From: Dimorphilus gyrociliatus
Taxonomy: Eukaryota > Animalia > Annelida
NCBI GenBank assembly: GCA_904063045.1
Contig: CAJFCJ010000001.1
Span: 806,001-870,000 of the forward strand
Reading direction: 5' to 3'
Length of the DNA: 64,000 nucleotides
Shown here: one piece after another, positions 1-64,000 of the stretch
Layout: each line of letters begins with the position of its first letter
Position numbering within the stretch: position 1 is the first letter of the stretch
The notes under the pieces: model-generated
Told to the model about the DNA's origin: nothing
Databases searched by the model: none
What the model saw: the letters and a program-made list of their open reading frames with translations, nothing else
Translations under genes and position numbers: made by a program

Positions 1-3000
1 TAAATCCGAATACCGCATTTGGATCAATTCGTATTGGCTCCGGATCTTGTGAGACAAATCTCCTTTTAGCATCTAAATGCCTAATAAGTTTTTCAGATCG
101 TTTTTCGTCGACAGGGGGATGATGGTGGTGAACGTTTTCGGATGTTTTTTCTGCATTTTCAGCATTATTAATCTTATTATCATTTTCATCGCTTTTCAGA
201 GAGGCAGAGCTTGCTTTAGATGCGGAGCTATCAGTCCGAAGGATTTCTTCGCTAAAGAACTCTTTAGTGCCACTATCTTCAGACTGGCTTTCTGATCCTC
301 TTGAAGGACTATCTCTTTTATCATCATTGAGTAGGCGCCCCCTAAGCACAACATCTCTTTCAGTGGCTTTACTATATGCTTTTACTCCACTGGAAAGCTC
401 TAATTGAGTAATTTGCTTTTGTAAATTCTCTATTCTGGAGCTTTTCTTCACTGGCTTTTTAATGGGATAGTCTTCGCCAAAGCTCTTCATTTGAGATTTG
501 TAGCTGAATTTTTTTTCTAGCTCAGCAGCTTGAAGCTTAATTCTGTCAGATCCAGACGATGATTCACTTTGACTCCTAAGTAGTAATTTTGGACTTTGAT
601 CACTCTTTGTCCTATGTAAAAGCTCACGGTTTGACTTTTTATCATCCTTAATTGTCGCCTCTCGAAAGATATTTTTCGGTCTAGTATTGTCTAATAAAAC
701 CCTAACATTTTCGATGGTAATAGGCCGCCTTTGTGCTTCACGTTTTTGAGGCACGAACTCGGCTCTCTCAACTTTCTTGGATGGTATAAACTTAGTTGCT
801 TCGTTTTGCTTTATGAACCGTAGTTCTGTTATCTCGACAACCACAGGTTCAACTTTTTCAACAGGATTTTCAAATTCTTTCGCTTGTTTTTTGTCAAATT
901 CCATTAATTGTTTCTTACAACTATCGCTGCTTAAAAACTTTGGTTCTGTTGTGTGACGTCTTGGGGTTCTGCCCCTAGTTTTAGTAACCTTAGAGTCATC
1001 TATGAGAATCGTTCTCTCTGAGGATGTGCCTTCATCTACAAGAACTGCAACAAGGTCATTTCCATTGTTATTTCTATCTCCGTCTTCGTCTTTTATGTAG
1101 GATGGGGTCATTTTTTTCACGATTGGACTGAATAGGGGAATTTCTGCGGAATCTTCATCTTTTGATGTTATTTCTTGAATAGACAGGCTTTTTGGGAGAA
1201 TTTTTTCAGATTTTTTCATTATAGCTGAATAATCAACACTTCGAGATCTTGAATTTGCTTTCTTTATATCATTTTCTAGTTGATTCTTTATGGCTTTACT
1301 ATGCCAAGGAGATGGTTTCGATGAGTTTGGAATCTCAACAAACATACGTTTCCCTGGAGTTGAAGGTGTTCTTGCAGGAGTACCAGAATCAAGAGAACTA
1401 AGACTACTGAACTCCGAGAAATTAGCCAAATGACACTTTTTTCTATCAACTGAACTAATAGCAGATTCGTCACCTGAAGAAGGTAGAGGAGATGTTGTTG
1501 AGACCGTTTCTCGAGATCGTGATATATCAGAAGCATCATCCAATGTATTTTCAAACTCATCATTTGAGGAGATTGAATTTCTGATTGTTGTTTCATTTTC
1601 TGCCATATTATCGGATGTACTGTCCAAAGTAACGCCCTTAATTGTTATGGCACTGGAATGCATTTCTTCTGAGTCATTTAGGCTTCCACTGGTTGAGGAA
1701 ATCTTATCTTCAGAGTCCTCGCACGAATTTGATGATAGATTAGGCAATTTAGTGGACTGAGAATTAATTAATAGCTTAATCATATCTGCTTCACTTGTCT
1801 TGTCGGGTGGTGTTCTTGAATCAGTTGAGGAGGATTCTGATCCATTTTGATATGTACTATCTATCAACCTTTCTATTTTTCTTAATTTTTCTACTTCAGA
1901 TGTAGATACTGCATTTTTCTCAACTACTTTCAAGGTATCGTCTAAAGTATTATTTCCCTGATACTCTTCATCCGTATTTTCTTGAAGAAGCAATTCTCTA
2001 CTTTCCTTTATCTCTTTTTCCTCCTCAATTCTCATTTGTTCCTCTTCCTCCATTATTAACTGTTCGTCCTCTTTCAATTGCTCTAATTGTTCTCTTTCAA
2101 TTCTAAAAAGTTCTTCTTCTTTTTCTCTAATTGATCGTTCTTCTTCTTCTCTCGTCAATCTATCTGCTTCTTCTCTTTTCAACCGTTCTTCCGATTCTAT
2201 CCTTAACTGTTCTTCTTTCGCCCTTTTAAGTCTGTTTTCTTCTTCGTGTCTCAATCTTTCTTCTTCTTCCCTCCTCAATCTTTCTTCCTCCTCCATCCTC
2301 AATCTTTCTTCCTCCTCCTTCCTCAATCTTTCCTCCTCCTCCTTCCTCAGTCTTGCTTCTTCCTCCCTTCTTAGACGTTCCTCTTCCAATCTTTTTTGTC
2401 TCTCTCTTTCAATTTCTATAGAAAGCTTAGGTAAATTTAAACGACTTGCCAGAGAACCATGATCAATTTGAACAGGGACAGGAGCTGTATTAAAGAAAGC
2501 CATTCTGCTACTTTTAAATGTTGAGGAAACAAGAGATTCTCTTTTTATAGGAGTCGTGTCTGTCGTTTCGACATCTATTGAAATACATTTATTTATAATT
2601 TTTTCCAAATTATTGAAAAGCTTAGATAAGTATACAAACTTGGTGACGGAGTTCCGGAGGTTTTATCTTCATCTGAATCTGTTTCCACTTTTTCTGTTCC
2701 AGATGAATCTGACTCCGAAATAATTTCTTTGGCTTTTTTCTGAGTTTATTTTAAAATGCTCTTTAATTTTCATACATTCTATTTATTCTACAACTCACAT
2801 TCTTCCTTCTACATTTAATGTCAACTAAAAATTCAATATCTCCACTTCTCAATGGATCCACCGACAGTATTTGATCATCTTCAATGGAACTGTAAAATAA
2901 TGAAATAAATTAGAAATGATCCAAGTTTTACTAAATTAAAAAAATGAAATTTTCTTCATAATAAAGAAAATCGTAAGGTAACTGCAAAACTATAGCTAAA

Positions 3001-6000
3001 ATACACTATTAGATTTTTCACTCGCAGACAAAAACCTTAAAAATTTTTCAATATCAGAATCATATTCAATTACTCTGTAAAGAATTAATTTGATAGATGG
3101 ATAAAAGAAAATGAACAGATAAGAAAAAAAAGGTTTTTAATAAAAATTATTCACCCGTCATCATCGTCATCGTCATCTGATTCAAAATCTTCCAAGTCGA
3201 CATCGGCATCGGGAACAAGTGAGAGATTATGAGAAACCTGGTCCCATTCACTTTCTTCACATTCTGATTCCAAATCATATTCAACTCTTTCCGCAAGATC
3301 AGAATTTGAGCTCCTCTGAGGGGACTGAAACAATTATAATCAAAACAACAATCAAATCACGTAGGATAATTTTTTTCTTTATATAAATAAAAGGAAAAAA
3401 TTGTTTATATCCAATTAATTTTTACTTTAAAAAATATAAATAACTTTGGCAAACGAATAGTAATCTAAAGCGGAAAAAAATCGAATCAGAATAATTTTTG
3501 ATCGTTTCAATCAATAAATAGGAAGAAAAACTTGATCCAGGATGAATAGGATAAGAAGAATTACAAGGAGTTGTTGTATTGACTGAAAAAAGATTTCTAG
3601 TTCGATTTTATGTTTGAGTCCAAAATGTTTGCAACTTAAATTGTGTTTTTCTTGCCTAATAGGCAATAATCTTTTTTTTAAAATGTGATTCTATCAGTAT
3701 CATAATATTTGCCAGGACTACTATCGCTAGCCACATGTTTTTAATTATTTAGAATGTTGCTAAATCGAATACGTACTGCTATTTCCGACATTGAACGCTT
3801 TCGTTTAATCTCCCTCTCCAGATTCATGTGTTGGGGACAATAAAACCTCACTATTCAATTAAAATGTCATAAGATTACTAAACAACATAGCAAGAGATGA
3901 TGGTAATATGATTACATACACTTTTCATTGACTGTCTTGTAGTTGTATTGTCCTACCCGAAGACTAGAACCGCAATAGTAGCATTTGAAACACGATCGAT
4001 GAAAGTAAACATCTTCAGCTCTCATTTTTTCGACCAAGTAAACAGGTTCGTTGCAAAAGTAACAAATATCAGGTGAGGTAACAGATACTGTGAATTCGTT
4101 TTTACCCTATAATAAAAAATATTATTTCACAAATTGGTCGTTTTAGAATTCATCTTAAAGCTGTTTGATAGCGAGCGCCCTCTGTGTATTATATGACTAA
4201 TAAATCTTCATGAAAAAGCCACAGAGCGCTCAAAAGGCTTAATCTAGGATTGTTATTCTGACGTACCGAGCTAGTTATTTCATCAACGACGTCGACAGAA
4301 CCGTAACCCCACTGATGCATAAGATTAGTAGCCAATGCGCTAACTTTGTTTTGACCCCTAGTGCCCACAGGTGGCACTCCATCTCTCAATCGTTTTAAAT
4401 CTTCTGTTCGTTTCTTATCGATAGCAGGGCGCTTTTTATGAATGGGAGGTTCCTCTTCAGAGTCCGAATTATTAATCTAATTCAAATGTTAAGAATTAAT
4501 TAATTGAAATATATTAATTATCTGTCTCGTTTAGGTTAGTTATTGAGAAAAAAAAACAAAACGGTTAAATGGTCAGTAGCTAAACTTCGGACCATGCTTT
4601 AAATCAACTCTGACAATTCATTTGAAAACCTTTTGCATGCCTAATTCGCAAACTTAATATTCTTTATTTTTTTAATTTCGGTGTTCTTAATTTTTGCATA
4701 GGTCAATCCCACTTACGTAATATCCGCGATAACGTAAGGATGATGCCCACATTGTAAACGACAAACAACGTCGATTACGCTTTTTTTGGAACTATAAATA
4801 ATTGAATCGTTCAATTGAGAATTATATTTTTCGCAAGAGAATTCTTATAATTATGATGAAATAGTAATAGAATGAGATAGAAGAAAATGTACCTTTTTAA
4901 AGGACAACGGATGTTTCTTCTCACCATCAATGCTAGCTCTTCGTACTGTTCGTGGTAGATAAATATACATACTATTCTTAAATGAAGTTTAAACAAAACA
5001 ACAAACTTTTAGCTGGTTGAAGGCCCTGTTTCATTACAGCATCAAATATATCTAATAGATATTTTGGGAATTGACCATCCAAGGAGGGCATATAGCAATC
5101 ATCATATGGCCAGAGTACACCAAATTCCTTTTCAATAATTTTAGTTGATATTTCCCAGTTACGTTCTACACTCTCTCTTCCTAATTCTTCAAATTTACTG
5201 AAAAAAGGTATAAAATATAAAAAATACTTGTTTAACAAGTTATATTATATAACACTATAAGTTACAGATAGAGATTAGAATATAGTCTTTAATAAGTTTA
5301 TATAGACAATTAAATATTCTAAGGAGGGAATAATGCCCTACAACGAGCAATTAAATGGACAATACAAGCTATGTGTATTTTCAGTAGAAAAGAAATACCA
5401 ACATTAATTCCGGCTTATATTTATGAACAAAAGCGCTTAAAGCCAATCCGTCTTTCCAACTATTTAAAAGATCTTTAACCAAAATATCGCTTCTATAGCC
5501 ATTGACATTCCTTTGTAACCATATCAGCAAATATTTGTATTTCTGCTCCATTTCTGTAACAAAATAGTACAAATAAACGCTAATTAATAATATCCTGATA
5601 AAAAAATGTCTTAGTACACTTACCATATAATTTACTCTTTTCTTCAGCCATTTTGACGATTTGGTTGAGGTATTTTTTATCCGTACCATCGTAGTACTGC
5701 TGAATTTGATTTGGTTTGAAGAAATTTAAATCTAGATTTGGATATCTGAATAAAAAACAACATTTGTATAAGTTAAACAAAAAATGTATTTATTTAATCT
5801 TTAGCTATTGATTTGATAATTCTGCTGTTAAGGTTTGTAGATGATCACTAACCTTGTACTGGGATCTATTGAGTAATTGTTGTATGTTTTGAATAAATTT
5901 TCGGCAGTTGTTTGACTGAGTAACTGATAGACACTTTCCCTTTCGGCTATTACTTCTAAAGGTGTCATTTTCTGCGATGCCCAATTTTTAATCATCCAAG

Positions 6001-8041
6001 CGGTATCCATTGCACCTAAAAATCCTCTGGGGCACCCGCTTCCGGTTGGCCAGAAGGGTTCTAGTAAACTATCACCAACCAAACACATTAGTATTTTGTG
6101 ACCTTGTCTTTCGCGAACTTTACTGGCATGCACTGCTTGATACATGGAAGTAAAGTCAAAAATGGAAACATCAGCTCTTCCGTATCGGTTATGAGCAAAT
6201 TCTAATGGTTCGAGCTGACCTTCAGTTGAAACAGTCGCCGCTTCTCTAGCGTAATCAACTAGCGCTTCCTCGCATACATTTTCTTTATATAATAATTTAC
6301 CCGGATCGTCATAGTCATGAATTAAAACGCCTTTTGCTAGAAGACTGTGTTTTTTTGCAGTCATGACAAAATAATGAGTTTCATCCTTGTAGTAAACGAT
6401 ATTTTCCAAATCAATACCGCTTCTTGCATACAAATCACGAAAGAACTTTTGATTGAAGATGAAGGCAACACCACCAATTTCTGGCGCTTGAGCTTCACTA
6501 CTCGTATTCCTATTTATAAAATTGGCAGTTATTGCGACGGCCAGTTTACCTCGAAATTCCTTCTTCTCAAACCCCTTGACAGTATTACGACTTCCATCAG
6601 CTCCAACCAGAACATCAAAGTGCAATTTTGTGACGTGGTGATTTGAAGGAGTTACATCTGCACGCCATCCTTCTTTCGAATTGACAGGTTCCACAAGATC
6701 ATTGAAGGTGACGGACGGATGTATTTCGACACCGAAAATAAGTGCAACTTTTAGAAGTACGCATTGCAGTGTCCGAATACCTAATTTTCAATAAATGTAT
6801 GGTCGTTAATAATCAATTAGTGTCTAATTTTAGCAATTGTGTATTGAAAAATACTTACTGATGTGATCTATAGAACCTGCACAGAATTTGCCAAAAAATT
6901 TCTTGGCGCCCAGAGCTTTTAAATCGTTAATAACAAATGGCCATAGATGAAGAACGTTATTTCTTGAAAAACGATCCCTTTTTTCTAGTACAACAACTTT
7001 AGCTCCCAATAGTAAGGTTTCTATTGCAGTTCGTAATCCACAAGGTCCACCACCGACTATTAAAACCTAATAATTAAAAAGATATAAAAGATAAGATGTG
7101 ATAATACAAGATATAACACTCAAAACAATTTTTTAGCTAGTAGTAACAGTCTTGTTTATAACTAAATTTAAAAGTCTGGAAATAGGTCTTACGAGGAGAT
7201 CTATTTATAAATCTATGCATGTATAAATAATTAAAACGCACTATTCTACCTCGATGAATCATTTCAGTTTATAGAAAGAATGAGTGCAGTACCTATAATC
7301 TACAGTTATATACGGATAGTAAATGCGTGATTTATCTCAATGTTATGGAGGTCATAAAAGTGATATTTTTTTTATATGATCACGCCAAGAAAAAAGAAAC
7401 TAACTGTTGTGTTAGCAGCAGCTTGTCCTTTCTTATAGTCGGGATGAGAGGCTCTTTTATCCAATTTTGTCCATAGTGCCTTTGCTCTCCAAGATGTAAC
7501 TCTATTTCTTAGATTCTTATAAAACGCTATCCCACCTCCAGGTGTCAAATTCACCTCGTCACAAACTTGTTGAAATGTTTTAATAATTTGTTGGAAAGTA
7601 TTTGCTGCGCAGAATTGATCGAAGAGAACTTGAACATTAGAAGTCGGTTGAGCAGAGTTATATTGAAAAATTCGGGTTCCCACAGTATAGGGTATAAAGT
7701 TATGGCGAGCAGAGGTCATTTCCGGTTGTTTTTGGCTGTTTTAAAGAGAAAAAAGAATGGTTTTCAAAAATGACAATTCGAATTATTGTGATTGTTGTTT
7801 TTTAACATATATACAAACAACCCATAAACAGCAAAATAAATACAATGACTGAAAGTGACAAAGAGGAAATCTTTGTGCATATAGAGGTGCAATCATAATA
7901 AAAAAAGAAATAAATCAAAAGTAGTGTTCATCTCTCTCCCGAAACAATAGTTTATTTTTTTTTGGAAAAAATAAGACTTGATTATGCATACTCGTTCTCT
8001 TGCCATAGTTTCATTACTTCTGCAACTGTCATTTCTTCCAT
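1..8041 (-). CDS. MICAL: MICAL F-actin monooxygenase (FAD monooxygenase, CH, LIM, long C-terminal region); multi-exon, 3' end continues beyond base 1
   Basis: Monooxygenase exons ([17 protein letters not shown]; VLVGADG...[17 protein letters not shown]; [25 protein letters not shown]), CH exon ([19 protein letters not shown]), LIM exons ([31 protein letters not shown]...FYCPQH). First coding exon 7992-8050 (ATG 8041, [16 protein letters not shown]) splices in phase to the acceptor at 7736-7737. A stop-free exon runs from 2574 off the left edge, so it is absent from the ORF track. Confidence 0.95.
2247..2390 (-). repeat. ~6 copies of a 24-nt coding tandem repeat (EEEERLRK-type) inside the large MICAL exon
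   Basis: Repeating ctcaatctttcttcctcctc units; minus-strand translation [54 protein letters not shown]. Confidence 0.9.
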
Positions 8042-8581
8042 CGTGCTCGCTTAGTGAGAAAAATGACCGATGAATATTTTTATAATAACACGATTACAAA
8101 ATGCATTTGCTATATAAAGTAATTCATAATGTTTTTAAGCATGTCCAAATATGGGAAGCGTTTGCGTATTGATTCAATTTCATAACCACCAGCTGATAAA
8201 GCCAAATAATATAGAAACGGTAAACTAGTTGTGTTAAAACATTTTCACAACTAATAAATAATTTAATACATGTATTAAAAGCAAAAACTATTTCAGTTTT
8301 AAAGAGCGAAACTTTAGTGATTCATGATAACTATTGTGGTTAGTTTGACAATTGTTTATTATTTTACTATGTACTATCGATGTATTATCTATCGCCTGTA
8401 TTATTCATTTGAAAAAATCATAAAAAAAAACAAGTTTATAACTTTTTACCTTTAGTAGAAAGAGAACATATAATTAGTAAAATCCTTTCTAAAACTAGGT
8501 ATCATCGTAAGGATTATGATGTTCTTGAACAAACGTGTCAGTAGAATTTAATCGATGATCGAAAATCCTCTTCTAGATTGT

Positions 8582-8592
8582 CCGCCATTTTT
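8582..8592 (-). promoter_or_regulatory. YY1-type motif (AAAATGGCGG) in the putative MICAL 5'UTR exon, MICAL/TMEM35 divergent promoter region
   Basis: ccgccattttt on the plus strand. A minus-strand donor (GTAAAA) near 8449 and an acceptor near 8051 define a probable non-coding first exon. Confidence 0.45.
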
Positions 8593-9245
8593 GGCACTAC
8601 GACATCTGTCGTCTTCCAGGTGAAATTTACAAATAAGGAATAGTCAACTGATTATTCATAGGAAATAGACAGTAATTTTCTTAGAATAAATAGGGAATTT
8701 TATTAAAAATAATACATGAAAATTATATTTAAAAATAGAATTATTCAAAAGACTTTTAAATTTTTCGAAGTTTCGTTAGATTCAACCAGATGTCGTTGTG
8801 ATGGGAACCGGTAACGATATTTGTTTAGGGGTTCTACTAAATTTTACTTGACACACTATGTACCAAGAGAAAAAACTAAAGAATACAAAAAAAGTCAAAT
8901 TTCAAAACGCCAAACAAATATATCAGTAATTGAGGTATTTTTTGAAAGAATAGCGCATTACGTAACCTGACTTCTTTAACTCAAATAAAGACAGTATTGT
9001 TTCGTGTTAATTAGCTAATTAATCGATTCTTTACTATTTGTCATACTTTGAGTCTTGACAAGTTCGATTTGAATAATCTCATTACAGTATTATATCATTT
9101 TACTTTGTTCCATTCAAAAGTAATAAAAAAATTACCCTTCATACTTTATCCTAACCCTTACTACTGTAACCGGTGAAAAGTTTATGAACAAAACCCCGCA
9201 AAAACCGGTATTCATTTGTTCATAATTAATCTTTGATAAAAAGCA

Positions 9246-9783
9246 ATGGCAAACCTTGCACTAACTGTTCTTTCGATGACAATTGGATTTTTTTTCCTTA
9301 TTGTTGGTATAATCAAATTGAGTCCTATACTCAATGACGATATTTACAAGGACCAGGTAATTAATTACTAACAGTTTCATAGCCGACTTTCAACTGATTC
9401 TATTTAATCGTTTTTCTCAGAGAAAAGCTTTTATTAAATTTGTAAAAGTATTTCCTTTTTACCGCCAAACGGGATGGAAGCCGGATCCTCATGTCTATCG
9501 CCGTGTTATTGGAATCCTAGAAGTTATTTGCGGTCTCATTCTGGCTGTAATACCGGGAACTTTAAAACAAGTTGCAAACGCAATATTACTTATTATAATG
9601 ATTGGAGCTCTTTATACATCATGGGCACTGAAATTTTCATTAGACAAAATGACCCCGACGTTAATATTTGGTCTATTGCTACTCTGTAGACTTATTGTGT
9701 TTGCTCAAGTTCGCGCCAGAGAAAAGAGGCTACAAGTGGAAGCAGAGAAACAGAAAGAAGCATGGGAAAAGAAAACTGATTAA
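9246..9783 (+). CDS. TMEM35: TMEM35A/NACHO nicotinic acetylcholine receptor chaperone (2 exons, 157 aa)
   Basis: Exons 9246-9356 and 9421-9783 give MANLALTVLSMTIGFFFLIVGIIKLSP...IGILEVICGLILAVIPG...VANAILL...LIFGLLLLCRL, matching recalled TMEM35A motifs (GTIKLTP, IGALEVACG, FGILLTCRL). Confidence 0.92.
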
Positions 9784-10392
9784 TTAACAATCTCACCTAT
9801 TCATTCTCATATTTAGGATCATCATTCGAAAAAATGTAGATTATATTTTGTACTTAGACACTCGCAAAGTTATTTTTTAAGTTTAATTGAATTTGTTATG
9901 GTAGTCATTTAAAATGCCAGCGTGCTAATACAATGTGAAATATATAATTCTTCAAATATTTCGATAAATGTCGTGGTTCGGATAATAAAGAAGTGTGGTA
10001 CAGTGTAACCGCAAAACTTCAAGGCCTACTAGTATTTATAGGCTGACCGATGCTGACCTCTCACCAATCGCTAAATAATTGCAGCTGAACCGACGAAACC
10101 GGTCATTAAGTATGGAAACTTATCCGTTTCGAATACCTGCCCTTTAGCGATCGATTTTTCGAGAGGAACTGGGAACCATTCAAATACGAAGGGCCAATCA
10201 GCTTTCGTTACCTCTCATTGTATGTGAATTGTTGTAGGATAAGCTTCCACTCGTTAATCACTTCGTTTTTAGAGGAAAAACCGAACGATCGACGAATTTA
10301 ATTAATAAATTGAATTGGATTCGTTGTCTAACATTCTTACTGGTTTAGAAAAAATGCTTTATTTTAGATAGTGGATCTCCCATGAAAGCATA

Positions 10393-13300
10393 ATGAGAGG
10401 ATTGTTAATCGTCGTCTGTCTCTTCCAGCCTCTTCTCGCTTATGCACCTTTCTTTTGCAGAAACATGAGGCAAATGTATACTCAAAAAGGGTTTCCAATG
10501 CATCATATAGAAAATCGACCGAAAACACGTGAGTAATTGTTAAATATTTTTGTCAAAATTAAAGTAGTCATTAAATCCTTCGTTTACACGACTGTCAAAT
10601 TAAGTCTAATTACATCCGTTGACCTAGTTTTAAGTTTGATTGATTTATTATCTATATATAAAAGTCTATTCACCTCTTATCACTGACTGTTGACAAGCAT
10701 TCAACAGATTTGAACAGATTATCTGGTCAGATTGATAGCTTTATAGCGTTGTAGAAAAAAAATTCAACTTTACACTTTTTCCCATTCAATCTTTTAGAAG
10801 GAGCTAGGCACAAAAGCAACTTCAATCATTCCTTTATTTAACAAAAGCCCCGGTGCTTCACTTAGACATTCTTCAGATCGTTTATTGGTCTAGCATAGTT
10901 TAATTAGAAGCTTTTTTCTTTCCAAACAGTGTCGAATAGTATTTGCCGTTTGCGAGACACATGTTGCAGTAATGAAGTTGAGAAGAATCTACAAAAGTTG
11001 AGTGTAAATGATACGGGAAGGATGTTTAATAATTATATGTCTACATACAAGAACGAATTTGTCTCGAAGCATGCGCAGATTGACAGTAAGTATGAATCTT
11101 GAACACAATTAATCAAATCGCGGCATAAACACTGTATTCTACTGCTTTTTGTAAGATATATTGATTTATACTTTTTCGAGTTATTTAACCAAATTCATAC
11201 TATATTGCCCAACCAACTTTTTGCCATAAGCTATTAATGAATAAGTATGTAATTGCGAAGAAATCACGTGATATTTGATATCAGGTAGTGCTTGAATTTC
11301 TATACCCACAATAGAGTCATTTACGACACTGATTGCACGTCATTCATTTTCTTGTCACATAGAGAAAAAAATAAAAACTAGACTAAAGACGTTTTAAAAC
11401 TGTTGGTAATAAAATCTAGGCATGATTAATACCAGCTTCCTACCAAACTCAACGTTGCAGTGTTTATCCGCAAAGAAATCTTTTCGCCTGTCCGACTTTC
11501 TAGTGTACATTATTCGTCGTTTTTTTTAGGTTTGTTCAATAAACTACACAAGAATACGATGGATGTGACCCATAAGTATCTCGACATAGTTTATGGTCTC
11601 CTCTATGTAAAACATAAAGATATCTTTTTTGATTTTTTGTCGGATCTATTATACTATTATAAAAACGAAGGAAAAGAATCTTTAAAAGACAGAATTGAAA
11701 GATTCTTTGACACCCTTTACGTCGCTCTCTTCCATATAAAATTTAATGGTGGCACCTTTAAACCGAATGGTTTTCCCGAGAAGTTCAATAATTGCGTTAA
11801 AAGAACTAGAAAAACAATAAAACCTTTTAAGAAAGAGCAAGAAGAAGCTGTTATTAGATTGTTGGAAAAATTCATGTATCCTTCCAAAACTTTTGTTCAG
11901 GCCCTGAGAGTTGGCCGAGATTTTATTCTGGACGTAATAAAGGTAATTATATCTTACTAAATATAGAATTTTTCGGCATTGTTTGCTTAAACGCGTTAAA
12001 GAAAAATAAGTTCGATATGTCAACCTGTTTTATACTTATAGGTAACGATCTTAATGGCATATTTGTAAAACTTTTTTTCACTAAAAAACAAGTCAATCAG
12101 AGAGGGAAACATTGATTTATAGCCTTTAAGAGTACTGTATAGTCAATACTGTACGTATGCAGCTACATAGCATTTAGAGCTATATAATGGAAAAAAAAGC
12201 TCTAGGAGGAAAGAAATTAGTTTTTTAACCTCTTTAGTTAAAACTTGTTTATGTCCAACTGTTCTTATTAAACTTTTTTGTTCAATAATTGACTTTAATG
12301 ATTTATTGAATGTTGAACACCGAAAGAATTCTTTTTTTTTTGTAATTTATTATTAGTTTTGGTAAATATAGTAATCATTTCAATAGAAATCAGATAAATA
12401 ATGATTCATTGTAGGGATAATGTAAATATCTACAAATATTAAGTACTAATATAGTAAAAATGCCTATTGAACAGAACGCTAAATTGTACTTTAATAAATC
12501 ATTTTAATAAATAATGTCAGAACCCATTTTGTTGTTTATGACGATTTGCTCTTATCGTGTTGGTTAATTAGGAAAATGCGCGTCATTCCCTTTCACTATT
12601 GTCAGAAATATCTTGCGTATTTATCTATGGAATGCACGCGCTTATCTGATTACATATAGCATGTAGTGGACGTTTACAAAATAATTGCCCTCTCTTCGCT
12701 ATGAATTATTCATGTATTCTATATGTTTTACTTCTTCATAGGAACCATTTGGAAAAGACTGCAGCAATTCATTAACTCGACTAGAATACTGCAAATATTG
12801 TCGGGATGAATCGAATGCGAAACCCTGTTATACTTATTGTTCAGCTGTAATGAACGGATGTTTCACATTACATCATAAATTACAATTACATTGGAATGAA
12901 TACGCAAGTAAGCAGGCTTTTTCCTTCATAAAACGCGACCTTATATTTGTCTACAGCTAAGGTGCTTGATAAGTCATCCCCTTATCTCTCTTATACGCTG
13001 ACTTGATTGTATATGATTATCTTCCGGTGTATTTTATATAGGATAAATATATTATATATAGCACGCGCCAAAGCATTGGTAGAAATTTTATATATAAATA
13101 TACTGTACTATGAATTTATGGGGATTTTTCTTTTTTTCTTTCACTCTCTCTTTCGCTCTCTCTTTTTCTTTCCCCCTTATTCCTTCCTATACCTTATACA
13201 AAGTACTTTTTGTCTGCTTTGTTTACGTTGGCTAAAAGAGATGCGGCTAAAACGAACGTAAACGGCCGATCAACATTGGAAAATACCACGACATTTATCT

Positions 13301-14998
13301 AGTATTTATCTAATATGAAAATTAAATTGCATTTAATTTTCGCATTTCTAAGATTTTTTAGTTGTATTTTTGTTGTTTGGGAGAAAAGATAATTAAAAAT
13401 TAATCTCATTAAACGTTGAATAGTAAAAACGTCTTAATTTCAGTTTATTTAACATTTTTCCACTCTATTAGGAGGATTAAAAGTATTTATTGGTAGAATT
13501 CCTAATCAATTTATAAGTAGCTTTTTCGCCTCAATCCGCAAGAATTGTAGTCAATAAGAACAATTCTGAATGTTATGCCACGTGCGGCGCCTGGAAGTCG
13601 AATGAATTTTGCAGATTTTATTCTATTCTACCATTTCTACACCCTCACCCCCCGTCTGGTTCGCGTTTTCTTGCGCGAATCGATAGTAGAAAGAGGGAGA
13701 GTGAGAGAACTAAAAAAAAAAAAATTTCCCTCTCCGCCCACACCCATTAATCCTTTTTCTATCGCTCATTTGCAGAGCAACTAAAGAAATTAAAGAAGCG
13801 TTTCATCGGAGACAAGTCTGCTCAAAAGTCGATGGACACCCTCCATATGAAGTTCTCTGACATGATAATGAACTTTCAAGAGTCTGGCAATATAAAAGAA
13901 ACGGTAAGCGTTGCGTAAAATTATATAATTCTACTCTGTCACAACTCTCTATTAGACGAGAGTTTTAGTGTGGAAGCACCATCGCCTTCCAATTTTGCCT
14001 CTTGCCTAATTAATCCCTTCTTATGCAACAATTTTCGCAGGTCGTCATGGAATGCGGACAGCTTCCCCCGCTACAAGAGAGAGCAAAACGGGCTGTAAGA
14101 AAACACTCAATTGAGTAAGTTCGATTTTTCCCTAACTACCATCCTTCTAGGCCCGATTTGTAAATAATTTTATTTAAACAGAGAGAGCGAAGACGATGAA
14201 ATCTACTTTACAGCCGAAAAGAAGTCTTTTTCAAAGCGGTTAGTGTAGTGTAACAAAGAAAAATATTTAAAAAAAATTAAGTGGAAAGAGAATAATACAT
14301 TCTTTATATTTTATAGTAGTAAGAAAACATCTATTGTGGATAATATCAATGAAATTATGGATGAAATCGATAAATTTCTACCAAGAACCAATGAAATGTT
14401 TGGTAAACCGTTGACAGAGACTATGTGCACCAGCTTGACAAAATTTGATCAAGTTGAGAATTGTTGGAATGGACATACAGTTGATCGTTACAAAGCCACT
14501 GCTGGTGATCTTAGGTCTGAGTCCAATCCGGAAGTGAATATTTATGAAACAAAGTTGGAAGTAGACGAAGATCGATTAACAAAAAGATTAAAAGAGATTA
14601 CGATTGCTATGGAAAAAGCGTATAATGGGGAAGAATACTTGTTTAAGAGTGTACGTCATCAGAATAAATTTCATTTTTCTCATGTTAACAACCAGCACGA
14701 ATTAGTTGGAAGCGGAAGTGGAAGCGGATATAATCAAGATTGGGAAAGGGATGACGATGGGACGGAAGACGATTACGAGGACAATTACAGCGGAGATGCT
14801 ACAATATATAAAAATAAGCATCACTTTAATAAACACAAGGTGTTGAACAGCTATAATGATTACCGAAAGAACTCTTACAATAATTTTGGTCACAAATCTT
14901 TTCAAAATGACGAAGGAAACAACGCTTGCAGCCTCTCCGCATCATTTTCCATCATTTTTATCACCTTTTTAACTGCATATCCATTTGTTGTGTCTTGA
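10393..14998 (+). CDS. GPC: Glypican (GPI-anchored heparan sulfate proteoglycan), 8 exons
   Basis: Signal peptide MRGLLIVVCLFQPLLA; ICRLRDTCCSNEVE (10930-11085); YCKYC...KPCYTYCSAVMNGC (12742-12907); RAKR furin-type site; CWNG; SGSGSG GAG-attachment motif next to an acidic patch; hydrophobic C-terminal GPI signal. Splice phases are consistent. Confidence 0.93.
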
Positions 14999-15872
14999 TT
15001 TATTTATTCACATCACTTCAACTATAATTTTGTCTAGAAGCAGACTTTATTTTGTTTATTTTTGTTAAAATAATCTGTAGCAGGGTAAATTGGAAAAAAA
15101 AAATTTTACGTGTCTAGAAGTTTATACAGTTTGCAAAGGTTTGCGGGGAAGAGAAAGGGAAAAGAAGTTTTATCTCTCATTCCTAAACGAATTCCCGGAT
15201 TCTCAAGAAGAAAGGAAAAAACTCTTCCCACGGATTTATACTGCCGTTGTGTTTAAAAAAAAAGTAAATTATTGTTAGACTTTATATAAAAACAAAAGAA
15301 ATTACCAAAGTTCTACACACACATATATATACATATATATATATATATATAAACATATATTTGACTATAAATAAGTATATTTATTGTATACATTCGTACA
15401 TTACTGAACCATGTGTTTTTACATATTGTGTATCATGTAAACATATCTGTATCTATATTCTGTTTTATTTTAAAATTGCTTTTTCTTTTTGCAAAGTTCT
15501 TATTTATATACAGTATATATATATATATATATAATTTATATATATATAATATTGTACATATGATTGCTTTGGTATAATTTTATAAACGTCATTGGTCCAA
15601 AGTATAATCATCAATCATCCGTAATTGAATACACGGTGCGAAAATTTAACATGTTTGATATATTAGGGGCCAACGGCATTACTCGAGTTGGTTAAATCTT
15701 TATGATTTAGTTGAAGTTCTCTCGCCTCTTGGATTTTAACCAGATGGCGTTGTAGACAATTTCACAACAATAGTGAAATATACAGATTTTAAACGATAAG
15801 GGGACATACATAAAATATAGAATACGGCTACGAGGCTATAAGTTCTTCAAACTCGTGCTTGATTTATTCAGC

Positions 15873-16881
15873 ATGGAAACTAATAACGAAGATTTCGAAC
15901 TCCGATTATTGAAGCGAGAAGATATTCGTTTGCTAAAACGTGAGACTGATAAAGAAGGATGGTGCGACAAATTGGATTTCATGTTTGAATGCTACGAGAA
16001 TAACCCTGATACTTATTATGGTTTATTTGCAAAAGATGGTCGACTAATATGTAAGCTATTTTAAATTCTAGGTTTTTTATCAAATTTTTGAAAAAACAGA
16101 GTTTTTTATTGCATTTTTTTCTTAATTTAAAACAGCCACGTGCCAGGGTATTCCTTTAACCGATAACATAGCGGCTATAGCCGAATTTTTGACTGTACGA
16201 GAGTTCAGGGGACGGCGATACGGCAAACTAGTATTCGAAGCAGTCGTAAAAGCCTTAGGGAATCGAATTATCTATTTAAATGCCTTGCATGCAGCCATAC
16301 CTATGTATGTCAATAGATGGCGCTTTTCCAAAACATGCTTAGAAGGATTTATGCAATGTGGAATATTGAGATTGGCCGACGTCTACAAGAAATTAGAGAA
16401 TGTTGACTTGGGTACAACGAAAATTGAATTCGTTGACAAAAAAGAAGATGTTATAGATGAAATAATTGATTACGACTCATCCATCTGCTCCTTCGAACGC
16501 AGGCGTTACGTTAGGAATTGGATAATGAAGGAGGATTATTTGGCAGTTTTAGCCAGAGATTCCGCAGGGAAGATTATAGGCTGGGCAGGTGTTAGAGCTA
16601 CTTTAGAAACAGGCTATAGATTATCACCTGTTTACGCTTCTTGTGACAAATTAGCCCGAATCCTCTTCTTAAATATATTAACAAAACTAAAAGATGGCAT
16701 CGACGTTGAGACTTACGGCATAGTAAGAGATGACGGCTTATTAGATGTCATAAGTGAATTATTTTCAAACGCTACAAACATAACAAGATTCACCGGTTTA
16801 CGTTCAGAAGGTGCCGAAGACTTGAAACACGATTATGACAAAGTATACGCCCTTTTCAATGTCGAGGAAACCATAATATGA
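15873..16881 (+). CDS. Tandem GNAT-fold N-acetyltransferase (YitH-like, N-terminal GNAT plus C-terminal GNAT-like domain), 2 exons
   Basis: Exon 1 METNNEDFELRLL...GRLI, intron ~16051-16135, then acetyl-CoA motif A (LTVREFRGRRYGKLVF) and C-terminal features (IIDYDSSICSFERRRYV; GWAGVR...YRLSPVYA) typical of YitH-like proteins. Confidence 0.75.
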
Positions 16882-17580
16882 CATTTAATTTCCGCCCTGT
16901 CATCGTTTCGATTCCGAATAAATTAAAAACTGATTATTAATGTAATTCAAACTTTTCCTTATCTAACAACAAACTAAGCGGTTTGACCTTTTCTCTTTAC
17001 AAGGCTCAATCTAACTGATTGAAATAGTCCAGAAAGGAAATAAATTCCGCATGAAATATGTAAAAACTGGTCCCACAGCTCTATCTTATCTGAAACTCTT
17101 AAGTAGGAAATTAAAAAGGATGGGTGATTAGGAAAGTGAACTTTACTAGAGTACCAAAAAATAAAAGAAAGAATATAAAGGGTTGGCTCATATCTAGTAC
17201 AATCCAAAGATAAATGAGTACCAAATCGCTCTCGCTAAAGGAATTATCTTATTTCCATGATTCTTCGTATAAAGCGAACAACAGGATAGAGAACAAAGGA
17301 TTCCAAGGCTAATATAGGGTGCATTACTAAGAATTTTATTAGACGCTTGAGAGGAATGACACGCTTGCCAAGTATAAAAAAAAACTCGTAGTTGAATTGT
17401 ATACGATAAAGACGTCCAATATAATCTAATATAATATGACGTCTATATACAAATATTCTTCGTAACGTCTTTTTTCATTATTGCTGTACACGAAAAGAGT
17501 AGAATATTATTCGCATTATTTAAATATATTTAAATAATATATTTAAAATTTTCCAAAGTTTATTTCAAAAGGTTTTAATT

Positions 17581-18440
17581 ATGAATATTTTAATACGTAG
17601 CGTCTATTTCCTGGGAATTGTGGACGTCACTTTTCTTCCTAAGAAAAGATTACTTGGCTTCTTTGATGAATTTTGGTTGGAATTAGTAAATTGTAAAGAA
17701 ACATTTGAAGTGAGGTTGTATAAAACCCAGATGTATGGTATTTATGGTCATATTGGTCATGCTCTGCTGATGGATGGTAAATTATTGTATTTAATTGACT
17801 ATGGAGGTCGGAGAAAGCATATAATATCCGTTTTTCTTAATAGTCCATCTGTAACGTATCCAACCAATCTTCATAGGATGAATAGCTTGTTTCTTGATGT
17901 AATTATCAGTTTTATGTTGTTGTTTTGTTATTTTTTTTATCGTTTACTTCTTCTTTGACCTACATTCGTATATTAATTCATATATATTCCACTTTAGTAA
18001 TAAATTATTTATATTTCATATAGACCTAATTGCTTCAGAAATTGGTAATTACAAAGAAGTGCTACATGAAATTACCTTGTAATACTAAGGAAAGCTTATA
18101 CGAAATAGCTCATTCTGTTGTTAGATTATTTACATTGTCTAACGAAATTTATGATTCTAAATATTCAACTTGTCTACAAGATGCAATACAGAAAGTTCAA
18201 AAATTGCATACAATGGATGATAATTCATTAGACGATTTAAAGGAAATAAGACAATTCTTATACGATGCTTACTTCTGGCAGAAACAATTTGCTGATAAAT
18301 TAACACATTTTATTAATATAACTCTTCTTTCGTTAGCAATAATTAAATTGATTGTTTTATATTCTCTTACAAAATCATTAATTAAAGATTGGAAACTTGT
18401 TAATAAGAAGAAGTCTGATTACGTCACAATTATTGTATGA
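17581..18440 (+). other. Uncharacterised or possibly frameshifted coding-like locus with a C-terminal hydrophobic segment
   Basis: ORFs 17581-17958 and 18030-18440 are separated by a pyrimidine/AT-rich intron-like gap with an acceptor (catatag) near 18023. The acceptor frame (DLIASEIGNYKEVLHEITL*) does not join the long ORF without a frameshift. Confidence 0.3.
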
Positions 18441-18566
18441 TAACTTATATATACTAACAGTGTACAATATCGTTTTTATGATAGGGGGAAATCAATTATG
18501 TTTAAGTAAATAATCTTATTGGGGTAACAACCAAAGGGAAATAAATGATAAGAATAAAAAACAGAG

Positions 18567-20066
18567 TTAACGATCTATAAATTTGAACTTGGGCGTTACT
18601 TTAGGCATATTAATCATTCTTTGAACTTGTATCATATCCTCATAATGATACTCTACAGTAAAATTTTGCAAAATCTTTATTAGACCCAAATAGAGCTCTT
18701 GTTGGGCAAATCTTCTTCCAATACAAGCTCTTGCCCCATAACCAAAATTTAATACGGCGAATGGGTGTATTTTTTCACTTTCGTTATTGTTCCTTAGCCA
18801 CCTTTCGGGAATGAACTTTTCTGGTTCGGGAAAGTATTCTTTCAACTTCCCTGCAACGCTATTGTGAGTAAAGACGTTTGCACCTTTTTTAACGAGGTAG
18901 CCTGAAAGCAAAACATCAGCTGTTAAAGTTCGCATTGTGCCTTCAACCGTTGGCAGAACTCTAGCTGTTTCTTTTTCGACGGCTTTTAAATAGGTCATTT
19001 TATCGATTGCTTCTGGAAGGACTGGCTGACCCTTTGGAGCGAATTGTTGTATTTCTGCAAAAAGTTTCTCTTGTTTGTCAGGATTTTTGGCTAACAGATA
19101 AAGCGCGAATGCTATAGTATGAGCAGTTGTATCTACTCCTGCCAGGAGGAAATCAGAGACTAAAACAAGTACCTCGTTCTTGTTTAAATCGGAAGATGTC
19201 AACAAGTACAATAATAGAGACAAGCCATCCTCTCTCGCTGCCCTTGTCGAATCAATAGCTTGTCGACCGGCCGAAGTCATTAGAGAATTATTTACGTACT
19301 TCATCGATATACTCCACAACTTTTCCATGCATTCCATTGCCGTTCTGTATGTTTTTGTTTTAAGTCTTTTGTGAAATGGCCAGGCCAATTGGCAGCGAAT
19401 TAAAGATTCAAAGAACTTTCCAACGTTTCTAATAAATTCATCAGCTTCTAAATCAGTTCCACTAATTACTCCTATTCTAGTATCAAAGCAAACAATTCCA
19501 ATCGATTCCATAGCCCACCTATAGAACTCTTGCAAGCAATCTTCTACTTCTCCATCCTCATTTCTAACAAATCGAATTTTACTAACCATATCTTCTGCAA
19601 CTGATTCCATTGCTCCAAGATAGGCAGAAACCGATCTAGGTCTCATCATTTTTGTTTGGGCTTTCATTCGTAAATCATACCAAGCTTCACCATTTAGATT
19701 AGTCAAACCTACTGGTAGATCGTTGTCTTTTCTATATTTCAGCATAGCCTCGAACGGAAATCTATGCGGAAACTTTCCATCGTATTTCGAAACAACTCTA
19801 ACGTCGTCAGGGTCGAAGACATGAACCATAGTTAAACCTGGAAAAATTTCCTCCCGAACAAGCCGTCCGTACTTTTGATACTTTTTTACAGATGCATCTG
19901 CCCATTCGTTAAGCTTATATTCACCAAATATTGGCAGATACTTGTAAGAACTGCCAATAAATGGAAGGCTTCTTGGTCCAGGAATTTCGGACATAGGCTT
20001 TCCAACAATTGTGCCAACATCTGAAAGAGATTTTCCTAAGTTTGCTACTTTTTTCATTGCTGTCAT
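18567..20066 (-). CDS. Cytochrome P450, mitochondrial clan (CYP12/49/301/302-like), intronless CDS, 499 aa
   Basis: IPGPRSLPFIG N-terminal motif, I-helix AGVDTT, KETAR (ExxR), PERW, heme motif FGYGARACIGRRFAQQE. Confidence 0.93.
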   Translation of the reverse strand: MTAMKKVANLGKSLSDVGTIVGKPMSEIPGPRSLPFIGSSYKYLPIFGEYKLNEWADASVKKYQKYGRLVREEIFPGLTMVHVFDPDDVRVVSKYDGKFPHRFPFEAMLKYRKDNDLPVGLTNLNGEAWYDLRMKAQTKMMRPRSVSAYLGAMESVAEDMVSKIRFVRNEDGEVEDCLQEFYRWAMESIGIVCFDTRIGVISGTDLEADEFIRNVGKFFESLIRCQLAWPFHKRLKTKTYRTAMECMEKLWSISMKYVNNSLMTSAGRQAIDSTRAAREDGLSLLLYLLTSSDLNKNEVLVLVSDFLLAGVDTTAHTIAFALYLLAKNPDKQEKLFAEIQQFAPKGQPVLPEAIDKMTYLKAVEKETARVLPTVEGTMRTLTADVLLSGYLVKKGANVFTHNSVAGKLKEYFPEPEKFIPERWLRNNNESEKIHPFAVLNFGYGARACIGRRFAQQELYLGLIKILQNFTVEYHYEDMIQVQRMINMPKVTPKFKFIDR

Positions 20067-20546
20067 CTTATCGAGACGAGAAGAAAAAACTATATGAAAA
20101 CTTGATATAACTTAAACTCAGCTTGAAACTGTAAGAAATAAGACGTTGTCAATCCTACACTAAGCTAATTAATCCTATCTTAAAACTCAGCATTATTTCT
20201 CTGTCTTAATTAAGATTTGACTGAGTTAATACAATTCAATGTCTATATTTAGAAATAGAGATATTCATAATGAAACATAATGTATTAAAGAAGGAAATAA
20301 AGGTGATTAACTCTAAGAAAGTAGAATGTTCTATTCAGCTGATTTTCTTGTATTGAGATAATCGGATTAGAAATTAAAGTGCAATAAAACAAAGAGCAAA
20401 CTCCTGCTTGAGTTAAGTCTTCTCATCCTTACTTTCTTTTTCAGATTATATTCAAAACTATTAAGAGTGAAGATATAAATCGATTAGAAATCTATTAGAT
20501 CTGTTGTAAGACTTTTAAATCAAAGTGAGCATTACAATTGCTAAGT

Positions 20547-20550
<4 letters not shown>

Positions 20551-20582
<32 letters not shown>
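20551..20582. repeat. (AG)16 microsatellite
   Basis: Perfect dinucleotide run seen directly. Confidence 0.95.
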
Positions 20583-20587
<5 letters not shown>

Positions 20588-20880
20588 TAGATCAATAGAC
20601 TTTCGTAAAAAAAGTTTCTTCCTTTTGTCAATTATAAGTTACATATCTTTCTTTAAATTCTTTTAAATATAGTAAATCCTAATTAATCAAAGTCTAATTA
20701 ATAAACAGCTGAAAAGGATATTTGACCACCTCCGCTAATTTATTTAATATATATATATATATTTCGTCTATTTTTAAAGAATCAGCCAATAACCTCAGTT
20801 TGCAAATCGATCTTTATTTCAATGTCTATATGTTTTTTTTTCTTATTTTCTTTTTAAAAAAACAATAAAAAAAGAAATTT

Positions 20881-23684
20881 TTAGATTGAAAATAATGTGT
20901 TAATAAATATGGAAACAGTTTCTGACACTTCAATTGTACCACAACGAATCTTAATACTCCATATACATCTACCATCCGTCCTCTTAGCAGTTTTTTCACA
21001 CTCTATTAAACAACCACTAGTTGTTTTTTTGGGAATATTTTCGAATAAGCTAGCTGCTCTAATTGTATGTTCTGTTGAATGTTTTACCCATGATTCCCAA
21101 TGATGATCCAACTGAAAAGATTATTTTTTGATATTTATTCGGACGGATAAGAACCTTAATCTTATATTTGATATGAATACCTTTTCTTTAAGTGTGGATA
21201 ATGAATCTGTAGTTATTGTTAAGATTCTTTCTGTATGGTAAAAATCAGACCATCTCTTATCGTACAAGTCATCAATGCTCTTAACTGTTGGATCCCTTAT
21301 GGCATCCAGAACAAAATCTGTCTTTTTCAACCTTTTACTTATATCTGCAACTTTAAGTACTTGTCGAAAAGATTCTTCCGGTTTATAGATCAAGTTCGAA
21401 CTGGCCCTCTCAAGGAGAATGTTCTCTGTAAAGTTAGAGGGAAAGGAGGCAATTAACTGATAGTACTCAACAGCTCTCTGTTGAACTTCCGTATTAAGAT
21501 TTTTAATTAACATTTCATCATTTAAAATCTACAAGAATTATCTCGATTAGTTGATTTAATAAGATAAAGAAAGCTAGAAAATTGAACTTATTAAAACATT
21601 TATAATACGCCATACATTTAGAACTTCAACTTTGATATTAGTATGAAGTTGGGCAATCTTGACAAATGCTGACAGCATAATAGACTTAGTCTCTTCGTCG
21701 GATTGATAAAATCTATTCCTGAGACAGTCAATTTGTTCCCGACCACTTGTGAATAGGATATGTAAAAAAAAAAAGTAACTACGTTTGAAACCGGAAACAT
21801 ATATAAGAGATATCAAAAGAAAAGAAAACAATTCAACTATCTAGCCTCTAAAATTCAGGATGAACTTGGCATACCTAGCTATCAAGTAGCCATATTCCCC
21901 AATTATAAAAGAGCACATTCTCAATAGTACGCTGCTGGGGTTCGATTTCCTATTTAGCAGGTTAAAAGCGACTGCAGCTACCTTTTTCTAAAAGGTTATA
22001 CACTCTTAGAATTATTGTTATTAGAAAGTTTATGTCACTTAGGCATATATACTACCTGAAAAAATGGCTTTTCCCGAATTAATTTTACTAATTTAAACCA
22101 ACAAGAGCTGCTAATGACGTCACCAGCAATCGAAATTAGATTCATAAGAGCAGGGGCGTATTGTTCTACATCTTTCTCTCCGCCATCGATTACAAACAGT
22201 ATCTATTTGGGATGTATTAACTTATACAATACAATAATAGATAGATGCATTATTAACAGGATAAAAAAAGGAAGTTTACCTTATTAACAAGCTCTTGTCT
22301 CAAGCTAAATTGACTAATACGAGGCAGAAATAATATCATTTTCCAAATTACATCCCATCTAAAAAAATCTCCAGGAAAGGAACAAATTATATCTAGAATT
22401 TTTATAATTGTTTCTAAATTATCATGATTACAGGGTATCATTTGAAGTTTTTTCAAAAATTCATACGAATACAATTGTAATTTATTCGAAATTCCCTTCG
22501 ATCCTATTAAAATTCGAACTAAATCAATACCAATATAGTAGAGGTTAGACGTTTTGTTTTCCAATAGATAATTAATTCCAGTACAGACTTTGTTCATTAG
22601 TTGATTATTTTGCTCAATATTTACAAATAGCTGTTGTTTTTTTTTTTATTTTTTTCGGTTTTAATGAATAATTTAATTCGTTTGACAAAATATATTAATA
22701 ATTAATAGAAATTAATTAATTTAAATATATATATATATAAAGTATATAAAACCGTTTTTATTCAATTAATCTATACATACCAACCTTAACAGCCTCTTGG
22801 AAAATAGATATTTTAATATTAGTTTCAATAAACGTAACGTTGGGTTTCGTTTCTATAGATTTTTCAATTGCATACTCAATAAGATTCGTAATATTTTCTC
22901 TTAATTGAATTCTATTCAATAAATTGAATAGTTGAACTATTAACCATGGAGCGCAAAAACCTCCGTACATATATTGATTGAAATTATTATTAGTTTTCAT
23001 TAATTTATCTAATTTTGATATAATTAAATACTGAAATGATGAAATTGTTTGTAATTGATTTTTGTCGTTAGTTAAATATATGAGTAGTGTAACTGAAGAT
23101 TGAACCAATCCTAGGTTATCATTATCAATAATCATAAATAAGTAAGGTATTTCTTTTTCTAAAATTACTGGATAGTTGTTTCCCTCCCTAAGGAAACTTA
23201 TCAAACCTAGGATAGAGGATTGTCTTACTGAATCACAATTTCCCTCGTTCTTCATGACAGATACTAACTGATTTGTAAACAAATCAGCCATCTCTGGTCC
23301 ACCTATATTACATAGACAAGCTAGAGCCAATTTTTGAATTGCTGGACGATTACTATGTAGATCTCTTTTTATACATTCAACAGCCAGCAGTAAATAATCT
23401 TCCCTACTTGGAAAAGTGCTTAAAAACAAATAACCAATTCTCTTATCAGAATAGTTCGTGGACGATATTAGGCTTAAGGCTTCCATTTGTCCAAAATCTA
23501 CTTTTTCACCCTTAAGGAAAATATAAACCAGTTTACAAACATATTTTCGTTTATCGTACAAAGATTTATTGCGTTTTAAAAATTTTTTTCGAATATTCGC
23601 AAGCTCTTTTGAGATTCTGATCCTTTCCTCATCTTCATTCCTACAAGATCTAAGCTCCTCTATAAACGTTTTTAAGCCACGCAT
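20881..23684 (-). CDS. AP2A-like: Diverged, shortened AP-2 complex alpha-adaptin paralog (7 exons, ~745 aa)
   Basis: MRGLKTFIEELRSC...ISKELANIRKKF...KRKYVCKLVYIFLKGEKVDFGQMEA; APWL; NLYYIG; ISIAGDVISSSCW; IIGEYGYLIA; QQRAVEY; C-terminal KRW...GCLIECE...SIKIR matches the alpha-ear platform. In-phase GT-AG introns connect the exons. Confidence 0.85.
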
Positions 23685-23829
23685 AACCTTTTCTTATTTA
23701 AATCCTATTAGATAAAATTTAAGTCATTCATTTCTAAATAGAATGTATTGATACAATTTCAAATGATAATTCGTAACGTTTCTTAATCGGTTTGTACCAC
23801 TTTTTTTCTAACAAACAGAAAAAAAATTC

Positions 23830-25505
23830 TACTATTCTCGAGTCTTATTGATTTTTCGCCTTTTTCTTTCTTCGCCTTTTCCATTGCCTCTTCACTTTCT
23901 TTTGTAATAAGCCAACTTTTTCTGGACATATTAGAGTGACGGATGATAAGAAAAGACTTAAGAGAAGGAATATATAAAACTCACTTTTTAATATCCAGCT
24001 TATCTCGTAGGGTTTTTGCGTGTAAGGTTTCCGCTTGTAGAAGGGATAAAATTTCACTTTCTCGTAGCGTATACTCCAAATATCGTTGTGGGTAAAAAGC
24101 TTCCAGGCATTACTCCAGAGGAAGACGTACTCGTGTAATTAATCTAATCATTCCTTAACTAAATTAATAAACCATAAATCCCCCTCATATATAGACCTAT
24201 CAATCTTGTAATCCTTACATTTATAGACGTTTACTCGCCGACTTCTACCGGGCAAAAGTACACAATGTAAATAGGTAAGAGTTATTATGTATCCCATTCA
24301 AAAATAGTCCTGATAGTTGCTATACCAATGCAGAAAATTCCTGATAAATACAAGTAAATATGCATGAGTCCATATAAATTGAATATTACCATTGAAGATA
24401 AACAAAGAAAATCAAAGAGATTTCAGCAAATCCAGCTGCGATCGGAGAAGCGGATATACTTAGACGTCTTCCCATTCGTCCAATTAAATATATTCCTACG
24501 AGTTAGTGATTAACCATAACTGAAGAAAGGATGTATTGTCCTTCTCTCCTATTTATCCATGATCAGCTAGAGTACTTCAACAGTTTCTGATAGAACTGTA
24601 GAGAGATAATATTTCCACTTAACAAACCAACAACCCAAAATATATTAAACAGCAGCTAAACCTTTGGCGATATATTCAATTTAAAAGAAAACTAATAAAA
24701 GTAACGAAGGATATTTGCGGATAATCTCAACCAAATAAAAGTTTAAATGATTTTCTCCTCCCTTAGTGGCTGTGATAAGTATAAATCTAGGACGATTCTC
24801 TTCTAACGCCCTTTAAGTGATCACAACTAGTCTCATCAAATTTAATGCCCTTGGACAATGTTGTATTGTTGATAGAGGCCATTTTTCTTGGTACCCTGTG
24901 GGCTTCGAATCTTCTACCTTGACTGATCAATCAAAGCGAGGAGTCTTCTGTTATACTTTTCAAGCATTGATTAATCATTTCGAGACGAATATCCTATGAA
25001 CGTTGTTGGATAATTGATGGAGTAGCAGTATCTAATTGTAATCTGAAGAGATCCCGTAGAAAAAAAGCAATACCTAGAAGTATAGCATGACCGAAGACAT
25101 ATAACATCCTCCAGATACGACCAGCAGCTGCCTTATAATCCCTACGGATTATCTTACAAAACTGTAATGCAAATAAGAAATATTTTATTTCAAAAGATAA
25201 GACATGGATTAAAATGAGTAGTTGTTCTGGATAAACTAAAAAACAAATCCCCTCTAATATATACGCAACTGAACTGTTTCCTGCAGCTATGACATCTAAT
25301 AGAATACGATCCAAACAAAATGTTACTTAATTGTGAGAAAGCATTTGTTTAAACGAATTTTAATCCATAAATAAAAAGACTTTGTAGTTTCTCTTCGTTT
25401 TCTATCAGAAAGGATGGCGGAAGATAATGATCCAATAACTCTTTCTAGCATATAGACTACCGACGTAAATTGCACTATCTATCCTAGACAGCAAACAGGA
25501 TTCTA
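23830..25505 (-). pseudogene. Decayed SLC22 / organic cation transporter-like MFS pseudogene
   Basis: Collinear SLC22 motifs across several frames with stops and frameshifts: NPVC..VYML..IGSL..AILSDR.RR; RILLDVIAAG..VAYIL; YKAAAG..LYVFGHAILLGIAFFLRD...LQL; TEDSSL*LISQGRRFEA..KMASIN (PESPRW with W changed to TGA at 24931-24933); LIGRMGRR; LLSLFLSSVTLICPE. Confidence 0.8.
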
Positions 25506-27832
25506 TTCTTTGGTAATTGTCGATGCAAACATACTTTGATGAAATGTTCAGCCTACTTTGATGTTGAACTTAATTATGCTTTTTTTGAAATATATTTCAT
25601 ATGAACCTTCTTTCATTAATTAATCTTTATAATTCAAAAAAATATGTGTCAGGAAAGCAGTACAATAGTTTAAACAGAACCTCTACCAGCCATTTCCCGA
25701 AATGTCCTTTGGTATTTCAATTAAGTACTATTATTGTCAAGATAAATTGCCTAATTCCTTAATAATTTTATTATGTCAAACAAAAATTAATAAGAGACGC
25801 TTCCATTTCACACACAAAAAAACACTGACAACATCCTAATATAAATAAATAATAGTACAGTTTGACAAATTCAAAAAAAAACCCTTACTATTCTTCAGGA
25901 TATTATCGAACTATGTATTATTTCTATTGTATTTTTAGATCCTTACCGAGTATAATAGTTTAATAACTGGCTCTATTCAAACAAATAATTATAATTATTT
26001 TCGTATTTAATTAAAGTCTAAATTATTAAATCTATAAAATTAGTATATCTCCTTTTTTACAATGTTAATCCTATAACGGTATAGAATATGTATACAGAAA
26101 AATAGGACAAAAATGTCAAGTAATATTGGTTGAAGAATAAAGAGTAGTAGGAAAGAACATCAACAACAAAAAAGTCGTTCAAATCAATATCAAGTATTCA
26201 TAAACTATAAACGATATTAGAATACCTAGAGCAGATATTTTTAAAAGGGTTTAATGAAATGGAGAAGAGAAGGCAGAGGAGAAGGAGGAGGAGGAGGAGG
26301 AGGAGAAACGTAAGGTAATACTGTACAATTTAAGTACTACGATAGTGAATTTCTAATATTAAAAAAAATAAACAGAACCAAAAAAAAAGCTATTAAAAAT
26401 CTAAATAAAAAAAATACTCTAATTAACAAGATTTAACTTGCTTTTCAGCTTGATCGAATTATTTGGGTAGTTGAATCCATTCAGTATATTCAGCTACTGT
26501 AGGCCTAATCTAAATAGTTTCTTTCTACTCAGAAGCACTGATAACAAAAGACAGCAAGATGATTGACGGAATGGTTTTTTTATTGTTCAATATTATGATA
26601 ATATTGCGTAATAAATAGTCGTTGTCGAAAATTTTTTGGTTGTAAATATTGTTAGGTTAAATACCATGAGGTGGCGTTATTAATGGAATTTTTAACAATA
26701 GCCTACCCTTCACTTTGAAAGTAACTTTTGAATTAAATTTGCATAAATTAAAAAGAAAAACAGTTTCTATACTAAAACTGGAGTAAGTAGGACTTTCAGG
26801 TGACGATCGGAATAGGCCTATTAATTTTATTTTGGCACTCTACGAACACTTTTTGTATTGAAATTACTTTTCTTAAAAAAAGGTTATAAAAGATAATGGA
26901 AACTATGGTAATATATCGGTTAAAAACAAAAGAAAAAGATATTAATAAATACGAAAAAGACTATAAAACGTATTGATTTTTAAAAACAAAACTAAAAGCA
27001 AAGCATAAATTAAATATTTTCTTCTATTCATTTAATCAGTCGCTATTTATACTAGAAATGACTATAAGTCTATTTATAAAGTTATTTTCATATAAGATGT
27101 ATTAAGATATTCGATGACTAATTTTCATAAAATATACAAATAGTTATAAAAAAAAAAGACAAAAAAGCAGTTTGTTATTATAAAAAAAAAGATCTGAAAT
27201 TGCTACAGATAATCATATTATAATTATAAAATATATATATATATATACAGTATTTACGTATAATGTTTAAAAAAAGACTATGAAGACTAGGATGGGGAAG
27301 GATGGAGATTGAAGAATAGCCGAAGATATATATATATATATATATATGTGTATATATAAACTTATGCGTTAGAATATCTAAGTATAGACAGTCTGTCAAT
27401 AAATTTACAATTTGGAAAGTTCAAAAGGAGGTTGTAAACAGTAAGTGTAATAAAAAAAAGAACGAACGAAAGAAGAGAAACGTGAGAGTGCATTATAAAG
27501 TTAATTACTCTTTATAATTACTTCATAATTGTTACCTTGAATCTGCTAAGTCTCCAGACATAAAATTATCGTCTGCTAAGTATTAGCCCTAATAAAAAAA
27601 ATCAGCCCATTTCAAATTTTTATATCTCCTGATTCACCAAAAAAACCAGATAGGACTGTTAAAGATAAGGAAAATGAGTCATACTCATGTTAATAAATTA
27701 AATCATATGGTGATTATATACCGCAATTGCATCTATATTCTTCTTTTTAAAGTATTCATTAAAAGTACAAATGAATAATTAGTAAAATGGTTTTTTTCTT
27801 TTTTCTTAGTTTCTTTCAAAAGTTAATATATA

Positions 27833-28027
27833 CAGTATATATATATATCTATATATATATATATATATATACCTTATTTATACATTACAATTTCTTAAAT
27901 TGAAAGAAATGTTTCTTTTTCTTTTCTAAGTACCAAAAAAGAATCTGTTTTCTGCAAACAAACAATAGTGCACAGAACGATCGTTAAAAAATATATATAA
28001 ACATACATATGCAATTTATATATATAT

Positions 28028-28068
<41 letters not shown>

Positions 28069-28130
28069 TTGGTTTTTATGCATATATGTATATATATATA
28101 TATATATATACTTATATATGTACATGGATA
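27833..28130. repeat. Compound (TA)n microsatellite / low-complexity block downstream of SLC10
   Basis: Several long TATATA runs seen directly. Similar runs occur near 15320-15350, 27308-27350, 30457-30482 and 35649-35681. Confidence 0.9.
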
Positions 28131-28318
28131 TATCTAGACTTAAAAAGGAGAAAATATAACTTATGTCCAATGTCGGATAAAAACTCCTACAACCAGCTAT
28201 GCACAAAGAATCAATTGCAAAACTTGCAAAATAACGATATAAGAAAAAAAAAAGCGTTCCCCATTCTCCGCTCAAGTAATATCACACCGGCAGTGTCAGA
28301 CTAAAAATAATTAAAAGA

Positions 28319-29710
28319 TCATAACTCTGTTTTTTCATTTTCAATTTTTTCCGGCTGGTTAAGAGGTTCAGCTGCTTCGAGATGTCCATCTCCATTACAT
28401 TTTTCACTTAATTCTTGATCGACATTTGCCTCCTCGCCTTTTTTCTTTCTCTTTTCTAAATGTAAACGAGTTTGTCGAATGATAATAGCTAAAGTAGGCA
28501 ATGATCCTCCCATTATCATATATACAATGGGGACAGCCCCACCTATATCCTCATCAGGGGCTGGTAGAGATAAACGAAGCATCAGCATAGCTAAACCTAC
28601 GTTTTGGAATCCAACCATGCATCCGACAGTTATTGCTCGTTCTTTTCCACTTTTAAGAAAGTAAGCCGCAAACCCGGAACTTACGTAGCCGATAAAAGGA
28701 AGAAGAAATGTTGCGATATAAACAGTCCAGTGAAGGAAAGGAATGACATAATAATACACCGCGACACCTAATCCGAAAAACGTAGTTCCAACTATGATTA
28801 GGCAAGGTTTGAGTGCTTTCTGCAAGAATTTGGCGACTTTTGGTTGCCACAGAGTGATCGCCATGGCGATGGCAACGGGAAATAAAACAATGGCTAGGGA
28901 AGCAAAGACATTTTCAACCGAAATAGTTATCGGTTCCGTTTCAAAGGTCTCTAGAAAAGGTTTAAGCAACCAAATCCAAAGAGGAGATGTTGCCAGAGCG
29001 GCTATCAGACCCGTCAAATTCATGAGTAACGCTAGCTCCATATCAGCATCAAGTAAGATGGCAAATATGTTCCCACTACCGCCAGAAGGTGAACAGCCTA
29101 TAGCCAAGAGGCCTAAGGCTAGTACAGAGTCCAGTTGCAGTCCCTTCGCTATAGCGAAACTTAAGGGAGCCATCACAAAAAATTGCCAGATTATACCAAT
29201 GAGTGGAGCTGTCGGCTTTTTGAGTAGTTTGAGTAACAATTTTACTTGGATTTTCAGTCCTAATCCGATGTTTGAGAGGACAAGAAGGACTGCTAGGATA
29301 ATGATAAATACCATGCTTAGAGTACCCTTTTCTTTTAAAACAAATATTTCTAATTTTGTTACTTTCATTCGACAAAACTTTTCTCGATCTAAAATTTCCA
29401 TGTATGTTTTTCCTACCTTTAGTAAATTCAAACTGATATTCCCACTAAAACATATCTCATCATCACTCCAAGCATAGAGTGTCTTATTCCCGCTGATCTC
29501 AGCAATAGATCCATCGTCTATCCTCAATTCAAATTTGGATTTACAAGACGAGCATGTTAAATTTAATTCCACATTAACATGATTTGACTTAATACTTAGG
29601 TAAGATTTAACTGTCTTTGTTGAAAATGTCGAATTACAATCGCAAGTAATATCCGATGAGATAGCAGCATGAAAAAATAGAGTAATGAGAACAAATTCCA
29701 ACCAAGCCAT
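28319..29710 (-). CDS. SLC10-like: SLC10 family sodium/bile acid cotransporter-like protein with signal peptide and N-terminal luminal extension, intronless, 463 aa
   Basis: PLIGIIWQFFVMAPL, GCSPSGGSGN, DMELALLM, ITVGCMVGFQNVGLA; multiple TM segments; signal peptide MAWLEFVLITLFFHAAISS. Confidence 0.92.
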   Translation of the reverse strand: MAWLEFVLITLFFHAAISSDITCDCNSTFSTKTVKSYLSIKSNHVNVELNLTCSSCKSKFELRIDDGSIAEISGNKTLYAWSDDEICFSGNISLNLLKVGKTYMEILDREKFCRMKVTKLEIFVLKEKGTLSMVFIIILAVLLVLSNIGLGLKIQVKLLLKLLKKPTAPLIGIIWQFFVMAPLSFAIAKGLQLDSVLALGLLAIGCSPSGGSGNIFAILLDADMELALLMNLTGLIAALATSPLWIWLLKPFLETFETEPITISVENVFASLAIVLFPVAIAMAITLWQPKVAKFLQKALKPCLIIVGTTFFGLGVAVYYYVIPFLHWTVYIATFLLPFIGYVSSGFAAYFLKSGKERAITVGCMVGFQNVGLAMLMLRLSLPAPDEDIGGAVPIVYMIMGGSLPTLAIIIRQTRLHLEKRKKKGEEANVDQELSEKCNGDGHLEAAEPLNQPEKIENEKTEL

Positions 29711-30387
29711 TGTTTTCTTTTTTAGTTCATTCTAGGCGGTTCAACGCCCAGAATAAATCTGTAATCTTTTCCCAGTAATCAAATGTTTTTGCAGATGCTT
29801 TGCTAAAATATGGCCGATTTCTGCACTTGTTGGAGTGTGTTGCGTCTTAAAACCACGCCTCTTCAACAAATGTATTAAAATGAGACGATTGAGAATATAA
29901 TCCAAAAATAAAAATCACAAGATACCAAACGACCGTTCTGTATTTCGATAAAGCTTTATCGGCGCGAACTACTGTCCCCGTTCCTCATGCAGTTGATTAA
30001 TCAATATTGCTCAAATATTGTTTGGCGCCGTCTATCGGAGACACAGAAAATGAATACAAAAATTATTAAAGAGTCGGAGATTCTAAGGTGGCGATTGTGG
30101 AAAGAGTTACGACGGCCATTTTGAAAATGAAGTAGTGCTGTAAGAGAGTGTTGCTCTGCCTGCCTGTGAGCTTCCCTTATGGGTAAAAGCGCGAGTGGTA
30201 ATAATCAATATAATCTATTACTTTTTGAAAAATGTATTTTAGATTGAACATACAGTATATAAAGATAGCTTTAAACTAGAAATCTTAGATCATTTGATTT
30301 TAGCGTATTTGAGCTTGCATCAAATTTCTGTCCTCCTCTATAAATACAATATAGAGTATCCTCTTGAATACAGTTTCTTAATATAAA

Positions 30388-30452
30388 TTATTGTGGCTGA
30401 TAAAACAATCGACAACGCTCATTAAAGACCTGTAGAAGTGAATTTACATATT

Positions 30453-30483
<31 letters not shown>

Positions 30484-31586
30484 ACCAAAGTATATATGTA
30501 AAAAAATCTAATTGACATTTTGTAAAAACCATATCGTAATCGGAGAATTTCTAATCTAGGAAAAGTCACTGAGTATTTTCTTAATTTGATATGTCTGTAA
30601 ATTTTTTAGCTGACCTTTTTTTTATATAAAATTACAAAACTATTACAGTATATTGACTTTTTTCTTTCTATTTTTATCCAATAGTAAATAGAAAAAACTT
30701 GTAAATTCTACGAGACTACGAAAATCTCTTTTTTATATTTAAAAAACAATCTCTTTTCTAAATGTAACATATAAAATAACTTGTATAAATAGTGAAATAT
30801 ATTAAAAATTCTCCAAAGCTTATAATGTACTCTATAATAAAACTACAATACAAAGAACATCTAACCTTTTTTGTTCGATCATGGATTACTTCTTCTACAT
30901 CTAGTTCAGCCTTCATTAATCGTAACTGTATATAAGTGAATTATATGAAACTATACTAATGAGAATTTTACGCTAGTAAGAACAGAATTTGTATACAAAC
31001 TTTTCGTTGTTCTTTCCTCAAGCTATTCTTGAAAGAGTCATTTTCAGCATTATTATCATATTCACCATATAGTTTAGTGATTGTGTTTGCACTTTGTTCT
31101 ATGCACCGTTGAATACCTATTTTTCGGCTTTCGTGCGCCACTTTAAGCTGGATATGTATTCATTGTTTATGCTTATTCATCCTACTTTCATTACACTGAG
31201 AATATTTATTATACCTGTTTGTGGAATAGCTTGCAACCGTCTGCAGCATCAACTTTACTGGTAAAAGAATCGGTCGGAATAGTTGTATTCAATTTATGAA
31301 TAATCCTATCATCAATTGTTCGGAGTTTCTTCAGAATATCCTTTTCGGTTACAAAATAATAAAAACATATATAGTATTTTGACATTCAAACAAATGCCGA
31401 CCCCCACTAATTTATCGCCCAGTTAAAGTTATACTTTGTACACAAAGTAAATATTTTTAAGGGTTAAGACTCTAATTTTCTATTTAAAGAACAAAATTAG
31501 AAAAAGAAAACTTGGACAAGTACCTGAAACAAAGCAAATTCGTGGCATGGTAATACGTTTTTTTCTTCAATAGCAGGGGCTGCCAT
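30388..31586 (-). CDS. CCDC58: MIX23/CCDC58 mitochondrial intermembrane-space protein (5 short exons, missed by the ORF track)
   Basis: Spliced product MAAPAIEEKNVLPCHEFALFQ|DILKKLRTIDDRIIHKLNTTIPTDSFTSKVDAADGCK..|LKVAHESR..CIEQS..LRKEQRK|LRLMKAELDVEEVIHDRTKK|VFNERCRLFYQPQ* matches CCDC58 ([37 protein letters not shown]). Confidence 0.92.
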
Positions 31587-32315
31587 GTTTATTAAGAATG
31601 TATTACCAATTTATAAATTAAAAACTGGTGTTATTTTAATTTCAAATAACCTTGTTACAAATTCTCCCAACAAAAGAAACAGATTTTCACATTTACCAAG
31701 AATTTTATAATAAGTAAAATAAAGAGCTAAGCCAAATAACCTATATCATAATTCACAAGCGAAGATTGTAATATTCTATTACACAGTATTTACATGTCTG
31801 TAAATCATTTCTATTTTTCAAATTTACAAAGTCTGATAATACTAAAAACTTTAATTATACTTTATATAAGTATATGTATATATATTTATATATATAGACA
31901 GGTATACTTCTATATATTTAAAGATATATTATATTATATTATAAGTTCAATAGAATATTTTTTCATTATACTATTAAGAAAAGAACCTTGGATTTATATC
32001 AAAAGGAATTTTTTTTTACAAACGTTGAAATATCTTTCGTAAGAGTTTTGTCATACTTCTAAGCATAAATGAATTGATTAAATAGATATAAATATATATA
32101 TTTTACTAGGATAAAGTAATATTTTATTTGAAGAGTTTTTTTTACCAAAAATAAATCAATACGTATTCTTTTTTATTTATATAATAATTTATTGTTGTTT
32201 GTTATAAAAAGACTCATCTTTAATCTTGTAATATAGTGTATTAGTTAAAAAAAATTAGGTAAAAACTATGATAAATGCCGATATATTTTAAATACTCATG
32301 AGATAGTCTTTTAAA

Positions 32316-32785
32316 TTATTTTCCTACTCTTTGAATTCTCCATTCCTGTTGACAAAGCGGACATCTATTATTCTGCTTTACCCATAAGCTCATACAACAC
32401 AAATGAAATGAATGGTTGCAGTCCCCCCAAACGACTACACACTCTTCGTGTTTATTATCTGTTTGGCATCTCAAGCAAGCATCTGAAATTCGAATATTTT
32501 TTAAAATTATATTTTAAAAGAATGCTATTAGTTTTTTAATAAATAAAAAACGAATGAGATTTTATCAGAAATATTTAAATAAATATCATAATATTAAACT
32601 ACAATCTAAAGGGAAAAGTTAAATTTTTTTATTAAAACAACATATTTTCGCCCACCCATAAATTGAACACGACAAATTGCACACGTATCACGCTCTTCAT
32701 CCCATTTCCATGTAGCAATTGCATTCCACTTTTTTATTGTGAATAACTTATCTCCCGAAGATGAATTGGTTTCGTCAGTGTCCAT
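32316..32785 (-). CDS. RNF7: RBX2/SAG RING-box protein, copy A (divergent), 2 exons, 98 aa
   Basis: Exons 32656-32785 and 32316-32482: [98 protein letters not shown]. Confidence 0.93.
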
Positions 32786-33351
32786 TTATGAGATCAAATT
32801 TCGTTCCTCTAGTCCTATAAACAGTGTCCAATAGTAATTTTTGTTTTGAATATATAGATGGCTATTGACATTTAAGTGTCCTGAAAGCAGATAATATTAA
32901 ATGAGAAATTACTAAATAATTTAAGCAGTCTTGAAAGCTTAATTTTGAAAGAGGCAACTAAAGAAGCCTATGAACTAGACACTCAAATTTGTATAAGGAC
33001 TTTCTTTCTAAGAATTTTCAATACCTCAGAGCAGAGGTAAATCAATTACATATAATTTATTTATTTAAGTTAGTCTGGTATTAAATTCTAAATTCAGTTC
33101 ATTAGTGGTCAGTCGTATTTTTTGATAACGATATATTAATTTAGGAGATTTCTCTTGTTTATCTTCAAAATAAATTTAAATCTTTCATTAAAAAATTATT
33201 ATCAGGCACTAAATTATAAAAAAGGTTTGATTTAGCTTTAGTATATTTCATAAAATAGTTTATTATGAAATATAATTAACTTACGTAAAAAGTTGTTCCA
33301 TTTTTTAACAAATGCTTTTTATTCGATAAAGCTTTTTTCTTAGATTATTCT

Positions 33352-33930
33352 ATGGATGAAAATCAAGAAGATCCGGAAATATTTGCTAAAAGACAAAAAA
33401 TGCATACGTCTTTCTTGAATAAATTAAACGAATATAAAATGGAAGTTGGATCTGATATTCAACAAAGGTTAACAGATGAATTATTATCGGGGCTGGCAAG
33501 TTCACTTCTCAATGATTCTGTTTTTGAGATATGCAGAACTTTAAGGGAGGTTCAACATTTGGAGGAGAAAAATTTATTTTCTTCAAGAGTAAAAATGGTA
33601 AATGAACAGGTTGTTTCAAAACAGGAAGTTATAAGTAAGCATCGGGAGAAAATTCAGTCTTGTTTATCTGAACCAGAAAACCTTCAAGCCGTTCAGGCGC
33701 AATGTGAAAAAGAAGCTAAAGAGTTTGATTTAAAATGTGAAGATGAATTGAAGAAGAAAGATATGCGCATAATAATGGAACTAGATCAAAAAGTTATGGA
33801 TCAACAAGTAACTCTGGAAAAGCTTGGTATTCCAGGCTTTTATGTAACAAATAAGGAAATTGAAATGCAAGTTCAGATGTGCTTATTAGAATTTATTTTA
33901 AAACTTCAAAACTCTCAGGAAAATGATTAA
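33352..33930 (+). CDS. DGCR6: DGCR6 / gonadal (gdl) family protein, intronless CDS
   Basis: QQRLTDELLSGLASSLLNDSVFEI..L.EVQHLEEKNL; ELDQKVMDQQVTLEKLGIPGFYVTN...QMCLLEFILKL. Confidence 0.92.
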   Translation: MDENQEDPEIFAKRQKMHTSFLNKLNEYKMEVGSDIQQRLTDELLSGLASSLLNDSVFEICRTLREVQHLEEKNLFSSRVKMVNEQVVSKQEVISKHREKIQSCLSEPENLQAVQAQCEKEAKEFDLKCEDELKKKDMRIIMELDQKVMDQQVTLEKLGIPGFYVTNKEIEMQVQMCLLEFILKLQNSQEND

Positions 33931-34330
33931 CAAATCACAAAATACGAAAATCACTTGTCAAAAAAATCTGGTCTTAATAGAAGTTTGAAAAAGTAGGATT
34001 ATTTCTATATTGAGAGTAATCCTTCGAATTTAGTTCGTAATATTAAAAAAAAACAATAAGTCGATTTCTTCTATTTTTATACATTTGCTAACAGTTTTTT
34101 CTTAGTGGATAATTTTTTGAAAGATTTTTCCTGCCATTTATGAACACTGAAAAGTTCTTCCTACGATGCATATTTCATTTTGTTTTCTCTAATATTTTTC
34201 AATTGTTAATTTTTAATAAATGTTCGTTTGAAAAAATTTTAAGCTGGTTCCTAGAGACAATTTTGCTTTTCTCTGACATTGTAAATTATCGAAAAGGTAA
34301 TTTAGAATTTTAAGGAATTTGCTTTTGAAA

Positions 34331-35645
34331 ATGGACCATGATATTGAGAATTATTATAGGACTGCAGAAAAACTTTGCAGACATGCAGGAGAGGTATAAT
34401 TTCTTAGCAAAATATAAGATTTGCGGCTTTTGAAGCAATGTTTATTTTCGTTATATTATCGCTCAATAGGTAATTAAAGAGGCCTTTTACCAAGACAAGC
34501 TTGTTGAACAAAAATCAAGTATTGGTGATTTAGTAACCGAAACCGATAAGAAAGTAGAGGATATGGTCGTCCGTAAGCTCTTGGAAATTTTTCCTTCTCA
34601 TGAGTATGCTTTTCCCAAAGTTTCATAAAAGTACAATTTCACAAGTATACTGCTTCATTTAGATTCATTGGCGAAGAGAATACTGCAGCCGGTAAAGAAA
34701 ATATATTGTCTGATAAACCTACTTGGGTTATTGATCCAATTGATGGAACTAATAATTTTGTTCACAGGTGACACACTTTATTAAATTTTATAGATGTTTT
34801 TTTTTAATTTGCCTCTTACTTATATAGATTTCCTTTTGTCTGTATTTCTGTCGGTCTACTCATAGAAAAAAAACCGGTCGTGGGAATTATCTATAATCCG
34901 ATTACAGATGAATATTATCATGCTATTAAAGGACAAGGAGCCTTTTGCAATGGAGAGCGAATACACGTCAAAAAGACTGAGGGTAAATAGGTTTACTATT
35001 AACGAATAAAATTTCGCTTTTTTATACAGTATTTAATTGCAATTTAAAAACAGAATTGAAGGATGCTCTCCTCTGTACTGAATTTGGATCTAGCAGAGAT
35101 AAGGACATACTGGATGTTAAATTGGGTAATATGAGAAAGATAATAGATTATGTTCATGGGTAATTATTCGTATAAACTGCTTTATTATAACTCTATCTCA
35201 ACAACGCATCGATTGAATAATTATAGGATACGAACCTTAGGGTCAGCTGCTTTACATATGTGCTTAGTGGCCAAAGCAGCTTCCGACGTTTATTTTAGTT
35301 TCGGAATACATATTTGGGACTTTACTGCAGGTTATCTGATTGTTCAAGAAGCTGGTGGTTGCGTTATTGACACAGCAGGTTTTCATATTTTACTTGCGAA
35401 AAAACTTGAATCTCCTAACAAACTATCAACATTAATAGTTATTTTTCGAATATTTAATCTTATAAAAAATCATACAACTGATAGTTGTGTAGAACTAAAT
35501 TTTTAATTTAGGTGAATCCACACTAAAAACAAACGCTATGAATGACTAGGTAATTAACTTAATATAAACTTAATATATATCGTTATTCGAAAAGTGACAA
35601 CGTTTGTCTGTCAATTTTTTTTTTGGGTATTCTATGATTTGCACT

Positions 35646-35684
<39 letters not shown>

Positions 35685-36316
35685 ATATTTATATACATAT
35701 ATATGTATATAAGAGACACTCTTTGTAACATATTTTAAACTTCTTAGAGAAGGATTACTCTACTGTTTGCTTTCATTCGTTGCCGAAACAATTTATAAAC
35801 AAACCAGATAATTAAATTAATCATTACTTGATAATTAATCCTACGTCCCTGTATATTATCAATACAGAATAAGAATGCTTGGTTCGGCTGCAATGAATAT
35901 TACGCAAATAGCTAGAGGAAGCGTAGATGCCTATTTTGAATACGGTACACATTGCTGGGATATCGCAGCTGGGGTAATAATACTGACTGAAGCTGGTGGA
36001 TGTGCTCTCGATACAGCAGGTGGTTGCATCTTCCTTTCTGATTAATAAGTGCTTCAAAAAACCTGGACAAATTTTCTTTTTTTATTTTAGAAATAATCAC
36101 ACTTTTTGAAATTCACTTTCATTTTTTCTACTAACTCTTAATCTTTAAGGAATTAATTATTTAAAATCCTAAATGCATAACTATTAGTAAAAATAATAGT
36201 ATATTTCAGGAGGTGAAGTGGACCTTATGAGTCGCAGAATTTTGTGCGCTGGTACGCCTCAATTGGCTCATGCTCTTTCAAAGATGTTGAAGCAAATCGA
36301 ACTAGAACGTGACTAA
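34331..36316 (+). CDS. IMPA1: Inositol monophosphatase (IMPase) with two alternative copies of exon 6
   Basis: [35 protein letters not shown]...WD, DLMSRR motifs; 7-exon path with consistent splice phases. Confidence 0.95.
35227..35378 (+). other. IMPA1: IMPase alternative exon 6a (152 nt, phase 2 to 1)
   Basis: ttatag|G ATA CGA...ACA GCA G|gttttc encodes [50 protein letters not shown]. Confidence 0.88.
35868..36019 (+). other. IMPA1: IMPase alternative exon 6b (152 nt, phase 2 to 1)
   Basis: aatacag|A ATA AGA...ACA GCA G|gtggtt encodes [50 protein letters not shown]. Confidence 0.88.
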
Positions 36317-36778
36317 GAAAATTGTAAATAGCTAGAGAAGTAGTTTGATAGTGTGTCTGTTAGTAATATCAAATATTGATAATATGAGACAACTCGAGTG
36401 AAAAGCTACAATACAATTCAGCACGAGTACTCTTATGTTAAAAATATATCTAAGGTATTCGTTTTTCAACACATTCTTGAATAATTTTAATACAAACTCT
36501 AACTTATTTATTTAAAAGTAACTTTGAGATAGCAAATGTTTTTTATTTGTATTAATAGCGGGAAATCAGGCACAGAGCCACCTAGATTTTCATTGAACAT
36601 ATTCAGCGCAGGCAAATTTCCGGTTCCGGGTCTTACTACTCATAACTACTCAATATCTTTATTCAAGAAAAAGTTGCCTTTTTAATACGGTGAGTTATAA
36701 AATACTCAAAAATTCGATACATTGAGCGCAATTTCGTATTCGTTACGAACAGCTGTTACATTTAATAGATTTCAAATT

Positions 36779-37126
36779 ATGACCATTCGCGAAAGAATGT
36801 CGACAGAGAAGACCAAGTATTATCGTTTAAAAGAGACATCAGAGGGATATGTTGATCTTAGGTTTGAGCAACAAATCAAACGTCCTATTCCTTATCGGGC
36901 TATCCTGTTAGCTGTTGCTCTATTTACTTGTGGAACGTTTTTTCTAGTCATAGGCGGTATGCTGGTTGGTGGTCTCATTGCCGAAGAATATAAAGATAGA
37001 ACATGGCCTGTACTCTTCCTAGGAGCGATTATGTTCATACCAGGAGCCTATCACGTAAGGCTAGCATATTTGGCTTACAAAGGATATGACGGTTACAGCT
37101 TTGACGATATACCTACATTTGAGTGA
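36779..37126 (+). CDS. TMEM230: TMEM230 family membrane protein
   Basis: KYYRL...GYVDLRF...IPYRAILLAVALF...RTWPVLFLGAIMFIPGAYHVRLAYLAYKGYDGYSFDDIP. A probable 5'UTR intron lies at 36690-36768. Confidence 0.92.
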   Translation: MTIRERMSTEKTKYYRLKETSEGYVDLRFEQQIKRPIPYRAILLAVALFTCGTFFLVIGGMLVGGLIAEEYKDRTWPVLFLGAIMFIPGAYHVRLAYLAYKGYDGYSFDDIPTFE

Positions 37127-37727
37127 TTTTTTTGTAATTTACCAACTCTTAACTGTCAAGTTTACTTGAAATCTTTTAAATGCCAGTATAAATTCACTTA
37201 TGTAAAAAGAGTTTGTATCTATTTGTAAAATAATGTTGATTATGCTATTTACCGAAGCAGAAATTAATGGTATTACTACAATGTTGAGTTTGACTTCACT
37301 TCTAAAATTTGACTTTTAACAGAAGCAAATTGATTATTCATAACTTTTTATTTGGCAAGCAAATTTTATTACTCGCGATGAATCGCCTTTAATTAACCTT
37401 TAATCATTAATAAATTAATATTACAATCTTTTGACAAATAAAATTAGTGTGTAAATATTCTTCAATAATAAAAGTAAGCCATCAGTCACTAGTGAGTTTC
37501 CTGTAAATGTTGATAAAATCTCTAAAGGTATCGTTTTGTTTATAATTTTCTTACAAAATCGACTTTCAAATGCCCAAGGAAGTTTAAATATTTCTCAAAA
37601 GTTTTATTATAAAAAGAGTGTTTCTTTAAATCACATAACATTCTTTTAAATTCGAAAAAGAATAATTCATGATACGTAAATACTATTGTAATTGCTTGTG
37701 ACGAGAGAATCTAAAGCAATCTGCAAT

Positions 37728-38183
37728 TTATTTTCCTACTCTTTGAATTCTCCATTCCTGTTGACAAAGCGGACATCTATTATTCTGCTTTACCCATAAG
37801 CTCATACAACACAAATGAAATGAATGGTTGCACTCTCCCCAAACGACCACACACTCTTCTTGTTTGTTATCTGTTTGGCATCTCAAGCAGGCGTCTGAAA
37901 TTTGAATTTTTTTGTTTAATAATATCTTCAGACGATATTATAAAATCTTTAAAGCAATTTCAATTAAAAATGATAGAATAGTTGTAAATTTAATCGAATT
38001 AAACGAAAATAGAAATAGGGTAAGATCTTGAAATATCTCATATTATCACTCACCCATGACTTGAACTCGACAAATTGCGCATGTATCACATTCTACATCC
38101 CATTTCCACATCGCTACCGCATTCCACTTTTTAATTGTGAACAATTTCTCTCCTGAGGATTGATTATTATCATCGGTGTCCAT
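37728..38183 (-). CDS. RNF7: RBX2/SAG RING-box protein, copy B (canonical), 2 exons, 98 aa
   Basis: Exons 38054-38183 and 37728-37894: ...[77 protein letters not shown]. Confidence 0.95.
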
Positions 38184-39080
38184 GTCTGGAGGTAAAATTT
38201 CGTTATTCCGCCCTAACTATCAACAAAAACGTATTCTAACTAGAACCTCTTTAGATGGCGGTATAGTCTAGACCGGATGTAAAAGATGGAACAGTTTAAA
38301 AGTATTAAACTAATATTTTCTTACCACTACATTTGTCTGTGAGAAGATGATATTATAGGCTATAAAGTTATTACTTGATCTCTTTCATGTAAATGTTAGT
38401 TTATGAACTACGTCTAAGCAATATAAGATCACTTGTCGTATTAGTATTAATAATATTGTTGTGTGGAAAAACAAGACTTTTCGTAATAAAATTAAACTTC
38501 TTGAGATTATTTTGAGCGGTTGGTATTTTCAAATCATTCATAACTGACTTTAAGATCTCCCATCAACAATTTATTTAAAAATTTACTGATATGAATTGTA
38601 TTTCATTACCCAACTATTATTTTGCATTTCATAACACTGATTGATAATTATAAAATAGCATTCTAAAGTTTAATTTATAACTGTGGATTCTTGAACGCTG
38701 ATAATGTGCTTTTTCTTTGAATACATATTATCGCTCTGCTAATATATTTTTGCAGAATAGAACATTAATAATTAATAGCTGGAGCGATACTTTTTGAACA
38801 TGTATAAAAGAACAAAACAATTTAGTTCTTTATTTTTTAAATAACTACAATGAAAATTATTTATTGTTATTATGCATTTACAAATTTATCAACAATTACA
38901 AAATAATTTAATTAAACTGATGTGAAGACTTCCGTAGAGTTAAAAACTTATATTTTTTTGAAAAATATATTTTTAGAGGAACGATTTAATAATCCTCGGG
39001 AACATCTGAAGTTTAAAACGAACCTTTGTCTCACTGGAAATTAATTAACAAAAAAATTTCTTAGCTCCATATAAATTTGT

Positions 39081-39583
39081 CTAGTCATTTGAATTTAAGG
39101 CTGATCTGCCGTTGGCTTTTTTTGAAACAAAGAATTTCGCTCCACGATGCGCGAATGTATAAAAAGCTGGACGATTTGTTAATGTTTCCCAAGTCTTATT
39201 GTCTAACTCAGCTCCTACTTTGATATCCCGAAATGTTCCAGCAACGCTGACGACTCCATAGCAAGCTAAGAGTGTTCCAATGATACATTGTAAAACGACA
39301 TCTCCTGGCAATCTAGTTGCATCTTTTTCGGTCAATCTTACATATGTTCGATCTAAAAAGAAGTAAAATTAAATAGTAATAAAATTTGGAGATGAACAAT
39401 CATGATGAAGGTTCATGATGAATTAACGAATTTTAAGAACTAAACGAAATAAATGGAGAAAACGTGATAAAAAATATTAGTCGGCGATCTCATCTTAAAC
39501 TTACGTTGTGCGGCAGAGTAGGCTGCATGGAATAGAATAATTAATCCACTAATAAGTATTAGTTTATCACGACGATTTCCCAT
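39081..39583 (-). CDS. MMGT1: Membrane magnesium transporter 1 / ER membrane complex subunit 5, 2 exons
   Basis: LFHAAYSAAQH|RTYVRLTEK...LPGDVVLQ...TWETLTNRPAFYTFAHRG. Confidence 0.93.
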
Positions 39584-41200
39584 TGAATTCCAAATTTTGG
39601 TTAAAGCTTTGTAGAATTAGTATTGTCGATACGACGATATCCGATCTCGATTATCGAATTAAAAGAAATTGTACAATCGTCGATTTTATCATCTTAAATC
39701 GAAATAAAGTATCAATTTAAACGACAGTGAAGAGTAAATTGACATTTCATTAAGTTAATCTGAATCTCTTCCTTATCAACTCAAATGAGAATAAATAAAC
39801 TAACTACTAATTTTACGAATAGAATTGAAGACCTTGATAAAATTTATTTTTCTTTTTTCTGCTAATTCCGTTAAGCTTCCCTTTTCAAGGAAAATTTTTC
39901 TTATATTTATCTGTATACAATATTTATCTGTAGAGTAAACTATTTTCATCCAGAATTATTAATGTTCTTTTTCAATGAATGTTCAAAGTTCTAATTTATT
40001 TATATACTAATTTAGATTATGATTATTTTTTTTTTATAGCTTCGGAATTTGAACTATCGGTAGATATGTAGACTACATATAAGTGCAATTAACTACGGAT
40101 AAATTAGTCTTTCTGCGTCAGAACTAGTTACTATTTTTAAAAAAGTAAAATAAATCGTTTTTATTATCCTTTTGAGATATCTCAGCTGTTTTATGATATT
40201 CCTTTCAAAGGATGTACATATTCGAAGACACGTACATTGTATAGAACTATTGTCATTCAGTTCAATGACTTATGGAATATTTTTAATTAAAAGAAATTTA
40301 TAGGCATGGTTCGATATTGGTAAAACAAAGACAAATGTTCTAATTTGCATATTTGACTGTCGTCCTACTTTGGCATTTTGCACGCACGTGATAAAACTCT
40401 TTAGACAATCTCGTATCAACTTAAAAATCAATCGAATATAGAACCTCACTACATTACCATAGGACTATAAACGCCACCTCTTTACTGATGCTAGAACCTT
40501 TTGTTGGATCATCTTGGAATGAATGTTCCATAAATCAATAAAAGACAAGTTATTTTCACTTTTTTTTCCTTTCTTTGGATGAAAATTATATTAATTAACC
40601 TTTTAACCTGTCAAATGAAAAGTGCATAATGCGAAATATATATAAAACCATTCACAAAACATATTGACAAGTAACAAAAGACTTTCCCTTAAGATTGATT
40701 GAACGATAAGTATGTTTTTATTATAGAAAAAGTTTGTTAAGTTGTAAATGGTCTGATTTCAAACACGTAGTGCCATAAATATTAGCAAACATGTCAATTA
40801 AAGTTTGATATTTGGTTGTTTCGGTCAGTTTGGTTCTTGTTTATCAGGATTCTAAAGAAAAATTGTCCAAGCTGTATTTATTTACTAGATGACACTACTG
40901 TCGTTGTTTATATTAAATGGGCTATGGTAGGGTTACCTATCTGTATAAAAACAGATTGAAATAGCCTTAGTCTGTCACCTTCAGAGGTTAAAATAAAACA
41001 TCTCATATTAATAAGTGATAAGCTTATAATATTGAAAATTTGTATGAAAAGTCAATTGCCATTATCTTTCAGCTAAATTATAACGGCGCACTGTTTCGAA
41101 ACTTTTCATATTTATTGAATAAAGAAGGTGGAATTATTGCAGTATAGTCATTGTTAAAAAACGCCGATTTAAGAAAAGTAATATACCATTTTTAATAGAC

Positions 41201-42647
41201 ATGAGAGTGACAAGTCTAAAGAAAAAGTTAGCTGTAATTGGTGCCGGAGCTGGCGGCTTGGCGGTGTTACAAGTCTTTAGCAAGCATTTAGAAATATTCG
41301 AGTTAACATGTTTCGAACAGTCGGACAAAGTCGGAGGGACATGGAATTACACTGAAAAAGTTGGACTAAATGATTTGGGACGGCCTTTGCATTCCAGCAT
41401 GTACAGGAACATGAAGTAAGTACTTAATTATCCTATATTTTGTGGTTTATTTAGATGTTTGTCTTCACAGGACTAACTTACCCAAGGAAGTCATGGCCTT
41501 TCAAGACTATCCATTCCCACCCCATCTTTCTTCTTTTCTTCGGCATAGCGATGTTGCTAGCTATTTATCGGACTATGCCGAATTCCATCAGTTGAAGAAA
41601 TACATTAAAGTATTCATAATCACTTAAAGCATAAAATTTTCGACAAAGAAATGTTCCTAGTTCCACAGTTTCGTGAAGAGTGTAGGCAAAGAAGACGACG
41701 GTCGAATTAAGATTGTCTGGGAGGTAGGTAAATCAGGGGACGAGGAGGACATCTTCGACTATCTCGTCATCTGTAATGGGTAAGTAGTATAGATGACCTG
41801 TGTGAGTATACATCTTTCATCGAAATTTATTCCATATAGCCATTATACTACACCATATACTCCGGATTTGAGGGGTTTAGAAAACTTTAAAGGAGATGTG
41901 ATACATAGTCACAATTACAGAAAACCCGATCAGTATAAAGCTAGGTCAGTTTTAGTCCTCGGAGCTGGCCCTTCAGGAGTTGATATTGCCGATGATATTG
42001 CATCAGTTACCGAAAATACAGTACTGCTTAGCCATAGAAAACCCAATTTCAATCCCAAAATGAGGCCCAATATTTCTTTAGTATCTGAGATGACAGAAAT
42101 AATTGGCTCAAATCGGGTTCAACTGGCTAATGGCGACACTTATGAGGTCGATTCAATTGTTTTTTGCACTGGATATCGTTATAACTTCCCCTTTTTGGAA
42201 GAAAATGTCAAATTGCGAATTACGAATGAACGTCTCTATCCCCTTTATAAGCATTTGGTTGATGCTCGGAATCCAAATATTATCTATCTGGGCATAACCA
42301 AAACGGTTCTGCCTTTTCCCCATTTTCATATTCAGGCCAGCTTTGCTGCGGCAGTTTTTACCAACCAAATCACACTACCCTGTGAAGATGATATGCTAGC
42401 CGATATCGAAAACGACTACAAATGGAGAACCGAAGAGCTAGGATTTAGCGAAAAAAGAGCACACTACTTGCACCAGCTTCAATGGGCCTATAATGATGAC
42501 CTCTGCGAATTGGCCTCAATACCACGACTACCTTCCTCGGTAAGCAATCTATATTTAGGTGTCCACCAAGCAAGAACTCAAGACCTCCAACATTATAAAG
42601 AGAAGAATTATCGTATTGTAGATGAACACACTTTCGTAGAAGTCTAG
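41201..42647 (+). CDS. Flavin-containing monooxygenase (FMO GS-OX / insect FMO-like), 4 exons
   Basis: FAD motif VIGAGAGG, GGTW, SSMY...TNLPKEVMAF, FMO motif FKGDVIHSHNYR, NADPH motif GAGPSG, FCTGY. Confidence 0.92.
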
Positions 42648-43234
42648 CTAGACTTATAAGTGAAAGAAAAATTAGCATTTAATTCTTGCAAGCAAAGTTT
42701 AATTAGTTAACCTATTTTAAAAATTTTTTTTCTTTTAAATCGTTCAGAAAGCTTTTATAATTAAAAATATTATGCTATTGTAGTCAAAAACAATTTAGTA
42801 ACAGAACCTTATTTTTGTCATTTGATATAAAATATCTTTGTGCGTGAAACAGATAAAAAGAAAAAAAAAGAGGTAAAAAATTATCTATCTGTTCGTTTTA
42901 ACTGTTAATTTATTTGTTGCGAAGCTTCGAATAAGGTTCAAGTACTAGATTGTATAAAAAAAAGAAGTATTTTTGTCAGCGAAACGATGAAAGTTGTTTC
43001 TATTTTTAAGAAACGAATTATATAATAGTTGAATTATTTCAAACTTATTGAAATAGTTCTCTCTTTTCGCTCTGAAACTGTTTTGTCGTCTATAGTATAA
43101 TCTAATAAAAAAAATATTAAGGAAAACTTGGTAATATTTAAGTTGTTATTTAAATAAAATGAGTAAATCTCTGACAAATATATATTTAAATATACAGTGC
43201 ATAATGATGGAGTAGTTTTTTTCGATATTCCCTT

Positions 43235-46200
43235 TCAAGATGGGAGTATAACTTCGTGTCTTGTATCATAAGATCCGCTTGCCGTAACATGTATTCTCTG
43301 ATCTATTTCTCCTAATAGACCATGAACAATTAAGTCAATTTCGTAATTTTCGCTATGGTTGGGTGTTGCTATGATATTGATTAAGGTTGTTTGACCTGGA
43401 TGAAGCATACCACTATCTGGTTCTATCCTGAATGTATCTTGCGTGCAAGTGCTGCTTTGTTTTTCTGAGAAATACGATACAGCATTATATAATGAAAACA
43501 ATATACATCAAATGTTTTATTTTATTTACCTATTGAAATAGTCCAGAACGAAGAAGATAGGGAAGGATTTTGGAGAAAGAACATTCGCTGTCTGTACTCT
43601 CCAACAAGGCAAGTTCCTATTTCTAATATATTCTTTGATGCTTTTATTGATGGTAGAAGAATGAAAGCGTCTGTAGGTAAAATTTCACTTTCTCCATTAT
43701 CATACTTCAAAATTATATCTGATGAAAATTGGAGTCTTCTGTCATCTCCTTTTCTAAAGAATGATATTCCTTCATCGATATGAGTTATGAATTCTTCTTC
43801 TTCATTTTCAGTTTTGTCGTCGTCTTCAGTCTTTTTAGGCGATGTACTGGTTGCAGTTTCCAGATTTGATGGAATACTCTTATCGTATTCTGAACTGTGC
43901 AATAAATCCAAAAGTTGGGTACTTAGGCGGAAGCCTATTTTGACAACTAGATGTTGTCTTGACTTGACAATGACGCGTTCTGTTTGACACTTTGCCTCAT
44001 CGTTTTCCCCGATAATGTAAAACGGAGGTTTCGTTCTGAATTGTAGTTTAATTGGAGTTTGTGACGTATTTTGAAGAGTTACAGATCGTATGTGCATATA
44101 ATTTTCCAGTAGTTTATTTTTGCACAAAAGGTCACTTGCTGCCGAACGAAAATGCAACTCATCTTCGTCTTCAAATTCTACTAGTAGCCTTGCTGGAACA
44201 ACTCCTGCAGTCATTTCAACAGCTAAAGTATCCACATGATAACCATCTTTTCTAGAAACGGCTGTATCCGATTTTTCTTTTTCGGGTAATGATAACCATC
44301 CAACAGCATGCCCAATAATATCCATAGGAGCTTTAACTTCTCTGGAAGGAGGTGGAATGTAGTTCACAACTGCAATATTAGTTCCATCGGCTGGAATAAT
44401 GATTTGGGATGGTTCGACACTGAAATATTTTGAAGGTTCTTGGCCATCATGCTCGAAAACATGAACATCGAGAACTTGTGGTCGGGGTTCTCGAAATACT
44501 TTGAGCGTTGTTGCCCTACTTAGAACAAATGAGGTATCAGTGGACGGTGGTGGTAATTCATTGGTCTTTTGACGTGTTATTTCCTCAATTTCTTTCTCAT
44601 CATTTGGTGGAACAACTTCAACTCCTTTCTGATCTTTCACCGGGAAGGCGGGCTTATAAGCAACAACAAAGTCAACCAATTGTTTATCTTCTTCGTGCCT
44701 ATCGAAAGTTTGAAAGTCTACTCTTATATCTGTAAAAACAAAAGATATCTATGAGAAATTGTAGGCAGCAGATAGTTTAACACTTATTTAATATGAAACG
44801 AAATGAAACTTACCGCAAGGTCCATTATTGAGAAGCTTTAACTGTCTGCGTACAACGTAAGATCCGGCAACTTGAGAGCCAAAACGTAAAACGGGAGTTT
44901 TACCATCAGTTGTCATAGCCGATAATTGTAATAAAAGTGGAGAACCAGTTACTTTTACATCTACAGGTATTTCTTGTATAGGAAGGTCTCCGACCTAGTG
45001 CAGGAACAATAGGATATTTTCGTTAAATTTAAGGTTTTAGATGACTTACTTTGCATTGAATAAAGTCTTCATAATCACCCCACAAATTGGCACAAGCTGT
45101 AACAGAAATCTCAACTTCGGAATAAGGTTCGAGAACTCCTGCTGATGGCTCTAGAATTAGTGCTAATCCGTTTGAGTTCTTAAGAATTGCTCTTTGAGCT
45201 TCTGTCCTCGCTCTGAGAGTCAATTGAGGTTGATCAGCCGTGGCCGAAGATCTTTGTATTAGAGCTCTTCTTTGGCTGTGAAAAAACTTATTATTTCTAA
45301 TGAAGCGCTAATTAACAGGACATCATACCCTTTGTTAGGCATAGCTGCTCGATGAGGAGGAGTAGGAGGCTTGAATCCAAAATTCTTAAGAGAACAGGAA
45401 AACGGAGCCACAATGGAAGTATCATTTCGCATAAAGAGGCTTTTTGTTACTTTGCTACCTATTTTAAAGTCATCCATGCTTATCCGAACATTTTCACTTC
45501 CACTAAAATTTAAAATTCAAAGTTAGTTGAATTATTATTGGACATCTAAAATTAAAGTGTTACTATAATGATTCTTCATCTCTGAATGATACTGAGAGAC
45601 CTTTAACTGTACAACTAAAAGATAACCAGAGAGGGTCAGCCTGTCCTTCAATTGCACATGGTATTCGCAAATCGTCAACGTCTTCCAAAGAATGGCATAC
45701 AATTGTCAAAATACAAGCTAGAGTCTCTCTTTCTGTAATCTTTCCCTTATTCGGCTTCATTGAGACAGATACCTTCGAATGTCCATTACCAATAACTTTA
45801 CCCCATTTAAAGAAGGTTGGAATAACTGTTTGATTGTACAAGACAACGGCATGTCTGCTTTCTGATTCAATAAACACATCATCCAGTTTTATTTTGCACT
45901 CTGTTAAGCAAACTTTTGGGGCTTGCACTTCGGCTGTGCATCTTAAAACGCTAAATGAAAAAAAGCTTGTTAAATTTATTAAAAACTTAATGATTTTTAA
46001 ATACTAACGTAGTATTACCATCCTCTGCTTTTGCGGATAGTAAAAGATTTAGAGATTTAACTGCCAGAGCACTCAATTCAACTTTCACCATTGTGCATTT
46101 TAAAGGTGGTAAAATACCATTTGCCGGCTCAATACATAGTTCATTCTCACCAAGCTCACCTTCTTCCAGAGTTATTGACCAGTTAGCAGGTATTCTACTT

Positions 46201-49200
46201 TGATTTCTAATAGTAATCCAACGTTCTTCAAGACTACCTTCTCTTACTAAACCAAATGGTATTGATGCCTCGTCAATTACAATCTCTGGCCCCTAGTTGA
46301 CATTTTATTGTTAGGTTAGAAAGAATGTTTAAATTAAAGAGAAATTTTTGGTAACAATACCGAAAATTCCGCTTGAACATTTAAATACACAGGTTCATCA
46401 TGATGTTGAATTAAACACATCAAGTTATGCTCCATTTTTCCTGGAATCGGTCCACTAACGCAAATCTCTACTAGACAATCGGAGTTGGGAGGAATTTCCC
46501 CTTCTGCAGGCTCCGCATGGATAATTGCTGGTTCAGTTACCCGTTGGAAAGAGAATACTATGGGGCTAAGACTCTGGTTTAAGACCTAGAAATAGCAAGT
46601 GCATACTATAGTTTAAACCAATAATTTCTTAAATAATCTTACATGAATTGGTCTTTTCACAACAGTTTGTACTGGTATCGTACCAGGAATATGGAGGGCG
46701 TAAGGTTCAAAAATGACTGAAAAAGGATCACATGTTCCTCTAATATCTATTTGTAAGGCAGCTACGTCCTCCAAATCCGTTTGCACGGAAGAACCTAATA
46801 GTAGAAAAGTTGTTAAAAATATTGATATTATCGCGTAATTGAACTTGAAACCTCTATTTAAACTTGTCAAACTGGATGGTCTCGACTGGTCAACAGCAGG
46901 TGTCTTAGGTACAGGCATTTGAGGTAGGACAAAATGAAGGACGGAGTGATAAAGTTTCGGCTGTTAAAAGAAAATTTCTGAGTCAATATACACAAAGTTC
47001 AATTCAAGTAAATAGCAATAACTTACGGTCGGGGGAGCGAACGCCAATAAGAACTTCATGCTCTCGTTTGCTAATAGCAAGCCTGTATCTGGCGTTATAC
47101 TAAACCTAGTATCGACATCTCGAACTCTGATCTCATTAGGTTTCTCCCTAAAATCTGGTTTAATTATCACCCAAACGAAAGGAAGATCAACAGCTCTGTT
47201 TTAAACATTCTTTATGATAAGATTGAGCAACTAGTTAAGATATCAATAGCATACGTTCGGTTGGTAACAATAAAGGATTTTTCCATGTATGTGTAAGGAT
47301 GCAGAATTCCAAAATCGATGAAATGATCACATAAAGTATCAGCTAAATCTCCGGCTGCCGGAATCTTTTCTCCACCTTCCACCTCAGATATTTCGACTGT
47401 TGCAAGCTGACCTTCACCTAAAAGAAAGAAAGAAAGCTTGAACATTTTTATATATAGAACAACAGAAATAAGGTGACCTATTAGTTTTATATGTTTAACA
47501 TGACAATTATCGCAGACAATCGTAACATATGTCTCATACTCTTTAACTTCTTTAGGTGAGAAAGATATTTCTAGTACAGTACTCTGACCAGGTCGGACTG
47601 CAAAAAGAGATGGTCTAAACTCAAAGGGAGGTACTGCAACTGCTCCTCCTTGAGACTTTACCTGAAAATGCTCGAGGTTTTTGTTACCTGAACAAGGAGT
47701 ATTAGAAAGAGACCTACTTTGAATTGTGTAGTTGGCCAAGAGGATCCTGGAACTACAGCAAATCTTCCGTTTCCACCAGTATTCTGTACTTGAATTTGTC
47801 CAACTTTTGTCCCTCCCACTAAGGATCCGCCAAGGTCTATGACCTCAGGAACTAAAATTATAAATTTGTACATTATGTTGCCTATAAATGTATATTTTGC
47901 TATAAATACTGTATATATACAGTATATATATATAAATTTATATATATATATACACTTTTAAATCATTAAATCTTACTATTTAGTATGGGTGGTTGTCTTT
48001 TTCCTTTAAGAGGGACAATAAATTCACAACCATTACTTTGAACAACGAGATCGTCTTCAAAATCTGCTAGGCTATCAGGTGCAAATCGAACGGTAAATTG
48101 ACAGCTCATTCCAGAGGCAATTAGACCATTCTCAGCAGGAAATCTACCCAAACCAATTGAAAAATACGTAGTTCTTGGTGGAATAACTCGAACATTTCTT
48201 AAGACCTTAGTTATATTCTTTAACTCAAGATCAACCTGTAACGATATACCGTTAATGATAAAAGATTGTGTCCTGCTAATGAATTATACCTCGTAAACTT
48301 TTCCTGGAACGTAATCAGAAATAATAACGACCTCAGGAATGGGTAAGAATACTTGATTTCCTTTAGACAATAGATTTTCGCTTACTTCTGATACATAACG
48401 TGGATTTCTTAAAAAGTTTACTCTTGCCTGAGTTAATAAAGAAACAATTTTATATTACATTAACACGATCATCTAATATGAAGAATGAACTATTCTTACT
48501 TGCATGTTTGCTAATTGAGCTCTTGCATCTTGGCGAGCATCTGCAGACATTTGTTTTTTCCACAGAAGTTTTTCCATCTCTTGGCTTTGATTTAGGTTTC
48601 TCTTCTTTTTCTTTTTTTATGTAAATAATTGTAATTAAATTATTAGTTCTCATTCGTTCGAATTGTTGACTTACGCTTGATTGAGGGGGAGCTGATGTAT
48701 CTGGAACACTGTCATCATCTGAAGGTAAATGCCCAAAATCGTCAACAAAATCATCCTTTTGTAGAATTTTTCTGTCAGATATTTGAGATGAGTGGCGATT
48801 ACTTCTTCTAGAATAATTAACAGTTTCTCTTGTATAATTCGGTTCTCCAGCTGCAAAATTATGATATAAGGACTGAAAAGAATTATTTGATAATGTATTA
48901 CCACTGGGTGGGTGTACAATTGGGAGTTCTATAGGGTTGTAGTCCTCTGGAACAATCAAGCTATACTTTCTTAGTAGATCTGAATCGAGATATCTTCTAA
49001 AATGGGATCTCTCTGCATAAGTTAAACATATTCATAAAGTAATTTTTTATCAGAAAGACTACAATTCGTGGGAATTATCTTACCTGGAGGCAGTCCCAAA
49101 TCAGGCATATTCTGACGATTTTCTAATTGTCGTTCATCAGCTAGTATTGAGGCTGCTTGAGCTTGTTGAATATGTCGTTCTAGCATGCTTATTTCAGAAA

Positions 49201-49480
49201 ATTTTTTGTCCCTCTCCTCAGTTACCTGTATATAAGAACTTTAGTAGAAAAAGAAATATATTTGTTAGTATGTAGCTACCTTTTTTAATTCAGCTACATA
49301 TTGTGTATGAACTTCATCATCACCCTCCTTAGACTGTACTAGAAAATTAACAGTGTCATTTGTCACTGGATCTCTTTGATACAGGTCTCGGAAAATTCTT
49401 GAAAGTATATGAGACGTATCCTGCGATCTAGCAGATGACGGCCGATGGATGAACATACATGGTTCATTGTAATCATTCAT
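43235..49480 (-). CDS. DLEC1: DLEC1/CFAP81 (ASH/Hydin-type Ig-fold ciliary protein), many exons
   Basis: N-terminus RPSSARSQDTSHILSRIFRDLY; GRFPAENGLIASGMSCQFTVRFAPDSLADFEDDL; ANLWGDY; C-terminus ASGSYD, all matching recalled DLEC1 segments. Confidence 0.85.
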
Positions 49481-49634
49481 TTTCAGTTTTCAATTTCCAA
49501 GACAAAATGAGATAAAGAACATAATATAACAATTTGTCTGAGTTTTTAAGAATAAACAAACTAATACAAAGAAGAAATCGACCGAAGAATTCTAAATTCT
49601 CCCGCACGAGCGCGGTTTATTATTACCGGAAATA

Positions 49635-49649
49635 GAAACCCATAGCAAC
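49635..49649 (-). promoter_or_regulatory. RFX X-box-like element (GTTGCTATGGGTTTC) ~160 nt upstream of the DLEC1 ATG, next to an ETS-like ACCGGAAAT
   Basis: gaaacccatagcaac on the plus strand has a perfect RGYAAC half-site. RFX control of ciliary genes is established. Confidence 0.55.
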
Positions 49650-50267
49650 GAGTTTCGTAAAAAGAATTCTAAATCGTCTATTTCAATGATTTTTTAAGTA
49701 TAAGTATTTTTAGATTTATAAAAAAAATATAAAAAAGCTTTTTACCTAACAGTTACGTAATCATTTTCGTAATAGGTCCTTACTGACTTGCCGCGTGGAC
49801 ATCGTAAGAAGGTAAGCTGACAGAAATTCTATGTCGTAAAATTATTTATAGAGTAACTCTTAGAAGTCATTTCATTAACTTTCTTCTAGACAGTATATGA
49901 TAATGTAATATAATAAAAGAAATGACTACTTCATTTAATATTGTTTTCGCTATTTGCATCTTAATTGTTAATGAATTCAACAATTCAGTGGCTGATACCG
50001 GCTATTGTATTAATAACGAGGTGATTAGCTATAGAAATATTCTTTCATTCTATTTTAGCTTATTTTATTAAATATAGTTAATTAATCTTTCAATTTGTAA
50101 AAAAAAAAAGGTTTTTATTCAGGGAAGCCTAAGATAATTAACTATATTTAGTTTAGACCAAAAGGCTATTCTATTCTTTATAGAAACACAATGTAATCTT
50201 AGGGCTTTGAAACGTTACGTATTCTGTTCGATTTACTGGATGAGTAGTGTCATGTTTTTTTTTATAG

Positions 50268-51429
<1,162 letters not shown>

Positions 51430-51591
51430 TCTGTTCCTATTGGTATAGGACGCGAAAACCGAAGTCTCATATGGCTACATTTCTTTCCTATTGTGGTTGT
51501 TCAGTGTACACTGTTTTCTAATTTTTCAAAAGATTTTGTATTTAAAATGAAAAATAAATAAGCGTCCTGATAAGTTAACAGACGTGTGAGT

Positions 51592-52617
51592 TTATTCCAT
51601 ATCATCTTGATACCAAAGCATACCTTTCGCTGATACATCCAAATCTTCGAGTCGCGTATAGGAACTGACACGTTTCTTGCATATTTGTCGGAATAGAATG
51701 AGAAGAAGGAAGACTAGTACAACTGATAAACTAACTATTATGCCTATCCACATATTCCAATTTATGTCGTCGTTTTTAAAAGCTCTGCCCATGCCTGGAT
51801 AATGCTTATGTGGACGTTTACGGTTCATAAACCCATTAGAATGAGGAACTTCAGTTAGGTTTGGACTTTTACTGGAGAATTTTTTTTTATGACGGATCTT
51901 ATTTAAGATATCTTTCCATTCTCCTGGCTTCATAGAAGTGGATGATGCTTTATCAGTTACAGAAATAGTACCATCCGTCGAGGTGAATATTCTTGTTATT
52001 ATTTTGGATGTGCTTTTCGAATGGATTAAAGCTTCAGTAGTGTCTGCTGTCTGGACGGTTGTAGTCGATAAAACAAAAGATGACGTTTCTGTCTTGATAC
52101 GTTTAAAATTTTCAGCAGCATAGGAATTAGGCAAATATGTCCATTTACAAGTTTCGGGAGATGAACAAAAGGCATGAACACATATCCAGCTTCCGTTACT
52201 CAAATATTGAACAGCAGTATTACAATTCTCAACTGTAAATATAAAATGTAAAGATTTCTTATTTTCATTTTTGTTTTTGTTTAGATTACAATTCAAAAGA
52301 TGCAAATACTGTATAGTTAACTAGAGAATTTATTAATAGAATATCTTACTTGTAAGTTGACAGCACGCCTTAAAGCATTGAAAAGGTTCTTGGTGCGTTG
52401 TATATTCTCCAATGAGTCTGCTATACGGAGCCTTAACGCCAGCTAAAGCGATTCCACTAATTTCTTCAACTTCACATTTTTCAGCCAAAGTGGTAGAAAA
52501 TATGACGAGGAGGACTTTATATAAGTTTGTCTAATCAATATAGAAGGTGTTTAATAGTTTAATTAAGTAGATTAATTAATTGGAAAAGAATGAAAATATA
52601 ATCTTCCTTACCGACAT
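51592..52617 (-). CDS. MANSC/MANEC-domain type I membrane protein (signal peptide, Cys-rich MANSC, S/T-rich stalk, TM, cytoplasmic tail)
   Basis: Spliced MS|TNLYKVLLVIFSTTLAEKC...FQCFKACCQLT|IENCNTAVQYL...CVHAFCSSPETCKW; Thr/Ser-rich stalk; TM WIGIIVSLSVVLVFLLLILF; tail with YTRL. The first coding exon is 6 nt (52612-52617). Confidence 0.7.
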
Positions 52618-53698
52618 AGTTCTAGAAATGATGTGGAAGTGGCATAAAGTTAATTGATTATACTGAAACATATGTGATTAATTGATCTACCGAATTTTTT
52701 ATTTACCGTAAGAAACGCAAATGTTAAGCCTATAAAACACTACAAGCGTACATGTGTAATATTGAAAAAAAAGTTGAGAAAATGATGATATCTGGGAATA
52801 TTATTAGCAAATATTTTTAGGCAGGATGAAAAGAATTTGTGGAGGTTATTTCTAGGTTCTCTTCCCAGATCCTTGGGTTCAGATAGGAATGCTTAGAATA
52901 AAAATAGTGAGGATTTATATACTTTGAGGTTTGCCTCTGATATCCCATCATCACTTTACAGTTGCCGAACTGTGTAGTTGATATTTATCCTTAGTAACAG
53001 GATGTTACAAGGTTCAACATTTAGGAAGGTTAATTGAATTATAACTTGGCCAAACCTTAACTAGCAATTAAAGATGAGCCTTCAAGCTGACTAATCAGAC
53101 CTGTGTTTGGCCAATGTTGTAGCATTTTCTGGCGTTGGTTTTAAGAGGTACATGTACAAGTTGCATCAAGTAATATAGTTCAAGCATAAAATATAACCAA
53201 AGTTGTACACTATAAACATTAAACCCCCTGTTCCTATTATTAGACATTCGTTTATATATCTATGATTAATCTAATATTTAAGACAGAAAAAATAAAAAAA
53301 AGAATCTTTTTCCTTAGTGAAAAAGATTTTTAATGTTCGGCCTATCAAAATTTATCGTGTTCCAATTTTTATGCCGACTACTTTTATAGGATATTCTCAT
53401 TTTATCTTCAAGGTTTAACCTAAGCATAATATATTGTACTAATCCTGTTTACTTTATGAACTCTTCATAGGCTTATTTATAATTCTTTTTCAAGTAAAAA
53501 AAACTGTTTTCCATCTAAGAAACGTAGACCAAAAGTCCATTATTTTTTTTATGTTCTATTTATATATGTTTACACTTTAACAAACAAACAATAAAAAGTA
53601 GAGTAAGTTTGCATTTTTTTTCACTTTGTTGCTGTTTATTATTGCTGATCGAATTGAAAATTGTTTCGTTTTTCTTTTTTTTTGCAGTTTATAATTTG

Positions 53699-56600
53699 CT
53701 AACAATTTGGAGGTTTGTTTGAATGAATAGAAGTATCTGTTAACTCTTTGGAAAATCTTCCAGGAAATTTTGTATCTCTTCTAATCTGATATCGATTTCG
53801 AACATCAGCTGAAATTTTTGAATGAAATTCGATTTTTTCTTCATTTTCGTCTAATTTGTTACTAAAATGATTAAGATCTTGACGATTTGAAATGACGTAG
53901 CCTAAATTTTGAAGATCGTTTGTAGAAATGGACAATTTTCCTCGTAATCCTCTTTGTTCATTCATAAATTGCTGTTGAGAATTTTGTTGCCTAAATTGAT
54001 GGATACAATGAGAATGATGTATCGGATAGATATCATATCCCCATTGTTTTTGACAATTCATACACGAAGCATTCCTAAATCCTTTACAAATTGACTTATT
54101 CCGAGCTATTTGAAAATTTGTCGTCGAAACTGAATTATTTTTTATTTGTCCTATACCTAAGTAATTATTTGCCTCATCTGCATTTGGTATACCTATTTGC
54201 ACACATTCTGGAACTGGTACAAAAGCAGCTGACTGTAATATCTGACTCACTGTATGATTATCATTGTAAGGACGATCCATAGTTGACTCACATTCATCTT
54301 CCGTTGACCAATTAATACATTCATCAAGACAATTTAAAATTTGTTGAGATGATAGTTTAATGCGAGGATTACTTTTTAAAGTTGTTTGAGTACCAATTTC
54401 TACTTGTCTTCCTACGTCAACAAGAGTTCTTGTCCTTGACGATGAAGATGACGAAGACACATAACTTGATAAATCTTCCTCTTCGTATTCTGGATTAACG
54501 TTTTCATCTTCCTTTTTCATGCTTAATGCCTTAGCACCACCGGACAATAGTAAATCATCTTCTTTCGATGTTTCCATTTCTTCACCAATGTTTGTAGGTA
54601 AACTTATCACTGAGCACGCTTTATCAATAAAGTTTTTATCTGTGCTAAATGGTTTACATTGAGTAGTTTGAGGATTTATCACATTTTGACCTGGCACAGT
54701 AGGAGCAACAGTCTTTTGAAGATTTTGAAAAGCGTTTAGATCGCATATAGCAATATTAGGCAGTGTAGGCGGGCAACAAGTTCTTAAAAAATTCTCTGGT
54801 TGAGAAGCACACATCGGACCACAATTTGGAAGAACTTTTCTTAACTTCCTTTTCAAGCACTTGTTTACACAATTATTAATAGCATGTAGAACTTCTTCAT
54901 TCAAGTACATAGGGACAATGCTACTTGAAGATTCGTTATCATACGAATTCTCATCTCCATTGCTATCTGAATTTCTTTGTCTGTTTGTCTCTACTTCAGA
55001 CTGTTTGCAGTGGCTTGATTTTGAGATTTTCTCAGAGTACAATCCACCTCTTAAAGATGATTTTCGCTTCGAACTTTTCTTTTCAATGCTCTTTAGTGGT
55101 GAACTTTCATCGTTTTCCTTCGTTTGTCTCTCGGATGACAAAGTACATCTTATTTTCTTTACAGATGTTAAAAGTTCTGTTCCGGTCGTTTCTTCGCCCT
55201 CCTCTCGTTCGCTTGCTTGTTTCTCTTCTCCAACTTCTTCCTCTTCGGGAAATGCTTTTTTGTTATCTTGCGTTTCACAATCAACTGAATCACTTTTCTT
55301 TATTTGAGCTGATAAATGCGATATTATCTCCACAAAACTCGAAACTAACTTGTCTTTTAATGAATTATCAGTAAATTCATTTTTAGAAGATTTTCTTTCT
55401 TCATTTAATCCGCTGAGGCTTTCCTGTGATTTTAAAGTAGATTTCCTTAAACTTTGCATGCGATTTGTTTCTCTTCTCGACAAACTTTTACTTGTTTTTT
55501 GGGTAGTTTGGCTTTCTTGAATTTTAGATGACGAAGGTAAACTTAATTTCTTTGAATTTGTAATCTTCGAAGAGCTTTTAGTTTGTTCTTTATGAATATC
55601 ATCTGATGGTTTTGATGAGTTTCGTTTATATGAACTGGTTGTTCTTCTAGTTGAACTTTTTGACTTTTTAGTTTCATCAGATCCATTTAATACTGAATTT
55701 ATTTCGATTACTCTTTCACGTTCACTCTCCAGATTATCTTTTTCGCTTTCAATGAGATTTTGTGATCCTTCCTTTAATGATTCTTGTTCCTCTTCACCCT
55801 CTTTGTTCTCTTCATTTTCATCTTCTTCCTCTTCTTCGTCATCTTCGTCTCCTACGGTATCTTCATCCTCTTCATCTTCGTTGATCTCATCAACACTCTG
55901 GCCTATATCACTCTCACTTTCTTCGGTATCTGACTGACTATTTTTCGGTGATTCTTCAGACTCTTTAACTTTGCTCGCATCTGAAGGGGTTACGTCATTT
56001 TTCCTTGAACTAATTTTACTTGATCTGGTTTGTTTATCAGATGATATCTTCTTTGATAAAATTTCTGCTTCTTCACGAGTTTCTTGAGTACGATTTTTAC
56101 TATATGATGAAATCGACTGCTTTTCGTCTATGGTTGACAGACGCTCATTATACATCTCTAAGCTTTTCAATCGCTTGGCATCTTCGGAACCGGAATTTAC
56201 TAGGCTTGACCTTTCCGATTCCGCCTTGGAGCCAATTTCATCTGTACCTGGCAATGAATATTCATTTGAATCTCTTCTCTTAGACGAAGTTTTCGATTTC
56301 CTCTCAGTTCCAGTAGAACTTCCAGTTGGGCTAATTTCTTGAACATCAATTTGAATTTTATCCGGATGGTACTTAGAAGAGGAGCGTGATGTAGGTTCCA
56401 TAGAATTTGTTTCTAATAAAGTTAATAAGAGATAAAAGTGAAAAGGATAATTAAACATTACAGACTGGCAGCCGATGATTTTTGATTTTTCTCTTCGATA
56501 CCTGAATTCTTTTTAGCAAAAGTCACAGACTTCTTCCGTAAGCCACCTGATGAATCGCTACCTTCAACATCGCCAGCTGCTTCAGCCAATTGATTTAACT

Positions 56601-57209
56601 TAAAAGATGCTGCTTTCAAAGATTCTATTGTATCTGGAATAACAGGAGCAGGAAAAGGAGGTCTTCCCTGAATATTGTCATTAGCTCTTTGAATATGAAG
56701 TTCGTCCTATAAATAGTTTACATTAAATCATTACAATCTAAAAACAGTTAGTTTATCACCGAAGGAAAAGATTTCCGTTTCTTTCTGACAACTCTTAAAT
56801 GAGATTTAGTCTTGTTTTTAGAACTAGATAAACAATTTTCCATAGTTTCTTCATTAGCATTGTTCGTCAAGTTTTTCTTTGGTTTTACGTTGTTATCATT
56901 AGAATACGAGCATCTCTTCTTAACTAATGCAGATAGAAGATTACTATCATTGGAGATTGAACACGATTTCGAATCATTATTATCTGTTGAATTAGATTTA
57001 ACCAATTCGTTATAGATGTCGTCTTTAGAATTAGAACATAGAAATATTAATTTCTTATCGCCGAATGATTGATCTTTGAATAATTCTCTTAGAGCGGCTT
57101 GTTTCTCATCATTCAATTTGATTGGGAAATATCGTAAGCTTTTTTTGTTACCTTTACTATCATCATTTTTTGTCATTATTTTAAAGTTTTTCTCTTTTTC
57201 AACACTCAT
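53699..57209 (-). CDS. Uncharacterised Ser/Glu/Lys-rich low-complexity protein (~1100+ aa, probably 3 exons including a 2.7-kb last exon)
   Basis: 919-aa ORF plus upstream exon-like segments at ~56465-56708 (DELHIQRANDNIQGRPPFPAP...) and 56748-57209. No recognisable domain. Confidence 0.7.
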
Positions 57210-57505
57210 ATTTTATTTTAATTTGTATATTTCATGTTTTTTAACATTTTTGAAAAAATAAAAATAATTAATAATTATTCAAATTTCTTGTTTAATTTTA
57301 ATATATTTCCAATATTCAAAATTTATATTTACATATATTATTTTATAATGATATTGATTAGTTAATAAGTTATTCAGACAGCGAAAACTTATTCATTTTA
57401 AACGCGAAAATAAAGATCCACATAAAATTAATACTCTATGGAAAATGAAATAAAAATAAAAGAAAGAATAATACTATTAGTAATAGTTAATTGATGCCAG
57501 ATATT

Positions 57506-60500
57506 TTAATTATCATCCAGCCAATTGATAATTTCAAATTCGTGCTTTTTAATCCATTCAATATTGTTTCTAACTATAGCTAGAGATGCTAAACGATCAT
57601 TGAATCCAGGTCCTGCTTCTGGGTACTTTTTATAAAATTCTTCAGCCTTTATGAAAAAAAAACACAGAAATATTATTCTTCAAATTTTCCTTTCCCTATT
57701 TAAGTGAAATGTAAACAAAAACCTCTTTTAGTTTGAGTTCTGTTTTAAACTTTTGTACCATTCCTGGAACCATCCTTTGAAAGTATCTATTTGTTAGACC
57801 AAACTTATTGATGAGTATTTCATAGTTCTCTCTAACCCAATCCCAAGCTGTTGCTAAACCCATTGAATGGCTTGTTACGGACGAGATAAGTGAGAAAAAG
57901 TCTTGCGAACGTACATACTCCTCATTTAACGCTCGATTCATAAATCTACAATTTTTACAAGAGATTAATTAGTCATAGTTCATTTAATAGAATAAAAATA
58001 AAGCTATATTTACCTTAAGAGAATCCATCTTTGTTCAATAGAACTCAATGAGTTAACCAATAAACTTTTCTCCTGGGCTGAAGTAGCATTCAGATAAATA
58101 TTCCAAACTTTATCCCATTTTTCTTCATCGCCCGCAAATCTCATTCCCATTCTATATATCGAGCTTCTTAAATTTGGAGGAATAGGCCTATAATATTCAA
58201 TTGTTTAAATAAATAAGATATAGATATAAAATATGCTAAACAAACTGATTATTCGTTAACCAATTGTTGAATAAAACTGTTGAATTTCTAATGCAAACTT
58301 CATTTCCAAAGAAACAAGCAAGTTCTATAATATTCGATCTCAACAACCTAAAAACAAGAAAGGAATCCCGTTTTAGCGTTTAAAACATTTCATTATTGAA
58401 AAACAGATAATACTTTTCAAGATGATTGCCTTTATCTTCAATTGATAATTCATGAAGTATATTATTCGTTATCTTCCTAAGAAATTTCCTCCATTTTGCG
58501 TAATTATTAGAGTATTCCATTAGAAAGCTTATCCGATCTAAATTTCTCCTTACTGTTGACCATGCTACGAATACTTTTTCATTTTCTAAATATTTTAACA
58601 TATCTAGAGCAATTTTATATTTAATGTGCTGATTTTCGGCCAACACAAAAACATCATTCAACAATCCTATTCTATCGGCATCGCTAAGCGCCTATAAATG
58701 GAAATATAGATTAAGATACTAATATTAATGTAAACCACTAACTGTATGATTCTTTTCCAATAGATCTTTAAATGAATTCCACATTTCTTCCGGATAATTA
58801 ACTCGAAAATATCCATTCTCACCATGATTTAATTTTATCCATTTAGCATTTGCTAATAGTATTTCGGCTATATAAAAAGATATTATATCTTTAAGAAAAG
58901 CCTTGTGTATTGATAAATTATTTATACAAACTTGTTGTTGTTCCGTTTAGCCAAACTTTACCAACTTTCCCCTTGTCATCCGTATAATCTATCCGTACAT
59001 GCCAAGTTCTAGAATCCTTTGAACTACTTTGGAAGAGTTGTTGATGTATAGCTAATTTTGAACCCCTCTTTGCAACAGAGATTAATGGATAACCTGATTG
59101 GACTAGCCATGGTCTTAGAAAATTTCTAACGTTAAGTTGTTCCCTTACAGTCTGCCAAAATGGAAAAATATTCATTAATTAACGAACGTATAGGATTATT
59201 GTTTGCAAACTTCTTGAACACTGTCAATAAACTGTTTCGTATTCATTGTTTTATATTCGTATTTCTTTAGAAATTCCTATGAAAATATAATTCAATTTTA
59301 TCATATTTCAATCATTCCTTCATGTTATAATATACGAATCTCTTACTCTAATTGCTCTTCTGAATAGGTCCTTACCAAGTGTCTTTTCCAATACATTTAC
59401 AATAGACGCTCCCTAAATTTCGAATTATTTATTTTTTTCTTATTAATACTAACAGTAGTTAATTACTATTTAAAAACAATACTTTGCTATATGTAATTAT
59501 ATCAAAAACTGAATTTATCTCGTTTGGACGGCTCAAATCTATTAATATAGGCCTAGCTCCTCCAGAATCAACTCTCATCACTCCAGCTTTCTTCAGTATA
59601 AACTGATCTTTCTAATAAAAAAACAACAACAAAAAATGAATGAAGAGAAAAGGATAATTTTTGTAGATATATAAATTTCTTACAATTTTCCACGACGGAT
59701 TAGCGTCATCTTCAGCTTTAACTTGATAAAAGCTTGCAAAACCTTCGTTAAGCCATAAATCATCCCACCATTCGCAGGTAGCCAAATTACCAAAATACTT
59801 TTAAGTGTTAAAAGTGAAATAGTTTAAGAAAAAGTTGGAGGGGAAAGTAGAAAAAGGAGAAGAATACAAACATTATGAGTTAATTCATGAGCAATAACTG
59901 CTGCAACTCTTTGTTTTCCAGTAGCATCAACCTGATTACTATCATATAGAAGAGAAGTTTGACGATACGATATTAAACCCCAGTGCTCAGTTGCTCCAGA
60001 TGGATAATCGGGAACAGCAATTTGATCTAATTTTGGTAGGTGATAGGTCATGTTAAATTCGTCTTCGAAAAATTTAACCATTCTGGTTGTCATATCCATC
60101 GCAAAGTCAACTTGATCAATAATATGTGGAGGAGCCCAAATGCTAAGCTTTGTTTTTTTAAAAAAAAAAAAACAACAACAACAACAAAAACCAAACTTCA
60201 ATAAACCTTAATGAATACTCAAAAATGTTATTTACAAACCCGTTTTCCGTTTGTTAGCGTTGTTGTTTTATTTGCAAAATCACTTACAGCAAAACAGAAT
60301 AAGTATGTACTCATAACTGGTGAAGTTTCGAATTCTGTAGTTTTCCATGTAGAATCTATATTCCTTTCTATTTGAATAGGCATATTTCCTATAGCTGTAA
60401 AGTTTCGCCAGTGTTTTACTGTTAACTTAAAAGTAGCTTTGTATTTCGGTTCATCAAAGCATGGAAAAGCCTTTCGGGCATCTGTTGGTTGCATCTTTGT

Positions 60501-61484
60501 AGTTACCATCCATCTAAAAAGGGTTTAGACTCATATTTTATAATTAAGGTTATAAGAGGAAAAGTAGAAAGAGTGTATTAAAAGAAAACAAGCCAGAGAT
60601 GGCGCTAATCCTTACCGTCTCTCTCCAGTAATACTATTCGTATAGTTGCTCTTATACATTCCTACTATTCCTCTTACGAGTGATCCGCTAAATGCGAGAT
60701 AAATTCTTACTTTATCCTCTCTGACTAGAGAATGTTTTAATTGAATGACCCAATACTGATTGCGTTCGAAGTAAAACGTCGATAGGATTTCTAATTCGTC
60801 AGAATCCTTGTACACCTGTTTATTTTGTTAAAAGTCTGCTTATTTTACATTTATCCTAACATCATTTTAATCACCTAATTCTGCCATCAATTTATCTAAT
60901 TAAGTGAATAAACTATCATCTTAGCCTTTTTAATGAAAATTCTATTTAGATTTACTTTGTCTCTAGAATAAACTTAACATACATTTTTATTTTTAGACGA
61001 TAAAAATCCATTGATGAACTTTTATGATACTTATTCAATTATCTAGATGTTGAAATATGTAATCACGTGACTAAATTACGTACTAAGAGAGAAATTTTAA
61101 TTGATAAACTGAAGAATTATGTTTTCTTACCTTTGTTTCGGATATCGTTAAGTATTTGGTATGAACAACTAGTTCGTTAATTGATCCTTGTATATCAACA
61201 TCTATGTTCACTTTTCCACTATACGAACTACCGTCGTGATAGAAATCGGGAAAAATATCCAAATCGTAATGTCTTGGTATAGTTATTTCGGGTAAACGAG
61301 AATTATTATGAATTTGTTCTGGTCGAGAGACTGGAGGTTTAACTTCGTCGGAGCATTTTCTCTTAGGTATTAACCCGGCCATTAGTCCTACAGCCGTTAT
61401 AATAATAATAACAAGTAACGTAAGAATAATAGCTCTCGACTTGGAGATATAAAAGCCAGCCGGTTTCCGTAGTTGTTCCCCCAT
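57506..61484 (-). CDS. M1-family membrane zinc aminopeptidase (aminopeptidase N / TRH-DE-like type II membrane protein), multi-exon
   Basis: N-terminal signal anchor (AIILTLLVIIIITAVGLMAGL), RLP..I.PRHYDL, TKMQPTDARKAFPCFDEP, SPVMSTYL, GATEHWGLI, HELTH...WWDDLWLNEGFA (HEXXH-X18-E), C-terminal NIEWI. Confidence 0.93.
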
Positions 61485-62327
61485 CCTTTCTCTATTTCTT
61501 TTCCTTTGCAAATGAGCGCAATTTTCGTTGCGTCCGATTAGACAGTGGCGGTTTTATTAGATTAGATATAACAGGTGCGGCCACGGGAGCGCTCCATTCT
61601 AAAGTTGTAAATAAGCATGCTCATTTATAAAGCTGTTTAGATTATTTTATTAGTACTTTATTTATCCTTTATTTCTGTTCGGATATTTCTCAGTAAACAA
61701 TAAACAATCAACTATAGATTTAACATTCTTTTATTTTTCAATGAACATATGAAAATAATAACGTAGCATCTGTTTCCAATGTTTAGATTTTTTTACAGGC
61801 AGAGATCATATCCTCTTAATCTGTAATTTTTATCATTCTTCGATAAAGAGTCGTTTCGCAAGTGTCTAATCAGCTAACTGCTTATTCTGATAAGAGATTC
61901 GGCATCAGAATTCGATACTTTAAAATAAAAAATAGTTCGAGAAGAGAAAAACAATTCTCCAGGGATGCAAATTTTATATTCCTTTCACTCAACAACATCC
62001 CTTTGCCTAAGAAAGTAACTTCAATTGGATAAGTATTGCAATAATCATTAATGACGTAGGAAAAGGATTTTATCAAAAAAATACCCACAAGACTGTTAGT
62101 TTGGCTTTTAAGAAATTTTTTGAAATGCCAATAGAAGTTTTAAACAGCGAAAGAAATAAAATAATAAAATAAGAATTCTAATTATTTCAATTAAAGAGCA
62201 CTGGAGATTTTAATTTCTTATTTGACAGGTCAATTTTTACAAATTTAGATGTTCGATGATCCTTCATTTTGCATAATATATAGGACAATTACAGATTAAC
62301 AAAATCGACTTTTATATATACAAAAGT

Positions 62328-64000
62328 TTAATTTTTAACTTTCTTTTTCTGTATCCTCTCTTCGCTGGAATCTGCGGAGGAATTTCGTTTTCTTGGTTCT
62401 TTACCTACTCCATTCATTTTTCCCATAGTTTTATTTGTTTTTAAAGCTTTCTTTCTTAATTGTTCGAAGCCAAGTTTTGCACATTTTCTCCTGAATTCAG
62501 CAAATGGTAATTCTAATTCCTCATCGCTGACTGTTTCAGAAACTCCTGCTTGCTTTCGCCATATCTTTTTTAATTTTTTCATTGGCTGTTTAATTATTAA
62601 CAAATTTTTTAATAGAGTTAATCATATGTCGATTTTTAAATACAATCTTACCGGCTCTGGAAAAGACTTTGCAAATTGTTTGAAATTTGGACAATTTCTT
62701 ATTTTTTCTGTAACACCGCATATATCTATGAACATTTTCGGTTTGTCATTCATAAGTGTGGTAGCCAACTGGAAACAAAAAAATTTCAATGAGCGAAATA
62801 AATAATCTTTTTGTTAAGTTTAAGATAACGAACATTGTATAGTCCTTGAAGTAGTTGAGCGATTCTCTGACCAAATACAATATTCTGATTCTGTTCAAAA
62901 AGCATTAAAATAAAAAAAAACACTTTATAATTGACTGATCTGGCTTTTAAATTTTGTGAAAGGTAACCTTTGATTCATTCACGAGGCTTACATGCAAAAG
63001 ATTCCTGATTACCATGTACTGAAAAAAAAAACGTTTATCTTTCAATTTCTGTTATTTACGGAAGATTTATTCTCACCGCGTATGGTTTTCTGTGTGTTTC
63101 TAGCACATTGATTATTGTTGGCCAAAGGAGAAGGGTTAAATTCTGCAGTTTACGTCAAATAAAACATTAAAATTCACTAGAATATGCATTTAAAAAAGAT
63201 AACAATTACCATACTCCTTTCCAAGAATTTACTCAGAGAAACTCTAATAATATTACTAGAAAGAATTAAGGAAAGTATATTAGCACTAAAGGAGATAGGG
63301 AAGTGTTATGAACTTACTTTTTTGATAGCGCGATAGGGATTAAATCAGTAACTAATTGAACGTAATTCTCCATTCGCTCTTCAAAGTGCTGGCCATGCTC
63401 CTCTTTTGTTGATGAGCATATTGTACTACTTAGTAATTCGATAACCTTCATATAATCATTAAATGGCTCTCCCTCAATTTTTGCTGGGGCTAAGATATAA
63501 AAACAAAAGTTATTTCCAACTATATTCTAATTGAAAGGTGTTTTTCGACATACAATGTGTGAAAAAGTCGAATAGATTGCGAATGAAAGTATACACTTCG
63601 CCTGAGAGAGTTTCGTCGATAACAGTTTGCTTGGATACTTCTGCAGAGAATTTCTTTACCAACTTAGTAAAGGTTTGAATAAAAAAGATATTTCTATCCT
63701 TAATGGAAATATTTGTGCACCTCTTTAACAAAACATTGCATATTTCCTATAGATAAAAAAAGTAGTCCTTAATTTTTTGTATAATTAGCTAACTTATAGA
63801 ACTCACCAAGGCGAAGAGGGGGTCTAATGAAGTTTCACCACAAAATCCTCTTGAAATAATTATGAGGAATCTAAAGATACATAACATGTATTTAGTACAT
63901 ATAATATATAAATTTGCTTTAAGGTAAACTAATAAAACTACCTGTTCATGAAGTTAGGGTAAAATGTTTTCAGTTTACGCTCTTTTTCGTTCTGAATGGA
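62328..64000 (-). CDS. 3' part of an unidentified multi-exon gene (helical protein with basic, NLS-like C-terminus); 5' end outside the window
   Basis: Several GT-AG-bounded open exons (EICNVLLKRC..., LAPAKIEGEPFNDYMKVIELL..., ...KKALKTNK...IQKKKVKN*). No motif recognised. Confidence 0.65.

Follow-up and report, generated by a model that had tools for sequence, protein, structure and literature searches.

The alpha appendage is one of two hubs at which endocytic accessory proteins are gathered, and in canonical alpha-adaptin it is linked to the trunk by a flexible hinge of ~80-100 residues. Each of its two lobes carries a binding site: the platform site, centered on W840, binds DP[FW] and FxDxF motifs, and the sandwich site binds WxxF (PMC5694535). 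Appendages that depart from this design are already known as concepts, in the form of platform-only ears and of degenerate alpha ears. The beta4 subunit of AP-4 carries the platform sub-domain only (PMC1540706). In Myzozoa, the ear of alpha-adaptin is degenerate but present and lacks canonical WxxF binding, while a conserved alpha ear resides on a separate protein, KAE, an arrangement that has been interpreted as a split of alpha functions. An ear-less alpha-adaptin has also been engineered in mammalian cells and, as far as the citing paper relates, gives short-lived, flat pits when it replaces the wild type (Aguet et al. 2013, cited in PMC7192580). In our literature search, we found no account of an alpha-adaptin paralog with a reduced ear, whether in Dimorphilus or in other animals.

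The gene described here lies in a window of 64,000 nucleotides of Dimorphilus gyrociliatus DNA, which is the whole stretch that was analysed. An earlier note on this DNA, based on the letters alone, had proposed a fast-evolving alpha-adaptin paralog with an open 7-exon frame. That frame is present at 23684-20881 on the minus strand, where 7 exons encode 739 codons, and all 6 introns (154, 77, 68, 129, 87 and 69 nt, from intron 1 to intron 6) are of the GT..AG type (Table 1). Four of the six splice joints (E2/E3, E3/E4, E4/E5 and E6/E7) are base-exact in spliced contigs from a single public RNA run, at 22280/22202, 22056/21987, 21875/21745 and 21181/21111; RNA cover is absent from the contigs of this run at the E1/E2 joint and over most of exon 1. 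Removal of intron 5 gives, on reading of the sequence, a gap-free spacing between exon 5 and QQRAVEY that equals that of canonical AP2A. The motifs MRGL, IRKKF, KRKYVCK, QQRAVEY, KRW, GCLIECE and SIKIR, all quoted in the earlier note, were found, and each aligns to its counterpart in AP2A2.

Table 1. Exons and subdivisions of the alpha-adaptin-like gene, in window coordinates
Feature	Position	Strand	Size	Content
exon 1	23684-22785	-	300 codons	ATG at 23684; N-terminal alpha-adaptin trunk, PIP2-site residues
exon 2	22630-22280	-	117 codons	trunk
exon 3	22202-22056	-	49 codons	trunk; both joints in RNA contig
exon 4	21987-21875	-	113 nt	trunk; joint to exon 5 in RNA contig
exon 5	21745-21616	-	130 nt	trunk; boundaries same in second-species ortholog (L001)
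intron 5	21615-21529	-	87 nt	GT..AG
exon 6	21528-21181	-	116 codons	trunk end, linker, start of platform-like domain
exon 6, codons 1-40	21528-21409	-		final trunk helices including QQRAVEY; aligns with canonical AP2A in motif and spacing
exon 6, codons 41-77	21408-21298	-		short linker in place of hinge (~80 aa) and sandwich (~120 aa)
exon 6, codons 78-116	21297-21181	-		N-terminal part of platform-like domain, with KRW Trp
exon 7	21111-20884, stop 20883-20881	-	76 codons + stop	C-terminal half of platform-like domain (GCLIECE, IWSIKIR, C-terminal helix)

The public annotation of this D. gyrociliatus gene, DgyrCDS182, is uncharacterised. Its exon 1 translation is 100% identical to ours, but it begins exon 2 at ~22391, with the E1/E2 joint at 22781/22391 instead of 22785/22630, so that 78 codons are omitted. 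The omitted part is open and is also conserved in the ortholog of a second species, and one RNA contig spans 22280-22612 unbroken, thus running into the part of exon 2 that is missing from DgyrCDS182. The public gene model, which is without these 78 conserved residues, is corrected here.

The Pfam Adaptin_N domain is matched by exon 1 at 3.1e-37 and by the full protein (P0001) at 7e-55. In comparison with the PDB, the best class for exon 1 is AP2A2 (4.8e-49, 170 bits), against AP-1 gamma (1.2e-24, 90 bits), AP-4 epsilon (7e-12, 48 bits) and AP-3 delta (9e-11, 45 bits). In a tree with gamma sequences as the outgroup, the gene sits within the metazoan alpha clade with a support of 100/100, and these scores and this placement exclude a gamma, delta or epsilon identity, which the earlier note had kept in view. 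The gene thus derives from alpha-adaptin. Its stem branch measures 2.07 substitutions per site, and exon 1 is only ~35% identical to vertebrate AP2A, whereas against the same vertebrate reference a rotifer and a tick-like copy reach 65%, acanthocephalans 53-60% and Intoshia 50%, which confirms the divergence initially suspected. A divergent, AT-rich alpha-adaptin of 1032 aa from run DRR671605 (P0013) was considered in the search for a canonical AP2A of D. gyrociliatus and rejected, as the derived residues that it shares with the worm gene are not in excess and the tree shows no affinity between them; KYVCKLVYIF and MEALSL are common to P0013 and the worm gene. Two invertebrate-looking N-terminal alpha-adaptin fragments were also set aside, their source being marine metagenomes.

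Alignment with AP2A2 further agrees with the claim that the PIP2-binding residues are retained. K47/Y48 of the worm protein correspond to K57/Y58 of AP2A2, and R12 corresponds to R21, the residue that contacts dileucine signals. The D. gyrociliatus protein matches AP2A2 at R11, R21, N39, K43, Y53, K57, Y58 and K61, among which R11, N39, K43, Y53 and K61 are presumably PIP2-site neighbours of K57/Y58. In the second species, N39 is changed to H and K43 to I, the other such residues being retained, and K57/Y58 with the surrounding KYVCK are present in both species. The K57E/Y58E double substitution defines the PIP2-minus mutant of alpha (PMC7192580).

The region between trunk and ear is drastically shortened. 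From QQRAVEY to KRW there are 68 residues, compared with 281 in the canonical isoform used for comparison (965 aa); the earlier estimates had been ~75 and ~250 aa. About 27 of the 68 residues remain as a linker, and the distance past the Trp is nearly unchanged (99 residues in the worm protein, 98 in the canonical isoform). Pfam Alpha_adaptinC2 gives no match on the worm protein at E up to 10 (control P0004, 3e-24), a search with a custom profile of the sandwich subdomain and a comparison by hhalign both yield noise level only, and a six-frame scan of the whole 64 kb window (2698 pieces) contains no sandwich-like coding. Extra exons that might restore the sandwich were not found in the transcripts, in which exon 6 is joined straight to exon 7, and introns of 68-154 nt leave no room for hidden exons. 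The hinge and beta-sandwich (~200 residues) are deleted, as had been proposed from the letters, and the sandwich is absent from the gene, the transcript and the window.

What follows the linker resembles the platform. Alignment of the tail with the alpha-appendage platform by hhalign is collinear from end to end (Prob 78.7, P 1.7e-5, score 28.9), and 150 shuffled controls scored 10.1 ± 2.3, placing the real tail ~8 sd higher. Using a platform profile of our own, separate searches matched the D. gyrociliatus tail (E 2.5e-4) and exon 7 of the second species (1e-3) at the same profile positions. In a MAFFT alignment of 58 sequences, the KRW Trp (W562 of P0001) falls on the W840 column, the sole invariant column. 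The tail is therefore best read as a remote, significant homolog of the platform subdomain that keeps the W840 Trp. In each of the two species, three canonically conserved positions are altered: F837 is replaced by D, R905 by E, and R916 by S or N. The proposal that the platform had been kept, including its Trp, thus stands with regard to homology and the Trp, but not for these three positions, and the ear is silent in Pfam, where Alpha_adaptin_C (PF02296) gives no match at E up to 10 (control P0004, 1e-45).

In the syntenic ortholog of the related species (L001), each of the 7 exons is found again with an open frame, and the introns sit at the same positions. Pooled dN/dS between the two genes is ~0.21 at a dS of 1.06, a value that is approximate as dS is near saturation; the neighbouring P450 gives 0.05, and the dN of the alpha-adaptin-like gene is ~3.7 times that of this P450. 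Exon 1 is 69% identical (dN/dS 0.14), exon 3 63%, exon 4 76% and exon 5 74%, the first 40 codons of exon 6 are almost invariant, the platform-like part of exon 6 is also conserved, and the last exon has a dN/dS of 0.55. A ratio near 1 at a silent locus is thus not what is observed; the locus is transcribed, and the gene evolves fast yet under constraint. In the contigs of the one RNA run, its coverage is low and patchy relative to neighbouring genes, consistent with a non-housekeeping copy. Of two RNA contigs across intron 4, one retains the intron and the other has it spliced out, and intron 5 is retained in the sole contig that crosses it (continuous over 21181-21747). Retention of intron 5 brings in an in-frame stop at 21576-21574, and the product would be truncated; the homologous intron of L001 is 90 nt long and contains a stop as well.

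These retained introns, together with the low expression and the dN/dS of the last exon, would be expected of a decaying or non-functional duplicate with mostly unproductive transcripts and an inert protein, if any is made. However, seven open exons and identical intron positions have persisted in two species separated by a dS of ~1, the pooled dN/dS is low, and these contigs show precise splicing elsewhere, so that decay is very improbable. The C-terminal 110 residues could alternatively form a tail with a different fold, peculiar to this lineage, in which the Trp, GCL..E and a basic strand are alike by chance. In addition to the silence of Pfam, the last two exons, used as single sequences or as a profile, found nothing relevant in the PDB or in Pfam, and a look-alike search of the ESM Atlas with exon 7 gave no usable match. 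An AlphaFold model of the C-terminal 192 residues from the two-species alignment only has a pLDDT of 42, and with the model that was built using canonical alignment rows (pLDDT 82), Foldseek against the PDB gave weak mixed alpha/beta matches, among which the beta2 appendage ranked 29th (TM 0.54) and the alpha appendage did not appear within the first 50 rows. In an exhaustive structural alignment, the same guided model has the beta2 appendage platform as its top match (Z 10.5) and also aligns with the alpha appendage (1W80 residues 829-938, Z 9.8, 103 residues, rmsd 2.8) and with the platform-only AP-4 beta4 ear (2MJ7, Z 9.5), but as it leaned on canonical rows, this indicates compatibility and is not independent proof of the fold. 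Against a different fold stand the hhalign score, which no shuffled tail approached (maximum 20.7), the agreement of two separately searched species on the same profile positions, the end-to-end collinearity with near-equal length past the Trp, and the rank of exon 7 as the top platform-profile match among the 2698 six-frame pieces of the window. A chance resemblance is thus quite unlikely.

A further question is whether the gene accompanies a canonical copy or replaces it. AP2A is conserved in other animals, and the gene could be the sole alpha-adaptin of dinophilid annelids, a true but extremely diverged AP2A ortholog, with AP-2 endocytosis running on a platform-only alpha ear. Its position inside the metazoan alpha clade and the retention of K57/Y58 and R21 are consistent with this, as is the lack of a second D. 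gyrociliatus alpha-adaptin among the word-search matches listed. Those searches were, however, unable to reveal a canonical copy: a word-based search with the annotated protein scored few word-sharing candidates, with no second D. gyrociliatus entry among them; a search with canonical AP2A gave the best 120 of 4307 matches, all vertebrate, and could not show a D. gyrociliatus canonical copy; and a search with residues 1-135 scored 186 candidates, few sequences sharing words, with no D. gyrociliatus canonical AP2A among them. Moreover, a change of ~31% in exon 1 between related species and a dN well above that of the P450 would be odd for an essential housekeeping subunit, and the sparse RNA points in the same direction. 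A sole ortholog is therefore unlikely, and the most likely reading is that the worm has this gene in addition to a canonical AP2A, with its product serving as an adaptor of specialised or modulating function. If it were the sole alpha-adaptin, endocytosis would proceed with a near-hingeless alpha that lacks the WxxF site and has altered charges in its platform pocket, which would imply that the network of endocytic accessory proteins is rewired throughout.

The gene encodes a complete alpha-type trunk, a ~27-residue linker and a single-lobed appendage homologous to the platform only. With canonical AP2A1/AP2A2 (2VGL for the trunk, 1W80 for the appendage) the protein shares the full-length alpha trunk, K57/Y58, R21, the QQRAVEY end of the solenoid, and a platform-like C-terminus with the W840 Trp, E907, R920 and near-equal length past the Trp. 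It differs from them in its ~35% identity, its ~27-residue hinge, the lack of the sandwich and hence of the WxxF side site, the replacement of F837, R905 and R916, the loss of the DPNP loop, and an ear that is invisible to Pfam. The AP-4 beta4 appendage is similarly a single lobe, the platform alone, but the subunit that bears it is of the beta type and is part of a separate complex of ancient origin, whereas the worm case would be a recent reduction in an alpha type with a much shorter linker. Unlike in Myzozoa, the sandwich is physically deleted, and this in an animal, and the worm protein is not known to have a KAE-like partner. The engineered ear-less alpha, as far as it is described in the citing paper, is likewise a trunk without full accessory-protein recruitment and provides a functional expectation for the worm protein, but that construct is man-made and has no appendage at all, whereas in the worm a modified platform is retained in a protein under natural selection.

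The protein may take the alpha position beside a sigma subunit, probably with beta and mu, forming an AP-2-like complex or an alpha/sigma hemicomplex at PIP2-rich plasma membrane, in which K57/Y58 and R21 at the N-terminus would serve membrane and cargo contact. As the sandwich site is gone, WxxF-type accessory binding would be absent, and as the central Trp is kept but F837, R905 and R916 are altered, fewer or different accessory proteins might be recruited, while the near absence of a hinge would leave the ear with a short reach from the core. We hold it moderately probable that this is, as a whole, a functional, transcribed alpha-type gene with a single-lobed ear, encoding an ear-poor AP-2-like adaptor that is likely an extra copy. 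The gene is lineage-restricted, being known so far from D. gyrociliatus and one related species. To our knowledge, the two-lobed alpha appendage is otherwise constant among animals, and an ear reduced to one lobe, as predicted from the sequence, would be a new design for an alpha subunit, with a role that is a prediction. A naturally selected platform-only alpha-adaptin on a short tether is a natural experiment on which ear contacts are dispensable, and it could reveal the use of an ear-poor adaptor in a specialised cell type, life stage or sex, or in the tuning of pit maturation through subunit competition.

The short-eared, diverged α-adaptin gene runs along the minus strand from 23684 to 20881, surrounded by AT-rich DNA (~30% G+C). 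Its seven-exon model of 739 codons is based on the sequence, a reading of splice sites and comparison with a second species, and the six introns measure, in order, 154, 77, 68, 129, 87 and 69 nt. Residues 1-300 of the public Dimorphilus gyrociliatus protein DgyrCDS182 (P0001, 661 aa; CAD5110819.1, UniProt A0A7I8V537) correspond to exon 1 with 100% identity, and the sole difference from the model is that exon 1 is spliced into the middle of exon 2, omitting 78 codons. Because these codons form an open frame that the second species conserves and fall within a continuous RNA contig (22280-22612), the longer exon 2 is taken as correct, and the DgyrCDS182 annotation of this exon is probably either wrong or a minor isoform. 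Database searches used our own model exon by exon and P0001 as the joined sequence.

Coordinates of the adaptin gene and of adjoining features
Feature	Position	Strand	Remark
E1	23684-22785	minus	
E2	22630-22280	minus	
E3	22202-22056	minus	
E4	21987-21875	minus	
E5	21745-21616	minus	
E6	21528-21181	minus	
E7	21111-20884	minus	stop 20883-20881
Omitted part of exon 2	22392-22630	minus	intron in DgyrCDS182
Intron 4	21746-21874		
Intron 5	21615-21529		
Upstream transcript	23776-24100	minus	intron 23984-23922
P450	18567-20066	minus	L001:7108-8598

The RNA evidence consists of spliced contigs from one public run containing the locus, which give exact joints at 22280|22202, 22056|21987, 21875|21745 and 21181|21111, each with GT..AG on the minus strand. 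Exon 6, with both the trunk-end motif QQRAVEY and the KRW motif, is unbroken in RNA and spliced straight to the last exon; across this interval, the RNA contigs contain no extra exon that would restore the hinge or the sandwich. The loss of both, as suggested in the earlier note, thus survives comparison with transcripts. Intron 4 is seen in both spliced and retained forms, and intron 5 is kept in the sole contig crossing it, resulting in an in-frame stop, while the next intron has been removed from that same contig. Regulated retention of these introns or weak splicing could explain this, the contigs giving no proportions. RNA cover of exon 1 is slight, and the E1/E2 joint lies outside it. 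Depth over the gene (~7-25) is far under the 95-120 of the adjacent upstream transcript. Since this strongly covered transcript stops less than about 100 bases from the adaptin start codon, hardly any intergenic DNA is left upstream of the gene, a layout that could point to operon-like or read-through transcription.

Exon 1 matches Pfam Adaptin_N (3e-37), and its best PDB score is with AP-2 α-2 (5e-49, versus 1e-24 for AP-1 γ, 7e-12 for AP-4 ε and 9e-11 for AP-3 δ). In a maximum-likelihood tree with a γ outgroup, the gene and its second-species copy fall within the metazoan α clade (100/100), upholding the proposed α-class identity. Their stem measures 2.07 substitutions per site against a median terminal branch of 0.39; placement inside Metazoa lacks resolution, and the weak grouping with other long branches is not trustworthy. 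The divergence described as unusual is borne out by 35% identity to vertebrate AP2A, compared with 65% for a rotifer and a tick-like copy, 53-60% for acanthocephalans and 50% for Intoshia. In the alignment to PDB AP2A2, R21 and the residues that we take to be the α PIP2 site (R11, N39, K43, Y53, K57, Y58, K61) are all paired with identical residues, so that the suggested retention of this site appears sound at the level of sequence; the second species retains all eight except N39 and K43. K57/Y58 is the pair mutated in PIP2-minus α (PMC7192580).

Five Logan contigs (P0165, P0022, P0168, P0015, P0167) encode a tight clade of full-length diverged α-adaptins, 36-45% identical to vertebrate AP2A, whose weak grouping with the worm adaptin in the tree is probably a long-branch artefact. 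A 1032-aa α-adaptin from an AT-rich source (P0013; L004, run DRR671605), its trunk ~50% identical to vertebrate AP2A, has the unusual strings KYVCKLVYIF and MEALSL in common with the worm adaptin, but it showed neither tree affinity nor an excess of shared derived residues.

The shortening anticipated between QQRAVEY and KRW amounts to 68 residues versus 281 in the canonical 965-aa isoform, and 99 residues follow the KRW Trp versus 98. Pfam Alpha_adaptinC2 and Alpha_adaptin_C do not match the adaptin at E up to 10 (canonical control 3e-24 and 1e-45), and PDB sequence and profile searches with the tail found no match. Standard searches being blind to the tail, platform and sandwich profiles were built from 119 diverse α appendages. 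With the platform profile, the tail scores E 2.5e-4 (one target) and the second-species exon 7, searched on its own, 1e-3, both over matching profile positions; with the sandwich profile there is no match. Using hhalign, the two-species exon 7 profile aligns with platform columns 62-117 (P 1.7e-5, score 28.9; 150 column shuffles: mean 10.1, sd 2.3, maximum 20.7). The realigned tail spans platform columns 5-117 end to end, and its alignment to the whole appendage is confined to the platform half. When all 2698 open pieces of the window were scanned in six frames, exon 7 gave the best platform match, and none of those near the gene was sandwich-like.

In a MAFFT alignment with 55 canonical platforms, the KRW Trp falls on the sole invariant column, W840. 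Of the platform columns conserved among canonical sequences, F825, F836 (Y or F), R839, W840, G901, L903, E907 and R920 are kept in both species. The platform site is nevertheless altered: in both species D replaces F837, E replaces R905 and either S or N replaces R916, three positions with functional roles, and the DPNP loop is lost. DP[FW] and FxDxF motifs are ligands of the W840-centred platform site, and WxxF-type motifs are ligands of the sandwich (PMC5694535). Fold prediction of the tail from the two species alone failed (pLDDT 42), and with canonical rows added gave an α/β topology (pLDDT 82) whose best matches among 48,161 chains were the platforms of the β2 appendage (Z 10.5) and of the α appendage (1W80, residues 829-938; Z 9.8, rmsd 2.8 over 103 residues), along with the platform-only ear of AP-4 β4 (Z 9.5). 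Because this model leans on the alignment, it indicates only compatibility with a platform fold.

A 312-aa Logan protein (P0002), 70% identical to exon 1, led to genomic contigs L001-L003 of one other species (runs SRR23372216, SRR23372228, SRR23372229), in which the neighbour order, adaptin and then P450, is the same. L001 carries all seven exons in open frame, with the six introns at identical positions and the stop codon in the corresponding place, at 55-76% amino-acid identity per exon. The P450 directly downstream is intronless (499 aa, Pfam p450 1.7e-80) and 89% identical in the second species. No further orthologs were found among 1.84 billion representative proteins. Nei-Gojobori comparison with L001 gives dN 0.227, dS 1.06 and dN/dS 0.21 (exon 1 0.14, exon 7 0.55), and the P450 gives 0.062, 1.17 and 0.05, ratios that are rough with dS near saturation. 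The adaptin, odd tail included, is thus under purifying selection. Its rate of change is nearly four times that of the neighbouring P450 and far above what is usual for AP2A. On grounds of rate and expression, the gene is probably a paralog alongside a canonical AP2A, and that it is the sole AP2A ortholog in D. gyrociliatus is unlikely; no canonical copy from this species appeared among the matches listed in word-based searches.

AP-4 β4 has a platform-only ear (PMC1540706), and Myzozoa α-adaptins have a degenerate ear, the conserved ear sitting on a separate protein (PMC10105704). Human cells with the α appendage deleted form flat pits that are short-lived (Aguet et al. 2013, as cited in PMC7192580), and C. 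elegans α/σ2 hemicomplexes are able to act alone (PMC3591783). Platform-only and degenerate ears are thus already known; since a literature search found no animal α-adaptin with sandwich and hinge deleted, their absence here is counted as new for an animal α-adaptin. Several α-like adaptins of ~700-820 aa from protists or metagenomes (P0175, P0201, P0207, P0212, P0369, P0373-P0375) are without precomputed ear domains. Outside animals, α subunits that lack the ear or have a degenerate one may be more widespread.

Follow-up and report, generated by a model that had tools for sequence, protein, structure and literature searches.

We have found that an inositol monophosphatase (IMPase) gene of the annelid Dimorphilus gyrociliatus carries two tandem-duplicated versions of its sixth exon (cassettes 6a and 6b) and that each mRNA holds 6a or 6b, that is, their use is mutually exclusive. 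We consider it probable, at roughly three chances in four, that by this arrangement one gene gives rise to two isozymes, the one containing 6b being specific for inositol phosphates and the one containing 6a having a relaxed or different sugar-phosphate range. IMPase, the classic lithium target, catalyses the step with which the synthesis and recycling of inositol end, and each of its genes is usually taken to encode a single enzyme. In annelids two versions of it come from the same gene, through the exchange of a cassette that includes the residue reading the sugar, a metal ligand and a portion of the dimer interface.

An IMPase gene with two copies of one exon

The gene is a compact, seven-exon one located at 34331-36316 on the forward strand of the window (the whole stretch of 64,000 nucleotides that was analysed), and all its internal exons are bordered by AG upstream and GT downstream. 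Exon 1 (34331..34393) starts with ATG, comprises 21 codons and ends at a GT donor; exon 2 (34470..34603) has AG and GT borders, exon 3 (34663..34767) carries the metal-binding WxIDPIDGT motif and is followed by exon 4 (34828..34982), and exon 5 (35054..35159) is the last constant exon before the choice. Cassette 6a (35227..35378) and cassette 6b (35868..36019) come next, separated by an intron of 489 nt (35379..35867) in which a (TA)n tract occupies approximately 35648-35712, and the last exon, exon 7, extends from 36210 to 36316 with its stop codon at 36314-36316. All of these features are on the plus strand. The exon peptides match the PF00459 profile at consecutive positions, namely 19-64 (exon 2), 66-100 (exon 3), 102-151 (exon 4) and 190-238, the latter being matched by both cassettes (57.6 and 63.3 bits). 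The IMPase motifs are all present (DPIDGT in exon 3; GSAA, WD and EAGG in both cassettes), the best PDB matches of the gene product are IMPA1 and IMPA2, and its closest full-length relatives are annelid IMPases that are about 53% identical to it. No second IMPase gene was detected in the 64-kb window by tblastn.

Both cassettes are 152 nt long and share the same phase (two nucleotides of a codon in, one out), and they are identical at 57% of the DNA positions and at 26 of 50 residues (52%); over the 50 codons, 11 are identical, 15 show synonymous differences and 24 non-synonymous ones. When aligned to human IMPA1 both correspond to residues 190-239, with cassette position 24 as the counterpart of E213 (Glu in 6b, Ser in 6a), position 29 as that of C218 (Cys in 6b, Ile in 6a) and position 31 as that of D220, which is Asp in both. 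Cassette 6b has thus the canonical Glu213, Cys218 and Asp220, and 6a presents Ser213, His199, Ile218 and Asp220; the G-S-A-A turn, Trp219-Asp220 and EAGG are common to the two. A search of the 64-kb window in all six frames with a cassette HMM gave exactly two copies (95.1 and 87.9 bits), and the likeness of 6a and 6b is not a chance resemblance. The same HMM revealed no extra or decayed cassettes in the window or in the Owenia, Lineus or Lingula loci.

As 152 is not a multiple of 3, the inclusion of both cassettes or of neither shifts the reading frame. Either 6a alone or 6b alone leaves an intact frame of 273 aa. Inclusion of the two together puts a stop at codon 2 of 6b, which lies upstream of the last junction. 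In the absence of both, the stop falls in the second full codon of exon 7, with a 189-aa product that lacks Asp220. The original prediction for this locus, which was made from the sequence, is borne out in all these respects: it had placed two exons of equal length (152 nt) and phase between an exon 5 ending at 35159 and an exon 7 starting at 36210, and these coordinates match; it had proposed that each of them completes an intact IMPase and that both or neither shifts the frame, as seen in the 273-aa frames and in the premature stops; it had noted that about half of the residues differ while GSAA, WD and EAGG are kept; and its placement of E213, C218 and D220, with Glu replaced by Ser and Cys by Ile in 6a, agrees with the IMPA1 alignment.

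An index search for expression of the gene led to two runs. One of them (X1) is a coral metatranscriptome in which the exon 1-2 and 3-4 joints are the only ones present. The other (X2) is one public run of unrecorded library type, analysed as Logan contigs that match the gene at 99% or more; as it is spliced at every intron covered, it is cDNA. In X2 one contig spans exons 2-5 (including the joint 34603>34663 and the joints of exons 3 and 4), and it is followed by two alternative contigs of 205 nt each and then by a common exon-7 contig. The first alternative, with a word depth of 417, consists of 29 nt from the end of exon 5, cassette 6a and 26 nt from the start of exon 7, and the second has identical flanks with 6b in the middle (word depth 812). 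The donor at 35159 is therefore joined to 35227 or 35868, and the acceptor of exon 7 takes both 35378 and 36019, so that the four junctions that had been predicted (35159>35227, 35378>36210, 35159>35868 and 36019>36210) are all found in the X2 contigs. Neither a 6a>6b joint (35378>35868, whose absence had been anticipated as well) nor a joint of exon 5 to exon 7 is present in these contigs, which drop rare forms, so that double inclusion or skipping may occur at a low level. This contig bubble is the pattern expected from two isoforms, and its word depths, a rough guide taken from one run, stand at about 1:2 for 6a and 6b.

With respect to how exclusivity is kept, it would at least be policed by the reading frame, and the form containing both 6a and 6b is a candidate for nonsense-mediated decay because its premature stop is upstream of the last junction. 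The same logic of frame incompatibility is found in many exon pairs of C. elegans, ttx-7 among them (PMC4165533). Two other devices were ruled out: steric hindrance, which requires an intron below about 50-60 nt, by the 489 nt that separate 6a from 6b, and U2/U12 incompatibility by the splice sites, given that the donors GTAATTAT, GTTTTCAT and GTGGTTGC are unlike the U12 consensus RTATCCTT and all acceptors end in AG. Pairing between docking and selector sequences in the RNA was also explored, in the introns of Dimorphilus only, as those of other annelids are too diverged, and the best duplexes between the three introns were no better than chance (z = 0.23, 0.82 and -1.92 against 200 dinucleotide shuffles). 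The inverted repeats in these introns are dominated by the (TA)n tract.

The cassette pair in other annelids

A search of 1.8 billion representative proteins with the 6a peptide as query returned, among other matches, single-exon fragments in metagenome contigs that resemble 6a and make up a set of their own. Furthermore, a full-length search with a profile built from the exon peptides of the window, aligned to full-length matches, revealed over-long gene models in which both cassettes have been read in, one of 361 aa from Paralvinella palmiformis and another of 358 aa from Lamellibrachia satsuma; these protein models (P0153 and P0154) show the ordered pair. In the genomic locus of P. palmiformis (L006) an a-type cassette with Thr213 and then a b-type cassette with Glu213 are located between exons 5 and 7, and the same succession (Thr213, then Glu213) is found in a 554-kb siboglinid-like contig from an ENA metagenome assembly (L001). 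Hence the type with Ser or Thr at 213 and His199 comes first and the Glu213 type second in Dimorphilus, Paralvinella, Lamellibrachia and L001. The Owenia (L003), Lineus (L004) and Lingula (L005) loci each present one Glu-type cassette between exon 5 and exon 7. The search for the duplicate in relatives that the original prediction had called for thus gave positive results in these three annelid loci or models as well as in crustaceans and amphioxus (see below), and a single cassette in Owenia, Lineus and Lingula. A region-scored search with the a-type cassette of Paralvinella gave 10 candidates only, and it says little on the distribution of the cassette. No gene-product record was found for P0001, P0214, P0162 and P0177.

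A tubeworm gives independent evidence that another annelid makes the a-type isoform: P0159 is the complete 279-aa product of a tubeworm transcript contig and its a-type cassette is identical to that of Lamellibrachia. A gene model from Ridgeia (P0175) is of b-type, and P0159 and P0175 differ almost only in the cassette.

The a-type cassettes of annelids form one group in 90% of bootstrap trees, and 6a of Dimorphilus shares 64-72% identity with the a-types of other annelids but only 52% with its own 6b. Dimorphilus 6b is fast-evolving (51-58% identical to other b-types), and because of this its grouping with the b-types is based mainly on Glu213/Cys218 and on the exon order. Among the genomic copies pS is saturated (0.64-0.87), and the a-types have a pN of 0.19-0.21, the b-types one of 0.24-0.31; to judge from these values both cassettes are under purifying selection across annelids, the a-type being constrained at least as strongly. 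The residues specific to the a-type are His199, His211 (Tyr in Dimorphilus), Ser/Thr213 and Ile/Val218, and the combination of His199 with Ser/Thr213 is present in all eight annelid a-types and in none of the 28 Glu-types.

The same ordered pair, the grouping of the a-types and their constraint show that the duplication is older than the split of Dimorphilus from terebellids and siboglinids. This is in agreement with the original prediction, in which the duplication was already considered to be ancient, and the possibility raised there that one exon is unused or unconstrained is contradicted by the fact that both are expressed and both are under purifying selection. In terms of annelid phylogeny, the duplication presumably took place before or at the base of Pleistoannelida, Owenia having branched earlier or having lost one copy.

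What the exchange of cassettes probably does

The exchange changes only the residues equivalent to human 190-239. This stretch contains the G-S-A-A phosphate-binding turn, residue 213, which reads the sugar, the segment 217-220, in which Asp220 is a metal ligand, and the EAGG turn, and it would also provide the strand and the loops flanking the next helix, which are expected at the dimer interface when the published list of interface elements, rather than measured contacts, is mapped onto the cassette. In human IMPase, Glu213 is hydrogen-bonded with the hydroxyls of inositol at C3 and C4, and together with Asp93 it makes the only side-chain specificity contacts (PMC2080633). Furthermore, position 213 is Glu or Gln in Ins-1-P-specific enzymes and Asp, His, Ser or Thr in dual or FBPase enzymes, according to an alignment of mostly microbial sequences (PMC2080633). 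Strand b10 and the b10-a7 and a7-b11 loops are listed as parts of the dimer interface (PMC2080633), Asp220 binds Mg-II (PMC4954947), and Cys218 is the sole cysteine near the active site, its change in C218A lowering the inhibition by ebselen (PMC7531247).

With Glu213 and Cys218, 6b would represent the canonical form, specific for inositol phosphates, and 6a, with Ser213, His199 and Ile218, would keep only one of the two side chains that contact the inositol ring. The sugar-phosphate range of the 6a isoform is probably relaxed or different, and perhaps its thiol sensitivity and dimer contacts differ too. Because residue 213 is a published determinant of specificity, a switch in substrate range, as suggested in the original prediction, appears to be the likeliest function of the cassette swap. 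Exclusion of fructose bisphosphate depends mainly on the b9-a6 loop, which is outside the cassette (PMC2080633); as this loop is encoded by a constant exon, fructose bisphosphate is no obvious substrate of 6a, and we infer for 6a a relaxed or shifted monophosphate range rather than FBPase activity. The replacement of Cys218 by Ile may alter the thiol sensitivity of the 6a isoform, and dimer preferences could differ between the two isoforms. Invertebrates may in this way obtain through splicing what vertebrates have as a pair of paralogues, IMPA1 (Glu) and IMPA2 (Gln).

Other explanations of the pair have to be weighed against this one. Both isoforms might have the same specificity, the cassettes differing instead in the choice of dimer partner or in dimer stability, in thiol or redox sensitivity (Cys218 versus Ile), in metal or lithium affinity, or in a tissue-specific control of splicing established after subfunctionalisation. 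The cassette does include listed elements of the dimer interface and the only cysteine proximal to the active site, 6a and 6b both retain every metal ligand as well as the phosphate-binding turn, and IMPases are already promiscuous, so that the loss of one hydrogen bond may matter little. However, residue 213, which is one of the two inositol-reading side chains, shows the most consistent a-type change both in annelids and in the crustacean look-alikes, and we regard an unchanged specificity as rather unlikely. It is still less probable, in our opinion, that the 6a isoform serves as a subunit of weak activity or regulatory role, loosely IMPA2-like, that acts mainly through mixed dimers with 6b. 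In favour of such a role it can be argued that IMPA2 has a low activity, that Glu213 is absent from 6a, that the cassette touches the dimer interface and that both isoforms occur in one sample at comparable word depth; against it, constraint on the a-types is no weaker than on the b-types (pN 0.19-0.21 versus 0.24-0.31), and the fact that they retain Asp220, Trp219, the G-S-A-A turn and EAGG agrees with a functional catalytic site.

That one of the cassettes is a decaying or spuriously spliced duplicate devoid of function can be raised as a general possibility, given that the evidence in Dimorphilus comes from one run, and we find it scarcely credible: both frames are intact and reach 88-95 bits with the cassette HMM, roughly one third of the word depth belongs to 6a, the a-types are 64-72% identical across annelids despite saturated synonymous sites, and a full a-type mRNA product is found in a tubeworm. 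Given the weight of residue 213, we thus favour the reading in which the exchange of cassettes changes the substrate range, and the pair can be regarded as a natural experiment on the roles of this residue and of its partners 199, 211 and 218. It also suggests that a further phosphatase activity, so far a predicted one, may be present in many invertebrates.

Related cassettes in other animals and known systems

Public gene models indicate a similar swap in decapods, amphipods, isopods, a springtail and amphioxus. The search with the 6a peptide gave gene models with two tandem cassettes in Hyalella azteca (KAA0193768) and Armadillidium vulgare (RXG71254), and the profile search an over-long model of 337 aa, with both cassettes read in, in the springtail Allacma fusca. 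The RefSeq isoforms X1 and X2 of Branchiostoma lanceolatum are of equal length and differ only in the cassette, with Glu or Gln at 213, and the X1 and X2 isoforms of Penaeus japonicus and of Macrobrachium rosenbergii are also of equal length and differ only in the cassette, with Glu or His213. In addition, extra isoforms with a Thr/Ser-type cassette are present in lobster, spiny lobster and crayfish (Homarus, Panulirus, Procambarus and Cherax). These crustacean and amphioxus isoforms come from automatic RefSeq annotation, and in the literature searched we found no paper on them.

The prawn and amphioxus isoforms resemble those of the worm in that they come from tandem genomic cassettes equivalent to human 190-239 and in that Glu213 is present in one form. 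The Penaeus locus (L008) has three cassettes between exons 5 and 7, of the His199/Gly213, His213 and Glu types; the Glu type is the last, as in the worm, although the number of cassettes differs. In the amphioxus locus (L007), unlike in the worm, the Glu type is the first and the Gln type the second, and the two are about 40 nt apart instead of 489 nt. An intron of this size would be too small to splice and is expected to give steric exclusivity in amphioxus.

All six malacostracan T/S-type cassettes present His199 with Ser/Thr213, as the annelid 6a-type does, and in a tree of the 50 cassette columns they are placed together with the annelid a-types with a support of 93/86. However, an origin confined to annelids is not rejected (p-AU 0.225), and the cross-phylum group dissolves when columns 10, 24, 29 and 36 are left out, so that both deep homology and convergence are possible explanations for the likeness of these cassettes. 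We propose, as a tentative and rather doubtful idea, that the His199 plus Ser/Thr213 cassette is a single ancient module of the annelid-malacostracan ancestor that encodes a distinct sugar-phosphate phosphatase activity hidden as a splice isoform of IMPase. If this were true, many invertebrates would have an unrecognised second enzyme, and the changes of residue 213 across animals (Glu, Gln, His, Ser/Thr and Gly), by exon or gene duplication, would mark a repeated partitioning of the IMPase substrate range.

Tandem exclusive exons are a well-known device, and the IMPase cassette switch is not a new mechanism and only partly new as an observation; parts of it are already contained, unremarked, in RefSeq and in a survey of splicing in C. 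elegans. In the literature searched we found no paper on an IMPase cassette switch or on its link to residue 213. A close known case is ttx-7 of C. elegans, also an IMPase gene, whose exons 5a and 5b have been validated as mutually exclusive (Kuroyanagi et al. 2014, PMC4165533), and the two splice forms of this gene that had been mentioned in the original prediction are thus real. As in the worm, the exclusive pair is located near the 3' end and each of the exons is out of frame alone (3n+1 in ttx-7; PMC4165533). However, the ttx-7 exons, which measure 121 and 112 nt, are regarded there as non-homologous, with 17% amino-acid identity, whereas those of the worm are of 152 nt each with 52%. The isoforms of ttx-7 subject to nonsense-mediated decay rise slightly ('Partially') in the smg-2 mutant (PMC4165533).

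The bacterial and archaeal enzymes with dual IMPase/FBPase activity are similar to 6a in having Asp, His, Ser or Thr at the position of residue 213 (PMC2080633), but they differ in a shortened b9-a6 loop that makes room for a second phosphate, the loop of the worm being encoded by a constant exon. The vertebrate paralogues IMPA1 and IMPA2 share with the two worm isoforms a common fold and a difference at residue 213 (Glu in the former and Gln in the latter), but they are separate genes that differ over their whole length, whereas the worm swaps a cassette of 50 residues and its alternative residue is Ser and not Gln. Finally, tandem exclusive exons have been described in other enzymes, such as exons 6a and 6b of C. 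elegans coq-2 (PMC4165533) and several human events (PMC8373072, PMC9741552); like the worm pair these are homologous neighbours that agree in length and phase, with one of them in each transcript, and they are often ancient and located at functional sites, although in genes other than IMPase. To the small set of ancient tandem-exon substitutions at active sites, the annelid IMPase gene adds a clean enzyme example.

Arrangement of the amphioxus cassettes

The two cassettes of the amphioxus IMPase locus (Branchiostoma lanceolatum, L007 9905-10244) are separated by a gap of only ~40 nt. Because splicing would not be expected to remove an intron as short as ~40 nt, this spacing points to steric mutual exclusivity as the predicted arrangement in amphioxus. 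Their order also differs from that of protostomes, as the Glu-type cassette comes first in amphioxus and the protostome order is the opposite. Immediately 3' of the second cassette we found a short-unit tandem array (L007 10254-10508) whose units, in one frame, repeat the last residues of this cassette (GGVVWDTT-like). From its sequence, the array looks as if the 3' end of the cassette exon had been amplified into the intron.

Additional cassettes and substitutions at residues 213 and 217

In the prawn Penaeus japonicus, a third, upstream cassette with His199 and Gly213 (human IMPA1 numbering) is present at 7252-7401 of the IMPase locus L008, and it was absent from both isoforms retrieved for this species (n=2). 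A separate class of cassettes carries His213 in a YYHIG motif (P0003, P0052, P0073, and similar proteins from the searches). According to their sequence context, P0003, P0052, and P0073 are probably of vertebrate origin, presumably from fish, and one His213 cassette was placed next to IMPA1 in the cassette tree. If this class is indeed vertebrate, gene duplication would give vertebrates a His213 form beside IMPA1 (Glu) and IMPA2 (Gln). Besides Ser213, some a-type cassettes also have His217 replaced by Tyr or Ser (metagenome fragments P0009, P0013, P0015, and P0016), and replacement of this residue by Phe or Tyr was found in Hyalella copy 1 and P0112.

Animal sequences in environmental samples

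Animal DNA is present in the metagenome assemblies of loci L002 (JGI 3300026546) and L001 (ENA ERZ25073254). The peptides of exon 5 and the a-type cassette are identical in L002 and Paralvinella palmiformis (L006). L001, a 554-kb contig, contains a b-type cassette with 88% identity to those of Ridgeia and Lamellibrachia, and by this measure it looks like a contig of a vestimentiferan tubeworm genome. Moreover, spliced contigs of the coral metatranscriptome X1, which contains the joints of exons 1-2 and 3-4, match the Dimorphilus IMPase gene (window 34283-34958) at ≥99% identity, so that Dimorphilus gyrociliatus or a very close relative inhabited the coral sample.

Intron tract and neighbour of the Dimorphilus gene

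Midway along the intron between cassettes 6a and 6b, a (TA)n microsatellite is extended by an imperfect palindrome (window 35648-35712), and this tract dominated all matches of the inverted-repeat search. The start codon of the IMPase gene is located ~400 nt downstream of a single-exon ORF of 192 aa of the DGCR6 family (window 33352-33930, + strand; PF07324, E = 1.3e-49).
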